Assembly (NCBI GenBank): GCA_963817955.1
Contig: CAWFQK010000004.1
Span: 1,280,001 to 1,344,000 of the forward strand
DNA: 64,000 bases
Reading direction: 5' to 3'
Source of the DNA: an uncultured Gemmatimonadaceae bacterium
GTDB taxonomy: Bacteria > Gemmatimonadota > Gemmatimonadetes > Gemmatimonadales > Gemmatimonadaceae
The notes under the pieces were generated by a model that was not told the DNA's origin, did not search any database, and was given only the letters and a program-made list of their open reading frames with translations. Both the position numbers and the translations under genes were made by a program. This document shows, piece after piece, positions 1-64,000 of the stretch (the stretch's first letter is position 1; each line of letters begins with the position of its first letter).

Positions 1-432
1 CTCACGCGTTACATGCGTCAACGAAAGAACGTCGCCTGATGGCAAGAAGGCTCACACCTCCCAGCGCGACATAGACGGCTATTGTCGCGGATACTGCGAG
101 TGTCTGCTGAGGCTGATATTGAAAATCGCCTTTGTCGGCGCGCGCCGTGCCGCAGCTTCTGTCAGTAGTCTTACCGTTGCCACCACCACGATCGTCGTCC
201 ATGCCGGATTGATCACGGCCATCGCGAAATACGGAATGAATGCTATCGAGCCACTCGCAGACTGCGGGAGCACAAAGCTCAACATGTCGGCTGCGACAGC
301 AAGCGCCGTCAATACTGCAAGCGCGGTCCAGCTACCCGTGACGCTGGCCGGCGCGACAAGGAAGACCACCGCAGTAATGATTGCGGCGATCATTCCAATG
401 ACCGCGACGTAAACCCGTGTCCGGACTCGCAT
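1..432 (-). CDS. N-terminal multi-pass membrane sensor region (MASE-like, typically fused to HD-GYP/GGDEF); frameshifted near 110 and ending at the window edge
   Basis: ATG at 432 after GGGGGT RBS. Hydrophobic helices MRVRTRVYVAVIG...KAIFNIS continue in another frame as QQTLAVSATIAVYVALGG. No catalytic domain is visible. Confidence 0.5.
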
Positions 433-466
433 AAAGAATGACCCCCTGCCCTCACTCACGTCCAAA

Positions 467-517
467 TCACCCAGTCCTGCCCCACATAAAGTTCAGAGCT
501 TGGCTGATCTTTTTCAT
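467..517 (-). CDS. Small 16-aa peptide MKKISQALNFMWGRTG
   Basis: Hand-translated. Strong Shine-Dalgarno AAGGGGGTGA just upstream of the ATG; stops 34 nt before the membrane sensor start. Confidence 0.6.
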   Translation of the reverse strand: MKKISQALNFMWGRTG

Positions 518-743
518 AGTTGCGTCACCCCCTTGGTCCGTCAGTCACACGTCACCGTGTGCTCCAAAGTGAGCTCCGCTCAACTACCTGGACTGAATTG
601 TCCTCCGCTCGTCTCCGCTTCAGCGAGGGAGGGGGTCGTATTTGTAATTTCTTTGAATTAGGGAATCGTACGGTGGGAGATCCTGCGGTTCCATCTCTAC
701 CACCAACAACCGCACCGCGTCGTCGCGGCCTGTCGGAGGGGCC

Positions 744-1505
744 TTACCGGTCCAACCAGCGATTTGTCGCGTCCAGCACAGCCAGCACGCTCGCCGTCTC
801 CGGGCTCTCGCGAACCTCCGCGCTTCCCGTCATCAGCGAGCTCTCGCGACCTTGCCGAGTCGTGACACCCACGAACACGAACTCGTGCTCGAATGCCTCG
901 ATCAGTTTGCAGCCCTCCAGCGCCAGCACCCGCTCCTCACCGTCCCCCTCCGCCTGTCGAATGGCCGACAGGGTGGCGCGGGCAGCAAGCTCAATGCGAA
1001 GGCGTTCGTTCTCTATGCCCTCCGCTTCGCCGACGTACGACTGTTCACCCTTCTTCAGCGTAACTCGGCAGGCAATTCCCTTTGACCGCGAGCGGCGTAC
1101 TTCCACATCCTCAAAGTAGATCCGGCGGCGCGCAATAGCTGGTTCGGAGGGGGCCGTCCGCTCCATCACCGAGCCGGCGGAGCCGACGGGCGCGTACGCC
1201 ACGGTCGGCAAGTGCAACGGTGTACTGGAGTTACGCGGTGTCTTGTCGCTCTCGTTGGACATCGCCACGCTGATCTTCTTATGGCTCACGCGCATCCCCA
1301 AATGGGCGATCAGCGCGCTCTCAACGTTTCGAACGGTCTGCTTGGGCGTGACGTCGGTGCCCGTCAATATGTGGATCTCTTCTACCGATCCGTTGGTCCC
1401 CGCGACGATGCGCGCCGAGATTACCCCGGGCAATGTGCCCAGGAGCTCTTCAGCGCGCTGAATTGGCAATACGCTGCCGGCTATCAAATTGGATTCGCCT
1501 GGCAT
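744..1505 (-). CDS. Conserved hypothetical cytoplasmic protein (EEIHIL...PKQTVRNVESAL N-domain, low-complexity linker, C-domain ending AVLDATNRW)
   Basis: ORF 744..1775; globular-looking sequence starts at the ATG at 1505. Confidence 0.8.
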   Translation of the reverse strand: MPGESNLIAGSVLPIQRAEELLGTLPGVISARIVAGTNGSVEEIHILTGTDVTPKQTVRNVESALIAHLGMRVSHKKISVAMSNESDKTPRNSSTPLHLPTVAYAPVGSAGSVMERTAPSEPAIARRRIYFEDVEVRRSRSKGIACRVTLKKGEQSYVGEAEGIENERLRIELAARATLSAIRQAEGDGEERVLALEGCKLIEAFEHEFVFVGVTTRQGRESSLMTGSAEVRESPETASVLAVLDATNRWLDR

Positions 1506-1668
1506 CGTCGAGTTGTTGGCTGGCAGGGACAACACACGCTCCGGCGTCGAGACAGTATATCCGGCGTATGACGACCGCCGGCACTGGGGGTCACGGTCAG
1601 CGTCGACCTGGGGCAGGTACGGTGAATATGTGCGTCCCGAACGAACGAAGCAACCAGACAGCCTGGCC

Positions 1669-3222
1669 TCATTCCACCGCGTACTCGTACTCCGGCATTC
1701 GGTATTCCTTGATCTTGCGGTACAGTGTGCGCTCGCCAATGCCGAGCATCTCTGCCGCACGCCGCCGGTTGCCACGTGTCTCTTTCAGCACCAACTCGAT
1801 CGCCGAGCGCTCAATGTCCGCCATCTTCATCCCGGCCGCAATGACCACCACGTTTGGCGGCGGGGCCTGGTCGCGCGGCTCGATGGCCGGCGCCGTCGGT
1901 GCCACGATGGCCGGCGGATGAATTTCCCCCAGCCAACCGTCGTTCACCGGCACCTGATGATCGCCCACGCGGCGGCGTAGCTCTTCTACCTGAAGCCGGA
2001 GCTCGAGCAGGCTGCGCACGATGAACTCCAATTCGCGCCCGCTGGCGCTCTCCTGCCCGCGCACGATTGGCCCAACGTGTACGGGCAGAAAGCGTCCCTC
2101 AGGCCCTTCCTTTATCTGCCGCGGCAGGTCGCCCGGCTGGATCTCGCGCCCCGGCGACAGCACCACCATATTCTCGATGAGGTTCCGCAGCTCGCGCACG
2201 TTTCCCGGCCATGCATACTCCACGAGCTTCTGCATCGCCTCGGCGGAGATCCCGTGGAACGGCCGGTCGTGTTCGCGCGAGTAATCGTGAACGAACCGGC
2301 GCACGAGAAACGGAATGTCTTCCGGCCGTTCGCGAAGGGGCGGCAGGTAGATGCGCAGCACGTTGAGCCGGTAGAACAGGTCGGCCCTGAAGCGGCGCTC
2401 CTCCACCAGCTCGCGCAATGGCTGATTGGTGGCGGCAATGACGCGCACGTCCACCTTGATCGGCTGCACGCCACCCACTCGCATGAACTCGCGCTCCTCG
2501 AGCACGCGCAGGAACTTGACCTGTGTCGACGAAGGGATCTCACCGATCTCGTCGAGGAACAGTGTTCCGCTATCCGCCAGCTCGAATCGCCCCAGCCGGC
2601 GCTCGGCGGCGCCAGTAAACGCTCCCTTCTCGTGCCCGAACAACTCGCTCTCGAGCAGGCTCTCGGACAGCGCGCCGACGTTCACGGCAATGAATGGCTT
2701 GTTGCGCCGGTTGCTGAGCAATCGGATGGCCCGTGCCACGAGCTCCTTGCCGGTGCCGCTCTCGCCTTCAATGAGCACGGTGCTCGAGACGGGCGCCATC
2801 TGCTCCACCTGCACCATCACCTCGCGCATGCCGTCGCTCTCGCCAATCAACCCCGTGAGCCGCTGAAGCCGCCGGCGCTCGAGTATGCGACGCACCCCGC
2901 CAAGGACTTCGTCCACATTCACCGGCTTGGGAAACAGGTCGACGAAGCCGACGGTGCGCAGGCGCTCCAGCTGCGCCGGATCGACGTTGTCGGCCAGCCC
3001 CACGGCCGCTGCACCCTCCCAGAGCTGTTCCTTGACGATGGCTGCCGTGGACGAGTCGGCGAGCTCGCCGCTGAACACGATCAGATCGGGTTTCTCGCGC
3101 TTGAGCGCCGCGCGAATGTCGTCGAGCGGCGACACCAGCGCGGTCTCGACGCCATCGCGCTCGAGGAGCGCGTTGAGCCGAACCGCCGGCTCGACGTCAT
3201 TCAGCGTGAGAAGAACCTTCAT
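1669..3222 (-). CDS. Sigma54-dependent enhancer-binding protein with degenerate receiver domain
   Basis: Walker A GESGTGKE, GAFTGA loop, LFLDEI, WPGNVREL, C-terminal Fis-type HTH. Confidence 0.92.
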   Translation of the reverse strand: MKVLLTLNDVEPAVRLNALLERDGVETALVSPLDDIRAALKREKPDLIVFSGELADSSTAAIVKEQLWEGAAAVGLADNVDPAQLERLRTVGFVDLFPKPVNVDEVLGGVRRILERRRLQRLTGLIGESDGMREVMVQVEQMAPVSSTVLIEGESGTGKELVARAIRLLSNRRNKPFIAVNVGALSESLLESELFGHEKGAFTGAAERRLGRFELADSGTLFLDEIGEIPSSTQVKFLRVLEEREFMRVGGVQPIKVDVRVIAATNQPLRELVEERRFRADLFYRLNVLRIYLPPLRERPEDIPFLVRRFVHDYSREHDRPFHGISAEAMQKLVEYAWPGNVRELRNLIENMVVLSPGREIQPGDLPRQIKEGPEGRFLPVHVGPIVRGQESASGRELEFIVRSLLELRLQVEELRRRVGDHQVPVNDGWLGEIHPPAIVAPTAPAIEPRDQAPPPNVVVIAAGMKMADIERSAIELVLKETRGNRRRAAEMLGIGERTLYRKIKEYRMPEYEYAVE

Positions 3223-3262
3223 GGCAATGGGAACAGGGCGATGGACAGTGGGCGAAGCAGCG

Positions 3263-3748
3263 TCACCCGGCGTGATCGTAATGATCGGCGCAGAGAACGG
3301 TGAGCGCATGGTCGATGATCGGATCCAGAGCAGCCAGGCCGTCAGTCACGCCGCTCGTCGATCCCGGCAGGTTCACTATAAGCGTTTTCTTACGGACGCC
3401 GCTCAGTCCACGCGACAGGGCGGCCCGCGGAAAGGTTTGTAGCGACAGCACGCGAATGCGCTCGGCAATGCCCGGCGCCTCGCGTTCGATCACGGCTCGC
3501 GTCGCCTCTGGCGTGACGTCGCGCGGGCCAAGTCCGGTACCGCCAGTGGTGAGCACCAGATCGGCAGCTTTGGTGTCGCACCAGCGGGTGAGCGCATCGG
3601 TAATCCGAACCGGTTCGTCGGGGACGAGCGCGCGGAGCACGATCTCATAGCCGCGCGCTGTTCCCCATGCTGCAACTGCATCCCCCGACGTGTCGGCGCG
3701 CTCACCGCGCGCGCCGGCGTCGGAGATGGTCAGAATAGCTAGACGCAT
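3263..3748 (-). CDS. mog: MogA/MoaB molybdopterin adenylyltransferase
   Basis: TISD, TTGGTGLGPRDVTPEA and NLPGS motifs. Confidence 0.9.
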   Translation of the reverse strand: MRLAILTISDAGARGERADTSGDAVAAWGTARGYEIVLRALVPDEPVRITDALTRWCDTKAADLVLTTGGTGLGPRDVTPEATRAVIEREAPGIAERIRVLSLQTFPRAALSRGLSGVRKKTLIVNLPGSTSGVTDGLAALDPIIDHALTVLCADHYDHAG

Positions 3749-3779
3749 GCGATGGGCGATTTACTATCGCCTACCGGCA

Positions 3780-4892
3780 TTACAGGTGCGATGCATCCTT
3801 GTAGAACGGCGGCTTGACGACCGTGGCCGTGGCGCGCTTGCCGCGAATCTCGATCTCGAACGTGCTGCCTTCCTTGGACGATTCCGTCGGCACGTAGCAG
3901 GTGCCAATGGGATAGCCAAGCGTGGGACTCTGGGTGCCGCTGCACACCAAACCGCTCGGCTGGCCGTTCACGAACACCGGGTAGCCATGGCGCGCAATGT
4001 TGCCACGCTCGAGCGTGAAGCCGACGAGCTTCTTCGTGACGCCCTTTGCCTTCTGCTCGTTGAGCACCCGGCTTCCAACGAACTCGCCCTTCTTGAGCTT
4101 CACCAGCCAGGCGAGGTTCGCCTCCAGAGGGGTGACGGTGTCGTCGATGTCGTTGCCATAGAGCGCCATGCCCATTTCCAGACGCAGGGTGTCGCGGCAA
4201 CCAAGTCCAACCGGGCTCACGTCCCCAGCGGCCATCAACACGTCCCAGAGGCGCTCGGCATACTGCACGTCATGGTACAGCTCGAAGCCATCCTCGCCCG
4301 TGTACCCGGTGCGCGAGATGATCATCGGCATGCCGGCCACTGAACCTTCGGCAAAGTGGTAGTACCCGATCGTCGACAGGTCGGTCTTCGTCAGCGGTTG
4401 GAGGATGCTGGCGGCGAGCGGACCCTGCAGCGCCAGGAGCCCCATGTCTTCGCTCACGTCCTCGACAGTCACGCCGAACTTGGCCGCGTGCTGCACGATA
4501 TGGGCGTAATCCTTGGCAACGTTCGATGCGTTTACGACCATCATGATGTGGTCGGGAAAGCGATAAACGAGGCAGTCGTCCTCGATCGTGCCGCGCTCGT
4601 TGAGGATGGTGGAATAGTGAACCTGCCCGATGGCCAGCGCCGCGACGTCGTTCGTCGTGACATACGTCGTGAACTCCACGGCCCGTTCGCCGCGGATCAT
4701 GAACTCACCCATATGGGACACGTCGAACAAGCCGCATCGCTCGCGCACGGCTTTGTGCTCGGCCGTAATGCCCTGGGGGTATTGGACCGGCATCTCGTAG
4801 CCGGCGAAAGGAACGATTTTCGCGCCGAGCGCGACGTGCTTCTCGTAGAACGGTGTGCGCTTGAGCACTCCCGTATCGGTGGCTGTTGTCAT
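3780..4892 (-). CDS. gcvT: Glycine cleavage system aminomethyltransferase
   Basis: LKRTP, FAGYEMPVQY, GLFDVSHMGE, SRTGYTGEDGFE, RDTLRLE. Confidence 0.96.
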   Translation of the reverse strand: MTTATDTGVLKRTPFYEKHVALGAKIVPFAGYEMPVQYPQGITAEHKAVRERCGLFDVSHMGEFMIRGERAVEFTTYVTTNDVAALAIGQVHYSTILNERGTIEDDCLVYRFPDHIMMVVNASNVAKDYAHIVQHAAKFGVTVEDVSEDMGLLALQGPLAASILQPLTKTDLSTIGYYHFAEGSVAGMPMIISRTGYTGEDGFELYHDVQYAERLWDVLMAAGDVSPVGLGCRDTLRLEMGMALYGNDIDDTVTPLEANLAWLVKLKKGEFVGSRVLNEQKAKGVTKKLVGFTLERGNIARHGYPVFVNGQPSGLVCSGTQSPTLGYPIGTCYVPTESSKEGSTFEIEIRGKRATATVVKPPFYKDASHL

Positions 4893-5070
4893 GGGCAGGA
4901 ATATGCCGAAAAGACAGGTTGAGGGGTAGAAGGCATCTTCCTGGCCTTCTGGCGGGCTTCTCGCTTGGGATCCCCTCCTGCCCATTGTCAGGCGATGGCC
5001 GACTGACAGTGCGCGTGCACATCACGCAGGATTCGATAAATGGTCTGACCCGGTCCCTGGCGAAAGCGTT

Positions 5071-6519
5071 ATGACCGTACTCATCACCGAAACGGTACAG
5101 CGGGCGGACGACGTGCCGCTGCGGTCCGTGCTCGAGCGCCAACGCACCGCGTTCAACGCGGGCGCTCCGGACTACGAACGTCGCATGCAGGCGCTCCGCT
5201 CATTGCGGGATGGCCTGGAGTCGCGTGCCGACGCGCTCGCGGCGGCGATCTCGGAGGATTTCGGCGGACGATCGCCGAACGAGACGTACATGCTCGAGCT
5301 CCTGCCGCTGTTCGATCAGATTCGTCACGCCAAGAGCAGCCTGGCTGGCTGGATGAAGGCGCGGCGCGTGTCACCCACCTGGTTTCTGCGGCCTTCTCGG
5401 GCCTACGTCATCCATCAGCCGCTGGGCGTGGTGGGCGTCATTGGCGCATGGAACTATCCGTTGCTGCTCACCCTCGGTCCGCTGATCGATGCATTGGCTG
5501 CGGGCAACCACGTCATGCTCAAGCCGTCTGAGGCGACGCCTCTGACCGCGGCGGCGATCGCCGAGCTCATGGGAACGCTGTACCCGCCGGACTACGTCAC
5601 CACAGTGACCGGCGGACCGGATGTGGCGGCGGAATTCAGCGCGCTACCCTTCGATCATCTCATGTTCACCGGTTCCACGTCGATCGGTCGCCTGGTGATG
5701 CGCGCCGCGGGCGCCAACCTCACACCCGTGACGTTGGAGCTCGGCGGCAAATCGCCGGCTATCGTGCATGAGAGCTATCCGCTGGAGCGCGCGTTGCGCC
5801 GCATTCTCAGTGGCAAGTTGTTCAACGCCGGACAGACGTGCGTTGCACCCGACTATCTGCTCGTTCCACATGGACGCGAAGCGGAGATCGAAACTCTCGC
5901 CAGGTCGATCGTCGCGGAACTCTATCCCAGGTTGGTGGACAACGCGGATTACACGCGCATCCTGAGCCGAGACCACTACCAGCGGTTGATCGCGGTGCTG
6001 GCCAATGCCACAGCTCACGACGCTCGCGTCGTGACGATCAACCCGGCGAATGAACCGTGCAGCATCGCCAATAAAGTGTTTCCGCCAACGTTGGTCTTTG
6101 GCGCGCCGGACCACGCTGAGCTGATGCGCGATGAGATCTTTGGACCGATTCTGCCGATCGTCGGGTACCGCTCCCTGAACGACGCCATCGCGTTCGTGAA
6201 CGCCAGACCACGGCCGCTGGCACTGTACTACTTCGACAACTCGCGCTCACGAGCCCGCTCGGTGGTACAACGGACAACGTCCGGCGGCGTGCTGGTGAAC
6301 GACGTGGTGCTCCACCTCGGCCAGCACAACCTGCCTTTTGGGGGCGTGGGTCCCAGCGGCATGGGACAGTATCACGGGTTTGACGGATTCCAGACGTTCT
6401 CCAAGAAGAAGGGCGTGATGATCCAATCACGCTGGTCGTTCGCCGGGATACTGGCTCCGCCATTCACCGACCGCACCCGCGCGTTGATTCGCCGATTGAT
6501 TCGGCTCAGCGCGCATTAG
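5071..6519 (+). CDS. Aldehyde dehydrogenase, ALDH3/coniferyl-aldehyde dehydrogenase-like
   Basis: WNYP, KPSE, FTGST, LELGGKSP, NAGQTCVAPDY, EIFGP, PFGGVGPSGMGQYHG. Confidence 0.92.
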   Translation: MTVLITETVQRADDVPLRSVLERQRTAFNAGAPDYERRMQALRSLRDGLESRADALAAAISEDFGGRSPNETYMLELLPLFDQIRHAKSSLAGWMKARRVSPTWFLRPSRAYVIHQPLGVVGVIGAWNYPLLLTLGPLIDALAAGNHVMLKPSEATPLTAAAIAELMGTLYPPDYVTTVTGGPDVAAEFSALPFDHLMFTGSTSIGRLVMRAAGANLTPVTLELGGKSPAIVHESYPLERALRRILSGKLFNAGQTCVAPDYLLVPHGREAEIETLARSIVAELYPRLVDNADYTRILSRDHYQRLIAVLANATAHDARVVTINPANEPCSIANKVFPPTLVFGAPDHAELMRDEIFGPILPIVGYRSLNDAIAFVNARPRPLALYYFDNSRSRARSVVQRTTSGGVLVNDVVLHLGQHNLPFGGVGPSGMGQYHGFDGFQTFSKKKGVMIQSRWSFAGILAPPFTDRTRALIRRLIRLSAH

Positions 6520-6539
6520 GAGAGGATCGGAACAGACAG

Positions 6540-8204
6540 ATGCAGAGCCCGACAACGTACGACTTCGTCATCGTTGGCTCCGGCTTCGGCGGGAGCGTGT
6601 GTGCCATGCGGTTGTCCGAACGCGGCTATAGAGTGCTCGTCCTGGAGCGCGGCAAGCGGTTTCGCGATGAGGATTTTGCGCGCTCCACCTGGAACGTGCG
6701 CCGCTACTTGTGGGCGCCGTTGCTCCGGTGCTTCGGCATTCTGCAGATCAGTCCCTTCAAGGACGTGTGGGTGCTTCACGGATCGGGCGTAGGGGGCGGG
6801 AGCCTTGGGTATGCCAATGTGCTCATGCAACCGAGCGACGAGCTGTTCGCCGCGCCCGCCTGGCGCCATCTCGCGGACTGGAAGACGCTCCTCACGCCAC
6901 ACTTCGACACCGCGCGACGCATGCTCGGTGTGGCGCCCAATCCCAAGCTCTGGCCGGCGGACGACGTCTTGCGCGAGATCGCGGGCGAGCTCGGCACGAG
7001 CAACACATTCGCGCCAACGACGGTGGGTACCTTTTTCGGCGAGCCGGGCCGCGAAGGCGAGCTCGTGGCTGATCCGTACTTTGGCGGCGCGGGTCCCGAG
7101 CGGCGCGGCTGCATCCATTGCGGCGCCTGCATGGTGGGCTGTCGCGAGAACGCCAAGAACACGCTTCCAAAGAACTACTTGTACTTTGCCCAGGCGCATG
7201 GTGCCGAGATTCGCGCGGAGTGCGAGGTGCGAGACATCGTGCCGCTCGGCGAAGACCGGGACGGCGCACGGTACGCGGTACGCTTCCGCCGCTCGACGGC
7301 ACTCTTTGCGACGAAGGAGCAGAGCGTCCACGCGCGCAACGTCATCGTCGCGGCCGGCGCGCTCGGGAGCGTGGGGCTGCTCTTCCGCTGCCGCGACGTC
7401 ACCCGCTCGCTCCCCCTCATCTCGCGGCGTCTGGGCGACTCAGTGCGCACGAACAGCGAGGCTATCCTGGGGAGCGTGTGCCGCGACAGAACGGTGGACT
7501 ACTCGAAGGGTATCGCGATCACGTCGGTGATGAGCGCGGACGCCGAGACCACGATCGAGCCGGTGCGCTATCCGGCGGGATCGTCGATGATGCGCTTTCT
7601 TGGCGGACCAATGGTGGAGGGGAACACGCTGCTCACGCGTCTGCTGAAATCCGCCGCGCATCTGGTGCGCCATCCCATGGATTTCTTGCGCACGCACGTG
7701 GCGCCTGGATGGGCCGAGCGCAGTACCGTGCTGCTGGTGATGCAGACAATCGACAATCGCATAAAGCTGCGCCTGGGGCGCAGCGCACTGACCGGATTCC
7801 GACGCGGGCTTGTGAGCGAGCGAGATGAGATGAGCGCCGCGCGCGGATCCACGGCGGTGGGCAAAGACGTGGGCGAGCGGTTTGCCAACCGCACGAACGG
7901 CATACTCACGGGATCGATCAACGAAGGGTTGTTCGGCACGCCACTCACGGCGCACATCCTGGGTGGCTGTCCGTTCGGGCGCGACGCTGAGGAAGGTGTG
8001 GTCGACCTCAACTGTCAGGTTCACGGACATCAGGGAATTTTCGTGGTGGATGGCTCGATTGTGCCGGCGAATCCCGGCGTGAATCCGAGTCTCACGATCA
8101 CCGCGCTTGCCGAGTATGCAGCAACGCGCATTGCATCCACGAGCGAACCGCCGATCCCGCACCGGTCAGCGGCCAATTCCCTACAGACGACGGCCGGCAC
8201 GTGA
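6540..8204 (+). CDS. GMC-family FAD oxidoreductase, cholesterol oxidase (ChoD)-like
   Basis: IVGSGFGG, ERG, GVGGGSL, CIHCGACMVGC, HILGGC, NPGVNPSLTI. Confidence 0.9.
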   Translation: MQSPTTYDFVIVGSGFGGSVCAMRLSERGYRVLVLERGKRFRDEDFARSTWNVRRYLWAPLLRCFGILQISPFKDVWVLHGSGVGGGSLGYANVLMQPSDELFAAPAWRHLADWKTLLTPHFDTARRMLGVAPNPKLWPADDVLREIAGELGTSNTFAPTTVGTFFGEPGREGELVADPYFGGAGPERRGCIHCGACMVGCRENAKNTLPKNYLYFAQAHGAEIRAECEVRDIVPLGEDRDGARYAVRFRRSTALFATKEQSVHARNVIVAAGALGSVGLLFRCRDVTRSLPLISRRLGDSVRTNSEAILGSVCRDRTVDYSKGIAITSVMSADAETTIEPVRYPAGSSMMRFLGGPMVEGNTLLTRLLKSAAHLVRHPMDFLRTHVAPGWAERSTVLLVMQTIDNRIKLRLGRSALTGFRRGLVSERDEMSAARGSTAVGKDVGERFANRTNGILTGSINEGLFGTPLTAHILGGCPFGRDAEEGVVDLNCQVHGHQGIFVVDGSIVPANPGVNPSLTITALAEYAATRIASTSEPPIPHRSAANSLQTTAGT

Positions 8205-8284
8205 GCAAAGTTGAATTGCAGGACCACGGCAGTCTCATTCGCGCGACCGGCGCTCTACACGACGAACAGCATGGAGACGTGACA

Positions 8285-8722
8285 ATGCCCAACAAAGCCA
8301 TCGTGAAAACGCGGCAGATGCCCCTCATCCGAGATTCGGCCAATCAGATCTGGCTGGCCGGACTGGGCGCTCTGTCACTCGCCGAGGACGAGACCGGCAA
8401 GGTGTTCAAGAATCTCGTCAGGCGTGGCAGGACGTTCGAGCAGAGCACCAAGGGTCGTGTCGATCAGCTCAAGGCGAAGCTCGATATGCGTAAGGCGGCA
8501 GGGAATGCCGTGGACAAGATCGGCGACACATTAGACGGCGGCGTCAGCGACGTCCTTCATCGCCTTGGTCTCCCCAGCAAGAAGGAGATCGAAGGCCTGA
8601 GCAAACGCGTCGAGCGGCTGACGAAGACGCTCGAGACGACTCCCACGAAGTCGACACGCCGTCGTTCGACTACGAAGCGTCGTGTAACGTCCGGCGCGTC
8701 GCATCGCGCCACGTCGATGTAA
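8285..8722 (+). CDS. Phasin / PHA granule-associated protein (PhaF/PhaI-like)
   Basis: QIWLAGLGA, FKNLVRRG, LHRLGLPSKKEIEGLSKRVERL, basic tail; GGAGA RBS before the ATG at 8285. Confidence 0.85.
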   Translation: MPNKAIVKTRQMPLIRDSANQIWLAGLGALSLAEDETGKVFKNLVRRGRTFEQSTKGRVDQLKAKLDMRKAAGNAVDKIGDTLDGGVSDVLHRLGLPSKKEIEGLSKRVERLTKTLETTPTKSTRRRSTTKRRVTSGASHRATSM

Positions 8723-8732
8723 CACGGGCGCA

Positions 8733-10023
8733 ATGCCACGGAGACGCCGTAGCTCCTCGCGAGGGAAGGTTGGACTCGCCCTCGCGGGGGGCGGCCCCGT
8801 CGGCGCGATGTACGAAATTGGCGCACTCCGGGCACTGGAAGAGGCCGTCGACGGCCTCGACCTCACGGATTTGTGGAGCTACGTGGGCGTGAGCGCCGGC
8901 TCGTTCATCGCGGCTTGCCTGGCGAACGGATTCAGCACCAAAGCCATATCTGTCCGCCGTGCTGCTCGGCGACCGCGATCCACACGGGCTCAAGCCCGAG
9001 CTCTTCTTCACACCGGCGTACCGAGAGCTTGCACTGCGGGGGCTGAAACTGCCTCGTCTCGCTGCCGAAGCCGCGCTCCTGTTCACACGCTTCCCCACCC
9101 CGCGCGCGATCGGCGAAGCACTCGGGCTGCTCGCCCAGGCGCTTCCCGTCGGCATATTCGACAATGACCCGATGCGCCGGTATCTCGCCAAGTTGTTCTC
9201 GGAACCCGGCCGCACCGACGACTTTCGCGAACTCCGACATCCGCTCACTGTGGTGGCGGCGGATCTCTGCGCCGGAAAGCCGATCCGGTTCGGAGACACT
9301 GGACTGGATCACATCCCGATCTCGCTCGCGGTTCAGGCGAGCACAGCGGTGCCAGGGGTATATCCCCCCGTGACGATCGAAGGTCGCGACTGCGTGGACG
9401 GCGTACTCTTGAAGACCGTGCATGCGTCGGTCGCGCTCGAGCATGGCGCCGAGCTGCTCTTCTGCATCAACCCGATCGTGCCGGTGGACCTCAGCGCTGG
9501 CGCGGAGTCTGGCGCCGTTCCCGAGCACGTGCTCGTGCAACTCGGGCTGCCCGCGGTGTTATCGCAGACGTTCCGCACGCTGATCCACTCCCGCCTGCGG
9601 CTCGGCATTTCGCGCTACTCATCGCGTTTTCCGGACGCGGACGTGGTGCTCCTGGAGCCGCGCGCCGACGAATATGCCATGTTCTTCTCGAACATCTTCA
9701 GCTTTCGCACACGCCGTCTGATCTGCGAGCGTGGATACGCGGCGACCCGGCGAGATCTTCTCGGGCGGTTCAACGAACTGTCACCGGTGCTGCGCGGCCA
9801 CGGGTACACGCTGCTCCCAGACGTACTCCTCGACGAAACGCGCGACCTGTGGCGCGGCGCCGGACTCGATCCTGCCATGCACGCCGCCGCCAAATCCGAT
9901 CGCCTATCCGCGATCATCGCGCTGGATCGCAACCTGGCACGGATGGAGCGCGCGGCGGGAGTGGTCGCTCCGAGAGCCGCCAGACGAACGCACCCTCCTG
10001 CTCGCGGGCGGCGGCACGGCTGA
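8733..10023 (+). CDS. Patatin-like phospholipase, frameshifted near 8945-8958
   Basis: ALAGGG and GVSAG in the frame of 8733..9167; ASTAVPG and catalytic VDG in the frame of 8959..10023. Confidence 0.82.
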
Positions 10024-11122
10024 GCCCCCGGCTCCCATAGGGCGGCCGGCGGAGACGCCGGCACAACGAGAGAATGGGCCAGCCGAACGGCAGATAGAAC
10101 GCCAGCAAGTCCAGGTCGCGCACGAACGCGTGCAGACGATTGCGCGCCGGCGGCCGCGTGCGATCACGATCGAAGCGGACGAACGACAACGGCCAGCCTG
10201 TGGGCAGCACGCGCCAGATGCGCTTGCCGGCGGCGCGCAATGCGCTCCATAGCGACTGACGATCGTACGGGCGATCACCGTACGTGGCGACATGACCGTT
10301 GAGCTCGGCCTGCATGTGCTTCCGGATCCGCGCCGCCGTGCGCTCGCGCGTTGGACGGTTGGGATGTTCGTACGACGTCGCACCTTCCTCGCGCAGCATC
10401 TGGCGCACGTCGATCGGGTCGCCGATCACGAATGTCAGATGGGCAGGCAACGCCAGATACCACATCCAGGGGAAGATCAGCGCGAGAATGCCGGCCGGAA
10501 GTGGCAGAAATGGAACATAGAACTTCTGCATCAGGCGGTCGAGCGGGGGGAACGTCACGTGGAACGGCATGATCCACTCGCCATTGACCACGCTCACGGG
10601 GTAGACCGGCACGTCGTATTGAGCGGCGAGAACGACGAAGCTCGTGCGAAAGCGCTGGAGTTGATAGCGGCGATTGAATCCTTTGCCTATTCCCGGCACG
10701 CCTTCGGGATAGTAGATGATGCGTTCGCTCCGCTCGATCAGTCGCTCGAAGTTGTCGTACGTCATGTCCACACCGCCGCCGCGTCTCCACAGATTGTCGA
10801 CACCGAACGGCCGCATCCACCACGCGAGCGCCAGCGCGGGCTCGAACACCGAGCGGTACTTGGTGTCGGCGCGCATGCCATCGCGTTGCCACAGCGCGAA
10901 ATCGAAGACGATGGCATCGTACGGGAACGCCGTGCCACTGTGATTCGCAGCCAGGATCACCGGTCCATCCTGCGGGAGCTTCTCGGCTCCAATGATGCGC
11001 GGTCGAAAATAATGATCGCTGATCGGACCGATGACCTCACGGACGAGCGCTTGGCAGTACTCGGTGCTGAATGGCTCGTAACAGTGCGCCGTGCTCTCGA
11101 CGCGCGCGTCTATGACCGTCAC
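9914..11122 (-). CDS. Lysophospholipid/glycerolipid acyltransferase (PlsC/LPLAT superfamily)
   Basis: NHSGxxxxYD and YYPEG motifs. Confidence 0.85.
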   Translation of the reverse strand: MTVIDARVESTAHCYEPFSTEYCQALVREVIGPISDHYFRPRIIGAEKLPQDGPVILAANHSGTAFPYDAIVFDFALWQRDGMRADTKYRSVFEPALALAWWMRPFGVDNLWRRGGGVDMTYDNFERLIERSERIIYYPEGVPGIGKGFNRRYQLQRFRTSFVVLAAQYDVPVYPVSVVNGEWIMPFHVTFPPLDRLMQKFYVPFLPLPAGILALIFPWMWYLALPAHLTFVIGDPIDVRQMLREEGATSYEHPNRPTRERTAARIRKHMQAELNGHVATYGDRPYDRQSLWSALRAAGKRIWRVLPTGWPLSFVRFDRDRTRPPARNRLHAFVRDLDLLAFYLPFGWPILSLCRRLRRPPYGSRGLSRAAAREQEGAFVWRLSERPLPPRAPSVPGCDPAR

Positions 11123-11123
11123 G

Positions 11124-12791
11124 CTATCCTCCCCGACGAAATGCCAATATCAACGCAGTGACAAAGAGCGTTGCCCAGATGGGCCACGCCACACCGAATG
11201 CCATGAGAATGGCGCCGGCAACCAGACAGAAGCCGGCGAGCAGAGTACCGCGGACGCCGGACAACGGGTTTTCCTGGGGAGTCCGCGTATTTCGCTCGAG
11301 CACGCGAACGCCTTCGGTGACGAGGGACGGCAGCTTCACCAGCGCATCGAGGAGGTCCGGCGCGCCGCGCAACTCGTCGCGCGCAATGCGCAGTGGATTG
11401 AACTGCTCCAGGAACACCGAACGGACGTGGCGGCGCGACACGGTGGCCACGTCGAACCCGGGGAGCAGCACATGCCCCACGCCTTCATAGGTGATGAGGG
11501 CCTTCACCATCAGCACCAACTCGACCGGGAAGTACATGCGGTACTGACCGCCCTGGGCAACCGATTCCAGCACCAACTGCGCGAGCGAGAAACTCTCGAA
11601 CGTGGACGCGCGGTGCCAGCGCGACGAGATCTCGGCCACATCGCGCCGGAATCCGACCGGGTCGCCGCCCGGTCCAGGGTGCGCGACGGCAGCGAGATAT
11701 CGCGCCGCGTTCTCCGAATCGCCCGTGACGAGTGAGTAGAAGTAGTAGAGCAGCGCACGCCGCAGGTCCGGATCCATTCGTCCGACCATCCCCAGATCGA
11801 TGAATCCAATCTTGGCGTGTGGTAGAATGAGCAGATTTCCCGGATGCAGATCGGCGTGGAAGAATCCGTCGCGATACAGCATGCGGATGATTGCCAGCGC
11901 GCCGAGGTCGACGAGGTGCTCGCGTACCGACTCTTCGATTGCCAGCGCGCCCGGCGCATCGGGGCGCACCCCGTCGAGGTACTGCATCGTGAGCACCCGA
12001 CGTCCACTGAGATTGCGTTGGATGGTCGGGAACACGATGTCGGGCTGGTCGGAGAAGTTCGCCGCGAACGTCTCGGCGTTGTCGGCCTCGCGCCGCAGGT
12101 CGATCTCGCGCAGCGTATAGTCGCAGAACTCGGCAATGATCCGCTGCGGCTGGTAGCGCGACAGTACGAGCTGGAGTGTGGCGCCAAGAACGCGCAGAAG
12201 CTTCGCGTCGCGCTCGAGCGTTTCTGCCACACCCGGCTTTACCGCCTTGATGACGACGTCGTCGCCAAAGAGCGTACGTGCGCGATGGATCTGCGCAATC
12301 GATGCCGATGCGAGCGGCGCAGGATCGATCGACTCGTACATTCGATCGACGGAGCGGCCGAGGTCGCGCTCGACCAGCACGCGGAACTCGGCGAACGTCA
12401 CTGCCGGCAACTCGTTGAGTAAGTGCCTGAGCTCCGAGGTTACCGATGCGGGGAGAATGTCCTCGCGTAGGCTGAGAATCTGGCCGAGCTTGATGTAGGT
12501 GGTTCCCATCAACTCGAGTCGACGGCGAAACTGCACGGCAAACTCGAGGTCCACGAGGTCCTTTCGCACGAATGGCCGCGCAACCACGGCGGCCATTCGT
12601 ACGAGCAGCCGAGCAGGCGGCCGGCTGTCGCCCGGACGGCGCCGCGCGTGCGCGACGAGCGCGCCCAGTGCCAGGCCCGCCAGGTGTCGATTGACCACAA
12701 AGGCACGGCGCACGATGCCCGGCGGCGAGCGGACGACCAATCGCTCGAAGCTACGTGGCAGTTCCGCCGACGCGTGGGCCATCGTGGTCAT
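11124..12791 (-). CDS. UbiB/AarF (ABC1) family atypical kinase
   Basis: YIKLGQILS, PLASASIAQIH, FFHADLHPGN, IDLGMVG, C-terminal TM helices. Confidence 0.92.
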   Translation of the reverse strand: MTTMAHASAELPRSFERLVVRSPPGIVRRAFVVNRHLAGLALGALVAHARRRPGDSRPPARLLVRMAAVVARPFVRKDLVDLEFAVQFRRRLELMGTTYIKLGQILSLREDILPASVTSELRHLLNELPAVTFAEFRVLVERDLGRSVDRMYESIDPAPLASASIAQIHRARTLFGDDVVIKAVKPGVAETLERDAKLLRVLGATLQLVLSRYQPQRIIAEFCDYTLREIDLRREADNAETFAANFSDQPDIVFPTIQRNLSGRRVLTMQYLDGVRPDAPGALAIEESVREHLVDLGALAIIRMLYRDGFFHADLHPGNLLILPHAKIGFIDLGMVGRMDPDLRRALLYYFYSLVTGDSENAARYLAAVAHPGPGGDPVGFRRDVAEISSRWHRASTFESFSLAQLVLESVAQGGQYRMYFPVELVLMVKALITYEGVGHVLLPGFDVATVSRRHVRSVFLEQFNPLRIARDELRGAPDLLDALVKLPSLVTEGVRVLERNTRTPQENPLSGVRGTLLAGFCLVAGAILMAFGVAWPIWATLFVTALILAFRRGG

Positions 12792-13972
12792 CGATTGCGT
12801 CCGAGCCGCTCATGCGCCGAGACCCATTCCAGCGTGGAGATCGCAGCGGCGAGAGACAACTCGCCGGCGAGTACCGTGGCGGCAACGATCTCGGCGAGCT
12901 TGTTGACGCTTCCGGGGCCATCGCAACCGATCATGCCCAGACACTCGCGTTGCGTGGGCAGATGCGTACCGCCACCGTGCGTCGCCACGATCAACGAGGG
13001 TATGGTGATGGAGAAATACAGATCACCGGCCGGGGTCAGCTCCACATAGGTGGTCGCGGCCACACTCTCGGCGACATTCGCCACGTCCTGGCCGAGCGCA
13101 ATGAACATCGCGGTGATGGCGTTCGCCGAATGCAGCCCGTTGTTGTTCGTGCCCGAGAGGAGCGCGGCGACGTTCGCCACGCCCCAGTGATACGCGAGTT
13201 GCTCCGGCTCCACGCGGAGCCGCTCGCGCAGCAGGGCGCGCGGGATCGTCACCTCGGCTGTCACCCGCTTGCCTCGCGGGTGCAGGATGTTGACAGCCGA
13301 AGGTTTCTTGTCGGTGGCAAAATTCGACTCGAGGAACGAGCGGCGGACCTTGGCATTATTCGCCAGGATCCATTTGTAGGCGGCGTACGTCGCCTTGCCG
13401 ACCATGTTCTGTCCAGCGGCATCGCCCGTGGTGAAGTTGAAGCGAATGAACGCGAATTTGCTGGCCAGGAATGACTCGATGCGCACCAGTCTGGCCACGT
13501 GCGACGTTGCTTCGGCCTGCACGCGGATCTCATTCATGTGCTCGGCAATCCAGTCGACGAAGTCGCGCGCATCGCGGGCATTGTCGAACACGAACACGGG
13601 CGCGCGCTGCATGGCATCGCTGGAAATGGTCGTCATCACGCCGCCGGCGAGGGACGCGACCTTCATACCTCGGCTGTACGACGCCACCAGCGTGCCCTCG
13701 GTGGTCGCCAGCGGAATCAGAAAGTCGCCGTGTGCGTGCTCGCCATTCACTGTGAGCGGCCCGGCAACGCCGAGTGGAATCTGGGCGGCGCCGAGCAGGT
13801 TCTCGATATTGCAGACCGTCTCTTCCGCGGGGATGGCGGACTGCGAGACATAGTTCAGCTTGGTGCCCGTTTGCTCCTCGCAGAACGTGCACCGTTGCGC
13901 CGCGAGCGCCGGAGAATGGTCCGTCGCCACGTTCCGGTTGTGGGGGATATGCGTTGTCATTACAGATGTCAC
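12788..13972 (-). CDS. Hydroxymethylglutaryl-CoA reductase, class I-like catalytic domain
   Basis: ENLLG, PLATTEGTLVAS, GDAAGQNM, DKKPS, GQDVAN, GGGT, LAGELS, C-terminal His. Confidence 0.88.
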   Translation of the reverse strand: MTSVMTTHIPHNRNVATDHSPALAAQRCTFCEEQTGTKLNYVSQSAIPAEETVCNIENLLGAAQIPLGVAGPLTVNGEHAHGDFLIPLATTEGTLVASYSRGMKVASLAGGVMTTISSDAMQRAPVFVFDNARDARDFVDWIAEHMNEIRVQAEATSHVARLVRIESFLASKFAFIRFNFTTGDAAGQNMVGKATYAAYKWILANNAKVRRSFLESNFATDKKPSAVNILHPRGKRVTAEVTIPRALLRERLRVEPEQLAYHWGVANVAALLSGTNNNGLHSANAITAMFIALGQDVANVAESVAATTYVELTPAGDLYFSITIPSLIVATHGGGTHLPTQRECLGMIGCDGPGSVNKLAEIVAATVLAGELSLAAAISTLEWVSAHERLGRNR

Positions 13973-14071
13973 AAGTGCCGCCTCGTGTGCCGGTCAGGAT
14001 CGACAATGCGGCACACGAGGCTCAAAATCATTAGGGCAAATCACAGTTCACTGTGAGTGCTTTCCCGACTT

Positions 14072-14659
14072 TTATCGAAGATCGGGATTGAGCTCGGGAG
14101 CTTTCAGCTCATCGTGACCGAGCTCACGCATGTCCGCCGCGCGTGGCGGTGCGCCGGTGATCATGGCCTTCATGGCATTGAAGAGCACGCGCGGCGTGCG
14201 ACGATCGTGTTTCGAGTACACCGCCGTGTCCGCCTGAACGAGAATGAGGCCGATGCGCGGATCGTGCGGGCCACCGTCGCGCCTGCCGTCCCCTTCGTCG
14301 CCGAGCCACATCTTCCAGTCGGGCTGATAGAGCGAGTCGATGAGATCGCGATCGCGCGACAGAATCGCATGGCCGCTCACACTCACCCACTCCTTGGAAC
14401 GGCTGTTGAAATACGACAGGTTCACGTGCGGATCGCGCGCGAGCTCTTCGTATTTCTCGCTCTCGATGTTGGTCATGAACCACAGGTCGGTGCCCGTGGT
14501 GCGGCGCTGCGTCTGCATTGGCCGCGACACGAGAGAACCATCGGCGCGACGCGTCGTCACCATGGCGGTTTCAATGCCGTCGATGAGCGAGTACAGGTCG
14601 TCGAGCTTGTTCGCGAGCGGGACTTCGTTGTCGTGGGATTTTTCGGCGGAGTCAGTCAT
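14072..14659 (-). CDS. General stress protein 26 / pyridoxamine 5'-phosphate oxidase-like
   Basis: AMVTT, LVSRPM, LWF, VNLSY, WVSVSG, DPRI. Confidence 0.85.
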   Translation of the reverse strand: MTDSAEKSHDNEVPLANKLDDLYSLIDGIETAMVTTRRADGSLVSRPMQTQRRTTGTDLWFMTNIESEKYEELARDPHVNLSYFNSRSKEWVSVSGHAILSRDRDLIDSLYQPDWKMWLGDEGDGRRDGGPHDPRIGLILVQADTAVYSKHDRRTPRVLFNAMKAMITGAPPRAADMRELGHDELKAPELNPDLR

Positions 14660-14661
14660 GG

Positions 14662-14709
14662 GTGTCATCCTGAGGGAGCGAGATCCTTCGCATTCGCTCA
14701 GGATGACAC
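14662..14709. repeat. Palindromic REP-like repeat (GTCATCCTGAG...CTCAGGATGAC), copy 1
   Basis: 13-bp arms GTGTCATCCTGAG / CTCAGGATGACAC; same family at 19782 and 48775. Confidence 0.85.
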
Positions 14710-14716
14710 GGCAGTT

Positions 14717-15202
14717 TCAATGCCGTAGGGCCATGACCGCTTCCTCGACATCGGCGGCGTGATTCTGTGGTTTCACCTTCTCGAAAACCGTCGCGATCCG
14801 ACCTCTGGGATCAATGACGAATGTCGTCCGGTTCACACCCCAATACCGTTTGCCGAGCATACTCTTTTCCGTCCACACACCGTACCGGTCGGCAATGGCA
14901 TGATCGGTGTCGGCGATCAGCCTGTACGGAAGCTGATATTTCGCTTTGAACTTGCGGTGCGACTCTACCGAGTCGGGACTCACACCGAGCACGACAGCAT
15001 CGAGTCCCTCGAACCGAGGGAGGGCGTCTCGAAACGAGCACGCCTCGATGGTTCAGCCGAAGGTGTTGTCCTTGGGATAGAAGAACAACACCACGACGCG
15101 GCCCTTGAAGTCCGAGAGCGACACGCGCTTGCCCTGGTCGTCGAGCGCCGTGAAATCGGGGGCCTTCACCCCCGTAGTCACCTGACTGATTGCATTGCCC
15201 AT
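14717..15202 (-). CDS. bcp: Peroxiredoxin BCP/PrxQ with in-frame TGA (15053-15055) at the peroxidatic Cys; probable selenoprotein, 161 aa
   Basis: ORFs 15053..15283 and 14717..14992 are one frame: KAPDF...[10 protein letters not shown](TGA)-TIEACSFRD...RTTFVID. Confidence 0.85.
14998..15050 (-). promoter_or_regulatory. Candidate SECIS / UGA-recoding RNA structure
   Basis: Starts 2 nt after the UGA; CAUCGAG/CUCGAUG stem enclosing two hairpins. Confidence 0.6.
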
Positions 15203-15324
15203 GAATCCATCCTGGCGTTGGCCGCAAGGTGGTTGTGGTCCTGTTCTGATGGACACACAGTGAACGGAGCAATTCGGTTGCATCTTGAGTGCCGTTTCCG
15301 TTCACCCGCTGGCGTGCGGAAGGC

Positions 15325-16233
15325 TTACAGCGGTTCCCCGCCCATGAGCGCGGCCATGATCGCCTTCTGGATGTGGAGCCGATTCTCAGCCTCATCCCAG
15401 ACCCGGCTCTGCGGCCCGTCAATGACCTCCGCGGCTACTTCCTCGCCGCGGTGCGCGGGTAGGCAGTGCAGGAAGATCGCGTTCTTATCGGCCTCTTTCA
15501 TCAGCTTGGAATTCACCGTGAATCCGGCGAACGCGCGCTCGCGATCTTTCTGCTCCTGCTCCTGGCCCATCGAGGCCCACACGTCGGTGCTGACGACGTG
15601 CGCTCCATGCGCCGCTTCCATGGGGTCCCGGAGGACGCGGACCTTTGCGACCGTCTGCGCGCGCTCGAGCAGACGGTCGGCCGGCTCGTAGCCTTCCGGA
15701 CAGGCTATATCGAGGTCGAAGCCAAATCGGTACGCCGCGTTGATCCAGGAGTTCGCCATGTTGTTGCCGTCGCCGATCCACGCATACTTCTTGTCGCGCA
15801 CCCCACCGAGATGCTGGCGCACCGTGAGCAGATCGGCGAGGACCTGGCAGGGATGCAGCAGATCGGTGAGGCCGTTGATCACCGGGACATCGGCGTACTT
15901 GGCCAATTCCACGATGTCCTGGTGCGCAAAGGTGCGGATCATGATGCCGTCCACATACCGCGACAAGACGCGCGCGGTGTCGGCGATCGGCTCCCCGCGA
16001 CCCAGTTGCACGTCGCGAGGCGAGAGAAAGAGGGCGTGCCCACCAAGCTGATAGGTGCCGGCCTCGAATGACACGCGCGTTCTCGTGCTCGACTTCATGA
16101 AGATCATCGCGAGCGTCTTTCCCGCCAGCGGCTTCTTGTTGTACTTCCCTTCGCGCATACACTCGGCGATGGCGAACAGTGAGTCGAGCTCGTCGGAAGA
16201 GAAGTCGGGAATGGCGAGGAAGTCGGAGGTCAT
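15325..16233 (-). CDS. argF: Ornithine carbamoyltransferase
   Basis: SSTRTRVSFE, HPCQ, GDGNN, DVWASMG, FLHCLP. Confidence 0.96.
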   Translation of the reverse strand: MTSDFLAIPDFSSDELDSLFAIAECMREGKYNKKPLAGKTLAMIFMKSSTRTRVSFEAGTYQLGGHALFLSPRDVQLGRGEPIADTARVLSRYVDGIMIRTFAHQDIVELAKYADVPVINGLTDLLHPCQVLADLLTVRQHLGGVRDKKYAWIGDGNNMANSWINAAYRFGFDLDIACPEGYEPADRLLERAQTVAKVRVLRDPMEAAHGAHVVSTDVWASMGQEQEQKDRERAFAGFTVNSKLMKEADKNAIFLHCLPAHRGEEVAAEVIDGPQSRVWDEAENRLHIQKAIMAALMGGEPL

Positions 16234-16265
16234 GTGGGGGCGGGTTGCTGGTGGAGACGACAACG

Positions 16266-17753
16266 CTACAAAATGTACTTCCTCAGATCCTCATCCTCCA
16301 CGATCGCCTTCAGACGATCGCGAACGACGGTATCGGTGACGACGATGGCTTCGGTGCCTCGGTCAGGAAGGTCGAAGAGGACATCCTCGAGGAGCGTGGT
16401 CATGACGGTGTGCAGGCGGCGTGCGCCAATGTTCTCCATGCGCTCGTTCACCAGGGCCGCAACGCGCGCGATCTCGGCAATCCCTTCGGTGCGAAACTCG
16501 AGCGTCGCACCCTCCGCCTCGACCAGCGCCGCGTACTGCTTGGTGAGCGCGTTTTCCGGCTCCGTCATGATCCGAATGAAGTCCTGCTCCGTGAGCGCCT
16601 TCAGCTCCACGCGGATGGGGAATCGGCCCTGCAACTCCGGAATGAGGTCGCTCGGCTTGGAAACGTGGAACGCGCCGGCGGCGATGAAGAGCACGTGATC
16701 GGTCTTCACCATGCCGTACTTGGTCTGCACGTTGGAGCCTTCAACGATCGGCAACAGGTCGCGCTGCACGCCTTCCCGTGACACGTCCGGCCCGCCCATC
16801 TGCGACCGCTCGCCAGCGATCTTGTCGATCTCGTCGAGGAAGATGATTCCCAGCTTCTCCACGCGTTCCAGCGCATCGGTCGTGACGTCGTCGAGGTCGA
16901 TCAACTTCTCGAGCTCCTGCTCGAACAGAATGCGCCGGGCTTCCGACACCTTCACGGTGCGTTTCTTCTTCCGCTTGGGCATCATCTCCTTGAGCATGTC
17001 GGAAATGTTGTCCATGCCTTCCGGCGCACCCTGCGACGCAAAGATGTCGAACATCGGACCGCTCTGAGGGACTTCGACTTCCACTTCGCGGTCCTCGAGC
17101 TTTCCGTCGAGCAACAACTGTTTGAGCTTGTCGCGGGTGCGCTTGTAGCGCTCCTGTGCGGGGTCCATCTGCTCCTTCATCACCGCACCGCTGCCGGAAA
17201 CGAGGAACACATTGAGCGCATCGTCAGACGCGGCCGGCGCCTGGCGGTGCTCGCTGGGCGACTCCGAGCCGCGCACGTCGTGGCTCGCTGGCGTCACCGC
17301 TGGTGGCGGCAGCAGCAAGTCGAGCAGACGCTCGTCGACGCGCTCGTGGGCCAGGTCTTCGACCTCGGATTCCAGCTCGCTCCGCACCATGTCGATCGCG
17401 TTCTCGACGAGATCGCGCACCATGGATTCGACATCGCGGCCGACGTAACCGACCTCGGTGAACTTTGACGCCTCCACCTTGATGAACGGCGCACCGGCCA
17501 GCTTCGCCAGGCGGCGCGCAATCTCCGTCTTGCCCACCCCGGTCGGCCCAATGAGGATGATGTTGTTCGGCGAGATTTCCTCGCGGATGCTCTCCGGCGC
17601 CCGCTGACGCCGCCACCGGTTCCGCAGGGCGATGGCGACGGCCTTCTTGGCGTCCGCCTGCCCAACGATGTAGCGATCGAGCTCGGCGGCGATCTGCCGC
17701 GGAGTCAGATCAGCGAGACGGGTAAGCGCCTGTTGCGTACGATTGGACGGCAT
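16266..17753 (-). CDS. hslU: ATP-dependent protease ATPase subunit HslU
   Basis: GPTGVGKTEIARRLA, KFTEVGYVGRDV, DEIDKI, ENIGARRL. Confidence 0.97.
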   Translation of the reverse strand: MPSNRTQQALTRLADLTPRQIAAELDRYIVGQADAKKAVAIALRNRWRRQRAPESIREEISPNNIILIGPTGVGKTEIARRLAKLAGAPFIKVEASKFTEVGYVGRDVESMVRDLVENAIDMVRSELESEVEDLAHERVDERLLDLLLPPPAVTPASHDVRGSESPSEHRQAPAASDDALNVFLVSGSGAVMKEQMDPAQERYKRTRDKLKQLLLDGKLEDREVEVEVPQSGPMFDIFASQGAPEGMDNISDMLKEMMPKRKKKRTVKVSEARRILFEQELEKLIDLDDVTTDALERVEKLGIIFLDEIDKIAGERSQMGGPDVSREGVQRDLLPIVEGSNVQTKYGMVKTDHVLFIAAGAFHVSKPSDLIPELQGRFPIRVELKALTEQDFIRIMTEPENALTKQYAALVEAEGATLEFRTEGIAEIARVAALVNERMENIGARRLHTVMTTLLEDVLFDLPDRGTEAIVVTDTVVRDRLKAIVEDEDLRKYIL

Positions 17754-17776
17754 AGTGGGGAGGATGGCCGATCCTC

Positions 17777-18328
17777 TCAAACGAGAGTTTCCAGGACGGA
17801 GATGTTCGTATTCGTATAGATGCAGATCTCACCCGCAATGTGCATAGCGCGCGTGACGATCTCCTTGGCGTCGAGCTGCGTGTTATCGATCAGCGCGCGC
17901 GCCGCAGCCAGGGCATAGGAGCCCCCCGAACCGATGGCGAGAATGCCGTCGTCGGGCTCGATGAGCTCGCCCGTGCCGGAGATGATGAATCCATACTCCC
18001 GGTCGGCTACGATCAGCAGCGCTTCGAGGCGGCGCAACACGCGATCGCTTCGCCAGTCCTTGGCCAGCTCGACCGCCGCGCGCGGCATGTTGCCCGGATA
18101 GCGCTCGAGCTTTTCCTCGAACTTCTCAAAGAGCGTCATGGCGTCGGCGGCGGCCCCGGCAAAGCCCGCGACGATCTTGCCGGCACGGATGAGCCTGACT
18201 TTCTGCGCGTGGGACTTCATGACCGTCTCGCCAACGGTCACCTGGCCGTCGCCACCAATGGCGACGCGACCGTTCCGGCGAACGGCGAGAATGGTGGTTG
18301 CCCGCATGCGCGGGAGTGGGTTGGGCAT
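17777..18328 (-). CDS. hslV: ATP-dependent protease subunit HslV
   Basis: ATTILAV, GDGQVT, AIGSGG, ICIYTN. Confidence 0.97.
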
Positions 18329-18393
18329 GACCGGAAGATAAGGGGGGACAAAAGCACAGCGGAGCGGCGCATCAAAGCCAGCCGTCGCCCAAA

Positions 18394-18780
18394 TCAGCGG
18401 CGCGTATTCGATTTCGATGATGTGCGCCGCCCGTTCATCGAGACCTCGGCCTCTGGGCGACGACGCGCGGCGCCACGATTCGAGATCGCCTGCCCAAGAT
18501 ATCGCCAGTTACGCACCATGCCGATCAACAGGAGCACGGTGCCCGCGATCACGGCAATCACCGAGTAGGACCACGTGTCGCGACCCATGAATGCGGCAGC
18601 CATGCACAACACGCCGAATCCGATGAACGCTTCCCCGCCGCGACTCCGCTCGATGCGTGGACGGCGGCGACGCTCCCGCCTCACGATGATTTCGTCGGGC
18701 GTCCAGGCATCGAACACGAGACCCAAACCGATGAGTCCGACGAGCACACCCACGATCAGCGGAACGATCTCGATTCGCAT
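18394..18780 (-). CDS. Small membrane protein with Arg-rich loop
   Basis: Three hydrophobic segments; fills the gap between xerC and hslV. Confidence 0.65.
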
Positions 18781-18843
18781 TGCCGGTCTGCCCAGGGATG
18801 GTCAGCCCGGTCAGAAGCACGTTCCGCACCCGACCGTTGCGCG

Positions 18844-19776
18844 TCAGGCCCGCGGGTGCGCCTTCTGGTAGACCTGCTTCAGCCGCTCGATGCTCGTATG
18901 CGTATAGATCTGCGTCGTGGAGACCGACGCATGGCCCAGGAGCTCCTGCACGGCCCGGAGATCCGCGCCAGCATCCAGGAGATGCGTCGCGAAGCTGTGG
19001 CGCAACGAGTGAACACTGAGCCCCGCATCCTCGTCGATCGCGGCGAGAAACTTGGTGATGGCCGACTGCACCGCGCGCACCCCAATCCGTTTTCCGGTCC
19101 GTGTCAGGAAGACGGCCGTGCGATCCACCTTGGGGCCGAGCCCTCGCAGGAGATCGTCACGCTTCGCCTCGTAGTTTCGAAGCGCGAGGATGGCATGATC
19201 TCCAATGGGGATGATCCGCTCCTTGCGCCCCTTGCCTCGCACCTTCGCCTGCTGCATGACCATGTCGAGATCGCCGCGACTCAATCCCTGGAGTTCCGAC
19301 AAGCGCATGCCGGTAGAGTAGAACAATTCGAGCATCGCGAGATTGCGCACGTCGATGAACTTCCCCTCCCACGCCCGCACCTCGGCCATCTGGAACAGCA
19401 AGTCGATCTGCGTGCGATCGAGATAGCCGGGCAGGTGCTTGTCCATGCGTGGTGCGCCGACGGCACGCGCCGGATTCACATCGACAATTTCGTTGCGGTG
19501 CATGTACCGATAGAAGCTCCGTACCGCGGAGAGCGTGCGTGCCATGGACCGCTTTCCCAGGCCACGCTTCGCGAGATCGCCCAGGAACCCGCGCATGGCG
19601 ATCCGGTCCACGCCCTGCCACGTCCACGACGCACCACCGTAGTACCGTCCGAGAAAGTCGACAAAATCGCGGAGGTCGCGCGAATAAGCGCGCACCGTGT
19701 TGGGCGACACATCACGCTCTTTCGCGAGATGCTCCATGTAGTCGGCCACCTCGGGCGGCACGGGATCGGCGGTCAC
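18844..19776 (-). CDS. xerC: Tyrosine recombinase XerC
   Basis: TGMRLSE, GKGRKER, HSLRHSFATHLL, LLGH, TTQIY; located between trmFO and hslVU. Confidence 0.9.
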   Translation of the reverse strand: MTADPVPPEVADYMEHLAKERDVSPNTVRAYSRDLRDFVDFLGRYYGGASWTWQGVDRIAMRGFLGDLAKRGLGKRSMARTLSAVRSFYRYMHRNEIVDVNPARAVGAPRMDKHLPGYLDRTQIDLLFQMAEVRAWEGKFIDVRNLAMLELFYSTGMRLSELQGLSRGDLDMVMQQAKVRGKGRKERIIPIGDHAILALRNYEAKRDDLLRGLGPKVDRTAVFLTRTGKRIGVRAVQSAITKFLAAIDEDAGLSVHSLRHSFATHLLDAGADLRAVQELLGHASVSTTQIYTHTSIERLKQVYQKAHPRA

Positions 19777-21191
19777 GCGGGGAGATCCTTCGCTTCGCTC
19801 AGGATGACAGGCTGGGGTTCGCTCAGGATGACGGGCTGGATATGGTGCTCGTCACGCCATGCGTGCAGGTCCGCCAGCGCGCGTGCGGCAAGCTGTTCGC
19901 GCTTGAGACGCTTGTCCTTCACACGGACCGGGAGATCGTCGACCAGGCCGAAGTTCGCGTTCATGGGTTGAAAATGCGCCGGATCCGCTTCGCGCACATA
20001 TCGGTACAACGCACCAAGCATGGTCGTGGTCGGCGGTACGACGGCCGTCTCGCCCCGCAGCAAGCGTGAGAGATTGATGCCGGCCATCAACCCGGTGGCC
20101 GTGCTCTCGGTATAACCCTCGACGCCGGTGAGCTGGCCCGCGAACAGCGTTAGCGGATCGTCGCGCAACGCCAAATGGGGCGACAACGACGCAGGCGAAT
20201 TCACGTACGAGTTCCGATGGATGGATCCGTAGCGCAGAAATTCAGCGTTCTCCAATCCAGGAATCATGCGGAACACGCGCGCCTGCTCGGGAATGCGCAG
20301 ACGGGTCTGGAATCCGACAATGTTCCACATCCGGCCGCCGCGGTCTTCCATGCGGAGTTGTACGATGGCGTACGCGTCGCGACCGGTGCGCGGATCGCGC
20401 AGCCCCACCGGCTTCATGGGACCGAACCGCAGCGTCTCCCGTCCGCGCTTCGCCATTTCCTCAGCCGGCATACACCCGTCGAAGTATGGCGCCTGGTCGA
20501 ACTCGTGGCCGTGGTGCTGGTCGGCTTCGATCAGCGCATCGAGGAACGCCTCGTATTGCTCGCGCGTGAATGGGCAGTTGAGGTACGCTCCTTCCTGAGC
20601 CTCATCACCGTCGGCGCCACCTGACATGGTCTCCTTGCCATACCGTGAGGCACGGAAGACGATGTCGTGATCGATGGAGTCGCGGGCGACGATCGGCGCG
20701 ATCGCATCATAAAAAGCCAGCGACGACACACCGAGGCGCTGACGAATGGCGTCGGCGAGCACATCCGATGTCAGTGGTCCGGTGGCAACGATGCCCGGGC
20801 TTGGCAGCGCAACAGCTTCCTCGCGCACCACGGCGATCCGCGGATGCGTCGTCACACGATCATTGACCGCGGCGGAGAACACATCGCGGTCTACCGTCAG
20901 TGCACTGCCGCCCGGCACGCGAGCCTCATCGGCCGCCCAGAGCACCACCGATCCCAACAGCCGCATCTCGGCTTTCAAGAGGCCGTGCGCATTTGAGGTC
21001 TCGGTGCTCTTGAACGTGTTCGAGCAGACCAGCTCGGCAAGCCGCTCCGTCTTGTGAGCAGGCGTTCCCCGTACGCCGCGCATCTCGTGAAGCACGACGT
21101 CGTGTGCGCGCTCAGCAAGCTGCCACGCAGCCTCGCTGCCAGCGAGGCCGCCACCGACGATATGCACTGGATTGGTAGAAGAGTTGGTCAC
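19773..21191 (-). CDS. trmFO: tRNA m5U54 methyltransferase TrmFO (Gid)
   Basis: GGGLAGSEAAWQ, AELVCSN, FGPMKPVGL, GFQT, AGQLTGVEGY, FQPMNANFG; GTG start inferred. Confidence 0.95.
   Translation of the reverse strand: MTNSSTNPVHIVGGGLAGSEAAWQLAERAHDVVLHEMRGVRGTPAHKTERLAELVCSNTFKSTETSNAHGLLKAEMRLLGSVVLWAADEARVPGGSALTVDRDVFSAAVNDRVTTHPRIAVVREEAVALPSPGIVATGPLTSDVLADAIRQRLGVSSLAFYDAIAPIVARDSIDHDIVFRASRYGKETMSGGADGDEAQEGAYLNCPFTREQYEAFLDALIEADQHHGHEFDQAPYFDGCMPAEEMAKRGRETLRFGPMKPVGLRDPRTGRDAYAIVQLRMEDRGGRMWNIVGFQTRLRIPEQARVFRMIPGLENAEFLRYGSIHRNSYVNSPASLSPHLALRDDPLTLFAGQLTGVEGYTESTATGLMAGINLSRLLRGETAVVPPTTTMLGALYRYVREADPAHFQPMNANFGLVDDLPVRVKDKRLKREQLAARALADLHAWRDEHHIQPVILSEPQPVILSEAKDLPA
19782..19832. 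repeat. REP-like repeat, copy 2, inside the trmFO 3' end
   Basis: GAGATCCTTCGCTTCGCTCAGGATGACAG plus a second TTCGCTCAGGATGAC half. Confidence 0.85.
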
Positions 21192-21207
21192 CGGCTCAAG
21201 ATAGTGT

Positions 21208-21236
21208 GGGACACGGGACACGGGACAACGGGACAC
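21208..21236. repeat. Heptamer tandem repeat (GGGACAC) x4
   Basis: Read directly; same unit at 56139. Confidence 0.8.
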
Positions 21237-21338
21237 CGATCGGCGCGAGGTTCTCGACCTGGACAAGGCTCGGCCAAAGTAGTCTGTTGCAGACGGACCA
21301 TTCACCGCAATGTCGTCGTGTCAATCAGGAGCAGCCTC

Positions 21339-22148
21339 ATGAGACGGTTCGTACTTGGGCTGGCAGGTTTGATCCTGCTATCGGCGTGGGCGCCAGTCGC
21401 TTCCGCACAAGCATTCAAAGTCGGGGACCGTGTAGAGGCGTTGCCGTTCGGGTACGACTGGTATCCGTGTGTCGTCACCAACGGTGCTCCGAATTACAGA
21501 GTGAAGTGCACCAATATCGACGGCACCACCTCGGATTACACGGTGTCAGCCAACCGTCTGCGGGCAGACACCGGGCAAGCTGCCGCGGAGATGGCAAAGC
21601 GATGGGCGCAGAGATTTCCGGTAGGTTCGCGCGTGGACGCGGCGCCCTACGGTGAGCAGAACGGCTACCATCCCTGCACGGTCTTGAGCGTGAAAGGCAA
21701 CGGCGCCACGGTGGGCATCTACCACCTCAAATGCGATTTTGGCTATGCAAACGGCCCGGTCGAGGTAGACGTGGGTGCGGCGGACCACATTCGCGCAGCC
21801 ACGTCCGCGACCGCGGCCGATGCGGCGAATAAGAAGGCGGCGCTCGATCAGCAGAATCGTCCGCCCGTTGCGGTGAAGCCGGGCAAGTACACCTGTTCCA
21901 CATTCACCGGCGGCCGATTGCAGATCGTCCCAGGTCTCGACCTGCGGGTCACCGGCCCCTCTTCGTATGTGGGGAGCGATAACAGGACCGGGACATACAC
22001 CTACGACACGACAACCGGCTTAGTCGCCTTCCATGGCGGCGCGCTGAGTGGGGCAACCGCCAGGTACCTGGGAATGTACGGCGGGCAATTCAAGTTGATG
22101 AACGGCGGCCATTCGGCGAACACCGACTGCAACATCAGCGCGAAGTGA
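21339..22148 (+). CDS. Secreted protein with two Tudor/Agenet (SH3-like) repeats
   Basis: AGGAG RBS, signal peptide ending ASA; repeats FKVGDRVEA..WYPCVV and FPVGSRVDA..YHPCTV. Confidence 0.72.
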   Translation: MRRFVLGLAGLILLSAWAPVASAQAFKVGDRVEALPFGYDWYPCVVTNGAPNYRVKCTNIDGTTSDYTVSANRLRADTGQAAAEMAKRWAQRFPVGSRVDAAPYGEQNGYHPCTVLSVKGNGATVGIYHLKCDFGYANGPVEVDVGAADHIRAATSATAADAANKKAALDQQNRPPVAVKPGKYTCSTFTGGRLQIVPGLDLRVTGPSSYVGSDNRTGTYTYDTTTGLVAFHGGALSGATARYLGMYGGQFKLMNGGHSANTDCNISAK

Positions 22149-22176
22149 CGGGGGGGACACGTGTCCCCCCCGTCAC
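22145..22176. terminator. Perfect 32-bp palindrome between convergent genes; possible bidirectional terminator
   Basis: GTGACGGGGGGGACAC-GTGTCCCCCCCGTCAC; no U-tract. Confidence 0.5.
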
Positions 22177-24703
22177 CCCGCCAATACGACCTCCGCCGGA
22201 TCGTCTGTCTTCGGCGCATCCCATTCGTTGCCGCACTTGAGGCACTTCCGGAAGTCGCCACGCGCCTTCGTCGTCTTCATCTCGGCACCGACGTAGGCGC
22301 ATTCAGGACAGGGTTCGGCGACGGGTTTGTTCCACGCCACGAAGTCGCAATCCTCATTCGAGCAGGCGTAGAACGCGGTGCCACGCTTTTTGGAGCGCCG
22401 TTCAACCAGCTCGCCGCCGTCCTTGGGGCAGAAGACCCCTGTCGGCATGGAGCGCGTGCCGCGGCACTTGGGGAACGTGCTGCAGCCAAGGAACTGACCG
22501 CTGCGACCCAGACGAATCACCATTGGCTCGCCGCAGAGATGACACTTGTAGTCGGTCATCACGGGCTTGACCTTCTCACCCTTGATTGGACGCGTGTACT
22601 TGCAGGCCTTTGGATGATTCTCGCAAGCGAGGAACGGCCCAAAGAAGCCGCCACGCGGCTCGAGCTTGCCGCCGCAATCGGGGCAGCGTAGCGCGGCGAT
22701 ACCGGACAGATCGTGCGCTGCGGCAATCAAGGCCGGCGCGTCGACCTTGCTCAGGCGCGCCGCGAACGGCGAATAGAAATCCTCGAGCACACGCTGCCAT
22801 CCGAGGGCGCCTTCCTCGACCTTGTCGAGCTCGCCCTCCATGGCCGACGTGAAGTCCACGTTGAAGATGTCCGGGAACTGCTGCACCATGACGCGCTCGA
22901 CGCTCTCCCCAAGTTCCGTCGGGAAGAATCGGCGCTGGGTGAGCTCCACGTAGCGACGATCGGCGAGCACCGAGATGATCGATGCATAGGTCGATGGGCG
23001 ACCGATGCCCAGGTGCTCGAGTTCCTTGACGAGACTCGCCTCCGAAAAGCGCGGCGGCGGCTCCGTAAAATGCTGGCTCGGCGTGACGCTCTTGCACGGC
23101 ACCTTCTCGCCGATGACGACGACAGGCAGCGCCTGCTCGTCCTCGAGCGCCTTGTGCTCCCCTTCTTCATGGGCTTCGCGATACAGGGCGAGAAAGCCCT
23201 GGAACTTCACGATCGAACCGGTTGCCCGGAACAGGTAACCACGGCGGCCGATGTCCGGCTGCGACGACGCAGGAATGTCGAAGTCCACCGTCGTCGTGTC
23301 GAACACGGCCGGCGTCATCTGCGAGGCCATGAACCGCTGCCAGATGAGCTGGTACAGCTTGAACTGATCGGCGCTCAAGGAACGCTTCACTTCATCCGGA
23401 CGACGCGACGGATCCGTGGGACGGATACCTTCGTGCGCGTCTTGCGCATTCTTTGATTTAGCGTCGCCATACAGCTGCGGCGTCTTGCAGACGAACTCTT
23501 CGCCGAACAGCGTGCGTAGATACTCGCGCGCCTGCCCTGCCGCGCTCTCCGCGACGCGGGTGGAGTCGGTACGCATGTAGGTGATGAGCCCCTGCGCACC
23601 TTCATTGCCAACGTCGATACCTTCGTAGAGATCCTGCGCGACGCGCATGGTGCGCTTGGATCCGAACGACAGCTTCTTCGCGGCCTCTTGCTGCAGCGTC
23701 GAGGTGGTGAACGGCGCCGAAGGATTCTTGCGCCGCTCTCGCCGCTTCAACTCGGTGACGTCGAACGTCGTGCGGCCCTTCAGATCGTTGAGAATGCGCT
23801 CGGCTTCCGCCTGATTCGCGATCTCCGCCTTCTTACCATCGATGTGGTGCAGCTTCGCGGTGAACTGCTGGTTGTTCTTCTCCAGCAGCGCCTCAATGGT
23901 CCAGTACTCCACAGGATTGAACGCGCGAATCTCACGCTCGCGCTCCACGATGAGCCTGAGAGCCACCGTCTGCACGCGTCCGGCCGAGATGCCCTTCTTG
24001 ACCGTGCGCCAGAGCACGGGACTCGCCTTGTAGCCGACCAGTCGATCCAGCACCCGGCGCGCTTGCTGCGCTTCGACTTTCTTCTCGTCGATGACACCGG
24101 CTTCCCGAATGGCGCGCTGCACCGCGTCCTTCGTGATCTCATGGAAGAGCACGCGGCGAACCGGCACTGCGGACGCGCCGCGCTTCGGCTTGATCTGCGT
24201 GGCGACATGCGCCGCAATGGCCTCGCCCTCGCGATCAGGATCGGTCGCGATGAGGATTTCCTTACTGCCCTTCGCCGCACTCTTCAACTCGGCGATCGTC
24301 TTTTCCTTGCCCGGAATGGGGACGAGATCCGGCAGGAAGCCGTTGTCGACGTCGATTCCGAGCGTCTTGACGGGCAGATCCATGATGTGCCCCACCGTCG
24401 CCCGGACGCGGTACCCGCGGCCGAGATACTTGCCGATGGTCTTCGCCTTCGCCGGAGACTCGACGATCACGAGCGTGGCCCCCCCCCGCCGTCACCGGCG
24501 GACGAGCTTCCGCCAGCGTCGTCCTCCAATACGTCGTCGACGACTGCCGCGCGGCCACGGCGAGCCGTCGCCTTGGTCGTCGCTTTCTTCTTCGCTGACG
24601 ACTTGGGTTTGGCTTTCGCTGACGACTTCGCTTTCGCTGACGACTTGGCTTTCGCCGCGGTTCCCTTCCGCTTGGCGCCTGCGGCTGACTTTCTCGTTGC
24701 CAT
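22173..24703 (-). CDS. topA: DNA topoisomerase I with Lys/Ala-rich N-terminal extension; frameshift at a G9 run (24479-24487)
   Basis: LVIVESPAKAKTI, ATDPDREGE, SAGRVQT, ITYMRTDS, GIGRPSTY, C-terminal Zn ribbons. Confidence 0.92.
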
Positions 24704-24705
24704 GC

Positions 24706-24948
24706 CTAGTGTACCGTCTGGTGTGGATCGCTGTCGCCGTGATCGATGAACCCTGCCCCTTCCATGAGAGATCGCAGGTCGTCCAGAGCGATGCGCCCGT
24801 CAATCTGTAACAGTGCGCGTTCTATGATATGCTCAAGTTCGGCCGCATTGAGTGCGCCCGATCCGTTCAATGCCAGTAAGTGGCCCCATGCTTCGGGGGC
24901 GAAACGACCCCGCTCATGCGGGCCCAACACGCGAAAAGTCATCTTCAT
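24706..24948 (-). CDS. Smg/DUF494-like protein
   Basis: FRVLGPHERGRF...ELEHIIERAL; usual position upstream of topA. Confidence 0.72.
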   Translation of the reverse strand: MKMTFRVLGPHERGRFAPEAWGHLLALNGSGALNAAELEHIIERALLQIDGRIALDDLRSLMEGAGFIDHGDSDPHQTVH

Positions 24949-25095
24949 CCTGTTGACGCTTGAACCGGACCGAAAGCAAGAAGGGGAGGATGCGCCATCG
25001 ATGTGGCACCGATCCTCTCCCTGTGGAATCCTGCGATCTCGCCTTCTGATTCGGTCCCCGGAGCCTCATCGCTCCGCGGGAACGGTAACGTATGT

Positions 25096-25659
25096 CTAGC
25101 CAGCCGCCGAGGCAAGCTCGATGACCTTTTCTATAACCCTTTGCAGATCATAGAGTTCCGTATCAACAACGTAATCCGCTGTCTCGTACGACACCTTCCG
25201 GCTTTCGTATAAACGCTTGAGTTCCCCCAGCGGGTCCGGTCGGGTGAGCAAGGGACGCATCATCGCCATGGGGCCCAAACGCTTGAGAGCCGTGGCAGGT
25301 CGTACCTTAAGGTATACGAGGCGGCCGGGGGGACGGACCATCGCCACCACTTCGCGGTCCATGGCCCAGCCACCGCCCGGCGACACGATCATGTTGCCGA
25401 CCAGGGTCAGCTCTTCCGTGAGATCCCGCTCTCGCTTCCGAAAGTACGGTTCGCCTTTTTCACCAAAGATCTGGCTGACCGAGCGGCCCTCGCGGCGCTC
25501 GATCTCCTGATCGAGGTCGAGAAATGTGCGCCCGAGCGCTCTGGCCACCCTGTCACCCACCGTCGTCTTCCCGGAACCAGGCAGACCGATGAGGATCAGG
25601 TGTGGCCGTGACGGATCAGCCGCCGATCCGGGACGCGACGTGCGAAATGTAGGCGTCAT
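25096..25659 (-). CDS. aroK: Shikimate kinase (start uncertain)
   Basis: GLPGSGKTT, DLD, GEPYFRKRE, GGG, RPLL. Confidence 0.92.
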   Translation of the reverse strand: MTPTFRTSRPGSAADPSRPHLILIGLPGSGKTTVGDRVARALGRTFLDLDQEIERREGRSVSQIFGEKGEPYFRKRERDLTEELTLVGNMIVSPGGGWAMDREVVAMVRPPGRLVYLKVRPATALKRLGPMAMMRPLLTRPDPLGELKRLYESRKVSYETADYVVDTELYDLQRVIEKVIELASAAG

Positions 25660-26806
25660 GGTTCCGTTTGGTTTCGCCGAGCGAATCACCGCCGAACTTC
25701 TCGAGGAACGCATCAGCCAGTACCAGAGCAATCATCGCTTCAGCGATCACCCCCATCGCCGGCACCGCCGTGACGTCGCTCCGTTCGGCGACGGCTTCTG
25801 CAGACTCGCCGGTAGCCACGTCCACGGTGACCAGCGGACGCATGAGAGTACTGATAGGCTTCATGGCCATGCGTACGACGAGCGGCTCGCCGGTTGTCAT
25901 GCCTCCCTCGAGCCCGCCGGCGCGGTTGGTCTTGCGTCGCACATTGCCCGTACGCGCCGAACCCGGCAGCATCTCGATTTCATCATGTACCTCGGCGCCG
26001 GTCATGCGCGCCGTCTGAAAGCCCATTCCGATCTCAACGCCTTTCACCGCCGGGATCGACATGATGGCCGCACCAATTCGGCCATCGAGCTTGCGGTCCC
26101 ACGAAACGTGCGAGCCAAGTCCCACCGGCAGGCCGCCGACGACGACTTCGCACACACCCCCAAGGGTGTTCCCCGCGCGCTTGATCTCGTCGATATACGC
26201 GATCATCCGTTGCTCCGCGGCCGGGTCGAGCGTGCGGAGCGGCGAGGCATCGGCGGCGGCGTTGAGATCCGCTGGCATTGTGGCTGGACGAACTGCGTCG
26301 ATCCCGCCGAGATGGACGACGTGGCTGCCGATTCGAACGCCGAATTCCTCGAGAAAGCGCTTGCAGATCGCTGCCGCAGCCACACGCGCCGTGGTTTCGC
26401 GCGCCGAGGCGCGCTCGAGAATGTCGCGCGCATCCACGCGGTCGTACTTGAGCATGCCAGTGAGATCCGCGTGACCAGGACGAACGCGCGTCACCGCGCG
26501 ATTGCGCGGCGACGGGTCGTTGTCGCGCAGGGCCGGATCCATGATTTCTTGCCAGTTCTTCCAATCACGGTTATGAACAACCATCGCGATCGGCGAGCCG
26601 AGTGTTTCACCGGCGCGCACACCGGACAGAAACTCGATCGTGTCCTTCTCGATCTGCATGCGCCGGCCGCGACCGTAGCCCTGCTGCCGGCGCGCGAGCT
26701 CGGCGTTCACGTGATCGACGAGTAGCGGCAGACCGGCGGGCATACCTTCGAGAATGCCGACGAGGGCCGGACCGTGCGACTCACCGGCGGTGGTAAAGCG
26801 GATCAT
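25616..26806 (-). CDS. aroC: Chorismate synthase
   Basis: TAGESHG, RPGHAD, ERASARET, GGLEGGMT, MKPIST, ERSD. Confidence 0.97.
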   Translation of the reverse strand: MIRFTTAGESHGPALVGILEGMPAGLPLLVDHVNAELARRQQGYGRGRRMQIEKDTIEFLSGVRAGETLGSPIAMVVHNRDWKNWQEIMDPALRDNDPSPRNRAVTRVRPGHADLTGMLKYDRVDARDILERASARETTARVAAAAICKRFLEEFGVRIGSHVVHLGGIDAVRPATMPADLNAAADASPLRTLDPAAEQRMIAYIDEIKRAGNTLGGVCEVVVGGLPVGLGSHVSWDRKLDGRIGAAIMSIPAVKGVEIGMGFQTARMTGAEVHDEIEMLPGSARTGNVRRKTNRAGGLEGGMTTGEPLVVRMAMKPISTLMRPLVTVDVATGESAEAVAERSDVTAVPAMGVIAEAMIALVLADAFLEKFGGDSLGETKRNHDAYISHVASRIGG

Positions 26807-26871
26807 AGGGTTATGAATACACGCGCGCCCGACCGTATGGCCGGGCTCGCGAGATGTGAGATGAACGTGCC

Positions 26872-29391
26872 TCAGGGCGATGGAAGAATATCGCCGGCCC
26901 GCACATCGATGACTACTAGTCCGCCAGCCGAAATGCCGATCAGCTTCAGCACTACGTCGGGTGAATCGCTCGGACCGGGCAGCACGGCGCGCAGTGATCC
27001 ATAGAGGTTGGCCTTCAGCGGCAGGTGACCACGATTGAGATAGTGGAACACATCCACGATGTCGATCGTCTGGTTGTTCGATGCGATGTAGGCCGTTCGC
27101 GACGCGTCACCAGTGCTCCCGCTGGCCAGCGGATGGAAGGTGATTCCGGCGCCGGACATCTGATTGTCGTACTTACCCTGCAGTCGGAGATGGAACGGCG
27201 CGTCCACCGAGGCGAAGAACGACTGCGTGCCGTGCGCCGCGACCGTCAGGCCAGTATTGTCGAGCGCCAGCCCATTGATGGGTTCGTCGGCGTTGATCAG
27301 GAGATCCGCCTGGCTGAGTGCCGGAGACCGGAAGCCTGCGGCGCTCGCCATGAACACTGCCCCGGCGGGTCTGGTGTTACCCTGACCGAACGCGAGCCAA
27401 CTGCGGTCGCCGCTCACTGCCACGTAGGTGGTGTCCTTGAGGCCGCCGGTTGTGATGTCGATGCCATCGACGATCTCGATGTCCGTGCAGTTCGGCGAGC
27501 AGCCGGGAGAAATGTTTTTCAGTTGCTGAACGGCGTCAACCAAGCCCTTTGTCGATGGAGGAGAGCAGACAGTCGGCAGGCTCGATCCAGGCGGATGGTC
27601 GCACAGGACGACCGCGTCGGACGTATTGGTCGCTGCACCAGAGATCGCGATCACATTGTCGGCGTTGGTCACGATATGGGTCGTGATCGACGTCGCCGTA
27701 CCCCCAACGAGGATCGGCTTCGGATCCGGAACCTGTTGGGTCAGATCGATATAACGAATGGTGCCCGTCGGCGCATCGGACGTCGGCCGGGTCGAGTAGT
27801 ACACCGTGCCGTCCGACAGCTGGCCAATGTACTGGGGCCGGTCGGAGTAAATGATCGGAAGGCCAACTGCCTCCGTGAGCTTCTGCGAAGTTTGGTCGTA
27901 GTTCTCGTTGACGGTGAACAGGTACGTGCCACGCGTGCGGACGCGCTGATCGGCGATTTCGAAGAGACCGGGTAGCGACACCTTGCTCAGGTTCGTTCCG
28001 CCCGAATTGGCAACGAGGAGCACGTTGGGATCATTCGAGATGAACAAGCCCCAGGGCATAGAACCGACAGCGACACCCTGGGGTTGGAAAGACTTGGTGG
28101 CCGAGTGGAAGACCTCCAGGCGGTTATACGCCATGTTCGATAGCACAATGTTCTCTCGCGGCGCATCCCACACGATGTCACCCACCGTCCCCTGCCGCGA
28201 AACGGGCAGCGGGAATGTGTGGCCGTAGACAATGAGCGTCGAATCGCCCGTCGCGACCGCCAATGACGCCGCAGGCGTCAATTGCGTGCTGCGTACCGCA
28301 TAACCGGTCCGACCCGACTGATCCACCGCGAAGCCAGTGATGAGCACGCGTTTGCCCTGCACGAAGACCGGAAGCTTCTGCAGACTGAGCGGCTGAATGA
28401 CGTTGCCTGTGTACGGCTGCGGCATGAAGACGCTGTCGCGCACGAGTATCGTTCCCGTGCTATCGCGCGCCACGTAGCCGGCGGCGGCAATGCCGTCACC
28501 GCGCACCGTGACCGTGATCGAGTCGCTGATTTCACTTCGCGTGGCCACGGCCTGCGTGACAAGCGGCTGCACCCCGTTCGCGCCACGAACAAACACGACC
28601 GTCGAGCCGGAGTAACCGGGATTGCCGTTCACGCTGACCGCTGACGCCGTGATCGTGACGCGACTGCGCAGCGGCGCATTGATCGGAATGCGGGCAACCG
28701 CGCTCACCGTTGCCTCCCGTGGCGCCGCGGCAACCGACTGAGTGATCGACGTGTCGAGCTTCGTCGGCCAGCTGCTCTCGCCCTGCACACGAACCGTGAC
28801 ACGCGCCACACCATCCGGATCAGCGACCGTCGCGGTTACGGTGATACCGATGCCGGCCGGTGTGCTGTCGCCCGACGCTGGCGCGATGATCGTGACACGC
28901 GGACCGGAGACCAGATCCACACGGCGCGTGGTGGTGTCCACCGCGCCGGTGCTGTCGGTTACGATTGCCTGAATGATCAGGCTGTCGAGCGTGGTGTCAC
29001 TGGGCAACACCGGCTGTAGATACCGGCGAACGGTCGTGTCGTGCAACCCGGCGCGGAATGCGCCAGTGGCCGGCACGTCGATCAGCGTATACCGCACTGT
29101 GCGACGCAGCGTGCCGAGATCGGCGCTCCCGCTGATCGTCAGTCCGGACAACTCCACGTTGCGGAGTGACTTCGTGCCGTGCAGTCTGGCAACCACCAAC
29201 ACGGAATCGCCGACATTCGCCAAGGAGCTCACCACCGGCGTGTCGATCGATACGGTGGGCGCGGTGCCGCCAGACGTGTTCGGATTCGGTCCCAAACCCG
29301 AGGAGAGCGACGTCGGTAGACGCGTATCGCAACTGGCGACGACCACGACCCCAGCCACTATGGCAACAAGGCGAACCAAGACTCGTTTCAT
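26872..29391 (-). CDS. Large predicted lipoprotein with Ig-like repeats and C-terminal beta-propeller-like region
   Basis: Signal with VVASC lipobox; Thr/Val-rich beta segments; VAVGSMPWGL YVTN-like motif. Confidence 0.72.
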   Translation of the reverse strand: MKRVLVRLVAIVAGVVVVASCDTRLPTSLSSGLGPNPNTSGGTAPTVSIDTPVVSSLANVGDSVLVVARLHGTKSLRNVELSGLTISGSADLGTLRRTVRYTLIDVPATGAFRAGLHDTTVRRYLQPVLPSDTTLDSLIIQAIVTDSTGAVDTTTRRVDLVSGPRVTIIAPASGDSTPAGIGITVTATVADPDGVARVTVRVQGESSWPTKLDTSITQSVAAAPREATVSAVARIPINAPLRSRVTITASAVSVNGNPGYSGSTVVFVRGANGVQPLVTQAVATRSEISDSITVTVRGDGIAAAGYVARDSTGTILVRDSVFMPQPYTGNVIQPLSLQKLPVFVQGKRVLITGFAVDQSGRTGYAVRSTQLTPAASLAVATGDSTLIVYGHTFPLPVSRQGTVGDIVWDAPRENIVLSNMAYNRLEVFHSATKSFQPQGVAVGSMPWGLFISNDPNVLLVANSGGTNLSKVSLPGLFEIADQRVRTRGTYLFTVNENYDQTSQKLTEAVGLPIIYSDRPQYIGQLSDGTVYYSTRPTSDAPTGTIRYIDLTQQVPDPKPILVGGTATSITTHIVTNADNVIAISGAATNTSDAVVLCDHPPGSSLPTVCSPPSTKGLVDAVQQLKNISPGCSPNCTDIEIVDGIDITTGGLKDTTYVAVSGDRSWLAFGQGNTRPAGAVFMASAAGFRSPALSQADLLINADEPINGLALDNTGLTVAAHGTQSFFASVDAPFHLRLQGKYDNQMSGAGITFHPLASGSTGDASRTAYIASNNQTIDIVDVFHYLNRGHLPLKANLYGSLRAVLPGPSDSPDVVLKLIGISAGGLVVIDVRAGDILPSP

Positions 29392-29410
29392 GCGTAACAC
29401 TCCAGGGCCT

Positions 29411-31354
29411 TTACGGATGGCCCGCATCGGGCGGCTGCTGCCCATCGTCGATGATGTGCGGCGTGATCAGAATGAGGAGATCGCGCTTCGTCTCCACACG
29501 GTTGGTCACACCGAAGAGTCGGCCAATGATCGGAAGATCGACGAGAATTGGCAGACCGGACCGGCTCACGTTCACGGTGGTCTGTGTCAATCCGCCCATC
29601 ACGGCCGTCTCGCCGTCGGCGACGAGCACTTCGTTGTCAACGCTCTGCTTGGGGAATACGGCACCAACATCGTTCGATTGGAATTGCACGTCGGAGTTCT
29701 CGACGTGGACCTTCATCTGGACTTGGCGGTTGTTCGTGATCTGGGGCGTGACGATCAAGATGATACCGGTCTGCTGCATGCTGACCGCGGCACGCGGGAA
29801 GCTGCTGGTGGCGTTCGCGCCGGCGCCAGCCTCGATGACGCGGATGGGCACCTGGGTACCGGCGGTGATGTTCGCCGTTCGGTTGTTCAGGATGGTGGCG
29901 CTCGGCTCGGCCTGCACGTCGAGCAGCGTGTTGGTCTGGAGCGCTTCGAGGAACGTCGTGAAATCGAAGTTCCCCATGGCGGTAGAATAGACGAGCTGCA
30001 GCGCCGCGCCCGGCACGCGCGCGGTCGCATTGGCGATGGCGGACATGGTGTTGCCGCCGAGCTGAATCTGGCCGGCATCCGTGCGTGGTTTCCCGAGCGA
30101 GTCGAGGCGTGGCACGATGTCGTTGAAGAATTGTGACTGCGATCCGAGGTCGTAGCGCAGCCCAAGTCCCTCGAGCGTCGAACGATCCACCAGGATGATC
30201 TTGGCCTTGATGTTCACCTGGGGCTGCCGCAAGTCGAGGCTGCGTGCGTACTGCTCGAGCTCTGGAAGCGCCTGCGGCAGGTCGGTAATGCTGATGCTGT
30301 TGGTGATCGTGTCGGCGGTGACCGTGCCGCGCTGTGGGCAGTTGAGGCTCTGAGTACTGTTCGGAGTCGGCGACGCCCCGCCGCCGGGCGACTGCATGCC
30401 GGCCGGAGCGCTCGGGAGCTGCGACTGTGTGCAGGTACGCGACAGGCGCGCCGATACCATGTCCTTCACGGCGTTCGCGCGGGCGTAGTTCAGACGAACC
30501 GTGCGCGTCGTGAGCGGGATCATGGACTGCCGCGCGGCGATCGCGTCGAACGTATCGACGATGATGATGCCGCTCTCGTCCACTGTCACGTCATACCCGT
30601 TGGCGTTCATCACCTTTCGTAGCGCGACGTCCCACGGCTGGTTGATGATGTTGGCCGTGACGGTGCCGGTGACGTTCTTCGACGGCAGAATGGTGCGGCC
30701 TGTGAACGTGGAGAACAACGCCAGCACGTCTGCGATCGGCGCGGCCTCCCAACTTACCGTGATGCGAGGCTCCTGCGACTGCTGCGAGAGTAGCGGCCGC
30801 TTGGCGATGTCCGAGATCTGATATCTGGAGGGGCGCGACCGATCGGGACCGGCAGGCGCCGGATCGGCGGCGGGTCGGGGATCGTCCCGCCGATCGGGTG
30901 TCACGTGCCGTTCGTCGCCAGTCTCCCACGGCTCGAAGCTCGCCCCACCTTCGACGCTGATGCGGACGTCGCCGTTCTCCTGCGTCACGTCGTACGGGTG
31001 GGCCGTGTCGAGCGTGAGCACGATGCGCACCACCGTTCTGGTGAACTGTGAGTACCGAATGTGAGTGATGCCCCCGCGCGCGACGCCGTCGTAGGCGTCG
31101 CCTGGCGGCAGGCCGAGCGTCGCACCGGTCAGATCCACCACGATCTTGTCAGGCTTGGACAGTGTGAAATGCTTGAGCGTGATGGATCCGTCGACACGGA
31201 CGACGACGTCGGCGTGTCCCGTTCGCGGAACCACGCTGAGGGACACGACGGTTGCGTCGTTCGGAGTCGGCAACGTCGCGGCAACCGCCGGACGCGATCC
31301 GATCACGCCGAACGCAACGAGCATCGTCGATGCAAGCGTCCGGTGAGAAATCAT
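29411..31354 (-). CDS. pilQ: Type IV pilus secretin with AMIN domain
   Basis: AMIN (PDKIVVDL), PWDVAL, QVNIKAKI, GETAVMGG, LPIIGRLF, LLILITPHII. Confidence 0.93.
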   Translation of the reverse strand: MISHRTLASTMLVAFGVIGSRPAVAATLPTPNDATVVSLSVVPRTGHADVVVRVDGSITLKHFTLSKPDKIVVDLTGATLGLPPGDAYDGVARGGITHIRYSQFTRTVVRIVLTLDTAHPYDVTQENGDVRISVEGGASFEPWETGDERHVTPDRRDDPRPAADPAPAGPDRSRPSRYQISDIAKRPLLSQQSQEPRITVSWEAAPIADVLALFSTFTGRTILPSKNVTGTVTANIINQPWDVALRKVMNANGYDVTVDESGIIIVDTFDAIAARQSMIPLTTRTVRLNYARANAVKDMVSARLSRTCTQSQLPSAPAGMQSPGGGASPTPNSTQSLNCPQRGTVTADTITNSISITDLPQALPELEQYARSLDLRQPQVNIKAKIILVDRSTLEGLGLRYDLGSQSQFFNDIVPRLDSLGKPRTDAGQIQLGGNTMSAIANATARVPGAALQLVYSTAMGNFDFTTFLEALQTNTLLDVQAEPSATILNNRTANITAGTQVPIRVIEAGAGANATSSFPRAAVSMQQTGIILIVTPQITNNRQVQMKVHVENSDVQFQSNDVGAVFPKQSVDNEVLVADGETAVMGGLTQTTVNVSRSGLPILVDLPIIGRLFGVTNRVETKRDLLILITPHIIDDGQQPPDAGHP

Positions 31355-31833
31355 TTCGTCCTCGCTTTGGTGGAGTCGCCAAGGACTAACGAGTCCCGGC
31401 GCGTCGTGCCGAATTCGTCGATCGTGAACACGACCGTCTTCACACGAATGGCCGACACTCGCATGCGGCCAAGCGTGCTGCCTGTCGTGACACGGTATTG
31501 CGCATTTGTCGTGATATCGCGCAGCGTCGCGACCGAGTGGAGCCCGCCGTGGTCGTACAGGATACCAGTGAGGCGCAAATCGCTCATGGTCGGCCGGAGC
31601 TCGTTGGTGGTGAGCAGCGACACGAACGGATCGCGGCGCCCGTCAGGCGCGTAGCCGAACGCCTCGCGCAAGATCGTCGGCGGCGGACCTGCCGTATCGA
31701 TCTGCACGTTCGTTGCGGCAGCGGCGTTGGTCGCTGTTGCCTTGGGGTTCGACACTGGTTTCTGTGCCGACGCGCCATGCGCCGCGGCCGCAGTCAGCGC
31801 GGCGAGAGCGAGCAGGCATACGCGTATCCTCAC
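31351..31833 (-). CDS. pilP: PilP-like pilus assembly protein
   Basis: GRRDPF and LRLTGIL motifs; operon position. Confidence 0.75.
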   Translation of the reverse strand: MRIRVCLLALAALTAAAAHGASAQKPVSNPKATATNAAAATNVQIDTAGPPPTILREAFGYAPDGRRDPFVSLLTTNELRPTMSDLRLTGILYDHGGLHSVATLRDITTNAQYRVTTGSTLGRMRVSAIRVKTVVFTIDEFGTTRRDSLVLGDSTKARTK

Positions 31834-32444
31834 GGCGAACCTCCCGCAACTTTCGGCGTCCGTTTCGAGGCATGGGCAACGTACGTCTGCACCTGAAACT
31901 TCGCGTCGAGGAACTGTTCGTTCGGCTTTGGTTTGAGCTCGCCCGTACGGGCGGTGGGCGTGAGCGACAGGTTGATCGGCGCGACGATGCGCGGGAGCGA
32001 ACCGATATTCACGAGAAACGCGCCGATCTGATGATACGGACCGGTGACGCCGAGCTTGTACCGGTACGTGTCGAACTGATCCCCCTCGATCTTGCTGTCG
32101 GGCTGCACGTCGGAGAGTTCCAGGCCCGCGCGGCGTGCCGCGCTGGAAATAGACTCGAGCAGCGCCGGCACTTCGTTCTCGGTGGGCACGAGGCGGCGGA
32201 GCACGGCGAGCTCGCGCCCGTAGGCTTCGGCTTCCCGCTTCATCTTTGTGGAGTTGCCCTTTGCCGCGTCGGTCTTGGCGGCGCGGTTGAGCGAGTCGAG
32301 CGTATCGAGTCGCGCTTCGATCGCCACCAGTTCCGCATGCTTCGGCGACCAGAGGTATTGATAGTACACACCCGTGAGGCCGAGTGCGAGAATGGCGACG
32401 AACAGCAACCGTTGGCTGCGTGGGTTCTGAGGCAAGAGCGCCAT
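31830..32444 (-). CDS. pilO: Type IV pilus protein PilO
   Basis: TM plus coiled coil, PTENEVPALL, GPYHQIGAFL, LPRIV. Confidence 0.9.
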   Translation of the reverse strand: MALLPQNPRSQRLLFVAILALGLTGVYYQYLWSPKHAELVAIEARLDTLDSLNRAAKTDAAKGNSTKMKREAEAYGRELAVLRRLVPTENEVPALLESISSAARRAGLELSDVQPDSKIEGDQFDTYRYKLGVTGPYHQIGAFLVNIGSLPRIVAPINLSLTPTARTGELKPKPNEQFLDAKFQVQTYVAHASKRTPKVAGGSP

Positions 32445-32445
32445 A

Positions 32446-33198
32446 CTACTTCACCGATAGGCTGACGGGCACGCGATGCAGCTGCAGCGTATCCGGGCGG
32501 CTATATGCGAGCGTGAGCTGGAACTGCGTCACTTCCTTGCCCTGGTCGAGCGCGAGCTGCGATTGGTCGATCTGCACGTTGGAGAGGAACGGCGACGCTT
32601 CGAGATCTTTCATGAAACGTGTCATCGCCTGAATGTCCACCGTGCGGCCCATGATGCGGATGGTGATGGGATCGAGCGGCACAGTGGTATCCAGTCTCTT
32701 GGGCGGCTTGTTCTTGTTCTTCGCCGACGTGTCGGCGGGCGAACGCGGCAGCGCGACCACGTCGGTACTGCCCTGCGGGGTGCCGGCATAGCCGAGCACC
32801 GTCAGCCAGGTGTACTGCGGCAGCGCGCGGCTCACCTCATCCATGATGTGCGGCCACACGAAACGATCGCCATCGAGCGTGCGGATGATGTTCACCTGGC
32901 GCAGCAGCGTGTCACGCGTGGCTTCGGCGCGGTAGCGGTCCTTGAGGAAATGCGCATAGCGCGTGGAATCGCGAACGGCCGCTTCGTGCCGTTCGGTGAG
33001 CTGCGCTTCCGTTCTGCCCTGCGTCAGATACAGTCCGCCCACGGCGGCGGCGGCCGCGACGACGGCCGCGACGGCGACGAGCAGAAACGGGTCGCGGAAG
33101 TGGCCCGACATGCCGGCCACCATCGACTTCAAGTCCACAGATTGGCGGCGGCTCGATTTCTTCTTGCCCGCTCCGGGCAGGAGATTGATTTCGATCAT
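32446..33198 (-). CDS. pilN: Type IV pilus protein PilN
   Basis: N-terminal INLLP motif, TM, FMKDLEASPFL. Confidence 0.9.
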   Translation of the reverse strand: MIEINLLPGAGKKKSSRRQSVDLKSMVAGMSGHFRDPFLLVAVAAVVAAAAAVGGLYLTQGRTEAQLTERHEAAVRDSTRYAHFLKDRYRAEATRDTLLRQVNIIRTLDGDRFVWPHIMDEVSRALPQYTWLTVLGYAGTPQGSTDVVALPRSPADTSAKNKNKPPKRLDTTVPLDPITIRIMGRTVDIQAMTRFMKDLEASPFLSNVQIDQSQLALDQGKEVTQFQLTLAYSRPDTLQLHRVPVSLSVK

Positions 33199-34235
33199 GC
33201 GATGTGACGCAGCGCCAGCCCAATGGGCAGCATGAGCAGAGGGGCGATCTCGTCCGTAACGAGCGACTCCAGCGCGCCGTCGCGCACCTTCAGATTCGCC
33301 AGTGGGTTCGCCTGCTGCACCGTGACGTGCAGTCGGTTGGCGAGCATGTCGTTGAGCCCCGGAATACGCGAGCCACCGCCACAGGTATAGATGGCGCGCA
33401 TGGTCCCGGCGCGAGCGTTCTGCGCCAGGAACGCGGCGGCGCGTTCGATGCCGACGGCGATCTCCTCGCCGCGCCCTTCGATGACTGACTCGAGGTGAGG
33501 CGAACGGTCGTACCCCTGGATGAGCTGCTGCGCCTCGTTGGCCGACAGGCCGCGCTCGCGCTGCAGGTCTTCCCGGAACCGACGTGTGCCGACGGTCAGG
33601 TCGCGTGTGAGCAGCGGCACCCCGTCGTCGAGAATGTTGATGTTCGTCACGTCGTGGCCGATGTTCACCAGGCCAACCACGCCGTTCATTGCGTCGGGAT
33701 GGTTCACCTCGAACGCGTTGTGGAGTGCGAATGCTTCGACGTCCACGATTCCTGGCTCCAGACCGGCGTCCGTGAGCACGCGCATCTTTGATTCGATCAG
33801 CTCACGCTTGGCGGCGACGAGGAGTACACTCATCTCCAGCCCGTCGCCGTCGGGATCGAGGATCTGGAAATCCAGTTCCACCGACTCCATGTCGAATGGC
33901 ACGTGCTGCTCGGCTTCCCACCGCATCAGTTCGCGCGCCTGTTGCTCCTTCACGCGTTCGATCTGAATCTTCTTGATGATCACGTCGCGACCGCCGACGG
34001 CAGTCACGACGCTTTTCGTTTTGACCCCCGCGGACACGAGCGCGCCCTGGATCGCCTCGGCGACGATGCCCGGGTCCATGACCTCGCCTTCGACGATGGC
34101 GTCGGCGAGCAGCGGCGTCACCGTGACGCGCACGAGTTCCGGCTCCCGCTTGGAATGGTCGATAACAGCGACCTTGATCAAGCCTGAGCCGATATCGAGA
34201 CCAACGGTTGTCTTACTCCGACCGAATAGAGCCAT
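33195..34235 (-). CDS. pilM: Type IV pilus protein PilM
   Basis: VGLDIGS, EAEQHVPF, VLLVAAK, CGGGS, IGLALR. Confidence 0.94.
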   Translation of the reverse strand: MALFGRSKTTVGLDIGSGLIKVAVIDHSKREPELVRVTVTPLLADAIVEGEVMDPGIVAEAIQGALVSAGVKTKSVVTAVGGRDVIIKKIQIERVKEQQARELMRWEAEQHVPFDMESVELDFQILDPDGDGLEMSVLLVAAKRELIESKMRVLTDAGLEPGIVDVEAFALHNAFEVNHPDAMNGVVGLVNIGHDVTNINILDDGVPLLTRDLTVGTRRFREDLQRERGLSANEAQQLIQGYDRSPHLESVIEGRGEEIAVGIERAAAFLAQNARAGTMRAIYTCGGGSRIPGLNDMLANRLHVTVQQANPLANLKVRDGALESLVTDEIAPLLMLPIGLALRHIA

Positions 34236-34370
34236 GTGGGGCGCGACAGCTGAGGACGGCGATCGGACACTGTGACTGCATCTTCGCACCCCAGACGTCC
34301 TGTCTCACCGAACACGACCGACCCGGCTGCAGGTAACAGTCAGTACTACAAGTGACGGGCGTCACACATC

Positions 34371-35321
34371 TTAGAACAGCTCCGCCCAGCTCCTCTGGCG
34401 CACCGGATGGGGCGGCAGCGCGAGGCGGAGCGCGTGGGCGACCGCGCAGGGTGAATATCGGACGACCGCCCCCGATAGTCGCACGGCGACGCTTCCATCC
34501 GCTGGCGCGCCAAACGCCAGAAGGGCGCCGGTGATGACCAAACCACCGTTGGGTGACTCAACGCGGCCTCGCGCGATGACGAGCCCGGTCACCGCATACG
34601 GGCCGCTGATCGTGACCGAACCATCGGCGACCAGTATACCGACGAGGGAGCCGCCGGCAATGACGGTATCGCCGTGCACGTGATATACACGGCCACTGGA
34701 GTCCAGGGCCGCCAGCTGCCGCGCCAGGAGAAAATAGGTGGCCGTATCACCGGCCGCCGGCCGCTGCTCGACGCGGATGCTGTCGCTCGCCCTGACTACT
34801 GCACCGGGGGAAACGGCGACATCCGGCCCCACCGCCACGCATTCGGCATCGGCGCTCGTGGTGTCTGCGGCAAAGGCAACTGCATCCAGCCGCACGTCCC
34901 CCCGCGCGACAATCCCGGCCGCCGGCATCGCTGCCAGCGATGGAAATCGCGCGACCACATTCAGCCGGCGATGGCTCTCGTCCACACCGCTGAGCGATGC
35001 GTCTGCCGTTAGCCAGAGCACCCCAGCGCGCAGGCGCGTGACATCGATAGTCACCTGGTACAGTCCAGGCGATGCCGCACCGACGACGTTTGTCGCTCGA
35101 CCCAGTGGGAGCTCGGCCAAGCCAAAACCGACCGGATCCGCCAACACTGTGGCCAGGGCATAGTCGGCGGCCGCCGTCAGCTCGGCGTCGGCAAGCGCCA
35201 GCCGCGACGAGCGCTGCGCGACGAGCGAGGACGTCACACTCCCTGCGACAAGCAGGGCAATCAGCGCCATGAACCCCAGCGCCGCGAACAGGGCGATGCC
35301 ATGCCGTCTCCTCACGCTCAT
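34371..35321 (-). CDS. PilX-like minor pilin
   Basis: RRRHG-IALFAALGFM prepilin-like start lacking E5. Confidence 0.7.
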   Translation of the reverse strand: MSVRRRHGIALFAALGFMALIALLVAGSVTSSLVAQRSSRLALADAELTAAADYALATVLADPVGFGLAELPLGRATNVVGAASPGLYQVTIDVTRLRAGVLWLTADASLSGVDESHRRLNVVARFPSLAAMPAAGIVARGDVRLDAVAFAADTTSADAECVAVGPDVAVSPGAVVRASDSIRVEQRPAAGDTATYFLLARQLAALDSSGRVYHVHGDTVIAGGSLVGILVADGSVTISGPYAVTGLVIARGRVESPNGGLVITGALLAFGAPADGSVAVRLSGAVVRYSPCAVAHALRLALPPHPVRQRSWAELF

Positions 35322-36229
35322 CGTCGATTCCTCAGCATGACCGAGATGACTGCCGAGTCCCGATGGCCGCCAGTGGACGTCGCGGCAGCGAGCGCCCGCG
35401 GCGCGAGCCTCGTCTGCGCGCGTACGGCGATACCGACGAGTGCTACCGCCCGCGTGTCAGCCACCGGGGTCGGAATGGCTCGGCCGGCGCTGTCGATGTA
35501 GGTGAATGCCAGTCCGCCTGATGCTGCCGATAAGAACGGCCCGCTCACGGGTTGGATGGTGTTGAAGCGCGACGACGCAGTATTCCAATCGCGCGCGCCC
35601 AGATACCACGCTCCGTCGGATGCGCGGTACAGACTGTATCGGAAGGGACGAGTGACTCGAACCGGCGTTCCGATGAGCGCAGCCAGCGCGGGCGGGGAAT
35701 CGAGCGACAGGGCAATACGCCCGGCCGTGGCGACGGCGCTGTCCGAGAGATGGGGACCGAGCGGAGAACACTGTCCCGCTGCAGCACCAGTCGCCGACGC
35801 CACGCGGTACGGACGCCAGACGTCGCCCGTGTCCATTGGCGTGAACACCCACGCGGTGTCGCCCGCCTGGATCGCGACCGCCACACTTCCGAATGTGCCC
35901 GCACCTCCAGTTGGAGGCGCGAGCAAGACATGACCAGATGACGTGTCGCAGCCAACGCCGCTGGCAATGGTGGAGCGCAACTCGATTGACGTATCACGCG
36001 CTTCGCCGCTGCGAACGTCTCCCGCCACCGCGGAGGCGGCACGCAGGTCGATGGGTAGAATTGCCGCCGCATCACGCAACTGACCGCCCATGGCTGCGGC
36101 ATCGGCGAGATCGCTGAACACGCGCTGCTGACGCACGCTGACGGCGGAAACGAGCCCGAGGGCCAGGCCGCCAATCACGATCGCAACCATCAACTCGAGC
36201 AGCGTGACGCCGCGCCGCACGCGCGGCAT
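35318..36229 (-). CDS. PilW-like minor pilin
   Basis: RRG-VTLLELMVAIV prepilin motif. Confidence 0.8.
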   Translation of the reverse strand: MPRVRRGVTLLELMVAIVIGGLALGLVSAVSVRQQRVFSDLADAAAMGGQLRDAAAILPIDLRAASAVAGDVRSGEARDTSIELRSTIASGVGCDTSSGHVLLAPPTGGAGTFGSVAVAIQAGDTAWVFTPMDTGDVWRPYRVASATGAAAGQCSPLGPHLSDSAVATAGRIALSLDSPPALAALIGTPVRVTRPFRYSLYRASDGAWYLGARDWNTASSRFNTIQPVSGPFLSAASGGLAFTYIDSAGRAIPTPVADTRAVALVGIAVRAQTRLAPRALAAATSTGGHRDSAVISVMLRNRR

Positions 36230-36618
36230 CAGCACGACAGGCGCGTCCGCAGAACGACCGAGCGCGGCACGCCGCGAACCACAAAACCGACACTGTCGCT
36301 CACGTCGCGGGCGCCGCCCGCAATTAACACCACCATCCAGCGCTCTTCCTGCCCATCAGCTGAGCGGGCCTGCCCGACAAGCGGCGCACAAGGACCGGCA
36401 CCGAGCGCCTGCACACGGTTGGCGGCAGTACGTGCCGCCCGATCGCGCGCGTGCAATTCCGACGTCTGGCGCACAAGCACCGCGCTGCCGGCGACGAGCG
36501 CGAAGAGGCCGACATCTATGAGAATGACGGCGAGCAGGACCTCGAGGAGCGTGAAGCCGCAGCGAACGCCAGCGGAACCGGGCGACGCCCGTAGCGTGTC
36601 AATGCGATCGGCTTTCAT
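36229..36618 (-). CDS. PilV-like minor pilin
   Basis: G-FTLLEVLLAVIL prepilin motif. Confidence 0.78.
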   Translation of the reverse strand: MKADRIDTLRASPGSAGVRCGFTLLEVLLAVILIDVGLFALVAGSAVLVRQTSELHARDRAARTAANRVQALGAGPCAPLVGQARSADGQEERWMVVLIAGGARDVSDSVGFVVRGVPRSVVLRTRLSC

Positions 36619-36787
36619 GATGCCACAACACTACGCCTCGGCATGGCCACCCTGGCATCACGCGATGGCATGCGTCATCAATCAACCGCTCAATTTCTTC
36701 GTACGTCCATCGCGAGGTTCGCTAATCCGGAGCCATCCGGCCCTCGCGACGCCCGAAATCACTCAAACAAATCCTCGAAGATTCATA

Positions 36788-36832
36788 TAAAGGAACGGCC
36801 CGGGAGCGACGATGGCGCTCCCGGGCCGTTCC
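36788..36832 (-). terminator. Intrinsic terminator after the pilin gene
   Basis: 17-bp stem GGAACGGCCCGGGAGCG/CGCTCCCGGGCCGTTCC followed by UUUAU on the minus strand. Confidence 0.8.
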
Positions 36833-36857
36833 GATCACAGCGTCCAGCGTCCGGGCT

Positions 36858-37238
36858 CTACTTACATACGGGTGCGCCGTCTGGTGCTGTCGCCACGACC
36901 GGGTTCGTCGTGTTCATGCCGATGCCGCAGCTCTGGCCAGTAAGCTGCGAGTGCGTCACGGTCGCCGTCCAGTAGCCGGTCCCGACGACAATCGTCGGAG
37001 TGACACCCGTGGAGCTCCGGACCTTGAGTGCGAGTGTGTCCTTCGTGTAGGACTGGCTGTCGGCGAAGAACGACTCTTCGGCCGTCATGAGGCTGTGGAG
37101 ATCCGACTTCATTGCCGTGAGGTACGCCTTGTCCTTCGAGTTAGCAAACCTCGGGATGGCGATCGCGGCGAGAATGCCGATGATCACCACGACGATCAAC
37201 AGCTCGATCAGCGTGAAGCCTCTGCGCAGTTTGGGCAT
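36858..37238 (-). CDS. pilA: Type IV pilin, probably the major pilin
   Basis: RRG-FTLIELLIVVVIIGILAAIAIP; C-terminal Cys pair; own promoter and terminator. Confidence 0.88.
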   Translation of the reverse strand: MPKLRRGFTLIELLIVVVIIGILAAIAIPRFANSKDKAYLTAMKSDLHSLMTAEESFFADSQSYTKDTLALKVRSSTGVTPTIVVGTGYWTATVTHSQLTGQSCGIGMNTTNPVVATAPDGAPVCK

Positions 37239-37290
37239 GGTCCGTGAGTGGGGAGGAGGGAAGAAAGCGGGGAGGAACGCAACGGCTATG

Positions 37291-37305
37291 GCAATGTGCG
37301 GGCCG
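37291..37305 (-). promoter_or_regulatory. Sigma54 (-24/-12) promoter of the pilin gene
   Basis: CGGCCCGCACATTGC = GG-N10-GC ending in TTGC, about 50 nt upstream of the ATG; PilR encoded nearby. Confidence 0.62.
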
Positions 37306-37351
37306 AAGCGAGCACAACAAATAATATGCTGTCACATAACCATTTACGAGA

Positions 37352-39109
37352 CTACTCCCCGCTCTTCGACCTGCTCGGGTGTCTGGCTTTTTGCACGGTA
37401 TCTCGCATTTTGCCAGACGATCCTGCCAATGACAGGGATCCCGGTGAGTGGTTCCCTGCCCGGGCCGCCTTGGCCGAATCGGCGAATACGATCATGCGGC
37501 GGAGCAGCTTGATCGAGCCTCCATTGGAGATCGCCTTGAGCGCCATCGCCTTGCCCTCGTCGTACTGTCCTTCATCCAGCAGGCAGCCCGCAAACCCGGT
37601 CCGACCCATTGGGAAATCCGGGTCCAGCCCCCACGCCCAGCGGTACAATGGAATTGCCGGCTTGCACAACCCCACCAGGCGGTACTGCTCCGCCATGTTG
37701 AATGCTAGAAATGGATCGTACGGAAACAGCGTCAGCGCCTTGTGCAGCTCGGCCTCACCCTCGCGCTTCCTCTTCATCTCGAAGTCCCAAAGCCCAAGCA
37801 TGTAGTGGGCACGATACGCGTCGGGGGAGTCGATGACCGCCTGTCGGAACAGCGTGATGTTGTCTTTCCAGACGCGCGTCCTGAGAGAACTGCGGACCGC
37901 GCCCGTGAGCAGCACCACTGCGCTCGCGGCCGCGGCGACGTACATGACGCGCCGCGAATCAGCGCCGCGCCGGCGCAATGCATCCGCGATCAACACCGCA
38001 ACTTCGCCCAGGACAAGCATGGCGCCCACGCTGGGCAGGAATAATGTGCGTTCGGCGAGAACGATACCGGCCGGGAGCACGAAATTGCTCGATGGGAGCA
38101 GTGCGATGCAGGTGAAGGCGATGCCGAAGCTGATGACGCGCTGGGTGCGGCGGAGGGCCAGGCCGAGGCCGAGCGTTGCGACGAGAAGCATCAGCCCAGG
38201 CAGTTGCGTGTAGCTGATGCCCTGCGCGATCTCGATGGCGGGCGGTCCGTACTCGGAAGACAGATGCGCGGGCCAGAACAACAGTCGTATCCATTGCGGG
38301 ACCACAGCCACCGCCGTGAGCACGCGATCCGGTCCACTGATCTTCAATGTGTTGAACGGCGTGAACGGCGCGAAGCCACCCAGGCCATGGTCGGCCAGCA
38401 CCGCCGCGCGAACAGCGACGAACGTTACGGCGACGAGCGTGAGCGCCAGATAGAACGGACGCAGCTGTCGCACGCGTTCCCGCCACCTCGCACGGTCGTC
38501 GTGGAACAACGTGAGCTCGGCCGCGCCGAGCACAGCGGGGAGCACGATGCCGTGCTCCTTGGAGAAGCATGCGAACGCGTAGAGCGCCAGGATGCCAAGC
38601 GCGGTGGGCAAGCGCAGCGGTCCCTGCTGTCGATCGCGCACGTAGAGAATCAGCGCGCCGAGCACGGCGACGGCGACGAGCAACTCCGACTGCCCCACGA
38701 TGTTGGCTACCGCCTCCACGTGCACGGGGTGCACGGCAAACAACGCCGCGGCGAGCCACGCGGCCCACTGCGGCAGCACGCGGCGCGCGAGCAGGTAGAC
38801 GAGCACCGATACGGCCGCGTACAGCAGGATGTTCGCCGCATGAAACGTGGCCGGAATACCCTTGCCGATCGCGGACTCGACCTTGAACGCGATGATGGTG
38901 AGCGGCCGGTAACCGTCGCCGCCCCAGTCCTTGGGCCAGTACGACTGCTGAAACGCGTGCCACCAGCCATGCAGATTTCGAGTGGCCGGGTTCAGCTCGA
39001 CGACATAGCGGTCATCGTATGTGAACCAGTTCACAATGCCGACCGCGGATGAGGCGAGCGCCAACAACGCAATTCCCCACGCCGGCCAGCGCAGCCGGAG
39101 GCCTCTCAT
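37352..39109 (-). CDS. TMTC-like GT-C membrane glycosyltransferase with C-terminal TPRs
   Basis: FTYDD, YRPL, FHAANILL, LFAVHPVHVEAV, SKE, LLFWP, AERTLFLPS, WKDN, TPR. Confidence 0.85.
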   Translation of the reverse strand: MRGLRLRWPAWGIALLALASSAVGIVNWFTYDDRYVVELNPATRNLHGWWHAFQQSYWPKDWGGDGYRPLTIIAFKVESAIGKGIPATFHAANILLYAAVSVLVYLLARRVLPQWAAWLAAALFAVHPVHVEAVANIVGQSELLVAVAVLGALILYVRDRQQGPLRLPTALGILALYAFACFSKEHGIVLPAVLGAAELTLFHDDRARWRERVRQLRPFYLALTLVAVTFVAVRAAVLADHGLGGFAPFTPFNTLKISGPDRVLTAVAVVPQWIRLLFWPAHLSSEYGPPAIEIAQGISYTQLPGLMLLVATLGLGLALRRTQRVISFGIAFTCIALLPSSNFVLPAGIVLAERTLFLPSVGAMLVLGEVAVLIADALRRRGADSRRVMYVAAAASAVVLLTGAVRSSLRTRVWKDNITLFRQAVIDSPDAYRAHYMLGLWDFEMKRKREGEAELHKALTLFPYDPFLAFNMAEQYRLVGLCKPAIPLYRWAWGLDPDFPMGRTGFAGCLLDEGQYDEGKAMALKAISNGGSIKLLRRMIVFADSAKAARAGNHSPGSLSLAGSSGKMRDTVQKARHPSRSKSGE

Positions 39110-39876
39110 GTGAAGAGGTTGTACTTGGTGATGTGCCAGAACGCGGCGAGACCGTCCTTCCAGCTGATCTTCTTCCCTTCGGCGTACGTGCGGCCCGAAT
39201 AGCTGATCGGCACCTCGAAGATGCGCGCTCCAGCGTGGGCCAGGCGCGCCGTGATCTCGGGCTCGAAGCCGAACCGCTGCGCGGTGAGCCGGGGCAGCAG
39301 CGACCGCCCCAGGTCACCACGCATGGCTTTGTAGCACGTCTCCATGTCGGTGAGGTTGAGATTCGTCAGCATGTTACTGTAGGTGGTGAGCAGCGAATTG
39401 CCCACGGAGTGCCAGTAGTAGAGCACGCGATGTGGTCCACCGAGAAAGCGCGACCCGAAACTCGCATCGGCGCGTCCATCGAGGATCGGCTCGAACAATA
39501 CCGGCCAGTCCGTCGGATCGTACTCCAGGTCGGCATCCTGCACGACCACGATATCGCCGCTGCTCATGGAGAGTGCCTGGCGCGTGGCAGCACCCTTGCC
39601 GCGATTCTCGGGATGTCGGAAGAGCTGATCGATCTTGCCTTGCGCAAGCAACGTCTCGAGGATCTGCTGTGTCCCATCCGTGGAGTGATCGTCCACGCAA
39701 ATGATTTCCTTGGCCATCGGCGTGGCACGCACCTGATCGACGATGATATCGATGGTGTCGCACTCGTTGTACACCGGGATGAGCACGGACAGCCTGACCG
39801 TCGCAGGGTCCAGCGGCGTGCGTGGGCGAAGAATGCTCGGACGGCCGTTCGGAACAGCGGACGCTGTTGGGATCAT
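39106..39876 (-). CDS. GT2 glycosyltransferase, polyprenol-phosphate hexose synthase-like
   Basis: IPVYNE, VDDHSTDGT, NRGKG, QDADLEY, GSRF, TDMETCYK, FGFEPE. Confidence 0.9.
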   Translation of the reverse strand: MIPTASAVPNGRPSILRPRTPLDPATVRLSVLIPVYNECDTIDIIVDQVRATPMAKEIICVDDHSTDGTQQILETLLAQGKIDQLFRHPENRGKGAATRQALSMSSGDIVVVQDADLEYDPTDWPVLFEPILDGRADASFGSRFLGGPHRVLYYWHSVGNSLLTTYSNMLTNLNLTDMETCYKAMRGDLGRSLLPRLTAQRFGFEPEITARLAHAGARIFEVPISYSGRTYAEGKKISWKDGLAAFWHITKYNLFT

Positions 39877-41498
39877 CGCGGTACAGGTGAAAAGATCAGG
39901 CCATTCGGAAACGAGTCACGGAGCGCCAGTTCCGGCGGATGGTGCGATGCCATCTGCATGACGGCCGCGCTGAGCGAGTCGGCAGCCACGACGGCTACCG
40001 CATCCACGTGATAGGCAGCGAGAATCCCGCGCACCGCGTCTGAGCTCGCGGCTGCCGATGCAGGACGGAAGTAGTCGCTCGCCGAAAAGCTGGTTGCCGG
40101 CACGGTGCGCCGGCCCGTGTAGAGATAGAGCAGCGGCTCGACGTTCGACATGACGACTTCGTTGGGGCGCGTGTGCGCGGCAGTCCAGCGAACCAGCGGC
40201 CACACCCGCGCCGTGCCCTGCCGCGGAATGGTCGACCACCACCGGCCGCGGTAGCCGCGAGCGCTGTAGACCCCGTATCCACCCGCGGTGAAGACGACGG
40301 CCGCGAGCAGCACGTAGCGCACCGCACGCGTCCATGGCGCGGCGGGCCGCCATTCGCGCAGCCCGACCGCGCCCACCACCGGCAACGCGAACAGCAACGG
40401 CCACAATCCCCAGATGAACCGCGCCGGCGTGAACGGCCAGGTGAGAACGATCGCGAAGTAGCACACGATGAAGAGCGCGGTCACCGGCGCTCTCTGCCAC
40501 ACGCGCCACAGGCCCGCGCCGATCAGGGCGACGACGAATACCAGCAGCGCGACCCGTGCCGCTGGCATGGCAATGGTGGGCGCAGCGAAGGCGGCGAGCA
40601 TGGCGAGGATCTCGAGACTCGTGCGCCCCAACGTCCGCGCGATGAGCATGACGCCATCGTCGTGCAAACCGCGGAAGAGCCATGCCGTATACGATTCATA
40701 ATTCCCGCGCATCGGGCCGGGCACGAAGCCTTCATGCGCACGGACCCAGAGCTGCCAGGGGAGCATCACCACGACCGTGCACGCGACATAGACAGCGGCA
40801 TCCCGCCAGCGCCGTCGGTAGAGGAACAGCGCCGCGACCGCCGGCACCAGGGCGATGCCGTGGCTGCGGACGAGCGTGGCGACGCCGACCAGGGCACCGA
40901 GCGCAACCACCCGCCCGATGTTTCGCTGTCGATCTTCGACGATGCGTTCGGCATACAGCAGCAACGGCATGAGGAGCGCGAGGAACATCGGCTCCGACAT
41001 CACGAGGGTGCTGAGCACGAGCGTGGGAATCGCCAGACTGCCGCACACCGCCAGCAGCGCGGCGCCCCAGGGGCCGAATGCAAGCCGGCGACGTGCGAAC
41101 ACCACCACGCCGAACGCGGCAGCGGCGAGGAACGCCGCATTCAAGATCTTAAATGCAATAACATTTTGCGGAAACGCGGGGAACACCGTCCAGACCAAGG
41201 CGAGCACTGCCGGATATCCCGGGGGAAAGTGCGTGGCCGGCGGGGCGCCGGGTACGTGGAGCCACCGATACCCCTGTCCGGTCGCCAGCGATTTCGCGAG
41301 GATCACGTACATACCGTCGTCATGCACCGTGCCGACCGGCAAGCCGTCGACGAGCAGCAATCCCACGGCGAGCACGAGCCCGGCCACCATCCACGGCATC
41401 AGACGGGCTATTCGCGCCCCACCCCGCAGCGCGGCCGGCGCCGCAGCGGTCGCCTGCGTCACCGGCACGTCGTCGAGCAAGGCAACGCCAGTCGTCAC
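39873..41498 (-). CDS. ArnT/PMT-like GT-C membrane glycosyltransferase
   Basis: HDDGMYVILAKSL, FPPGYP, VMSEP, many TM helices; GTG overlaps the pilR stop. Confidence 0.75.
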   Translation of the reverse strand: MTTGVALLDDVPVTQATAAAPAALRGGARIARLMPWMVAGLVLAVGLLLVDGLPVGTVHDDGMYVILAKSLATGQGYRWLHVPGAPPATHFPPGYPAVLALVWTVFPAFPQNVIAFKILNAAFLAAAAFGVVVFARRRLAFGPWGAALLAVCGSLAIPTLVLSTLVMSEPMFLALLMPLLLYAERIVEDRQRNIGRVVALGALVGVATLVRSHGIALVPAVAALFLYRRRWRDAAVYVACTVVVMLPWQLWVRAHEGFVPGPMRGNYESYTAWLFRGLHDDGVMLIARTLGRTSLEILAMLAAFAAPTIAMPAARVALLVFVVALIGAGLWRVWQRAPVTALFIVCYFAIVLTWPFTPARFIWGLWPLLFALPVVGAVGLREWRPAAPWTRAVRYVLLAAVVFTAGGYGVYSARGYRGRWWSTIPRQGTARVWPLVRWTAAHTRPNEVVMSNVEPLLYLYTGRRTVPATSFSASDYFRPASAAASSDAVRGILAAYHVDAVAVVAADSLSAAVMQMASHHPPELALRDSFPNGLIFSPVPR

Positions 41499-42871
41499 GC
41501 CTCGACTCCGTAGCGCGACAACTTCCGGTAGAGCGTGGACGGATCGATCCCCAGCACCTCGGCGGCACGCGACTTGTTGCTGTTCTCGCTCTGCAGCACC
41601 CACATGATGTACGCCCGTTCCACCGCGTCGAGCGTCGGGTTCGCCGGTGTCCGGGTGGAGACGAGCGGCTCGGCGCGACGCTCCGTGATCCGCTCGGGAA
41701 GCGCCGAGACGCTGATTTCCTCGTCCACCGACAAGATGACGGACCGCTCGAGTGCATTCTCTAATTCACGGACATTGCCGGGCCAGGCGTAGTCGAGCAG
41801 CACGGCCACCACGGCGTCACTGAGGCGTCGGGGAGCCTCGCCACGCTGAGCGGCAATACGTTGCAGGAAATGCTCGGCGAGCAGTGGGATGTCGTCACGC
41901 CGCTGCCGCAGCGGCGGCAGGTGCAGCGAGATGACGTTCAGGCGGTAATACAGGTCACTGCGGAAGTTGCCGGCACGAATTTCCTCATCGAGATCGCGAT
42001 TCGTCGCGGCAATCACGCGGGCGTCCACCGGCACAGCCTCTGTAGCGCCTACCGGGATCACCTCGCGGTGCTGCAATGCACGCAACAGCTTCACTTGCGT
42101 GGCTGGCGTCGTTTCGCCGATTTCGTCGAGAAAGAACGTGCCATGGGTTGCGGCGCCGAACAGGCCAATCTTGTCGCGAATCGCGCCGGTGAACGAGCCC
42201 TTCATGTGGCCGAACAACTCGCTCTCGAGCAGGCTTTCAGGGAGCGCGCCGCAGTTGATCGAGAGGAACGGTCCTTCCGTGCGCGATGAAAGCTCGTGGA
42301 GATACCGGGCTATCACTTCCTTGCCGGTTCCCGAATCGCCCTGGATCAGAACCGTCGAATCAGTAGGCGCCACCGTTTCCACGAGACGCAGAATATCCAG
42401 CCAGGACTTGCTCGTCCCCACGGGACGAGTGATGCCGCTGCGTTCGTGGCGCTTGATCGCTTGTTTCAGCGAACGGTTCTCGACCCGCAGCTTGCGATGC
42501 TCGGCGGCGCGTTTGAGGATCGCCACCAGCTCGTCGTTGCGGAATGGCTTCTGGATGTAATAGAAGGCGCCTTCGTTCACCGCCGCCATCGCCGACTGCA
42601 GCGTCGCCTGCGCAGTCATCAGAATCACCGGCACGTCGGAGTCGTTCTGTCGCGCGGCGGCGAGGATTTCCACCCCCGTGATGTTCGGCATACGAATGTC
42701 GGTGAGGACGATATCGGGCTTCATCTCGCCGAGCCGCTCCAGTCCCGCCTTACCGCCATGCGCGAGAAACGGCGTGAAGCCCTCATTGCGAAGCAGGATA
42801 TTCAGCGAATCGAGAATACCCATCTCGTCATCCACAACGAGCACGCTGGGCCTGGACGATGCATCAGTCAC
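41495..42871 (-). CDS. pilR: Sigma54-dependent response regulator, PilR/AtoC-like
   Basis: VVDDE, TDIRMP, GDSGTGKE, GSFTGA, HTH; paired with a kinase near the pilin gene. Confidence 0.82.
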   Translation of the reverse strand: MTDASSRPSVLVVDDEMGILDSLNILLRNEGFTPFLAHGGKAGLERLGEMKPDIVLTDIRMPNITGVEILAAARQNDSDVPVILMTAQATLQSAMAAVNEGAFYYIQKPFRNDELVAILKRAAEHRKLRVENRSLKQAIKRHERSGITRPVGTSKSWLDILRLVETVAPTDSTVLIQGDSGTGKEVIARYLHELSSRTEGPFLSINCGALPESLLESELFGHMKGSFTGAIRDKIGLFGAATHGTFFLDEIGETTPATQVKLLRALQHREVIPVGATEAVPVDARVIAATNRDLDEEIRAGNFRSDLYYRLNVISLHLPPLRQRRDDIPLLAEHFLQRIAAQRGEAPRRLSDAVVAVLLDYAWPGNVRELENALERSVILSVDEEISVSALPERITERRAEPLVSTRTPANPTLDAVERAYIMWVLQSENSNKSRAAEVLGIDPSTLYRKLSRYGVEA

Positions 42872-44550
42872 GAGACACTCCTGGATGGCTGGTGGGCGCG
42901 CGGCAAAATCACCGTGAACCGTGTACCACGCGTACCACTATCCACGAAGACCACCCCGCGGTGTGCTTCGATGGCGCGATGAACCACGGCGAGACCCAGA
43001 CCGCTGCCGTTGGCTTTCGTGGTGAAGAACGGGTCGAACATGCGATCTCGAATTTCCGCCGGAATGCCGGAACCGGTGTCCGTCACGCGCAGTGCTACGG
43101 AGTCGCCGTCGAACGGCAATCCCACGGGCAGCGGCTCGAAGCTTCCGCGCGCGATCTCGATGTGCACTTCTCCTTGCGGCGGCGAGGCCTGCACCGCATT
43201 CAATGCAAGATTGAACACCGCGCGATGCAACAGGTCTTCGTCCCCATCCACATGCATGCCGTCCTCAGGCATGAGGCAGGTCACACGGACGGTCGCGTCG
43301 CAATCGGGGTGCGCAGTCGCGAGGTCGGCCGCGCCGCGCGCCACGGCGACCAGGTCCACGGGCGTCGTGCGGACCACACGCACGCGCGCGAAGTCGAGGA
43401 ACTCGGACAGCAGCCGCGAGAGACGGTCAGACTCGCGCAGCACGAGCATGCTCAGGGTCTTGTGATCGTCGGAAATCGTCGGCATGCGCGAGATTTGCTC
43501 GACGGCGCTGCGGATGGACGCCAGTGGATTCTTGATCTCGTGTGCCAGCGACGCGCTGAGCTCCGCGATGCCCTCGAGGCGCTCGGCACGCAAGCGCAGA
43601 ACATCCATGCGCTTCTGGTCTGAGATGTCCTGGAAGATCGCCGTAGCGATACGGCCCGTGCCGGATTCTTCGTGATCGATGTACGTGGTCGTCACGCCGA
43701 CCGGAAACCGCTTCGCAACGTGGGACACGATGCCTTCGCCGCGCGTCGTTCGCACCTTCGACTGCGCCGCGCGCTGCACGGCATCTGCCAGCTCGGGTGC
43801 TACCTTGGCGATGGCGGCCAGCATCGGCTGGCCGATGCGGTCGAGCAGGTCGATGCCGAGCAGCTGCTCCGCCATGGGATTCGCATACAGGAGGCGGCCG
43901 TCCGCGTCCACCGTGACCACACCGCTTCGGATGTTGCGGAGAATATCCTCGGCCTGCAAACGCGTTTGCTCGAGCTCAGCGACCAGTAGCTCACGCCCCT
44001 CGCCACTCGCCCGCAACTGCGCACTCAGGTAGCGAATGCCGAGGGCGACGATCGCGATGACGCCGAGCTGGAGCCAGATGCCCTGCTCGATGTGTGGGGA
44101 GCCGAGGAACACCGCGATATCCGCGAAGTACAGCACCAGTCCAAGCGCGGCAACGAGGAGCCCGCCGCCCGCCGGCAGCAGTAGCGACGTGGTCGCGATG
44201 ACGAGGATGTACAGCGCCGAGAACGGCGAGTTGCTGCCGTTCGTCACATGCACCACGGCCGTGATCAGCAACAGGTCGAAGATTGCCTGGACGTACAGGA
44301 ACGTCGGGCTGATCCGTCGCCGATATATTTCCGCGTAGCCGGCCGACACCGCGGTGAAGATGGCGGAGAGCGCAAAGGCCAGCGACGCAACGAGCGTATT
44401 GCGCGAGTCGGCGATCGACCATCGCAGAATGGCGGCAATGAAGATCGCGCTCGCCAGACAGAGACGGCCAATGAAGACCCAGCGCAGCAACCGGCGCGGG
44501 TCAAGAATTGCCTGCAAAGCTGGGGGAGACGGCCGGGTGGCGAGTTGCAC
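42868..44550 (-). CDS. pilS: PAS sensor histidine kinase, PilS-like
   Basis: About six N-terminal TMs, [32 protein letters not shown]. Confidence 0.82.
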
Positions 44551-44723
44551 GATGTTGAGGCAGCCGATCGGTGGCGGAATGCGCCGCGGATTGTCGGCCT
44601 CGCAAAGTGCAAGAGGTTAGCGACCGAAAGAATCCTTGCAATCTGCGACAGTATGTTGACGATCCCGCTTCCGCAGAGTTACACCCCAACCGGCATGCAC
44701 GACGCTGAAGGCCTTCTCTTCTA

Positions 44724-45155
44724 ATGAATGACGACGCCTACCTGAACGTCACCCCGGACGTCGCCATCCCCCGCCATGAGCTGCAATACCGCGCCAGTCG
44801 CGCTGGCGGACCCGGTGGCCAGCATGTCAACACGTCGTCAACGCGAATCGAGCTCTTGTGGGATCTGCCCCACTCGATCGCACTGACTGACGAGCAGCGG
44901 GAGCGCGTTCGAATGAAGCTCGCGGCGCGACTCGACTCTGACGGCATGGTGCGCGTGGTGGCGAGCGACCGACGAAGCCAAGGCCAGAACAAACAGGCCG
45001 CCGACGCCCGACTGGCGACACTGGTGCAGCGTGCGCTGCACGTTCCCAAGAAGCGCCGGGCAACAAAACCCAGTCGAGCGGCGAAAGAACGGCGCCTTAC
45101 CGAAAAGAAACACCGCTCGGATAAGAAGCGGACACGACGGTCTGATATCGAGTGA
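44724..45155 (+). CDS. arfB: Alternative ribosome rescue factor ArfB
   Basis: GGPGGQHVN, RSQ, basic tail RRATKPSRAAKERRL. Confidence 0.93.
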   Translation: MNDDAYLNVTPDVAIPRHELQYRASRAGGPGGQHVNTSSTRIELLWDLPHSIALTDEQRERVRMKLAARLDSDGMVRVVASDRRSQGQNKQAADARLATLVQRALHVPKKRRATKPSRAAKERRLTEKKHRSDKKRTRRSDIE

Positions 45156-45425
45156 GGGGACGCGGGGACAATGGGTGTGATGAGTCGCAAATCTCCTGAG
45201 TGCTAGGCGCGTTAGTGATTCAATGATGACGCTTGGAGGGACCACGACGGCTCGGGTGTCCTTGAAGGAAGCGGCTGAGGCGAAGTGCCAGCTAGCGATC
45301 GAGGAACTTCAGCGAGCCCAGCGTTACTTTTACCTGAGGCCGGTGTAGCAGATTTTTCACCGGCAGCCTCGGGGGGTCACGCGGCAGCAGGGGACTCTCT
45401 CGGTGAATGGCAGTTCGTGAACGGC

Positions 45426-45440
45426 GGGCACGTCCCTTGC
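45426..45440 (+). promoter_or_regulatory. Candidate sigma54 promoter
   Basis: GGGCACGTCCCTTGC closely matches TGGCACG-N4-TTGC, about 85 nt upstream of the 1050-aa gene. Confidence 0.55.
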
Positions 45441-45525
45441 GCGCCCGGTAGGAAACCGACCCGGGCCCATCAGTCGCTCGGATGTCGGAACGACTCTTTG
45501 CTGCGGCTCGTCCGCGGGGCTTGCG

Positions 45526-48500
45526 ATGACCCGTCTTCGTATGCGTTGGGCGGTTGCGGTTGCACCGCTACTGGCGCTCGTTGTGTCCGTTCCGGTTCAG
45601 GCCCAGGCGTACTTCGGGCGCAACAAGGTCCAGTATGAGACCTTCGACTGGAAGATTCTGAAATCGGAGCACTTCGACAACTTCTTCTATCCGCCCGAGT
45701 CGACCATCGTACACGACGCGGCGAGGATGGCTGAGCGCTGGTATGCACGGCATTCCGACACGTTCCGGCACGCGTTTGACCGAAAGTCGCTGGTCTTCTA
45801 CGCTGACCATCCGGACTTCGAGCAAACGAATGTCGTGGGCGAGCAGCTGACGGAGGAAACGGGCGGCGTTACGGAGTCGAACCGCACGCGCGTGATCATG
45901 CCGTTCACCGGCATCTATGCGGACAACGACCATGTGCTCGGCCACGAACTGGTGCACGTCTTCCAGTACAACATCGCCGAAGGCACGCCGGGCGGCGGAT
46001 TGATGCGGCTGGATGCCCTGCCCCTCTGGCTCATCGAGGGTATGGCCGAATATTTCTCGCTCGGCCGTCAGGATCCGCTCACCGCGATGTGGATGCGAGA
46101 CGCGGTCATGCGCGACAAGTTCCCTACCATCAAGCAACTGACGACCGATCCGCGGTTCTTCCCGTACCGCTACGGCCAAGCCCTGTGGGCATACGTTGGC
46201 GGACGCTGGGGTGATCGGGCGATCGTCGACGTGTATCGATCCGCGCTCCGATTTGGTTGGGATGCCGCATTGGTGCGCGTCCTCGGAGAAAACAGCGACT
46301 CGCTCTCGAAGGACTGGGCGGCTGCAAACAAATCGATGTACCTGCCGCAGTTGGCGGGGCGGACGCATCCGGACAGCACTGGCACCAAGCTAGTCCCGCT
46401 GCAACGGGCCGGGGACATCAATCTCGCACCGACGATCAGCCCGGACGGCAAGCTGTTCGCCTTCTTCTCGAGCCGCAGCCTGTTCACCATCGACCTGTTC
46501 GTCGGCGATGCGACAACGGGCAAGATCATCAAGAAACTCGCTGGTCCGACGAGTGACCCGCACTTCGACGCGCTCAGCTTCATCAATTCCGCGGGCGACT
46601 GGTCGCCAGACGGCAAGCAGTTCGCCTTCATTGTGTACGCCGAAGGCCAGAACGAAATCGCTCTGCTGAACACGCAAACGACGAACATCGAGCGACGCAT
46701 CAAGCTTCCCGGGATTGGCGCGGTAAGCCACGTATCGTGGTCGCCCGACGGACGGACCCTGGCCCTGTCCGGTCAGGCGGGAGGCATTAGCGATCTCTAC
46801 CTCCTGGACCTGAGTGCCGGGACGATCCGTCAGCTCACGAACGACAAGTACGCCGACATCCAGCCGACATGGTCTCCCGACGGCAAGACGATCGCCTTCT
46901 CGACCGATCGCGGTCCGCAGACGGACTTCAACGCGCTCACGTACTCGCCGCTGCAACTGGCGACGTACGATCTGGCAACAGGCCGCATCAGCGTCTTCTC
47001 GCCATTTGCGCGGGGCAAGAACATCAACCCGCAGTTCTCGCCTGACGGCCACAATCTCTTCTTCGTGTCCGACCAGGATGGCTTTCCGGATATCTATCGC
47101 CTGAATCTGGCGAGCGGCCAGGTGTACCGCGTGTCGCGCCTCGCCACCGGGGTGAGTGGCATCACGACCGTGTCGCCGACCATTTCCGTCTCGCGGCAGA
47201 CGGGACGCATGCTCTTCACGACATTCTACAACCAGGGCAACGAGATCCGAGGATTCGAACCGTCGCAGACGGTCGGCACGCCGGTGATCGCGTCGGTCGC
47301 ATTCGAGGGCGCGCAGTTGCCGCCCCCCGAGGTCAAGGGCGGTGTGGTGTCGACGTATCTCGCCGACGCAGCGTCTGGACTGCCGTCTGGCGCCGATTTT
47401 GTCGTTGAACCGTTTCACTCCTCGTTCTCGCTCGACGCCATCGGGCAACCGAACATTGGCGTCGTCGCTGGCGGGCCGTTCGGCACTGGTGTGGCAGGCG
47501 GCGTGTCGATGATCTTCGGCGACCAGCTGAGCGACCGGCAGATATTCGCGGCAATTCAGGCCAACGGCACGGTGAAGGACATTGGCGGGGCACTACAGTA
47601 TTACAATATGAAGAGCAGGTGGAACTACGGCGGCGGCATCGAGCACGTGCCCTATCTCACAGGGGGCGTCTTCGTCGATACGGCGACGGTGAACGGCACG
47701 CAAGGCTACAGTGTGAATCAGCTGCTGCAGCGCATCTACATCGATCAGGCGATGGCGTTCACGCAGTACCCGTTCTCCTCCACCAAGCGACTCGAGCTGT
47801 CCGCCAGCGTGACACACTACGGCTTCAATACGGAGCTCTTCCAAAGCGTTTTTGACGTCAACAACAACTTGGTCGCGCAGAATGACTCGATGCTCACGTC
47901 CCAGTACAAGCCGGTAGTATTCGCCGAGCCGTCGGTGGCGCTGGTCGGGGACAATTCCTTCTCCGCGTTTACGTCGCCGGTGCAAGGCGAGCGATACCGG
48001 ATGCAGTTCACGCCGACCTTTGGGTCGGTGAACTACGAGACGGCAATCGCGGATTATCGACGGTACTTCTTCATGCGTCCCGTGACGTTGGCGATTCGTG
48101 GTCTGTCCCTTGGTCGCTATGGCAGCGGCGCGGAAGATGTGAACACGACCTGGCCGATCTACCTCGGCGACGAGACGCTGATGCGAGGGTACGGTTACAA
48201 CTCATTCACCAGTGACGAATGCACCGTGGCAGGCTCGACGACCACGCAGCAGCAGGCGGCAGGATGCCCGGCGTTCCAGCGGCTGTTCGGTAGCAAAGTC
48301 GGCGTGATCAACATCGAGCTTCGCATACCGGTGTTCGGCGTTGAAGGATTCGGCCTGATCAACTTCCCGTACCTTCCGATGGAGATGTCGCCGTTCTTCG
48401 ATGCCGGCGTGTCGTACACGAATAACCAGGCTCCGAACTGGCAGCTCACGCGGTTCGCCAACGACATCCCGTCGAGCTGCGCGGCACCGACGAGCTCGCA

Positions 48501-48678
48501 GCAAGCACAGCAGCAGTCGTTCTATCCCTGCGCGGACCGCATCCCGGTGTTCAGTACCGGCGTATCCTTCCGCTTCAACCTGATGGGCTACGCGATTCTC
48601 GAAGCATACGCCGCCCATCCATTCCAGCGGCCGACAAAGAACTGGGTTTGGGGATTCCAGTTGGCGCCGGGGTGGTAG
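45526..48678 (+). CDS. Outer-membrane protein: gluzincin-like domain + TolB/PD40 propeller + Omp85-like beta-barrel
   Basis: Signal peptide; HELVH...WLIEGMAEY; repeated (W/F/I)SPDG; ADYRRYFF, LMRGYG, PFFDAG; terminal W. Confidence 0.8.
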   Translation: MTRLRMRWAVAVAPLLALVVSVPVQAQAYFGRNKVQYETFDWKILKSEHFDNFFYPPESTIVHDAARMAERWYARHSDTFRHAFDRKSLVFYADHPDFEQTNVVGEQLTEETGGVTESNRTRVIMPFTGIYADNDHVLGHELVHVFQYNIAEGTPGGGLMRLDALPLWLIEGMAEYFSLGRQDPLTAMWMRDAVMRDKFPTIKQLTTDPRFFPYRYGQALWAYVGGRWGDRAIVDVYRSALRFGWDAALVRVLGENSDSLSKDWAAANKSMYLPQLAGRTHPDSTGTKLVPLQRAGDINLAPTISPDGKLFAFFSSRSLFTIDLFVGDATTGKIIKKLAGPTSDPHFDALSFINSAGDWSPDGKQFAFIVYAEGQNEIALLNTQTTNIERRIKLPGIGAVSHVSWSPDGRTLALSGQAGGISDLYLLDLSAGTIRQLTNDKYADIQPTWSPDGKTIAFSTDRGPQTDFNALTYSPLQLATYDLATGRISVFSPFARGKNINPQFSPDGHNLFFVSDQDGFPDIYRLNLASGQVYRVSRLATGVSGITTVSPTISVSRQTGRMLFTTFYNQGNEIRGFEPSQTVGTPVIASVAFEGAQLPPPEVKGGVVSTYLADAASGLPSGADFVVEPFHSSFSLDAIGQPNIGVVAGGPFGTGVAGGVSMIFGDQLSDRQIFAAIQANGTVKDIGGALQYYNMKSRWNYGGGIEHVPYLTGGVFVDTATVNGTQGYSVNQLLQRIYIDQAMAFTQYPFSSTKRLELSASVTHYGFNTELFQSVFDVNNNLVAQNDSMLTSQYKPVVFAEPSVALVGDNSFSAFTSPVQGERYRMQFTPTFGSVNYETAIADYRRYFFMRPVTLAIRGLSLGRYGSGAEDVNTTWPIYLGDETLMRGYGYNSFTSDECTVAGSTTTQQQAAGCPAFQRLFGSKVGVINIELRIPVFGVEGFGLINFPYLPMEMSPFFDAGVSYTNNQAPNWQLTRFANDIPSSCAAPTSSQQAQQQSFYPCADRIPVFSTGVSFRFNLMGYAILEAYAAHPFQRPTKNWVWGFQLAPGW

Positions 48679-48710
48679 TGGAGCGAGGCATCAGACACTT
48701 GGAATTCGAG

Positions 48711-48741
48711 AAGCGCGGGCATGTGCCCGCGCTTTTCATTT
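48711..48741 (+). terminator. Intrinsic terminator
   Basis: AAGCGCGGGCA/TGCCCGCGCTT stem followed by TTCATTT. Confidence 0.8.
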
Positions 48742-48774
48742 GTGGGTCTTCGTGGAAATGCGTGGGCGAATTGC

Positions 48775-48823
48775 CTGTCATCCTGAGCGACGGGCTGTCA
48801 TCCTGAGCGAAGCGAAGGATCTC
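48775..48823. repeat. REP-like repeat, copy 3
   Basis: CTGTCATCCTGAGCGA twice; the last 29 bp are the exact reverse complement of 19782-19810. Confidence 0.85.
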
Positions 48824-48842
48824 GGTGAACGGCGCAACAGCA

Positions 48843-49201
48843 TTTAACGCAGAGGTCGCAGAGAACTGCAAGAGGTCGCAGAGAACTGCAGGAGAACTGC
48901 AGAGGACCGTGAAGGATTGTCTCGCTTGGATGTCTTGGCTGATGCCGTCGTGACGCTCCGATGGTATCGCCCAGGTCGTGATCATCAACGATATAGGCGG
49001 AATGCTTGTGGACTCGGCAATCACGGTTCATTCCACCAATACGCGCTTCCCTCTTCTGTACGCTTACAGTTCTCTTTTGCAGTTCCCTTTTCCAGTTCTC
49101 TCGCCGTTCTTCTGCAGTTCTCTTCTGCAGTTCTCTTCTGCAGTTCTCTTCTGCAGTTCTCTCTGCGTCCTCCTGCAGTTCTCTGCGACCTCTGCGTTAA
49201 A
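48843..49201. mobile_element. MITE-like relic with perfect 28-bp terminal inverted repeats and internal 13-bp repeats
   Basis: TTTAACGCAGAGGTCGCAGAGAACTGCA (48843-48870) and its reverse complement (49174-49201); CTGCAGTTCTCTT x4. Confidence 0.55.
48978..49034 (+). pseudogene. Possible N-terminal fragment of a GxxExxY-family gene
   Basis: VIINDIGGMLVDSAITVH resembles GxxExxY N-termini; similarity ends before the GxxExxY motif. Confidence 0.4.
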
Positions 49202-49206
49202 AAAAA

Positions 49207-49323
49207 CAAGCCGTCCCGCCAACGAGACGCCCGAAGTGCGGTAAGAAAGACAAGCCGTCCTGCCCTCGAGACGCCCGAAGTGCGGTAAGAAAGACAAGCC
49301 GTCCTGCCCTCGAGACGCCCGAA
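49207..49323. repeat. 44-bp direct tandem repeat, about 2.7 copies
   Basis: CAAGCCGTCCTGCCCTCGAGACGCCCGAAGTGCGGTAAGAAAGA-type units at 49207, 49251 and 49295. Confidence 0.88.
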
Positions 49324-49372
49324 ATCACCCACACACAGTCCCTCATTTGGGCCGCTGAGCTCAGCGTGGGTT

Positions 49373-51670
49373 TCATTCCCACTCATACAACACGCGATAC
49401 AACGCCGCATTCCGCTGCACGATGCGCACGTAGTCTCGCGTCTCGGCGAACGGGATACGCTCGGCGAAGAGCTCGGGATCGTCCATGCCGGGTTTGGTCG
49501 CCCAACGCGTGATGCGCGAGCCGCCCGCGTTGTACGCCGCGAGCACGCGTGGCAGCGCGCCATATTGCGCCATGTACGATGCCAGATGCGTGGTGCCAAT
49601 CTGAAGATTGGCATCAGGGTCGTACAGGAGCGCGGGTGACCAGATCGGAAAGTTCAGCGCCCGCGCGACTTCGGCGCCGACGGTCGGCATGACCTGCATG
49701 AGGCCACGCGCTCCCGCCGCTGAGGTCGCGCGTGGTGTGAAGTTCGACTCCTGCCGAATGATCGCGGCGACGAGCGCCGGGTCGAGATCGTGCGCCCTCG
49801 CGTCGCGTGTCAGCTCGTCGCGATCGAGCACGGGATAGAGCAACCGATAGGTACGTCCATCGCGATGGCCGGCGTCGGCAAATTGCTGCGCCAGTCGAAT
49901 CGCCCGCGATGGCTGACCATGCTCGAGGAGCGCATGCGCCGTGGCCAGCAAGCGATTCGGTGAGCGGTTGGCCGATTCTTCGAGCGCGTCGTATTCGAAT
50001 CGCGTCTCGACATCCATCCCGAGCTGATCGAGCAGTGCGACGCGGGCAATCGCGCTGTCGACCGCTGGAACGTGCGGGAAGGAGTCGCGGCTCGCCGGCG
50101 GGGACCACGGAGCTTCGTTCAGCCGCTTCGCGGCCAGTCCGGCGTAATACGATGTCGGCTGCTGTGACACCACGCTACGCCATCGGCTGCGAGCAGTCGT
50201 CGTATCGCCCGCAGCGGCCCAGGCGCGCCCGCTCCAGTATCGCGCCGCGGGCGCTTCCTCGGACGTTGGTGCGATCGCCACGAGAGAATCGAACTCCAGC
50301 GCCGCCGTGTTGCCATTTCCGTGAACGAACGACAGGATCGCGGCCTGAAAGCGCGCATTGTCGGCACGGGGACTCGTCGGATAGCTGTGGTACAGTTGCT
50401 GGAAGAGCGCGCGAGCCTGATCATCGTTGCCGGCATCCGTGCTGAGATCGCCCAGCAGGTACAGCGATGCGCTCGCGGCGGTCGTGTCGCTCGGAAAACG
50501 CGTGACGACGTCGCGGAGTGCGGCGCGAGTCGCATCACCGGTGCCCGATGTCAGAAGAATGCGCGCTCGTCTATAGGCTGCTTCGCCGGCAAGAGGACCG
50601 GTCACCATCGCGAGTTGCGCGAGCGCGTCGCGTGATCGGCTCACACGCGTCAGCGCCTGGGCGTACAGCAGCCGATCGTTCGGCGTCACGAGCGTCGGCT
50701 GCGACAGCGCGCGTCCGAAGCCGAGGATCGCGCGTGCCCAAGGCCCCGACACCGCACTGCTTCGTGCGATGACCAATTCCTCGGAGGGTGACAGCGTCGT
50801 GAAACCCTTGTCGAGCACCTCGGCCGCTGCTCTGGCGTCGCTCGTGCCTGCGTGCCCCCGGATGTACTGGATCAACTGCGCCCTGATCGTATCTCGACGC
50901 GCCGTGTCCGGCGCCACCGAGAGGCGAAGCCTGAGCGCGCTCACCGTGGCGCCGAGCGCCGCGTAACGCGCCGCCGCCCCGAGCGCATCGCGGAACCGCT
51001 CGCGCGCCTGCGCCTCGGTCCACGGCACGCGAGAACGTGCAACCGCGAGGGTGACACCACCGAGCGACCGGGCACGCGCCATGGAGTCGCTCTGTGTCCC
51101 GGCCGCGCGGAGCCGGAGCCAGTCGCGCACCGGACGCAATTGTTCGGCGGCGCGGGCGTACACCGCCGCCGCACTGTCGAACATGTTGTTGCGCTCGAGC
51201 GCACGCGCGAGGAGCACGAGCCGCACGGGACGAGATTCGCCACGATGGACGTCGCGCACTGCGCGCGTCGCCTGGGAGAGCGCCAGGGTGTCGTTGCCCT
51301 GCTCCAACGCGGAACGTGTCAGGAGCTCGCGTCCTTCGCCATCGTACTGCGCATCGACCCAGCCCTCGCGGAGGAGCAGCTTGTCCACCTCACTCCACCC
51401 GTCCCATCCTGCAGCGGCGCGCGCCGCCAGGACGAGCGCCGCAGGCGTGCGCTTCTCTGGGTCGCGCAGCAGTGGCGCCAGGATCTGCGTCGCGCGCCAG
51501 GGATGCCCATCGTGGATGGCCGTCTGGGCCATCGTCAGCTCATCCGATTTCTGGATGGCTTGCTCGAGATCGTGATTGGACGTCGACACGACCTCTCCGC
51601 CTGCGCTCGCTTGGTGAGACGAGCCACATGCGCCGAGGACCAGACAGCACAGAACCGACAGAAATCTCAT
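49373..51670 (-). CDS. Slt70-like lytic transglycosylase lipoprotein with TPRs
   Basis: LGAC lipobox, IIRQESNF, GARGLMQ, AAYNAG, ETRDYV. Confidence 0.9.
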   Translation of the reverse strand: MRFLSVLCCLVLGACGSSHQASAGGEVVSTSNHDLEQAIQKSDELTMAQTAIHDGHPWRATQILAPLLRDPEKRTPAALVLAARAAAGWDGWSEVDKLLLREGWVDAQYDGEGRELLTRSALEQGNDTLALSQATRAVRDVHRGESRPVRLVLLARALERNNMFDSAAAVYARAAEQLRPVRDWLRLRAAGTQSDSMARARSLGGVTLAVARSRVPWTEAQARERFRDALGAAARYAALGATVSALRLRLSVAPDTARRDTIRAQLIQYIRGHAGTSDARAAAEVLDKGFTTLSPSEELVIARSSAVSGPWARAILGFGRALSQPTLVTPNDRLLYAQALTRVSRSRDALAQLAMVTGPLAGEAAYRRARILLTSGTGDATRAALRDVVTRFPSDTTAASASLYLLGDLSTDAGNDDQARALFQQLYHSYPTSPRADNARFQAAILSFVHGNGNTAALEFDSLVAIAPTSEEAPAARYWSGRAWAAAGDTTTARSRWRSVVSQQPTSYYAGLAAKRLNEAPWSPPASRDSFPHVPAVDSAIARVALLDQLGMDVETRFEYDALEESANRSPNRLLATAHALLEHGQPSRAIRLAQQFADAGHRDGRTYRLLYPVLDRDELTRDARAHDLDPALVAAIIRQESNFTPRATSAAGARGLMQVMPTVGAEVARALNFPIWSPALLYDPDANLQIGTTHLASYMAQYGALPRVLAAYNAGGSRITRWATKPGMDDPELFAERIPFAETRDYVRIVQRNAALYRVLYEWE

Positions 51671-51760
51671 ATCACTGAGGCATTCAGAATCCGTACCGGC
51701 GCACAACGGCCGGGTCCTCGACGATCGAGAACCCGGCCGATGCGTGGCGGAACGGCAGGT

Positions 51761-54010
51761 CTACTTATCCGCGGCAGCCGCTGCTGGCTTCTCGTTGAGC
51801 CAGTAGCCGAACCACTGCCGCAGCCGGCTGAGGCGATCCACGAGCAGCCAGGGCTCACCCGTGCGCGACAGGTCGTGATTCGACCGCGGATAGCGCACGA
51901 ATTCGGCAGGCACGTTCTGCTTCTTGAGCGCCATGAACCAGAGCTCCGCATTGCCGATCGGCGTACGGAAGTCCTCCTCGCTCTGCACGAGCAGCGTCGG
52001 CGTCTTCACCTTGTTCACGTAACGGATCGGCGACAACGTGTCGTACATGACCTGATTCTCCCACGGCTTGCCAAAGAACTCGCCCTCGGTGAGACTCTGC
52101 GCGTCGGAGGCCCCGTACCAGAAGGTCCACTCGCTGATCATGCGATCAGTTTCAGCAGCCTTGAACCGATTGGTCTTGGTGGTCACCCATGCCGTCATGA
52201 AGCCGCCGTACGACCCGCCGGTCACGCCCATCTTCGTCGAATCGACGTCGGGGCGCTTCGCGGCGATGTCCACCGCCTTCATGAGATCGGTGTAGTCCTT
52301 TCCGCCCCAGTCGCCGCGGCTCGCGTACGTGAACTCCGTGTTCGTGCCGCTCGATCCTCGCGGATTGGTGAACAGCACCCACATGCCCGCGCCGGCAATG
52401 TTCTGGAATTCGTCGAACCACGCTTCGTTGTAGTCGGAGTGCGGCCCGCCGTGGATGTACATCACGAGCGGGAATTTCTTCGACGCATCGTATCCGTATG
52501 GCTTCATCAGCCACCCTTCTACCTCGACGCCGCCGACCGACTTGTACTTGAATTCCTCGGCGTCAGACCAGGCGACTTCGCTATTCACCTTGTCGTTGAA
52601 CGACGTCAGCTTTCGCTCACCACTGCCGTCGGCATTGGCAATGAACAGTTCCGTCGGATGGGTCACGTCGGTCGAGACATAAACGATGTGCGACTGCGGC
52701 GCGTCGTAGATCGCGCCCGTCACCACGCGCCGGCCGCCGAGGATCGTCGTGATCTTCTTCGTGGCAGGATCGATCATGAACATTCCGCTGCTGCCGCCGC
52801 TGTTCGTCATCATCACGATACTGCCGTTCTTCAGCCATTCGATCGTTCCCGGCTCGTACGTCCACGTGCCCAGGATGTCCTGCGGCTTGCCACCAGTCGC
52901 GTCCACGACAAACAGGCGCTGGTTCCGGAATCGACCGGGCTGTCCGACGAACGCGATCTGCTTGCTGTCTGGCGACCAGGCGATCTGCGTCTCGTTTCCG
53001 TTGTAATCGATGCGGTGCGGCGTGCACTCCGCGCTCTGCGCCTCGCACGCGGCGATGGGCAAGAGGTACACGTCGGTGTCATTGCGAAGCTGCTCGTCAC
53101 GCTTGCGATCGGGTGGCAGCTTGGCGATGGAGTCGCGCTCGGCGGTCACGACGGAATCCGAACGCAGCCGGACGTCGGCAAGGAACGCCACCCACTTGCC
53201 GTCTGGAGACACGACGGCGCTGCGATGCGAATACTTGGTGCTGGTGAGCGCCTTGCGTGGCGTTCCCGGACGCTCGATGTAGATCTGTGAGACCACGGGA
53301 GCTGGCGTGCGCGGCGCGGTGCGCGGACCGGGCAACAGCCCCTGCCCGTTGGCTTTATACACCATCTGCGTGATCTGACGCCCGTCGAATCGCACCGGAT
53401 TCTCCGGCTTCGTAATGGCGTCGTATGGCGGCCGCGCCATTGGTTGCATGTGGGCAAACGGATCGTTCGGATTAGTCGACGAGTCGGGCGCGGGCTGTGC
53501 GCCACGGCCGCCGCCACGCCCACCGAAACCGCCACGCCCGCCGTTGTTGTCACCGCTCGTGATGGTGAAGCTCTTGTCGGCCGGCTGCGTACCCTGGCGG
53601 ACCTGCTGCGGACCCGTGGGTTGATACGCCTCACCCGCCGGCTGGTCCATCCGCAGGGCCCAGTTCGCGCCACGTCCGCCGGGACGTTGCGAGGTGAAAT
53701 ACAGAATCTTGCCGTCTTCGGAGAAGCGCGGATTGCTGCTCTCGAAACCCGGCGACGTATAGCGCATTGGCTCGCCACCCTGCGTGGGCACCAGCCACAC
53801 CTCGGAGTGTCGACGGTTCTCCGCTTCCGGAGTTGTGGTAACTGTGAACGCCACCTTGTTGCCATCGGGGGACAAGGCGGGAGTACTCACGGTGGTCACC
53901 TTGTACCAATCAGCCGGCGTGAAAGCGTGTTTCGCCGGCGCGGGCTGCTGCGCGGCAAGACATGCGACCGGCAGCGCGAGCGCGCCCACGACAATTGAGA
54001 AAGTCCGCAT
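51761..54010 (-). CDS. S9 family serine peptidase
   Basis: Signal peptide, propeller, IHGGP, NPRGS, GGSYGG, catalytic D and H motifs. Confidence 0.92.
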   Translation of the reverse strand: MRTFSIVVGALALPVACLAAQQPAPAKHAFTPADWYKVTTVSTPALSPDGNKVAFTVTTTPEAENRRHSEVWLVPTQGGEPMRYTSPGFESSNPRFSEDGKILYFTSQRPGGRGANWALRMDQPAGEAYQPTGPQQVRQGTQPADKSFTITSGDNNGGRGGFGGRGGGRGAQPAPDSSTNPNDPFAHMQPMARPPYDAITKPENPVRFDGRQITQMVYKANGQGLLPGPRTAPRTPAPVVSQIYIERPGTPRKALTSTKYSHRSAVVSPDGKWVAFLADVRLRSDSVVTAERDSIAKLPPDRKRDEQLRNDTDVYLLPIAACEAQSAECTPHRIDYNGNETQIAWSPDSKQIAFVGQPGRFRNQRLFVVDATGGKPQDILGTWTYEPGTIEWLKNGSIVMMTNSGGSSGMFMIDPATKKITTILGGRRVVTGAIYDAPQSHIVYVSTDVTHPTELFIANADGSGERKLTSFNDKVNSEVAWSDAEEFKYKSVGGVEVEGWLMKPYGYDASKKFPLVMYIHGGPHSDYNEAWFDEFQNIAGAGMWVLFTNPRGSSGTNTEFTYASRGDWGGKDYTDLMKAVDIAAKRPDVDSTKMGVTGGSYGGFMTAWVTTKTNRFKAAETDRMISEWTFWYGASDAQSLTEGEFFGKPWENQVMYDTLSPIRYVNKVKTPTLLVQSEEDFRTPIGNAELWFMALKKQNVPAEFVRYPRSNHDLSRTGEPWLLVDRLSRLRQWFGYWLNEKPAAAAADK

Positions 54011-54071
54011 CGATCAACTCCGGTATGGTGGGGGGTGGGATGAACGTTGGTACATCCACCCGACTACAGCA

Positions 54072-55370
54072 TTAACGCATTGCTGGCACGGACGTTGGCG
54101 AAGGCATCCCGTCGCGGATACCAGTCCGCGGATCGCTCTTGCGACGTCCCTTTTCCTGATACATCGCGCGGTCTGCGCGCTCGATCGCAAATCCCAGGTC
54201 CTCGGAGCTCTCATAGTCCGCGGCACCAAGGCTCACCTGAAGCGGTACCGTTCCGGCGCCTGCGCCAGGCACCGGTCCGGCACTGTCGATGGCACGCTGG
54301 AGCCGCAGGAGGACGTCGGACGTATGCGCTGACGGCAGGATGAGCAGGAATTCGTCGCCGCCCCAGCGATACAACTTGTCGTACGAGCGGAGGGTTGCCC
54401 GCAGCACGTCAGCGCATCGACGCAACAGCAGATCGCCCGCCGAGTGTCCAAAGCGGTCGTTGACCATCTTCAAGTTATCGAGATCGGCGAGCACCACGGT
54501 GCCGAACGTCGCGCGAACCATTTCCAGACCGACGCCTTCAACGTAGGCCCGACGGTTCAGTGAGTCGGTCAACGCATCGTACAGCGCGGCGCGGCGTAGC
54601 TGATCATGCGTCACACGCAACTCGGCCTGCGCATCGTCCACCTCGCGCTTGGAGTCCTCCATGAGCACGAGGATCATGGCGTACCCCAACAGAAGGTTGC
54701 CCATGAGGTCGAAATATGAATTGAACGCGACCATCACTCGGGCACTATCCGCGAGCGATGTGGGAAATTGGCGGATCGACACTGCAAAGGCCCCTGCGTA
54801 CGCCAACCAGAGGCACGCGAGCGTCGCGAAGCAAATGCCTGTGGTGACGCTGCCAATCGTACGCCGCGGGCGCGGCAACCAAAGAAACGCAGAGGCGCAG
54901 TAGCCGAGCGCGGGGACGGCGAGCGCACTCTGCCAGATTACCATCTCGGCGAGGCCATGACTCGAACCAACCGTCGAAATAACCGCGAACAGTATCGCGC
55001 CAGCCCAGAGCCTGCGCGTGGCGCCGACGCCGGACGGCGCGCCAGCAACGTACATCAGCGTGCCGCGCAGGAAGAAGATGAACCCGAGCCCTTTGCTCAT
55101 CTGGTAGATGAAATAGAGGGCCCGAATCACTGGGTCCGACTCCGCCCGTTGCGCGCTGATAATGCCCGGGACGAGCAGGTACCGCACGGCCAGTGCAAAA
55201 ATGGCGACGGTCAGCGCCCCCCAAGCGGCCGCCCAGGCACTGAAGTAGGCCCGCCGGAGAACGAAGTGGCGCAAGATCAGAAACAGCCCAAGGAGCATCA
55301 GAGCGCCGACGAACTGCACGGCGACGCCAAGAAACACTAGTACTGGGAATGTCTGGGACGGTGGCTGCAT
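54072..55370 (-). CDS. Membrane-bound diguanylate cyclase
   Basis: About seven TMs; DALT, DLDNLKMVND, RSYD I-site, RWGGDEF. Confidence 0.92.
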   Translation of the reverse strand: MQPPSQTFPVLVFLGVAVQFVGALMLLGLFLILRHFVLRRAYFSAWAAAWGALTVAIFALAVRYLLVPGIISAQRAESDPVIRALYFIYQMSKGLGFIFFLRGTLMYVAGAPSGVGATRRLWAGAILFAVISTVGSSHGLAEMVIWQSALAVPALGYCASAFLWLPRPRRTIGSVTTGICFATLACLWLAYAGAFAVSIRQFPTSLADSARVMVAFNSYFDLMGNLLLGYAMILVLMEDSKREVDDAQAELRVTHDQLRRAALYDALTDSLNRRAYVEGVGLEMVRATFGTVVLADLDNLKMVNDRFGHSAGDLLLRRCADVLRATLRSYDKLYRWGGDEFLLILPSAHTSDVLLRLQRAIDSAGPVPGAGAGTVPLQVSLGAADYESSEDLGFAIERADRAMYQEKGRRKSDPRTGIRDGMPSPTSVPAMR

Positions 55371-55560
55371 GCGACGAGGTCGCCGGGGTAGCTACAGACT
55401 AGCCCGCTTAAGTTGTGTCCCCTTTCGTCCCACGTCCAGGGTTCCACGTCACCAAAAGACAACGGCCTGAAGCCGAAGCTCCAGACCGTTGTCTTTCCGC
55501 GGAGGGAGAGGACGTGCCCACCCGCACGCCCGGGCTCACTCTCGCGCCCCAATCGTACCC

Positions 55561-56058
55561 TTATGCGCCAGGACTGCGACGGCTGCCCTTCATCTTCTGC
55601 GCGCGCTGGGCGATCCGTTGCTTGAGCCGCGCGACATTGGCGTCGAAAGTGGGCTGATGCTCCGGCGTCAACGCGGCGCGAATGTCATTCCGCTCGGCCA
55701 TGAGGAGCTGTTTCGTCTGATCGCGTTGCGCGCTTGACTGCTGCCAGAGGGCCTTCAATGCCGCCGTGTCGCCACGCTGCCGTGCCGCGCGCGCTTCCAA
55801 CAGCTTGGGCTTCAGCTCCGCCCGGAGTGCCTTGATCTGCGGAGCGTACTTGGCTCGAACGGCCTTGAGATTCGCCTTCTCAGCGTCGCTCAGCGTGATG
55901 CCCCGGAACAACTGCCCTCGAAGATTCCTGGCGAGCCGGCCGCGGGCACCGTTGGCAAGCGGACGCTGCGGCGTCGGAGTCACCTGCTGCGCGGACGAGA
56001 CAACGGCCCCACCGAACACGAGCAGAGCAGCAGCAAGCGTGGAACGAATATACGTCAT
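55561..56058 (-). CDS. Spy/CpxP-like periplasmic protein
   Basis: GGAGG RBS, signal peptide, LSDAEK and LTPEHQ (LTxxQ-like), basic helical sequence. Confidence 0.75.
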   Translation of the reverse strand: MTYIRSTLAAALLVFGGAVVSSAQQVTPTPQRPLANGARGRLARNLRGQLFRGITLSDAEKANLKAVRAKYAPQIKALRAELKPKLLEARAARQRGDTAALKALWQQSSAQRDQTKQLLMAERNDIRAALTPEHQPTFDANVARLKQRIAQRAQKMKGSRRSPGA

Positions 56059-56138
56059 GGTGATCCTCCACCAGTTTATGGTCGGCGCACCTGCGCCGTC
56101 GAACTGGTAGACGCGGTGATCATGGCAGCGTTAATCCT

Positions 56139-56222
56139 GGGACACGGGACACGAGACACGAGACACGAGACACGAGACACGAGACACGGGACACGGGACA
56201 CGGGACACGGGACACGGGACGC
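56139..56222. repeat. Heptamer tandem repeat G(G/A)GACAC x12
   Basis: 2x GGGACAC, 5x GAGACAC, 4x GGGACAC, 1x GGGACGC. Confidence 0.93.
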
Positions 56223-56278
56223 TCACCGACCGGCGAGAATGGGTTTAAGGACCCAATCTCGTCGGGCCCGGCCGGGCT

Positions 56279-56680
56279 CTACGCGTTTCCGACGTACGCA
56301 ACTGCGCTGACTTCCACCAGGATGTCTCGCAGACTCGCGCCAAGCGCAGTGCGGGTGGGGTAAGGCTGCGGCATCAGTTCCTTGTACACGGCGTTGAACG
56401 CTCCCCAGTCGTCGATGTCCGCGAGGTAGACGGTCATGGACACAACATCGGACAGCGACGCATGCGCCGCTTCGAGCGCTCGCCGTACATTGGCGATGAC
56501 CTGTTTCGTCTGCGATTCGATGTCCGGTCCGGCCATCTCGCCTGTTGCAGGGTCGCGTGGAACCTGCCCCGACACGAACACGAACCCACCCGCCCGGACG
56601 GCTGGAGAGTAGGCGCCCGCCGGCGGCGGAACTTCACCGCCGAGTCGCACCGGTTGCCACTGTCGTTCACCCTGTGTCAT
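56279..56680 (-). CDS. RidA/YjgF family protein
   Basis: GAYSPAV, VFVSGQ, FNAVY, PTRT, LVEV. Confidence 0.9.
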   Translation of the reverse strand: MTQGERQWQPVRLGGEVPPPAGAYSPAVRAGGFVFVSGQVPRDPATGEMAGPDIESQTKQVIANVRRALEAAHASLSDVVSMTVYLADIDDWGAFNAVYKELMPQPYPTRTALGASLRDILVEVSAVAYVGNA

Positions 56681-56715
56681 TTATCGTTCTCCATTATTGA
56701 GGTTGCCCGTACGAC

Positions 56716-57840
56716 ATGTCGCTAAACATCGCTGAACTCGAAACGCCGGTGCCGGTAGTCGACCTGGACCGGATGACCCGTAATCTCGACCGCGCGGCGG
56801 CGTACGCAACCACGCACGGCCTCGGGCTACGCCCGCACATCAAGACGCACAAGTCACCGCGCGTCGCCAGCGAACAACTCGAGCGCGGCGCTGTGGGGCT
56901 CACCTGCGCGACCGCATTCGAGGCCGAAGTCATGAGTGCGGTCTGCGACGATATCCTGCTCGCGTACCCTCCGGTCGGCGCCACGCGGGCAGCTCGGATT
57001 GCGGCGCTGCCCGGGAGCACGAAGATCACGGTCGCGCTGGATTCGCTCGCGGCGCTGAAGTCCATTGCGCAGGCGGCGCATGATGCTGACCGGACGGTAG
57101 GCGTCTACATCGAGCTCGATCTCGGCATGCACCGAGTAGGATTGCCCGCAATCGACGACGCCGTGACCTTGGCGCGCGCCATCGCCGGGCCGCTGACGTT
57201 CGAGGGCATTGCCTTCTACCCCGGTCACGTTCGCGAGCAAGTCGGGCTACAATCGTCCAAGTTGGAGGAACTCGACGCCGCGATCACCACCGCCATCACC
57301 GCGTTCGATCGCGCGGGACTCCACCCGCAAGTGGTGAGCGGCGGCTCGACGCCAACGATGTGGCACACGCACGAACTGCGAGGTGTCACCGAAATGCGCC
57401 CAGGCACCTATGTCTACAATGATCGCACCACAGCCGCGATCGGCGCGTGCACCTGGGACGACTGCGCTCTCACCGTTCTCGCGACCGTTGTCAGTACCGC
57501 CGTGCCTGGACAGGCCGTGATCGACGCCGGCACCAAGTCGCTCGGTCGCGAGCCAATGCGCGGCGCGGATACAGCCGACGGGTTTGGCTCGCTGCTCGAA
57601 CATCCCGACGTGGTCGTAAAGGCCATGTCCGAAGAACATGGCACGCTCGATCTCTCGAAAACGAATTGGCGGCCAGTCATCGGTGACAAGGTGCGTGTCA
57701 TTCCGAACCACGTCTGCATCGTGGTGCATTTGAACGATGTCGTCGCCGGCGTCCGCGGCGATGTGGTGGAGACGAGCTGGCCGGTGACGGCGCGGGGGCG
57801 GGGGTACCGATTGGAGGAGGGAGCTCTCGGAGGTCGTTAG
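56716..57840 (+). CDS. Fold-type III PLP enzyme, D-serine dehydratase / D-threonine aldolase family
   Basis: LETP, RPHIKTHK, SGGSTPT, EMRPGTYV, DAGTK, SEEHG, PNHVC. Confidence 0.88.
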   Translation: MSLNIAELETPVPVVDLDRMTRNLDRAAAYATTHGLGLRPHIKTHKSPRVASEQLERGAVGLTCATAFEAEVMSAVCDDILLAYPPVGATRAARIAALPGSTKITVALDSLAALKSIAQAAHDADRTVGVYIELDLGMHRVGLPAIDDAVTLARAIAGPLTFEGIAFYPGHVREQVGLQSSKLEELDAAITTAITAFDRAGLHPQVVSGGSTPTMWHTHELRGVTEMRPGTYVYNDRTTAAIGACTWDDCALTVLATVVSTAVPGQAVIDAGTKSLGREPMRGADTADGFGSLLEHPDVVVKAMSEEHGTLDLSKTNWRPVIGDKVRVIPNHVCIVVHLNDVVAGVRGDVVETSWPVTARGRGYRLEEGALGGR

Positions 57841-57944
57841 TCGTGCTTTGTGCATGACGCGAGCGTGCGATTGGGCTCCGGGTTTTGACCGGCTGGGTGT
57901 CGCTGGCTGCTCCGTAGCGGTCGGCCCACCGGTCGGCGAGGTTC

Positions 57945-58000
57945 GAGTTTCCAGTTGTGAGTTGTGCGTTGTGAGTTTCTCGTGTCTCGTGTCGCGTGTT
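57945..58000. repeat. Degenerate heptamer array between convergent genes
   Basis: GAGTTTC CAGTTGT GAGTTGT GCGTTGT GAGTTTC TCGTGTC TCGTGTC GCGTGTT. Confidence 0.6.
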
Positions 58001-59594
58001 AGTGCGCCATGCCGCCCATACCGCGCCCTTTCCCGGTCTTGAACAGAAAGAGTAGTGGGAGACTCGCTAATAGAATCATGCCGCTCAATATGTAGATCCT
58101 GGAGAACGCAAGGACGCTGGCTTGGGCTTGGATCTGATGATCGAGAAACACGAGCGTCTGCTGCTTGGCCGTGATTGGATTGACGCCACGCGCGACCAGT
58201 CCGCGCGTAATGCCCTCGACGCGGCTGAGTGTCGTGGGATCCATTGTCGTTACATCCTCGGTGAGCAGCGCTTTGCGCACTGTCGTGAAGCGCGTGAGCA
58301 GCGTTGCCATGATCGCAATGCCAAGCGAGCCCCCGAGTTGGCGCGTGAGATTGAACATGCCCGTTCCCTGCGCCAGTTCTGACATCTTCAGCTCAGCCAT
58401 CGACGCATTGGTGAGCGGCACGAAGATCAATCCGAGCCCCACCCCTCGAATGATGAGCGGCCAGAACGTCTGTTCCGGACCGCTGGCCAACGTCATGCGC
58501 GCAAGTAGCCACATGGAAATGAAGAACAGGAACGCGCCGATCGCGACGGTGATGCGCGCGTCGAGGCGATTGGCGTTCTTGCCCACGAACGCCATGGTGA
58601 ACGCGGATGCGATGGCACCTGGCAGAATGACAAGACCAGTCTGATTTGCCGTGAGCCCATGCAGATTCTGCAGGAAGATCGGCAGCACGAAGATCGAGCC
58701 GAACAACGCGAGTCCCAGCACGGCGGCAATGCTCACCCCAGCGGCGAGCTGGCGGCTCTTCAACACGCGCAGGTTGATGATCGGCTCGTCAACGCGCAGC
58801 TCATGCCAGATGAGCCACACGAACGACACGACGGACGTGATCGCCAGGCTCGTCACGAATCGGGAATCGAACCAGTCGTACCGCTCGCCCTTTTCGAGCA
58901 TCCACTGCAGCGAGCCGACGCACGTTGCCAACAGGACGAAACCGAGCACGTCGATCTTGTCGGCACGCTCCTGGTGCGCCGCATCGTGCACGTACGTCAC
59001 CACCATGATCGCCGCGAGGATGCCGAGCGGCACGTTGATGTAGAAGATCCAGGGCCAGTTGTAGTTATCGACGATCCAGCCGCCAAGCGTCGGTCCCAGC
59101 GTGGGGCCGACCATCACGCCGACGCCGAACATCGCTTGCCCAATACCTACCTCTTCCGGCGGGAAGGACTCGAACAGCGTCGTCTGCGCCGTGGAGAGCA
59201 ATGCACCGCCGCCAATGCCCTGCACCACGCGCCAGAGGACCAGACCGCCAAGCGACGTCGCCGCGCCACACATGAACGAGGCGGCGACGAAGAGCAGAAT
59301 CGAGCCGGTGAGATAGCGCTTGCGGCCGAAATAGGCCGACAGCCACCCGGACATCGGGATGACGATGACGTTGGCGATGATGTAGCCCGTACTGACCCAC
59401 GAAATCTCATCAAGCGTGGCGCCGAGATTTCCCATCATGTGGGGAATGGCGACGTTGACAATCGAGGTGTCGATCAGCTCGAGCACCGCCGCGAGCGTGA
59501 CCGCGATGGCGATGAGATATTTGAACTTGTATTTGTCCTCGACCGGCGCAGCGATGTGCGCAGGCAGAGGCAGAGACAGCATGTCGGCAGGCAT
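57999..59594 (-). CDS. emrB: DHA2 MFS efflux permease, EmrB-like
   Basis: DTSIVNVAIP, WVSTGY, RVVQGIGGG, WPWIFYINVP, RQLGGS. Confidence 0.9.
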   Translation of the reverse strand: MPADMLSLPLPAHIAAPVEDKYKFKYLIAIAVTLAAVLELIDTSIVNVAIPHMMGNLGATLDEISWVSTGYIIANVIVIPMSGWLSAYFGRKRYLTGSILLFVAASFMCGAATSLGGLVLWRVVQGIGGGALLSTAQTTLFESFPPEEVGIGQAMFGVGVMVGPTLGPTLGGWIVDNYNWPWIFYINVPLGILAAIMVVTYVHDAAHQERADKIDVLGFVLLATCVGSLQWMLEKGERYDWFDSRFVTSLAITSVVSFVWLIWHELRVDEPIINLRVLKSRQLAAGVSIAAVLGLALFGSIFVLPIFLQNLHGLTANQTGLVILPGAIASAFTMAFVGKNANRLDARITVAIGAFLFFISMWLLARMTLASGPEQTFWPLIIRGVGLGLIFVPLTNASMAELKMSELAQGTGMFNLTRQLGGSLGIAIMATLLTRFTTVRKALLTEDVTTMDPTTLSRVEGITRGLVARGVNPITAKQQTLVFLDHQIQAQASVLAFSRIYILSGMILLASLPLLFLFKTGKGRGMGGMAH

Positions 59595-59603
59595 GATGCT
59601 TGG

Positions 59604-59645
59604 CTACTGATGACTGATGACTGATTACTGATCACTGATTACTGA
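59604..59645. repeat. Heptamer tandem repeat NNACTGA x6
   Basis: CTACTGA TGACTGA TGACTGA TTACTGA TCACTGA TTACTGA. Confidence 0.85.
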
Positions 59646-59680
59646 CCGGCCCTGTGCCAGTCAGAACGACCAGTCCCAGC

Positions 59681-60808
59681 TCAGCACTTTCCGGCCGGCA
59701 GCTTCGTATCGACGTGCACCGTGACGGACATGCCGGGGCGAAGCGGGCGATCGTTGCCGAGGGCCTGCCGCACGCGGACGCGGACCGGCACGCGCTGTAC
59801 GACCTTGGTGAAGTTGCCGGTGGCGTTGTCGGGCGGCAGGAGGGCGAATTTCGAACCGGTTGCCGCACTCACGCTTTCCACACAGCCCGTGGCCGTGGCA
59901 CCGTCGTAGGCATCGACACTGATCTCCGCCGGCTGCCCGACGCGAATGTCGGCGAGCTGCGTTTCCTTGAAGTTCGCCGTGACGAACACCCCCGTGTCGG
60001 TGACGATCGTCAGGAGCGGCTGGCCGGCCTGAACGAGCTGGCCGGGCTCCACCTGCTTCCGCGACACGATTCCACTGGCCGGCGCGAGCACGCGCGTGTA
60101 ACTGAGCTGGAGCGCCGCGTTATCACGAGCCGCCTGCGCTCCGGCCAAGCGCGCCGTCGCCAAGCGTACGCCGGCTTGCGCGCCGGCGACCGAGCCCCCG
60201 GCGGCTGTGGTCTGCCGTTGCAGAGCCACCACGTTCGCCGCTGCCGCTTCCGCCGCGGCGGAGGCCGCGTCGAGCTGCATCTTGGACACGACCTGCTTCG
60301 CCGCCAGCTCTTCCATGCGGGCGAGGTCCTTCCGCGCCTTCAATTCGTTGGCGCGTGCGGCCGTGATCTGCGCATCGAGCGCTGCACGTTGGCCGGACGC
60401 CTGCTCCACCATGGCCTGCGCTTGGCCACCCGATCCGGCGCCTCCCGCCGAAGCCCGCGCAGCGGCGAGGTCTGCCTCTGCCTGCGCGACGCGCACCCGA
60501 TACTCGGCCGGATCGATCTGCACGAGCAGGGAATCCGTCGTGACGTGATCGTTGTCGCTGATGGTCACCGACTGCACGTACCCGCTCACCTTGGCGAGCA
60601 CTGGAACGAGATGTCCGTCGATCGCCGCGTCGTCGGTGGACTCATGACTGCGGCCATAGCTCCACTGCTTGACGCCCCAGATCGCTGCGATGAGCAGGAC
60701 GACGGCGACGATTGGAAGAACGATGCGCCGCTTGCCACTCTTCGGCGAGTCGGACTCGTCGACGGCGAGATCGCGCTGATCGACATCTTGCTTGAGGACG
60801 GTTGCCAT
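59681..60808 (-). CDS. emrA: EmrA/HlyD membrane fusion protein
   Basis: ESTDDA, ANFKETQL, FALLPPDNATGNFTKVVQRVPV, LRPGMS. Confidence 0.92.
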   Translation of the reverse strand: MATVLKQDVDQRDLAVDESDSPKSGKRRIVLPIVAVVLLIAAIWGVKQWSYGRSHESTDDAAIDGHLVPVLAKVSGYVQSVTISDNDHVTTDSLLVQIDPAEYRVRVAQAEADLAAARASAGGAGSGGQAQAMVEQASGQRAALDAQITAARANELKARKDLARMEELAAKQVVSKMQLDAASAAAEAAAANVVALQRQTTAAGGSVAGAQAGVRLATARLAGAQAARDNAALQLSYTRVLAPASGIVSRKQVEPGQLVQAGQPLLTIVTDTGVFVTANFKETQLADIRVGQPAEISVDAYDGATATGCVESVSAATGSKFALLPPDNATGNFTKVVQRVPVRVRVRQALGNDRPLRPGMSVTVHVDTKLPAGKC

Positions 60809-60837
60809 TGGACAAAAACCAGGTCGATGGTGATCGG

Positions 60838-62235
60838 TTATCGAAGCTGCGAGACCGTGCCTTCGGCTCGAGCGAGCGAGACGCGGGCGGTCTGATATGC
60901 GGTCAGCGCGTCGATGAGTCCCGTACGCGCGCTATTCAACGAGGCCAATGCGGTGATGACATCGGCGTTACCGGATACGCCGGCACGGAAACGTTCCCGT
61001 GCCTGTTCTACTTCCTGTTCGGCGAAACGCTGCCGTTCCTGTGCCGCGTCCACGGCTTCGCGCGCCGAAGCGATATCGAGTATCGCGCCGCGCACGTCCA
61101 CCGCTACCTGCTGCTGCAGATCGCGACGGCGGACGTCGACGTCGTGCAAGACGGCTTCCTGTTCCTGCGCCTGCCCTTCCCGGTGGTGGCCTTCGAATAC
61201 CGGCCACGAGAGCTGAACACCGTAGGTATAGGTATTGAGGAGATGCTTGAAACCGAGGCCGTCGCTCACGCTGCCAGAGAGGCCGTTCGCGCCATCGTTA
61301 CCGAAGACGCCCACCGAGGGCAGGCGCGAAGCGCGCACGACAGCCATTTGCTGCTGGGCCGCGGCGAACTGCGCATCTGCAGCGCGAAGCTCCGGACGGT
61401 TGCGCAGCGCGTTGTCGACGGCGGCTTGCTCGCTCGCCACATCGGGTGGCAGCAACGCCGCCAGGGAGTCGGTGAGCTCGAGTGGAGTATCGAGCGCCAG
61501 ATTCAGCGAGCGCAGGAGATCCAGACGTGAACGATCGCGCTCGTTTCGGGCACCAATGAGCTGCGCGCGGGCGCCGGCCAGCTGCGATTGAGCCCGGGTA
61601 ACGTCGAGCGCAATGCCCACTCCGGCCGTGAGCTGATCGCGCGCGATAGTCAGCAGGTCGGCCGCGACGGTGGAGTCGGCAACACGTGCCAGGAGCGCCG
61701 CGCTGCTCCGCAGCGCGCGAATGTAGGCCATTGCCGCACCGGTGGCCGACTGCTGTGCCGCGACCGCGACATCCGCGTCAGCGGCCGTGACGCCCGAACG
61801 CGCGGCGCGCACCCGCTGGAATGCCGCGGGATTGAACACCGTTTGCGATACCTGACCCCGAAAGTCCCAGAGATTGACCGGACCAATGATCTGACCATTC
61901 GGATTGAGCAGGGGTGGTTGCCCTGGCGCAGACGGAAAGTTGAAGCCGAAGCTGGCGCTATTCAGCGTGTGACTCGTCCAATTGGGCGTCGCGTCGATTT
62001 CCGGCAAGAGCGCCGACCGCGACTGCGTGACCCGCGCTTGGGCCTCCTGGACGCGCGCCTGGGCACTCTGCACGCCGGCCGTTTGCATTGCGGCGAGCCG
62101 CGCGGCATCACCGAGCGACAGGCGGTGCGGCTGCGGCGTCTGTGCTTCCACCGAACGAACGAGGAATGCGAGGAGCGCGACGAGCACCGAGAGACAGGCG
62201 CCAATTCGAATGATCTTGGGATGCATCTTGTTCAT
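60838..62235 (-). CDS. TolC-family outer membrane efflux protein
   Basis: Signal peptide, two OEP repeats (ALLPEI; NRPEL, RLPSV). Confidence 0.88.
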   Translation of the reverse strand: MNKMHPKIIRIGACLSVLVALLAFLVRSVEAQTPQPHRLSLGDAARLAAMQTAGVQSAQARVQEAQARVTQSRSALLPEIDATPNWTSHTLNSASFGFNFPSAPGQPPLLNPNGQIIGPVNLWDFRGQVSQTVFNPAAFQRVRAARSGVTAADADVAVAAQQSATGAAMAYIRALRSSAALLARVADSTVAADLLTIARDQLTAGVGIALDVTRAQSQLAGARAQLIGARNERDRSRLDLLRSLNLALDTPLELTDSLAALLPPDVASEQAAVDNALRNRPELRAADAQFAAAQQQMAVVRASRLPSVGVFGNDGANGLSGSVSDGLGFKHLLNTYTYGVQLSWPVFEGHHREGQAQEQEAVLHDVDVRRRDLQQQVAVDVRGAILDIASAREAVDAAQERQRFAEQEVEQARERFRAGVSGNADVITALASLNSARTGLIDALTAYQTARVSLARAEGTVSQLR

Positions 62236-62909
62236 GGAAAGTCGGCAGCCTGCGCCCGCTGGTTGGCGGCGCACGACCTGATTGCGTAGAGGTAGAATTG
62301 CATCAGCTCATCGAGCACTTGATCATCGGTTTTCGCGGCAACGGAACCGAAGCATTCACGATGCGTGCACCAGAGCCCGTGCATGACGAACGGCGCCGTC
62401 AGCATACGTGCCGCCACTGAGGGGTCCACCTGTCGGAACTCCCCCGTTTCTATTCCGTGCGTGATGATGCTGGCAACCAGGCGATGTCCGCGCGCGACGA
62501 CTTCGTCGGCGTAGAAGCGGGCAAGGTCTGGAAAGTCATGAATCTCGGCATGGATGAGCCTGAAGATCGGCGCGAACTGCGCTGACCGGATGAAGGCCCA
62601 GTACTGGCGCATGAACAACGTGAGCGCGTCAGTCGCCGATCCACTGTTGTCGCTGAGCTGCCGCTCGCCTTCCTCGATTTGGGTGACGACGGTATCGCGA
62701 ATCACCTCGCGAAACAGCTCTTCCTTACTGGCGAAGTACAGGTAGATGGTGCCCTTCGAAAGTCCAGCCCGCTTGGCGATGTCCTCGAGCCTGGACGCGG
62801 CAAGCCCATGGTCGCCAAACACCGCGAGGGCGGCATTCAGGATTTGTCTGGGCCGCTCCTCAGGGAGACGGCGCCAACGGGGTTCTTGGCTGGAAACGGG
62901 CGAGGACAT
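62232..62909 (-). CDS. TetR/AcrR family regulator
   Basis: IAKRAGLSKGTIYLYFASKEELF HTH. Confidence 0.93.
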   Translation of the reverse strand: MSSPVSSQEPRWRRLPEERPRQILNAALAVFGDHGLAASRLEDIAKRAGLSKGTIYLYFASKEELFREVIRDTVVTQIEEGERQLSDNSGSATDALTLFMRQYWAFIRSAQFAPIFRLIHAEIHDFPDLARFYADEVVARGHRLVASIITHGIETGEFRQVDPSVAARMLTAPFVMHGLWCTHRECFGSVAAKTDDQVLDELMQFYLYAIRSCAANQRAQAADFP

Positions 62910-62926
62910 CAGGGGCGCGAGTGAAA

Positions 62927-62988
62927 TAACTGACGCGTCAGTAATATATGGTGCGCACACGAGGATGACAGTGGACCGTCAGTCAGTT
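62927..62988. promoter_or_regulatory. Candidate TetR operator(s)
   Basis: Perfect palindrome ACTGACGCGTCAGT (62929-62942) next to a minus-strand TATATT -10-like box; related GTCAGTCAGTTA further upstream. Confidence 0.7.
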
Positions 62989-63021
62989 ACCACGCCGACG
63001 ATCACCCTCGGTCCAGCACTC

Positions 63022-63669
63022 CTACTGCGACTCCTCTTCCTCGTCTTCTGATTCGTCCAGCCACTCGTAGGCGGCCGTAACGTCGTCACGCGTGAGCGTG
63101 TGACCGCCGGGCTGCCAAGCGAGCGTGACGTCGGCGCCGAACACCCGGAACAGATCGGCGAGTCGCTCGGGATGATCGTTCGGTACGATTGGATCGTTCT
63201 TCCCCGCTCCGATAAAGATCCGCGTGCCGTCGAGCGTCAGCGCGTTCTCGGGGATGAACGGCACCATCGGCCGAAAGAGCACGGCCTCGGAGAAGGTGCC
63301 AGGCGCCGTGAACAGGATACTCGAAGCGATGTTCGCGCCGTTGGAAAATCCAACGGCGACCACACGCTTCGGGTCGAAGTGGTAATGCTCCGCCGCCACG
63401 CCAATGAAGGCGATCAACTCTGTCGTGCGCGCGCGCAGATCTTCCAGGTCGAACACGCCCTCGGCGTGACGCTTGAAGAACCGCGCGGCGCCGTGCTCCG
63501 ACACCGTGCCGCGGGGACTGAGCAGTCCGCCATCGGGAACCAACATCTGCCCAAGCTGGATCAGGTCGTTCTCGTCGCCGCCGGTGCCGTGCAGCAGCAA
63601 GAGCGTGCGGTCGTCGTCCCCTTCCGGCGGGAGATATCGATGGACGTAAGTCTGGAGCGCGTCGGTCAT
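63022..63669 (-). CDS. Alpha/beta hydrolase (YpfH/MhqD-like esterase)
   Basis: LLHGTGG, GFSNGA, NDP, GGH. Confidence 0.88.
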   Translation of the reverse strand: MTDALQTYVHRYLPPEGDDDRTLLLLHGTGGDENDLIQLGQMLVPDGGLLSPRGTVSEHGAARFFKRHAEGVFDLEDLRARTTELIAFIGVAAEHYHFDPKRVVAVGFSNGANIASSILFTAPGTFSEAVLFRPMVPFIPENALTLDGTRIFIGAGKNDPIVPNDHPERLADLFRVFGADVTLAWQPGGHTLTRDDVTAAYEWLDESEDEEEESQ

Positions 63670-63701
63670 GTACTATTCAGTATAAACCGTCCCCGATCAC
63701 A

Positions 63702-64000
63702 ATGAGCCACTCCGACGAATCCAACCACGTTCGCCTCGACAAATGGTTGTGGGCGGCGCGCTTCTTCAAGACGCGTTCGGCCGCCACCGAGGCGATCGCC
63801 GGCGGAAAGGCCGAGGTGAACGGCGAGCACGCCAAGCCCGCCAAGGCAGTCAAGCCCGGTGACGAGGTGAGACTGCGACTGGGGCCATACGAGCACATTC
63901 TCGTCATACGTGCCCTTGCCGAGCGCCGTGGAACAGCGACGGTGGCGCAAGGGCTGTACGAGGAGACGGAAGCGAGCCGCCTGGCGCGCGAGCGATTGTC
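63702..64000 (+). CDS. hslR: Ribosome-associated heat shock protein Hsp15 (partial, absent from the ORF track)
   Basis: Hand translation: VRLDKWLWAARFFKTRS...VKPGD...LYEET; runs off the window. Confidence 0.92.
   Translation, partial: MSHSDESNHVRLDKWLWAARFFKTRSAATEAIAGGKAEVNGEHAKPAKAVKPGDEVRLRLGPYEHILVIRALAERRGTATVAQGLYEETEASRLARERL

Follow-up and report, generated by a model that had tools for sequence, protein, structure and literature searches.

Is a 16-codon open reading frame (ORF) lying between the gene of a 253-aa protein and that of a membrane-bound HD-GYP enzyme a gene in its own right, and if so, what does it do there? The switch of cells between motility and attachment is c-di-GMP, whose level depends on HD-GYP enzymes; to our knowledge, the control of the membrane-bound MASE9 class of these enzymes is not known, and MASE9 is a sensor domain without a known signal. 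The question arises in a Gemmatimonadaceae genome, within the 64-kb stretch of DNA analyzed here (the window), where a row of genes on the minus strand reads sigma-54 activator, 253-aa protein (P0001), leader RNA, micro-ORF, and membrane HD-GYP gene (Table 1). The original prediction had placed a short ORF with a strong Shine-Dalgarno site at 467–517, between a co-oriented 253-aa ORF (1505 to 744) upstream and a multi-transmembrane ORF with a KAIFN motif downstream. Both the ORF, reading MKKISQALNFMWGRTG to its stop, and its ribosome site, AAGGGGGTGACGC at 534–522, are present as described, and so are the neighbors.

Table 1. Features of the locus in the window, listed from 5′ to 3′ along the minus strand
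Feature	Coordinates	Strand	Remarks
NtrC-type sigma-54 activator	1669..3309	-	546 aa, intact, receiver-like N terminus; first gene of the conserved row
253-aa two-domain protein P0001	744..1505	-	No Pfam or NCBIfam family
Closing stem, 5′ strand	623..637	-	GACCCCCTCCCTCGC
GAGCG-type boxes	602..621	-	GAAGCGGAG at 621-613, GAGCGGAGG at 610-602; conserved columns in alignment A4
Small hairpin GGAC-AATTCA-GTCC	590..603	-	Invariant within the genus
Anti-SD1 box	566..581	-	Invariant GAGCGGAGCTCACTTT; complementary to the micro-ORF ribosome site
Variable hairpin	544..562	-	Ends in conserved GAC
Micro-ORF Shine-Dalgarno context	522..534	-	AAGGGGGTGACGC
Micro-ORF as written	467..517	-	Reads MKKISQALNFMWGRTG and stop (517 to 467)
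GGGG run (483-480) and alternative frame	456..483	-	Gives the family-typical end GQDWVIWT, stop at 458-456
Closing stem, 3′ strand	440..455	-	GTGAGGGCAGGGGGTC; carries the G run before the HD-GYP start
5′ part of MASE9-HD-GYP gene	1..432	-	Likely ATG at 432-430; ORF list gives 465 to 79; broken

Conservation answers the first part of the question. A complete micro-ORF of 15 to 35 codons stands at the same place, with the same ribosome-site context, in 63 of 64 related loci, counting only those with at least 600 nt after the homolog of the 253-aa gene. These loci come from three families of the order and from a second order, and the synteny of the three genes likewise extends across one order and reaches into the second, so that neither loss of the short ORF nor loss of synteny, on which the original prediction had staked itself, was encountered. 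In nearly all loci the sequence GG(A/G)GGTGACGC is followed after 2 to 5 nt by a start codon, which is ATG in 57, GTG in 12, and TTG in 1 of 70 cases. The motif AGGRGGTGA occurs once in the 64-kb window, at the micro-ORF ribosome site, yet at least one match appeared in 43 of 100 shuffles. The reading frame is open across the micro-ORF span in all 69 distinct copies (11/69 and 25/69 for the other two frames), and nine independent close pairs, when pooled, showed 32 synonymous changes at 114 sites and 41 nonsynonymous changes at 384 sites, a pN/pS of ∼0.38. By these sequence comparisons the micro-ORF is under purifying selection, and the 16-codon ORF represents a genuine micro-gene that is conserved widely in Gemmatimonadota. 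Its product is an unannotated micro-protein family: when six peptides of at least 20 aa were looked up in a collection of 15 billion proteins, one was present, unnamed. Gene callers thus miss a conserved gene at this locus.

The encoded peptides have a common character. Over the 69 distinct sequences, L, A, F, I, V, and W make up 58% of residues and K, R, D, and E 7%, with a mean GRAVY of 0.99; the median length is 19 aa, 21 of the 69 being 15 to 17 aa long. Trp accounts for 8.6% of residues, several peptides having three or four, and it occurs within the last six residues of 68/69 peptides, the last Trp being penultimate in 49 and final in 11. The Trp-Gly pair proposed at the outset as a conserved feature did not hold up; what is conserved is a Trp one residue before the stop. 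Peptides of the window's own clade have polar N termini. The micro-ORF region has 49% G+C, vs. 66% in the neighboring gene, and its codons most often have T at position 2.

The copy in the window departs from this pattern at its 3′ end. In relatives, the micro-ORF ends in Trp-x-stop right at a conserved stem, and in the window this ending can be read only in another frame after the GGGG run, so the last four codons as written (G-R-T-G) probably stem from a 1-nt insertion or deletion. The HD-GYP gene also has no single uninterrupted frame in this genome: the first frame stops at 81–79, a second runs from 202 to 2, and the remainder, past the window start, is spread over further frames, which amounts to at least four frame changes. 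For the micro-ORF 3′ end and the HD-GYP gene in the window, we count at least five frame shifts. To judge from the reading frames, the copy looks damaged, by decay or by assembly error, and metagenome assemblies tend to break or miscall at this locus. The idea that the leader is a genomic repeat causing contig breaks was rejected, because one copy was found by BLAST and one by the covariance model. Two soil DNA runs share a small part of the sequence words of the locus; they gave three 151-nt contigs, at 1359–1509, 1665–1815, and 2697–2847 of the 4600-nt locus sequence, covering no frame-shift site. Among the public runs matching the locus, none listed is RNA.

Relatives show what the damaged gene encodes. 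An intact HD-GYP frame of at least 400 aa is present in 39 related loci. The HD_5 domain (PF13487) is found in 35/35 relatives (E = 2.4e-34 in the intact ortholog of locus L029), and the Pfam MASE9 domain (PF20972) in 25/35 intact relatives at E ≤ 0.01, with 31.2 bits vs. a curated cutoff of 24.3 bits in the L074 ortholog. The broken, diverged copy of the window gave no MASE9 match when 79–465 was compared with Pfam or in a six-frame family search of its own genome. The Asn of the KAIFN motif is invariant (N105 in alignment A3). An HD-GYP output domain had been guessed for the sensor, with the advice to look for it on the adjacent sequence, and the rest of the gene does lie just outside the window, where HHENWDGTGYP and HDVGK can be read. 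The domain architecture is that of the MASE9-HD-GYP phosphodiesterases Thermotoga maritima TM1467 and Streptomyces venezuelae HdgA, as presented in the accessible part of a preprint (10.1101/2021.11.05.467447) whose passages on MASE9 mention no upstream micro-ORF or leader.

At the other end of the row, the activator matches Sigma54_activat (E = 1.1e-69), AAA_lid_14, and HTH_8 in Pfam and is syntenic in relatives. P0001 found no family at E ≤ 1 in a profile search. Alignment A2 and a structure model (pLDDT 81.6) give it an N-terminal alpha/beta domain joined through a variable linker to a C-terminal domain of the LeuA/citramalate synthase allosteric fold, the model matching 3hpz_A (E = 5.2e-5) and 3f6g_A (E = 1.4e-3) in Foldseek. 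A 153-aa paralog has a weak LeuA_dimer match (PF08502; 15.5 bits, E = 0.017) under the 24.9-bit cutoff, and the resemblance of the modeled C-terminal half of P0001 to LeuA is a likeness of fold only, not membership of PF08502. A consensus scan of window positions 380–1700 returned no promoters and no terminators; a sigma-54 promoter 5′ of the leader was considered and dropped, as no convincing match was visible by eye.

Around the micro-ORF lies a conserved structured leader, overlooked in the first reading of this DNA and absent from Rfam: a scan of the 4600-nt locus sequence on both strands against Rfam 15, including c-di-GMP-I and -II, gave no match at E ≤ 1. As drawn from the aligned sequences, the leader begins at its 5′ end with a C-rich strand and the two GAGCG boxes, continues with the invariant anti-SD box and a hairpin that covaries, and leads up to a start codon behind a near-perfect Shine-Dalgarno site; 15 to 35 hydrophobic codons, Trp-x-stop, and a G-rich strand that folds back onto the C-rich one follow. 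Within the genus, conservation is higher in the leader than in the coding DNA beside it. The covariance model of the leader finds one copy in its own genome and has matches in 46 of 151 genomes from a sample of the phylum, and where second copies were inspected, both again precede a micro-ORF and a TM-HD-GYP-type gene.

The predicted pairing between the anti-SD1 box, GAGCGGAGCC(A/G)ACC in most relatives, and the micro-ORF Shine-Dalgarno site (SD1) comprises eight pairs, with 98% of cells paired and a tandem G-A/A-G inside; one pair changes from CG to UA in 10/55 sequences, the only double change, and three of the eight never vary. The adjoining variable hairpin shows compensatory changes at two pairs in 7/17 genus sequences and, over 55 sequences, changes on both sides in three of its four base pairs. 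Taken together, the anti-SD box with SD1 and the hairpin base are paired in 93.9% of cells, vs. 24 to 50% when slid by one to three columns, and their covariation score was reached by none of 500 shuffles. RNAalifold on the diverse leader alignment returned only the anti-SD/SD pairing (seven pairs) and no single consensus fold for the 5′ region with boxes 1 and 2. The leader-only consensus fold pairs columns 11–17 with 38–45, and the second GAGCG box can pair with the 5′ strand in place of the closing-stem 3′ strand. The four pairs of the small hairpin never vary and are therefore uninformative, and as hardly any variation occurs in SD1, the anti-SD box, or the C/G cores of the stem, much of the pairing is beyond covariation testing. 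The idea that the GAGCG boxes are read by a protein of the TRAP or CsrA kind was considered and dropped.

The long-range closing stem comprises 12 to 26 pairs (median 18), and in the window GACCCCCTCCCTCGC forms a 16-pair duplex with 455–440 at −33.7 kcal/mol. The test for it compared cognate with noncognate strands at 66 loci in short windows, 100-nt 5′ windows having been noisy. The mean duplex energy was −29.3 kcal/mol for cognate strands vs. −22.1 for the mean of the per-locus median noncognate values; the cognate stem beat at least half of the diverged noncognate partners in 64/66 loci and at least 90% of them in 39/66. In five loci (L108, L117, L088, L045, and L047) the strands are quite different and complementarity is kept; in L078 and L105 no convincing closing stem was found with the windows used. 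The first paired base of the 3′ strand lies 0 to 5 nt past the micro-ORF stop in 61/65 copies (median 1). The HD-GYP start follows the stop by a median of 29 nt, and in the sequences read, the G run is 9 to 27 nt before the HD-GYP ATG, in some loci too far for a normal Shine-Dalgarno site.

This leader geometry points first to a cis-regulatory upstream ORF (uORF). The micro-ORF has its own Shine-Dalgarno site and start codon, and with the long-range stem beginning 0 to 5 nt past the stop and including the G-rich stretch, a ribosome that completes the micro-ORF would have to open a stem that probably holds the initiation region of the next gene. In the window, where the stop as written falls 11 nt before the closing stem, this holds only in the alternative frame. 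We judge it somewhat better than an even chance that the micro-ORF is a translated uORF in a structured leader, gating translation of the MASE9-HD-GYP gene. With the anti-SD box off the micro-ORF ribosome site, a ribosome would translate the micro-ORF; on reaching the stop, it would have unwound the closing stem and freed the G-rich and pyrimidine-rich initiation region, and the HD-GYP gene would then be translated, either by that ribosome, reinitiating, or by another. The anti-SD switch could be set by temperature, by a ligand, or by a protein, of which the neighboring 253-aa protein is one candidate. A uORF that purely delivers ribosomes needs no conservation of its peptide, and we counted it against gating that this one has stayed hydrophobic, has retained its Trp, and shows a pN/pS below 1. 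Being under purifying selection, the peptide probably matters as a peptide too.

That role might be as a partner of the enzyme, a possibility that we rate clearly below gating, with which it is compatible: a small hydrophobic membrane product would bind MASE9 in the membrane and tune the phosphodiesterase, the RNA architecture mainly ensuring that peptide and enzyme are made together. The hydrophobic composition, the Trp in the C-terminal region, and the purifying selection all speak for it, as does the suggestion of ligand binding within the membrane made by the MASE9 authors in the accessible part of their preprint (Galperin and Chou, 10.1101/2021.11.05.467447). However, at a median of 19 aa most peptides are too short for a bilayer-spanning helix, and the polar N termini in the window's clade fit it poorly. 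Co-folding of the 31-aa L074 peptide with its own MASE9 domain scored 0.56 vs. 0.00 for the best control, with runs agreeing in at least 72% of contacts and a partner pLDDT of at least 64. The pass mark was reached by 116/157 solved complexes and 2/215 mismatched pairs, but this pass belongs to a weak class, as passing scores of ≤0.60 came from 18/157 solved complexes and from both passing mismatches; the two replacement partners were unrelated natural 31-residue proteins of unstated hydrophobicity.

Divergence adds a second line of support. MASE9 diverges much faster than its surroundings (mean pairwise identity 33%, vs. 60% for the catalytic domain and 64% for P0001). In four loci whose P0001 proteins are 92 to 96% identical, two peptide types match two MASE9 types, with identities of 60 to 61% within and 33 to 39% between types. 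A partial Mantel test gave r = 0.154, reached by 39 of 2000 permutations, but the peptide gene adjoins the MASE9 gene, so linkage alone can make types go together; paralog replacement is an alternative to recombination exchange as their origin. The original prediction had cast the peptide as ligand or membrane partner of the sensor; for such a role, the weakly positive co-fold, the matching types, and the suggestion of the MASE9 authors are three indirect points.

A bolder version, which we regard as doubtful, makes the micro-peptide an intramembrane ligand or subunit of MASE9, both diversifying into specificity types on conserved flanks in an agr-like manner without export, and the leader timing the pair. 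If true, this would be the first ligand class for MASE9 and would link a micro-protein directly to c-di-GMP turnover, and the contig breaks and consensus frame shifts at the locus would be footprints of coexisting types. An exported signaling peptide was dropped from consideration, since the gene row holds no export or processing genes.

The Trp itself suggests another reading, in which the UGG one codon before the stop pauses the ribosome, through scarce charged tRNA-Trp or a Trp-x-stop arrest in the exit tunnel, and the length of the pause decides whether the closing stem remains open. The tna and erm leaders and other short leader peptides are the basis for nascent-peptide readings of this kind, and no part of a 15- to 35-aa peptide would have left the ribosome when translation terminates. 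The placement and abundance of Trp given above fit, but we consider this reading improbable: the controlled HD-GYP gene has no link to tryptophan metabolism, the U run after the stem occurs in only part of the relatives, and the hydrophobic N-terminal part of the peptide is left unexplained. A trp-leader-type amino-acid attenuator was rejected on similar grounds, there being mostly a single conserved UGG rather than a regulatory codon run, no terminator-like site in the scanned part of the window, and an HD-GYP gene downstream. That the ORF is untranslated and the leader works at the RNA level alone (as a riboswitch or by binding a protein), the open frame being a by-product of a U-rich, weakly structured spacer, is very hard to credit, because, although the leader is more conserved than its coding flanks and the 49% G+C with T at codon position 2 could by itself yield hydrophobic codons, a near-consensus Shine-Dalgarno site and start codon recur at fixed spacing in ∼70 loci, the frame is open in every copy with an excess of synonymous change, and the stop stays fixed at the stem while ORF length varies from 15 to 35 codons.

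The literature searched yielded no paper describing a module of leader, micro-ORF, and MASE9-HD-GYP gene, and the string "Gemmatimon" is absent from the main texts of a 50-genome ncRNA paper and the HD-GYP census preprint (10.1101/2021.11.05.467447). The locus is a sharply defined control module, in which an unannotated micro-protein family comes together with an RNA motif that Rfam lacks and a stem backed by covariation. Should the peptide also bind MASE9, it would offer a first handle on the MASE9 signal.

Several known systems share parts of this arrangement. MgrB with PhoQ, KdpF with KdpABC, and AcrZ with AcrB are small membrane modulators, mostly about 30 to 50 aa long, for which binding is established. 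As here, a tiny hydrophobic product is encoded beside, or coexpressed with, a polytopic membrane protein; the peptides of the present family differ in their shorter median length, and a weakly positive co-fold is what speaks for binding here. Staphylococcal agr has specificity groups made up of the AgrD peptide and its sensor, AgrC. There, as here, the gene of a short peptide diverges jointly with the membrane region of the sensor encoded next to it, while the DNA on either side changes far more slowly, whereas no processing or export gene, signal-type precursor, or histidine kinase is seen at our locus. The preferred reading, a gating uORF, has its closest parallels in mgtQ, which precedes mgtB in Salmonella and unmasks a sequestered initiation region (PMC8092293), and in the ppe2 uORF of Mycobacterium tuberculosis, which is controlled by the B12 riboswitch ahead of it and allows expression by termination-reinitiation (PMC11260477). 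According to the available portions of these reports, the initiation region of the gene is in each case held in a stem, and the gene is expressed only when a short ORF just ahead of it, equipped with a ribosome site of its own, is translated, a dependence proposed here from sequence. The present stem differs in being long-range, closing the whole leader of ∼200 to 280 nt plus the ORF; the leader forms a separate motif, outside Rfam, and the controlled gene encodes a c-di-GMP phosphodiesterase. The ORF is also longer than mgtQ, given as eight codons in the portion available, and its product is conserved in character.

The original prediction described a short ORF at 467-517 with a strong ribosome site, set between co-oriented neighbors. 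This observation is confirmed: the minus strand carries every feature of the finding, and AGGRGGTGA occurs once in 64 kb, as the ribosome site of this micro-ORF. The row GcvT, MoaB-like, NtrC-like, P0001 (the 253-aa protein), leader with micro-ORF, and MASE9-HD-GYP is kept across the order and recurs in a second order, so that the predicted three-gene synteny is found elsewhere. An Fe-S/GGDEF protein is inserted into the row in one family, and locus L045 has a response regulator too. In that family (f2; L045:1745-3454, also L046 and L047), this 4Fe-4S/Fe-hydrogenase-like/GGDEF protein (GGDEF E 1.4e-41) has the NtrC-like gene on one side and the P0001 homolog on the other, and therefore a diguanylate cyclase and an HD-GYP gene share one row there.

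Features of the locus (positions in the window, G000:C4:1280001-1344000)
Feature	Position	Strand	Basis or detail
GcvT-like ORF, 401 aa	3780-4985	-	upstream of NtrC-like gene; named by eye from translation and synteny
MoaB/Mog-like ORF, 161 aa	3263-3748	-	upstream of NtrC-like gene; named by eye from translation and synteny
NtrC-type sigma-54 activator	3309 to 1669	-	Pfam Sigma54_activat E 1.1e-69, HTH_8
P0001, 253-aa ORF	1505 to 744	-	ORF reading
Spacer, P0001 to micro-ORF		-	226 nt
Closing stem strands	637-623 and 455-440	-	duplex energy -33.7 kcal/mol
Micro-ORF ribosome site	534-522	-	AAGGGGGTGACGC
Micro-ORF, 16 codons	517 to 467	-	ORF reading; MKKISQALNFMWGRTG, then stop
Multi-TM ORF with KAIFN	likely ATG 432-430	-	

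We examined 90 loci: the best 80 of 581 stretches encoding a P0001 relative, the window's own, and 9 further loci from the order. A complete micro-ORF follows the P0001 homolog in 63 of the 64 loci with at least 600 nt beyond it, in line with the expectation that it would be kept in relatives; in the exception, L044, its frame reads on, and the HD-GYP gene of that genome is broken too. Seven shorter loci also contain the micro-ORF, and another five are truncated within it. Its ribosome-site context is GG(A/G)GGTGACGC, followed after 2-5 nt by ATG (57), GTG (12), or TTG (1). The 69 distinct micro-peptides (15-35 aa) are hydrophobic (mean GRAVY 0.99) and rich in tryptophan (8.6% of residues), the last Trp being penultimate in 49, final in 11, and among the last six residues in 68. 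The micro-ORF frame is open in 69/69 copies and the other two frames in 11/69 and 25/69, and nine independent close pairs, pooled, give a pN/pS of ~0.38 (32 synonymous changes per 114 sites, 41 nonsynonymous per 384 sites). Among six peptides of at least 20 aa looked up in a collection of 15 billion proteins, one was present, without a name. Judged by this comparative evidence, the micro-ORF is a conserved gene.

Within the genus, the segment between P0001 and the micro-ORF is conserved above its flanking genes; it has no match in Rfam. In an alignment of 55 diverse leaders, a C-rich 5′ strand comes first; next are two GAGCG(R)AG boxes and then the invariant box, GAGCGGAGCC(A/G)ACC, after which a variable hairpin with a GAC end precedes the ribosome site. 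Complementarity between the invariant box and GGGAGGUGACGC, with tandem G-A/A-G midway, accounts for the invariance of the five bases past the Shine-Dalgarno (SD) core. For this anti-SD pairing and the hairpin base, 93.9% of cells are paired, as against 24-50% with the partner slid by 1-3 columns, and the covariation score was matched by 0/500 shuffles. The anti-SD helix consists mostly of invariant pairs, which say little on covariation; the variable hairpin does contain compensatory changes. Within the genus, the second GAGCG box offers the C-rich 5′ strand a different pairing partner, and alternative folds are therefore possible. In L016 (G020) only, the first 75 nt past the P0001 homolog's stop, in the spacer ahead of the leader, hold a tandem 11-nt unit (GGTGGACCGGT-like) in ~6 copies.

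Over a long range, the C-rich strand also pairs with a G-rich one, forming a closing stem of 12-26 pairs (median 18); the distance from the micro-ORF stop to the start of the G-rich strand is 0-5 nt in 61 of 65 copies, with a median of 1. Complementarity is kept in L108, L117, L088, L045, L047, and L041 despite unrelated strand sequences. Cognate strands have a mean duplex energy of -29.3 kcal/mol, compared with -22.1 for the mean of per-locus median noncognate energies, and the cognate pair is better than at least half of diverged noncognate partners in 64 of 66 loci, L078 and L105 failing. The HD-GYP ATG follows the micro-ORF stop by a median of 29 nt (16-104). The anatomy, conservation, and covariation of the module are thus matters of observation.

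When a ribosome stands at a stop codon, the first 10-12 nt beyond it lie inside the mRNA channel; a ribosome at the micro-ORF stop must therefore have opened the greater part of the closing stem. The simplest and most likely reading of the sequences is that translation of the HD-GYP gene is gated by the micro-ORF acting as an upstream ORF (uORF). The anti-SD box would set whether the micro-ORF is translated, its translation would open the closing stem, and the open stem would permit initiation at the HD-GYP gene, probably by reinitiation across the ~29-nt spacer. Both the direction in which control runs and its input signal are what we infer from this arrangement.

A search with a leader covariance model (R1) gave one copy in the window's own genome. 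Of 151 genomes drawn from the phylum, 46 had a match: 24/31 in family f1, 19/71 in f2, 2/6 in f6, and 0 in every other family sampled; this model is biased towards f1. Three genomes have two matches each; in both second copies inspected, the leader is followed by a micro-ORF and then a TM-HD-GYP-type gene. Among 80 contigs of relatives (L049-L128), 23 break off <500 nt past the P0001 homolog, and none has an end <1000 nt ahead of it. Thirty loci with little DNA past this homolog were scanned: the cut falls inside the leader in 8 and at or inside the micro-ORF in 5. We conjecture that such contig breaks, and long-read consensus indels too, could be due to a conserved leader followed by a cassette that diverges fast among co-occurring strains.

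The TM gene had been predicted to carry an HD-GYP output domain. It does: the gene runs past the window start, and HHENWDGTGYP is legible in the adjoining DNA. The C-terminal half of an intact ortholog is HD_5 (E 2.4e-34), the membrane half matches Pfam MASE9 in 25 of 35 relatives, and the Asn of KAIFN (N105 in the alignment of 35 proteins) is invariant. In the window's genome, the gene falls into at least five reading pieces with four frame changes; long, tightly packed ORFs of up to 1050 aa occupy the rest of the window. Micro-peptides of same-genus relatives include MKNIRSQFWGAVVIWG and MTNLSQKFLGVGTVIWI, and in the window a matching end, GQDWVIWT and stop, lies in another frame that opens past the GGGG run at 483-480; the stop in this frame (458-456) adjoins the conserved stem as relatives' stops do. 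Frame changes thus total five in 1.6 kb, one at the micro-ORF end and four in the HD-GYP gene, and no nonsense substitutions were seen in the aligned pieces. The gene is broken likewise in three other few-contig assemblies (G005, G024, and G032) and intact in 39 related loci. Real decay or consensus error has probably left the window's own copy defective or misassembled; public contigs matching the locus fall outside its frame-shift sites. In L033 (108-1227), the GcvT gene is split into two frames as well, and the G024 assembly therefore has frame errors beyond the HD-GYP gene.

P0001 has no family match in Pfam or NCBIfam. Homologs were found in 41/41 related genomes searched (E ≤ 0.001), part of these matches being paralog-level and confined to its C-terminal half; in a species-representative collection, the best 80 of the 581 stretches are all titled Gemmatimonad MAGs. 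Its model (pLDDT 81.6) consists of a small N-terminal α/β domain joined through a disordered linker to a C-terminal domain whose predicted fold resembles the allosteric domain of LeuA/citramalate synthase (Foldseek E 5.2e-5, 1.4e-3), a likeness of fold and not of family membership. Most relatives have one stand-alone paralog of this domain (27-32% identity), which in the window's genome is a 153-aa protein (L002:1471-1932, contig C2) that ends in AVLNATNRV and matches LeuA_dimer weakly (E 0.017).

Composition, Trp content, and pN/pS below 1 suggest that the micro-peptide is itself functional. That it is a partner of the MASE9 domain, as the original prediction proposed for the sensor, is compatible with uORF gating and seems to us rather doubtful. 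Co-folding of the 31-aa L074 peptide, the one long enough for the tool, with its own MASE9 gave weak support (0.56; best control, 0.00); 116/157 solved and 2/215 mismatched pairs attain the mark, and among pairs at the mark, only 18 of the solved ones score 0.60 or less, as do both of the mismatched ones. At least 72% of contacts are shared between runs, and partner pLDDT is at least 64. MASE9 diverges far faster than its neighbors, with mean pairwise identity of 33% versus 60% for the catalytic domain and 64% for P0001. Across the 35 proteins, the catalytic half, like the neighboring gene, evolves at about half the rate of the MASE9 half; in some locus pairs P0001 is 94-96% identical yet MASE9 only 24-36%. 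In four loci with P0001 92-96% identical, two peptide types pair with two MASE9 types, and a partial Mantel r of 0.154 was reached by 39/2000 permutations; however, linkage alone could give both results, and pairwise profiles show divergence that can reach past the gene, so paralog replacement may also be involved. MASE9's defining authors suggest ligand binding within the membrane. The original interpretation of the locus, taken as a whole, is supported in part.

For uORF gating, the reports on mgtQ-mgtB (PMC8092293) and on the ppe2 uORF, which lies behind a B12 riboswitch (PMC11260477), show the same logic. Supplements aside, the papers and databases searched yielded no description of the RNA motif, the micro-protein family, or the strict tie to MASE9-HD-GYP genes. 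A uORF that opens a masked initiation region is an already known type of mechanism, shared with mgtQ-mgtB and ppe2 and read here from sequence, and the locus is a new variant of this known type of control.

Follow-up and report, generated by a model that had tools for sequence, protein, structure and literature searches.

The window, i.e., the whole stretch of 64,000 nucleotides analyzed here, from an uncultured bacterium of the family Gemmatimonadaceae, contains a gene that is read as two separate open reading frames by standard gene calling. With a probability of roughly 0.94 it is instead one intact gene, encoding a cytoplasmic thiol peroxidase of the BCP/PrxQ type in which selenocysteine (Sec) would serve as the peroxidatic residue, decoded by means of a hairpin with a GUU loop. 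Judging by its sequence relatives, the gene belongs to a lineage of Sec-containing BCPs (Sec-BCPs) that is widespread in soil Gemmatimonadaceae. The protein is a new member of the Sec peroxiredoxin family already known in bacteria. The features of the gene are collected in Table 1.

Table 1. Features of the predicted Sec-BCP gene (positions are those of the window).
Feature	Position	Strand	Description
Coding sequence of the Sec-containing BCP/PrxQ peroxiredoxin (predicted)	14717..15202	minus	161 residues plus terminal TGA stop (14717-14719)
In-frame TGA, predicted Sec codon 50	15053..15055	minus	peroxidatic position of PxxxTxxU (P43, T47, U50)
TGC codon of Cys55	15038..15040	minus	resolving Cys, five residues past Sec (UxxxxC); from reading of the frame
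Hairpin 1, between the UGA and the SECIS loop	15023..15044	minus	from folding; over codons E-A-C-S-F-R-D-A
Hairpin 2, SECIS hairpin proper (predicted)	15005..15021	minus	stem of 7 bp capped by a GUU loop (alternatively, 6 bp and a GGUUC loop); codons 61-67

Under translation table 11 the coding sequence is split, within the same frame, into an ORF of 76 aa that stops at the TGA (15053..15283) and an ORF of 91 aa with a GTG start (14717..14992), this GTG restart being placed 21 codons past the internal TGA. Read as a whole, the frame comprises 162 codons (including the terminal TGA) and, exactly as claimed in the original prediction, the TGA at 15053-15055 is its sole interruption. The likely start codon is the ATG at 15200-15202, from where homologues begin, and conservation is absent at an alternative upstream ATG (15281-15283). 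The sequence context of codon 50 is FYPKDNTFG-[TGA]-TIEAC.

The read-through product matches the Pfam family AhpC-TSA (PF00578) with 145.4 bits (cut-off 26; E 1e-42) over residues 11-137, i.e., in a region spanning the TGA, as well as the NCBIfam model NF006960 (thioredoxin-dependent thiol peroxidase Bcp) with 153.2 bits, which is above the equivalog cut-off of 140. In the alignment with the best-matching solved BCP structure (PDB 5enu; E 5.9e-37, 148 alignable residues) the TGA coincides with the peroxidatic Cys, the position to which it had been assigned from the letters of the sequence. The active-site motif is thus P43-K-D-N-T47-F-G-U50, with U replacing the C of PxxxTxxC, and the Arg of the NRTTFVID stretch aligns with the catalytic Arg of 5enu. 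The resolving Cys expected five residues after the UGA was also found (Cys55). The protein is of approximately 160 aa and its N-terminus is without signal-peptide-like features. There are four AhpC-TSA matches in the genome, and an internal stop is present in this gene alone.

Comparison with the Cys-type Bcp/PrxQ proteins (NF006960; 5enu, 3drn and 3gkk) revealed a shared FYPKDNT-G-C/U-T motif, a shared Arg of the R-T/S-TF-ID stretch and a CP-x4-CR spacing equal to that of the Gemmatimonadaceae protein. The two differ in the peroxidatic codon, which is UGC or UGU in the former and UGA in the latter, and in the predicted SECIS embedded in codons 61-67 of the gene described here. Sec peroxiredoxin (PF00578, TxxU) is named among the verified prokaryotic selenoproteins in the selenoprotein list of PMC13188914, where PrxU of Eubacterium acidaminophilum is given as the prototype (Sohling et al., 2001), and the figures given for peroxiredoxins (Prx) by Zhang et al. 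(2006; PMC1794560) include 12 Sec Prx in bacterial genomes. The Gemmatimonadaceae protein has in common with this bacterial selenoprotein family (i) the AhpC-TSA fold family, (ii) Sec at the peroxidatic position of PxxxTxxU, (iii) the existence of Cys-containing orthologues, and (iv) an in-frame UGA whose SECIS lies within the coding sequence. It is, however, no equivalog of PrxU (72 bits against the PrxU equivalog model NF040737, cut-off 270), but a short protein of the BCP/PrxQ type with a resolving Cys at +5. A literature search for a Sec-BCP of Gemmatimonadota, with subscription journals and supplements outside its scope, returned no paper.

The original prediction had pointed to close relatives, in which TGA and TGC might alternate at this codon; TGA and TGC/TGT do alternate, at exactly codon 50. 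Three sets of genomes were searched. Among the nearest genomes (61, including that of the window), 42 gave a match at E 1e-20 or better, and the best 30 loci of this set, with 60-73% protein identity, carry TGA (20 loci) or TGC/TGT (10 loci) at the peroxidatic codon. A scan of species-representative genomes returned 80 loci, 76 of them with the motif, comprising 17 TGA loci (5 of which duplicate earlier ones) and 59 Cys forms. All 17 TGA loci are titled Gemmatimonadaceae, Gemmatimonadales or Gemmatimonadota, and the 59 Cys forms originate from Gemmatimonadota and many other phyla. In a family-wide sample of 251 genomes, 160 gave a match at E 1e-30 or better, and one TGA was present in 57 of the 150 matches listed (12 are unlisted). 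Of these 57, 49 were fetched, seven had been verified already and one, an unpublished genome (G086), was left out. TGA was found at the peroxidatic codon in 45 of the 49 fetched loci; the other four are Cys forms, in which the TGA counted was the terminal one. The verified Sec-form genomes number 52 and represent 19 of the 77 genera sampled. When all loci were pooled, TGA was present at the peroxidatic codon in 82 (55-73% protein identity; those with a title all Gemmatimonadota) and TGC/TGT in 78, counts that overstate independent support, the relatives being kin.

The genomic neighborhood is also conserved. In 22 of 30 loci the gene immediately upstream is that of ornithine carbamoyltransferase (OTCase; argF), and 15 of the 30 have a PNPOx-like gene downstream. 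The argF-bcp order is common to Sec and Cys forms, and the two forms replace each other at this one conserved locus. Two separate Sec-form copies, both with the second of two hairpin variants (see below), were observed on contigs of a single MAG record (L070 and L077); these may be paralogues or strain mixtures.

Folding of the region downstream of the TGA predicted two hairpins (positions are counted here from the T of the TGA, which is 1). The putative SECIS, hairpin 2, occupies positions 35-51 (window 15021-15005); its stem of 7 bp carries a GUU loop, and its free energy is -10.0 kcal/mol. The distance from the UGA to its loop is 38 nt, or 37 nt when the closing G-C is counted as part of the loop. 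The consensus model of the bacterial SECIS (bSECISearch), in the form outlined in PMC13188914, has a loop of 3-9 nt, a stem of 4-16 bp, a G in the first two loop positions, a free energy of -7.5 kcal/mol or lower and a UGA-to-loop distance of 16-37 nt. Hairpin 2 fits this outline in loop length (3 nt), stem length (7 bp) and free energy, and its loop begins with G and then U, which also agrees with the outline. It differs in the spacing, which lies on or slightly beyond the upper bound, and in the presence of an extra, separate hairpin that fills the interval.

The pairing of hairpin 2 is strongly conserved among the Sec forms. In 30 distinct Sec sequences, 210 of 210 pair cells are standard pairs and three pairs are changed on both sides; in 500 column shuffles the covariation score was never reached, and pairing in slid registers does not exceed 76%. 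The pooled set of 82 Sec loci corresponds to 74 distinct 66-mers, in all 74 of which the GUU loop is present. Seven of seven pairs are formed in 80 of the 82 loci and six of seven in the other two. Variation among the 74 distinct sequences concerns pairs 36-50 (CG 60, UA 11, UG 3), 39-47 (UA 58, CG 16), 35-51 (UA 65, UG 3, CG 2, AU 2, unpaired 2) and 37-49 (CG 71, UG 2, UA 1), and there are compensatory changes at three or four pairs of the hairpin. None of the 78 Cys forms has all seven pairs. The hairpin is not a by-product of the protein sequence, since two Cys forms (L078 and L082) encoding the same PRFEG peptide with other synonymous codons form only 5 of the 7 pairs. The 11-nt core of the SECIS is present in a single copy in the genome and therefore is not a motif common to its selenoprotein genes. 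An Rfam scan of positions 14600-15300 (E up to 10) produced three chance-level matches only and no SECIS family, of which Rfam may hold none for bacteria. An outer helix (CAUCGAG/CUCGAUG), which appeared in the first fold, is retained by some of the type-A sequences and by none of type B; it was not counted in the element.

Hairpin 1 (positions 12-33; -11.6 kcal/mol, z -3.3) is more stable in the Sec forms, with a mean energy of -12.3 kcal/mol (n=74) vs. -5.2 in the Cys forms (n=78); the mean for the Cys forms of Gemmatimonadota is -5.6 (n=17). Its loop is located at the more usual distance of 17-21 nt, and it was considered as a candidate for the SECIS itself. This was ruled out by the lack of a conserved G in the loop, by a register that shifts among relatives, and by the ability of some Cys forms to fold the same hairpin. 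Hairpin 1 is more likely a spacer that compacts the distance of 37-38 nt.

The genome assembly (9 contigs, 4.53 Mb, 64% G+C, 94% completeness) encodes the Sec machinery, all four components of which had been named in the original prediction as genes to be sought. These are (i) a tRNA-Sec, detected by aragorn and with Rfam (73.8 bits vs. a threshold of 47), (ii) selD (376 bits), adjoining the tRNA-Sec gene, (iii) selA (545 bits), and (iv) selB (346.5 bits, with the match extending over two stretches), the matches to the three protein-coding genes all being above the curated cut-offs. The selD gene (G000:C4:449339-450454, outside the window) is itself interrupted by an in-frame TGA at the canonical position (CAG-U-AAK). 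Another in-frame TGA was found at the canonical CNRT-U-HAPS site of a gene for an FdhA-like molybdopterin oxidoreductase (G000:C4:1425968-1427830, minus strand, outside the window), with a GGUCU-loop hairpin 17-19 nt downstream of it; this gene is probably the second or third selenoprotein gene of the genome. As selD, the fdhA-like gene and bcp each carry an in-frame TGA, no fewer than three selenoprotein candidates are encoded in the genome. Loops of the G-G/U kind, comparable to that of the bcp SECIS, are present at 16-19 nt in selD and in the fdhA-like gene. The aragorn search also reported a second, permuted "tmRNA*" (G000:C4:845718-846306) overlapping a tRNA-Ser gene, which is probably a false call because a regular tmRNA is present at C4:250485-250840.

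Among the relatives, selA was detected in 52 of 61 genomes, including 17 of 20 Sec-form genomes, and most Cys-form genomes keep it too. The three Sec-form genomes with no selA match are 87, 69, and 73% complete. The presence of Sec in the protein, which was the core of the original prediction, is supported by this machinery, by the alternation of TGA with TGC/TGT and by the covarying SECIS hairpin.

UGA is the leakiest of the stop codons, and it could be argued that the TGA is read through without Sec, either by near-cognate insertion of Trp or Cys or because the codon has been reassigned. We consider this very improbable. TGA is not reassigned, since it terminates the bcp gene itself and many of its orthologues and since the sole tRNA with a UCA anticodon found by aragorn is the tRNA-Sec. 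A Trp residue at the peroxidatic site of a peroxiredoxin would be inactive, and the conserved hairpin agrees with the SelB-type SECIS model.

For the 95 codons downstream of the TGA, comparison with 19 Sec relatives gave a median dN/dS of 0.21 (maximum 0.31) at dS of approximately 1, the same range as for the Cys forms; these codons are under purifying selection. This bears directly on the view that the gene is a pseudogene, in which a nonsense mutation of TGC or TGT to TGA has killed a Cys-BCP, so that only a 49-residue stub or the 91-residue C-terminal fragment is made. Such an origin would require one base change from a Cys codon, it would account for the two ORFs under table 11, and the other, stop-free AhpC-TSA genes of the genome could cover the lost function. 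A dead gene is nevertheless extremely hard to reconcile with the retention of the same TGA in 82 divergent loci, with the low dN/dS downstream of it, with a covarying hairpin specific to the Sec forms that follows it, and with the full Sec machinery in the genome.

The mis-annotation foreseen for the gene is supported in the form of truncation. In the public protein collection it is present only as a 91-aa C-terminal fragment (P0002). Among the best 120 of 795 protein matches, 82 are likewise fragments (86-122 aa), several of them named peroxiredoxin Q/BCP by their source. Within the same 120 matches, 73 of the 82 fragments have their first residue three or four positions ahead of the SPD motif, some 20-21 residues past the Sec codon, their commonest N-termini being M/V-(V)-LGVSPD, and the long matches have Cys at the active site in 36 of 38 cases.

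The sequence was also found in four soil-metagenome DNA runs of two studies (shares of 0.20 or less; assembled contigs only, none of the runs being RNA). A contig of run X2 covers positions 14925-15070 and is identical at 15053-15055. Run X3, which belongs to another study, contains related contigs for positions 14997-15066, whose only differences are at three wobble positions (15029, 15032, and 15035). The examination of raw reads that had originally been proposed was thus realized at the level of contigs, X1 and X2 being possibly the source sample, and in the contigs that cover the TGA its three letters are unchanged. A sequencing or assembly error giving TGA for TGC/TGT, for which a single-base difference in a 9-contig assembly of 94% completeness would suffice, has a negligible probability in view of these contigs and of 81 other loci, assembled independently, in which this codon is likewise TGA.

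A palindromic element with 13-nt arms and a 22-nt center is located between the stop codon of the peroxiredoxin gene and the next gene (14662-14709), and overlaps the first listed start codon of the latter. Its 11-nt arm occurs genome-wide in 82 copies on one strand and 96 on the other, and within the window also near 19798/19822 and 48777/48797. The element is probably a REP-like dispersed repeat, since contigs of the soil metagenomes pile up there (depth up to 290).

The evolution of the Sec and Cys forms was followed on a quick tree of 101 rows, with the Sec/Cys site masked. The Sec forms fall into two Gemmatimonadota clades, which match the two hairpin variants. The Sec label changes 9 times on this tree, with at least 3 changes forced by well-supported branches; the directions of change are tentative, since they were read from the quick tree alone. 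One Cys form (L048, from genome G020, in which selA is kept) is the sister lineage of a clade comprising six Sec forms, in a grouping that is mostly Sec (10 of 12), and carries a SECIS relic in which two bases differ and 5 of the 7 pairs are formed. Its position together with this relic points to a Sec-to-Cys reversal, which looks like a recent one. In their account of Prx, Zhang et al. (2006; PMC1794560) report five Cys-to-Sec and no Sec-to-Cys events, and link the Sec forms to anaerobes, whereas the host described here is a soil member of Gemmatimonadaceae, whose genome contains three full haem-copper oxidase subunit I genes.

The Sec and Cys forms also differ in the resolving residue. A Cys at +5 is present in 61 of the 82 Sec forms vs. 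75 of 78 Cys forms, so that 21 of the former (with S, T, R, V or L in its place; e.g., L050, L052, L136, L137, L139, and L150) and 3 of the latter lack the resolving residue. This suggests that Sec forms may be able to work without a resolving Cys, an observation that, because the loci are kin, constitutes a lead and not an independent test. The peroxiredoxin evolves clearly faster than its neighbor, given its 60-73% identity to orthologues at the same loci vs. 78-88% for OTCase (15325-16263). Compared with known systems, the Sec-BCP is mildly unusual in three respects: the long UGA-to-loop spacing with an intervening hairpin, the repeated switching between Sec and Cys, and a resolving Cys that Sec forms have often lost.

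From the parts found in the genome, a plausible course of decoding and catalysis can be proposed for the Sec-containing enzyme. SelB carrying Sec-tRNA(Sec) would bind the GUU-loop hairpin 37-38 nt downstream of the UGA, inside the coding region, and would deliver Sec to the UGA at codon 50, with hairpin 1 probably shortening the effective distance between the UGA and the SECIS. By analogy with the family, P43, T47, and the conserved Arg would position the U50 selenolate, which would reduce the peroxide and be converted into a selenenic acid. If the steps known from Cys homologues apply, Cys55 would then resolve the selenenic acid, forming an intramolecular selenenylsulfide, and thioredoxin would reduce the latter.

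A broader reading of the data is possible, but we hold it only tentatively and would sooner bet against it as a whole. According to it, the SECIS consists of two parts, namely an obligatory spacer hairpin and, behind it, a hairpin with the invariant GUU loop that is as far from the UGA as the known distances extend, in a large lineage of cytoplasmic Sec-BCPs of aerobic soil Gemmatimonadaceae, in which Sec would have reverted to Cys several times with the Sec machinery kept, and in which Sec would have made the resolving Cys dispensable. If true, this dispensability would permit a catalytic cycle with one Sec.

The Sec-BCP leaves knowledge of the Sec decoding mechanism itself unchanged. Its significance is that a common antioxidant enzyme of an abundant and little-studied soil phylum would depend on selenium. 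Since standard gene calling leaves C-terminal stubs, as in 82 of the 120 nearest proteins, annotation pipelines and surveys of the use of selenium in soil would under-count Sec-BCPs. The lineage also provides a naturally occurring set of Sec and Cys orthologues matched by locus, of which some have and others lack the resolving Cys and which includes a graded SECIS relic; it may therefore be useful for asking what Sec gives to a peroxiredoxin and how far from the UGA a bacterial SECIS may be located.

Follow-up and report, generated by a model that had tools for sequence, protein, structure and literature searches.

A candidate two-hairpin SECIS downstream of an in-frame UGA in a peroxiredoxin gene of Gemmatimonadota

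Introduction

Which RNA signal would direct the insertion of selenocysteine (Sec) at an in-frame UGA when the structure that follows the codon is not a single hairpin? This question is raised by a peroxiredoxin gene in a 64,000-nt stretch of DNA (hereafter the window, meaning the whole stretch analysed) from an uncultured Gemmatimonadaceae bacterium (GCA_963817955.1, CAWFQK010000004.1:1280001-1344000). Bacterial selenoprotein genes are still routinely mis-annotated, because SECIS elements are variable and the working model is that of a single hairpin with a loop G 16-37 nt after the UGA.

As given in section 5 of a review, the consensus model for bacterial SECIS elements (bSECIS) calls for an upper stem of 4-16 bp capped by a loop of 3-9 nt, with a minimum free energy (MFE) of -7.5 kcal/mol or lower, for a G as the first or second loop nucleotide with a G or a U after it, and for a distance of 16-37 nt from the UGA to the loop; a subset of bacterial SECIS elements misfits this model, and its members are not described in that section of the review (PMC13188914 section 5). 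A published model of SelB puts the SECIS loop G normally ~20 nt downstream of the UGA, with a modelled 57 Å gap to the SECIS loop bridged by about 13 nt (PMC4605307 section 15).

A literature search with few terms found no description of a branched or tandem bacterial SECIS. The publications retrieved for SECIS together with three-way junctions were eukaryotic or archaeal by title or mentioned the subject in a reference list only, and among those retrieved for Gemmatimonadetes, selenocysteine and SECIS, nothing was on topic by title.

The bcp gene, its in-frame UGA and the Sec machinery

The gene, its UGA and its neighbours lie as follows, in window coordinates:

14717-15202, minus strand: bcp/PrxQ-type peroxiredoxin gene, from the ATG at 15202 to the true stop, TGA, at 14719-14717, with a Pfam match
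15053-15055, minus strand: proposed Sec-UGA at the peroxidatic Cys position
15325-16263, minus strand: ornithine/aspartate carbamoyltransferase, flanking bcp
14072-14668, minus strand: pyridoxamine-phosphate-oxidase-like protein, flanking bcp

The bcp gene has 161 codons with the in-frame UGA at codon 50, and its read-through protein matches the Pfam AhpC-TSA family over residues 12-138 (E=1e-42). The UGA ends the active-site motif PxxxTxxU, which is PKDNTFGU in the read-through translation, and the resolving Cys lies 5 residues downstream of the Sec position. Homologues have either Cys (TGC/TGT) or UGA in the same column, and after the UGA the frame and the catalytic residues run on for 111 codons. 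The AhpC-TSA domain, the PxxxTxx[C/U] motif and the Cys/Sec pairing with homologues are together all the features that define a selenoprotein BCP/PrxQ. The source genome (4.53 Mb) also encodes selA (545 bits), selD, a selB that scores over the curated cut-off and a tRNA-Sec of 73.8 bits (gathering score 47). A sequence-only reading of the window had placed a recoding element just 3' of this UGA, and the placement stands, the codon being a true UGA of the Sec type whose genome has all the machinery for Sec, with selA, selB and selD genes as well as tRNA-Sec. From the motif, the homologue column and this machinery, we infer that Sec is inserted at the bcp UGA.

The nearest named relatives of the gene are from Gemmatimonadaceae and Gemmatimonadota MAGs, at 68-73% identity. 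Two genomes of the same genus as the source genome, G131 and G337, carry UGA-type bcp genes (loci L236 and L238) whose proteins are just 62% identical to that of the window. Set beside the 68-73% of other named Gemmatimonadaceae, this value suggests that the history of the gene may be at odds with the species tree.

Between the bcp stop and the next gene, at window 14662-14709, lies a perfect 13-bp inverted repeat, GTGTCATCCTGAG ... CTCAGGATGACAC, the 3' arm of which overlaps, on the mRNA, the predicted AUG of that next gene (14668). Since the arm occurs in 7 copies in the genome, on either strand, the repeat may be a small repeated palindromic element.

Predicted RNA structure downstream of the UGA

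Nucleotides are numbered with the U of the UGA as 1, so that the window coordinate is 15056 - n. The predicted elements, all on the minus strand, are:

nt 6-12, window 15044-15050, minus strand: P1 5' strand CAUCGAG, from the MFE fold, kept in part of clade A only (see below)
nt 13-32, window 15024-15043, minus strand: P2 hairpin GCGU-G-CUCG / UUU / CGAG-ACGC, from the MFE fold
nt 35-51, window 15005-15021, minus strand: P3 hairpin UCCCUCG / GUU / CGAGGGA, the proposed SelB-binding hairpin
nt 42-44, window 15012-15014, minus strand: P3 apical loop G42 U43 U44, G42 being the synonymous third base of an Arg codon
nt 52-58, window 14998-15004, minus strand: P1 3' strand CUCGAUG, from the MFE fold
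nt 67-73, window 14983-14989, minus strand: CUCGGUG, an alternative 3' partner of the P1 5' strand, from the MFE of the 75-nt context

P2 pairs nt 13-16 plus 18-21 with 25-32, leaving G17 bulged and U22-24 in the loop, and P3 pairs nt 35-41 with 45-51. The sequence-only reading had described P1, P2 and P3 as a three-way junction of 22 Watson-Crick pairs in 53 nt at 14998-15050, and the sequence does fold exactly in this way: the MFE structure of the surrounding 71 nt (window:14990-15060:-) is the three-way junction, at -31.2 kcal/mol. For dinucleotide shuffles of this context the mean is -24.15 with an sd of 2.93, which puts the observed fold at z = -2.41; among 200 shuffles, 5 are as stable. 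Against 2000 synonymous-codon shuffles drawn from the codon usage of the source genome, nt 4-60 fold at -28.1 vs -18.8 +/- 3.5 (13/2000 as low), while P2 and P3 together (nt 13-51) reach -19.0 vs -10.8 +/- 2.6 (5/2000 as low), which bears out the expectation that the fold exceeds such controls in stability. The codons that had been singled out as unusual for this DNA are indeed minor synonyms in the genome, with usages of 0.19 for TTT, 0.12 for CGA, 0.07 for CCT and 0.15 for GGA.

When the context is extended to 75 nt, P1 drops to a pairing probability of just 0.10 because its 5' strand CAUCGAG can pair with CUCGGUG at 67-73; P2 and P3 are the robust parts, with probabilities of 0.82-0.99. With nt 1-12 blocked, as they would be under the ribosome, the tandem of P2 and P3 is the MFE structure of the window's sequence and of 14 of 23 aligned sequences, and the probability of P3 is at least 0.84 in 19 of the 23. 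An Rfam scan of window 14000-16000 (E <= 10) returned no family matching the minus-strand element; a chance-level match to chrB-a on the plus strand (15018-15095, E = 2.4, 19.1 bits with a gathering score of 43.9) overlaps its coordinates.

Set against the consensus SECIS model, both hairpins lie within the limits on loop, stem and MFE, P3 with a 3-nt loop, 7 bp and -10.7, and P2 with a 3-nt loop, 4+4 bp and -12.4. The position is likewise as the model has it, after a Sec-UGA in the coding region of a genome with selA, selB, selC and selD. The remaining rules divide the two: the G rule is followed by P3 (G42 U43, 69/69 relatives) and broken by P2 as folded (UUU), whereas the 16-37-nt spacing is followed by P2 (18 nt) and exceeded by P3, for which nt 4-41 amount to 38, or to 37 if G41-C45 are counted as loop. 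No single hairpin of the element conforms cleanly to all of the consensus rules.

Samples of relatives and phylogeny

Relatives were collected in several searches. In a protein-guided scan limited to one genome per species, 80 loci were recovered, with TGA at the Cys codon in 15, all of them from Gemmatimonadota MAGs. A pattern scan (upstream motif plus TGA-AC) gave at least 84 UGA-type bcp sites in at least 80 loci from many phyla. A search at the protein level covered 401 genomes of the phylum, 239 of which yielded a bcp-like gene. Automatic TGA flags proved unreliable for the Cys position (8 of 12 fetched flagged regions have TGC, as does the flagged locus L255), so codons were read directly in 41 fetched loci, which added six UGA types; one more, L305, came from the covariance-model search described below. 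A metagenome scan contributed 81 motif rows, 56 of the UGA type and 25 with Cys. The tallies of the phylum, selD and covariance-model searches include the unpublished genomes G097, G418 and G157, the loci of which were excluded from every analysis.

The main alignment, gap-free and cleared of identical 60-mers, holds 69 distinct sequences of the UGA type that carry the [P/S]RF motif; 45 are from metagenome contigs, and the named relatives are Gemmatimonadota MAGs. The sequences are related, and shuffle and rank tests therefore overstate their independence. In a FastTree phylogeny of 172 proteins, the UGA types with P3 form two clades: clade A (..PRFEGLD.., 34 of the 69 aligned sequences), which includes the window, is placed among the Cys types of the phylum, and clade B (..PRFGEID.., 35 of the 69) has the Cys types L021 and L025 nested inside it.

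P3 is conserved by covariation and confined to UGA-type genes

P3 is the most uniform part of the element, with 99.6% of its cells paired in the 69 sequences and 161/161 in the set of 23. Four of its seven pairs (35-51, 36-50, 37-49 and 39-47) show changes on both sides among the 69 sequences, as in CCCUCG/CGAGGG vs UCCCCG/CGGGGA, and the minimum number of independent compensatory events is about four. The loop G42 U43 U44 is invariant. U43 and U44 are set by a Phe codon; G42, at the third position of an Arg codon, is free to vary and is nevertheless G in 69/69 UGA types. This Arg codon is CGG in 23/23 UGA types, compared with CGC in 12, CGG in 6, CGA in 2, CGT in 1 and AGA in 1 of the 22 Cys types with the same P-R-F residues.

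The comparison of UGA-type with Cys-type genes, which had been proposed as a check on the element, shows it to be specific to UGA-type genes and absent from Cys-type homologues, including those with the same residues. The MFE of the P3 region averages -10.6 in UGA types (n=23) vs -3.0 in Gemmatimonadota Cys types (n=40), and all seven P3 pairs are found together in 0 of the 22 Cys types with PRF residues (maximum 5) and in 0 of the 25 metagenome Cys rows (maximum 6). In L021 and L025, the Cys types nested within clade B, P3 has been destroyed, mostly at synonymous sites. Among the matches listed for other phyla, the seven pairs are found in 0 of 76 UGA types without PRF, the maximum being 6 of 7 in one sequence, and the one non-Gemmatimonadota UGA type listed with PRF (L120) has 4 P3 pairs.

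P2 is a constant hairpin with a variable loop

A stable hairpin occupies the place of P2 in all 69 UGA types, with an MFE of -6.5 to -14.5 for the 24-nt region and means of -11.5 in clade A and -11.3 in clade B. Fixed-column pairing reaches only 81-83%, because the register and the upper stem differ between groups: the latter may be CUCG/CGAG (bulged on the 5' side), GUGUUCC/GGGACAC, GCGA/UCGC (bulged on the 3' side) or CGCG/CGCG. The MFE loop contains a G in 18 of the 69 sequences and none in the other 51 (UUU closed by A-U, UUCC, AUU), and column 21 may be C, U, G or A. P2 thus cannot be the G-loop hairpin in most members. In the window itself P2 reads CG-UUU-CG, and opening of G21-C25 would give a loop GUUUC that fits the G rule at the canonical distance, so that in this particular gene P2 might itself serve as a SelB site.

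The separation between gene types is less sharp for P2 than for P3. The P2 region of the 23 UGA types has a mean MFE of -11.4, with all values at or below -8.5; in 40 Gemmatimonadota Cys types the mean is -6.5, with 10 of the 40 at or below -8.5 and one, L254, at -14.9. The Ala codon within P2 is GCG in 23/23 UGA types vs 25/40 Cys types. P2 is in part a by-product of A-C-x-F-R-D residues written in GC-rich codons, and not purely a product of selection.

Two Cys-type loci deserve mention. L254 (genome G173) has a perfect GCGUGCGG-GUU-CCGCGACGC hairpin after its TGT (Cys) codon, and L398, a metagenome contig, has clade-B residues but only 5 of the 7 P3 pairs. Judged from these sequences, both look like recent Sec-to-Cys conversions with SECIS-like remnants.

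The three-way junction is a trait of the window's subclade

P1 has 6-7 of its 7 pairs in 22 of the 34 clade A sequences and in 0 of the 35 of clade B, and RNAalifold applied to 23 sequences predicted P2 and P3 with P1 absent. At pair 7-57, clade A has A-U in 14 sequences, G-C in 10, G-U in 2 and no pairing in 8; Ile or Val at codon 2 tends to accompany GAU or GAC at a synonymous Asp site, with exceptions. The three-way junction therefore characterises the subclade to which the window belongs, not the element, whose conserved design is two tandem hairpins. The sequence-only reading had suggested a branched, possibly lineage-specific recoding element outside the single-hairpin model. The lineage specificity and the misfit have both been upheld, and the three-way junction as the conserved unit has not.

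Other Sec genes of the genome and of the phylum

A search of the genome for similar folds after other in-frame UGAs was another check that had been proposed. We tried a de novo scan for read-through UGAs with GC3 and hairpin filters and dropped it, the bcp gene itself failing the GC3 filter. Family searches took its place and yielded two genes, selD and an fdhA-like one, each of which has a single in-frame TGA. The fdhA-like molybdopterin oxidoreductase (G000, the source genome, C4:1425901-1427836) has its UGA at ..CNRT-U-HAPS.., and its SECIS is the single hairpin GUCGUC-GGUCU-GACGGC with loop G23 U24. The Sec-type selD (G000, C4:449343-450454), directly upstream of the tRNA-Sec gene on the same strand, has its UGA at ..FARCAG-U-AAKLG.. 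and a hairpin at 12-19/25-32 with loop CGGGC. Across 22 genomes of the same family, a set from which two unpublished genomes were left out, the UGA-type selD genes keep at least 7 of the 8 pairs in 19, and the loops at 20-24 are CGGGU in 12, CGGGC in 6 and four other variants once each. In these two genes the fold of the bcp element does not recur: fdhA and selD have canonical single hairpins. These hairpins indicate that the SelB of the window's lineage reads ordinary hairpins with GG(U) near +22-24. The corresponding bcp motif, G41 G42 U43, lies 19 nt further out than the fdhA/selD loop motif, and P2 is 20 nt long.

In the source genome, a covariance model built on the element hit only the bcp site (83.1 bits; 150 of ~4770 candidates scored); it matched in 26 of 151 genomes of the phylum. 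The 16 matches inspected comprise 4 UGA-type bcp genes, 11 Cys-type bcp genes with lower scores and 1 unrelated sequence, and within this scope (26/151 genomes matching, 16 matches inspected) the element was found in no other gene family.

In other phyla, the UGA-type bcp genes among the matches listed commonly have one hairpin at the position of P2, often with a G in the loop, e.g., GCGUGCGG-GUU-CCGCGACGC with the loop at 21-23, or GCGUCGC-AGUUUC-GCGACGC. From its position and loop, we take this hairpin to be an ordinary SECIS.

Several sequences outside the phylum are worth recording individually. L116, from a record of Effusibacillus consociatus (Bacillota), is a UGA-type bcp with two tandem hairpins at nt 13-52, the first of 6 bp with loop GAUUU and the second of 9 bp with loop GGUU at nt 40-43; this single sequence may represent the tandem design too, whether by a separate origin or through relationship. 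L159, a Vulcanimicrobiota MAG, has a long irregular hairpin at nt 22-65 whose sole G-containing loop, AGUUC, is at 41-45; it has no P2-like side hairpin, and the P2-position hairpin typical of its relatives is degenerate. In four Poribacteria MAG loci (L112, L121, L133 and L148), two UGA-type bcp-like genes stand in tandem with their active-site motifs 453 nt apart.

We also considered whether the second hairpin is exclusive to Gemmatimonadota. A loose definition (stem of at least 5 bp, a G as the first or second loop nucleotide, and a loop beginning at nt 34 or later) proved uninformative, matching 11/77 UGA types and 22/95 Cys types of other phyla, and the proposal of exclusivity was set aside.

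Proposed reading of the element

We propose that the UGA encodes Sec and that the SECIS of this lineage has a two-hairpin form in which P3 is the SelB site and P2 a folded spacer, a reading to which, taken as a whole, we give a probability of roughly 0.6. Its parts differ in strength. That the element is the SECIS of the bcp gene is very probable. P3 is likely the hairpin bound by SelB, given that its G-U loop is invariant at a synonymous site, that it strictly accompanies the UGA and that its loop, read as GGUUC with the closing G-C opened, resembles the GGUCU of fdhA. The role of P2 as a geometric spacer is more tentative, at close to but below even odds, and is drawn from the nucleotide arithmetic and from the observation that the hairpin is conserved while its loop is not.

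Under this reading, the UGA at 15055-15053 would be decoded as selenocysteine at the peroxidatic position of the BCP/PrxQ peroxiredoxin, and the C-terminal winged-helix domains of SelB would bind P3 through the loop G42 U43 U44, or through GGUUC if the closing G-C opens. P2 would be the counterpart, by position and stem sequence, of the single bcp SECIS of other phyla, its loop G having mostly been lost, and would now serve as a folded spacer. The E. coli SECIS is described by an 11-nt spacing rule, with its loop nucleotides numbered G23 and U24. With P2 folded, 9 + 2 = 11 unpaired nt would separate the UGA from the base of P3, which could then be presented at the mRNA entrance at approximately the place of a canonical hairpin, despite a loop G that lies 19 nt further along the sequence. 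P1 would be an optional closing helix; with the UGA in the A site, its 5' strand (nt 6-12) would be inside the ribosome, so P1 could not exist at the moment of decoding.

It is possible, though we hold it with some doubt, that the SECIS is bipartite in this strict sense, i.e., that P2 loops out 20 nt to bring P3 to the canonical distance and that P2 is the ancestral SECIS hairpin, turned into a spacer or roadblock once an amino-acid change had removed its loop G. Several observations count against the spacer: the window's P2 could expose G21, 18 of the 69 P2 loops have a G, P2 follows in part from the protein sequence, and the distant loop of L159, which stands without a side hairpin, suggests that such a loop may work without a spacer, making one possibly dispensable. 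The near-fit with the published spacing also counts against displacement, the model in the review section cited allowing up to 37 nt and P3 lying at 38 or 37 (PMC13188914 section 5).

Alternative explanations

The evidence on P2 bears on two further assignments of function. If P3 binds SelB and P2 acts as a roadblock, pausing the ribosome or hindering RF2, or is a slowly decaying relic of the ancestral SECIS, the start of P2 at 9 nt after the UGA, where it would sit at the mRNA entrance, is readily accommodated, as are the distant loop of L159 and the formation of P2-like hairpins partly from residues alone. Parallels for a roadblock exist in the eukaryotic Sec redefinition element and in frameshift-stimulating hairpins. 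A relic, however, would not be expected to keep GCG in 23/23 sequences and a stable hairpin in all 69 through changes of register and upper-stem sequence, and a pause role is compatible with a spacer role. This explanation is on the whole unlikely, though for P2 itself a roadblock role 9 nt after the UGA is an alternative equally open to that of spacer. Less likely still is that P2, at the canonical distance, is the hairpin bound by SelB and that P3 is auxiliary, for instance by binding SelB a second time with low affinity, by stabilising the fold or by causing a pause. P2 does lie exactly where UGA-type bcp genes of other phyla have their single SECIS hairpin and is more stable in UGA than in Cys types, and a G is in the P2 loop of 18/69 relatives and could enter it, as G21, in the window. 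Against this, 51/69 P2 loops have no G and column 21 varies, while G42 is invariant at a synonymous site, and the fdhA and selD hairpins read by the same SelB have GG in their loops.

We regard as highly improbable a fold unrelated to Sec decoding, whether a chance GC-rich structure, an mRNA-stability element or a structure beside a UGA that is a real stop or a pseudogene lesion. GC-rich coding DNA does fold well in general, and z against dinucleotide shuffles is only -2.4. Nevertheless, the structure is confined to UGA types and has decayed in the nested Cys types, equal conservation of P3 was looked for in Cys-type orthologues and not found, and the frame and catalytic residues continue for 111 codons after a UGA that is kept in 69 relatives, with the Sec machinery complete.

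Implications

The bcp element offers a concrete class outside the single-hairpin model, supported by covariation, and one that comes with internal controls, namely Cys-type orthologues, the canonical fdhA and selD hairpins read by the same SelB, and the single-hairpin bcp genes of other phyla. It forms a natural test of how strictly the distance from UGA to loop must be kept and of the ability of an intervening hairpin to reduce that distance. For search tools, it supplies a pattern that may at present be missed or assigned to the wrong hairpin. If the bipartite reading is true, the spacing rule of Sec decoding would be one that is followed in space and not along the sequence.

Comparison with known systems

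Compared with the canonical bSECIS of the E. coli fdhF type, which the genome's own fdhA and selD also have, the bcp element is alike in that P3 has a 7-bp stem, a small G-U loop and an MFE below -7.5, in that its place is within coding sequence, right behind a Sec-UGA, and in that the genome's SelB has the C-terminal part. It differs in that the G-U loop is at nt 42-43 and not at about 20-24, in that a conserved 20-nt P2 lies between the UGA and the G-loop hairpin, and in that a closing helix turns the pair into a three-way junction in part of the bcp clade.

The SECIS elements of UGA-type bcp/Prx genes from other phyla (delta-proteobacterial MAGs, Binatia, Acidobacteriota, Myxococcota, Chloroflexota and Eremiobacterota/Vulcanimicrobiota) share with it the protein family, the Sec position, the codons and the lower stem of P2, GCGUGC..GCGACGC. 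Many of these, in contrast, have one hairpin only, with a GUU (21-23) or an AGUUUC loop, whereas in the window's lineage the P2 loop is mostly without a G and P3 has been added.

In eukaryotes, the Sec redefinition element (SRE) is a hairpin a few nt after the UGA that works with a separate, distal SECIS, which lies in the 3' UTR and is bound by SBP2. The likeness is that of a two-part signal, a near hairpin plus a downstream factor-binding structure. It is an analogy without homology: both parts of the bcp element lie within 50 nt of coding region, and SelB would bind the RNA directly.

On the protein side, a table of prokaryotic selenoproteins includes selenoprotein Prx (PF00578, TxxU motif; PMC13188914 section 7), and a section on the Sargasso Sea set gives 43 Prx genes (PMC1088965 section 7). 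Beside these long-known selenoproteins, the bcp protein of the window is an ordinary member, and it is the RNA signal alone that differs.
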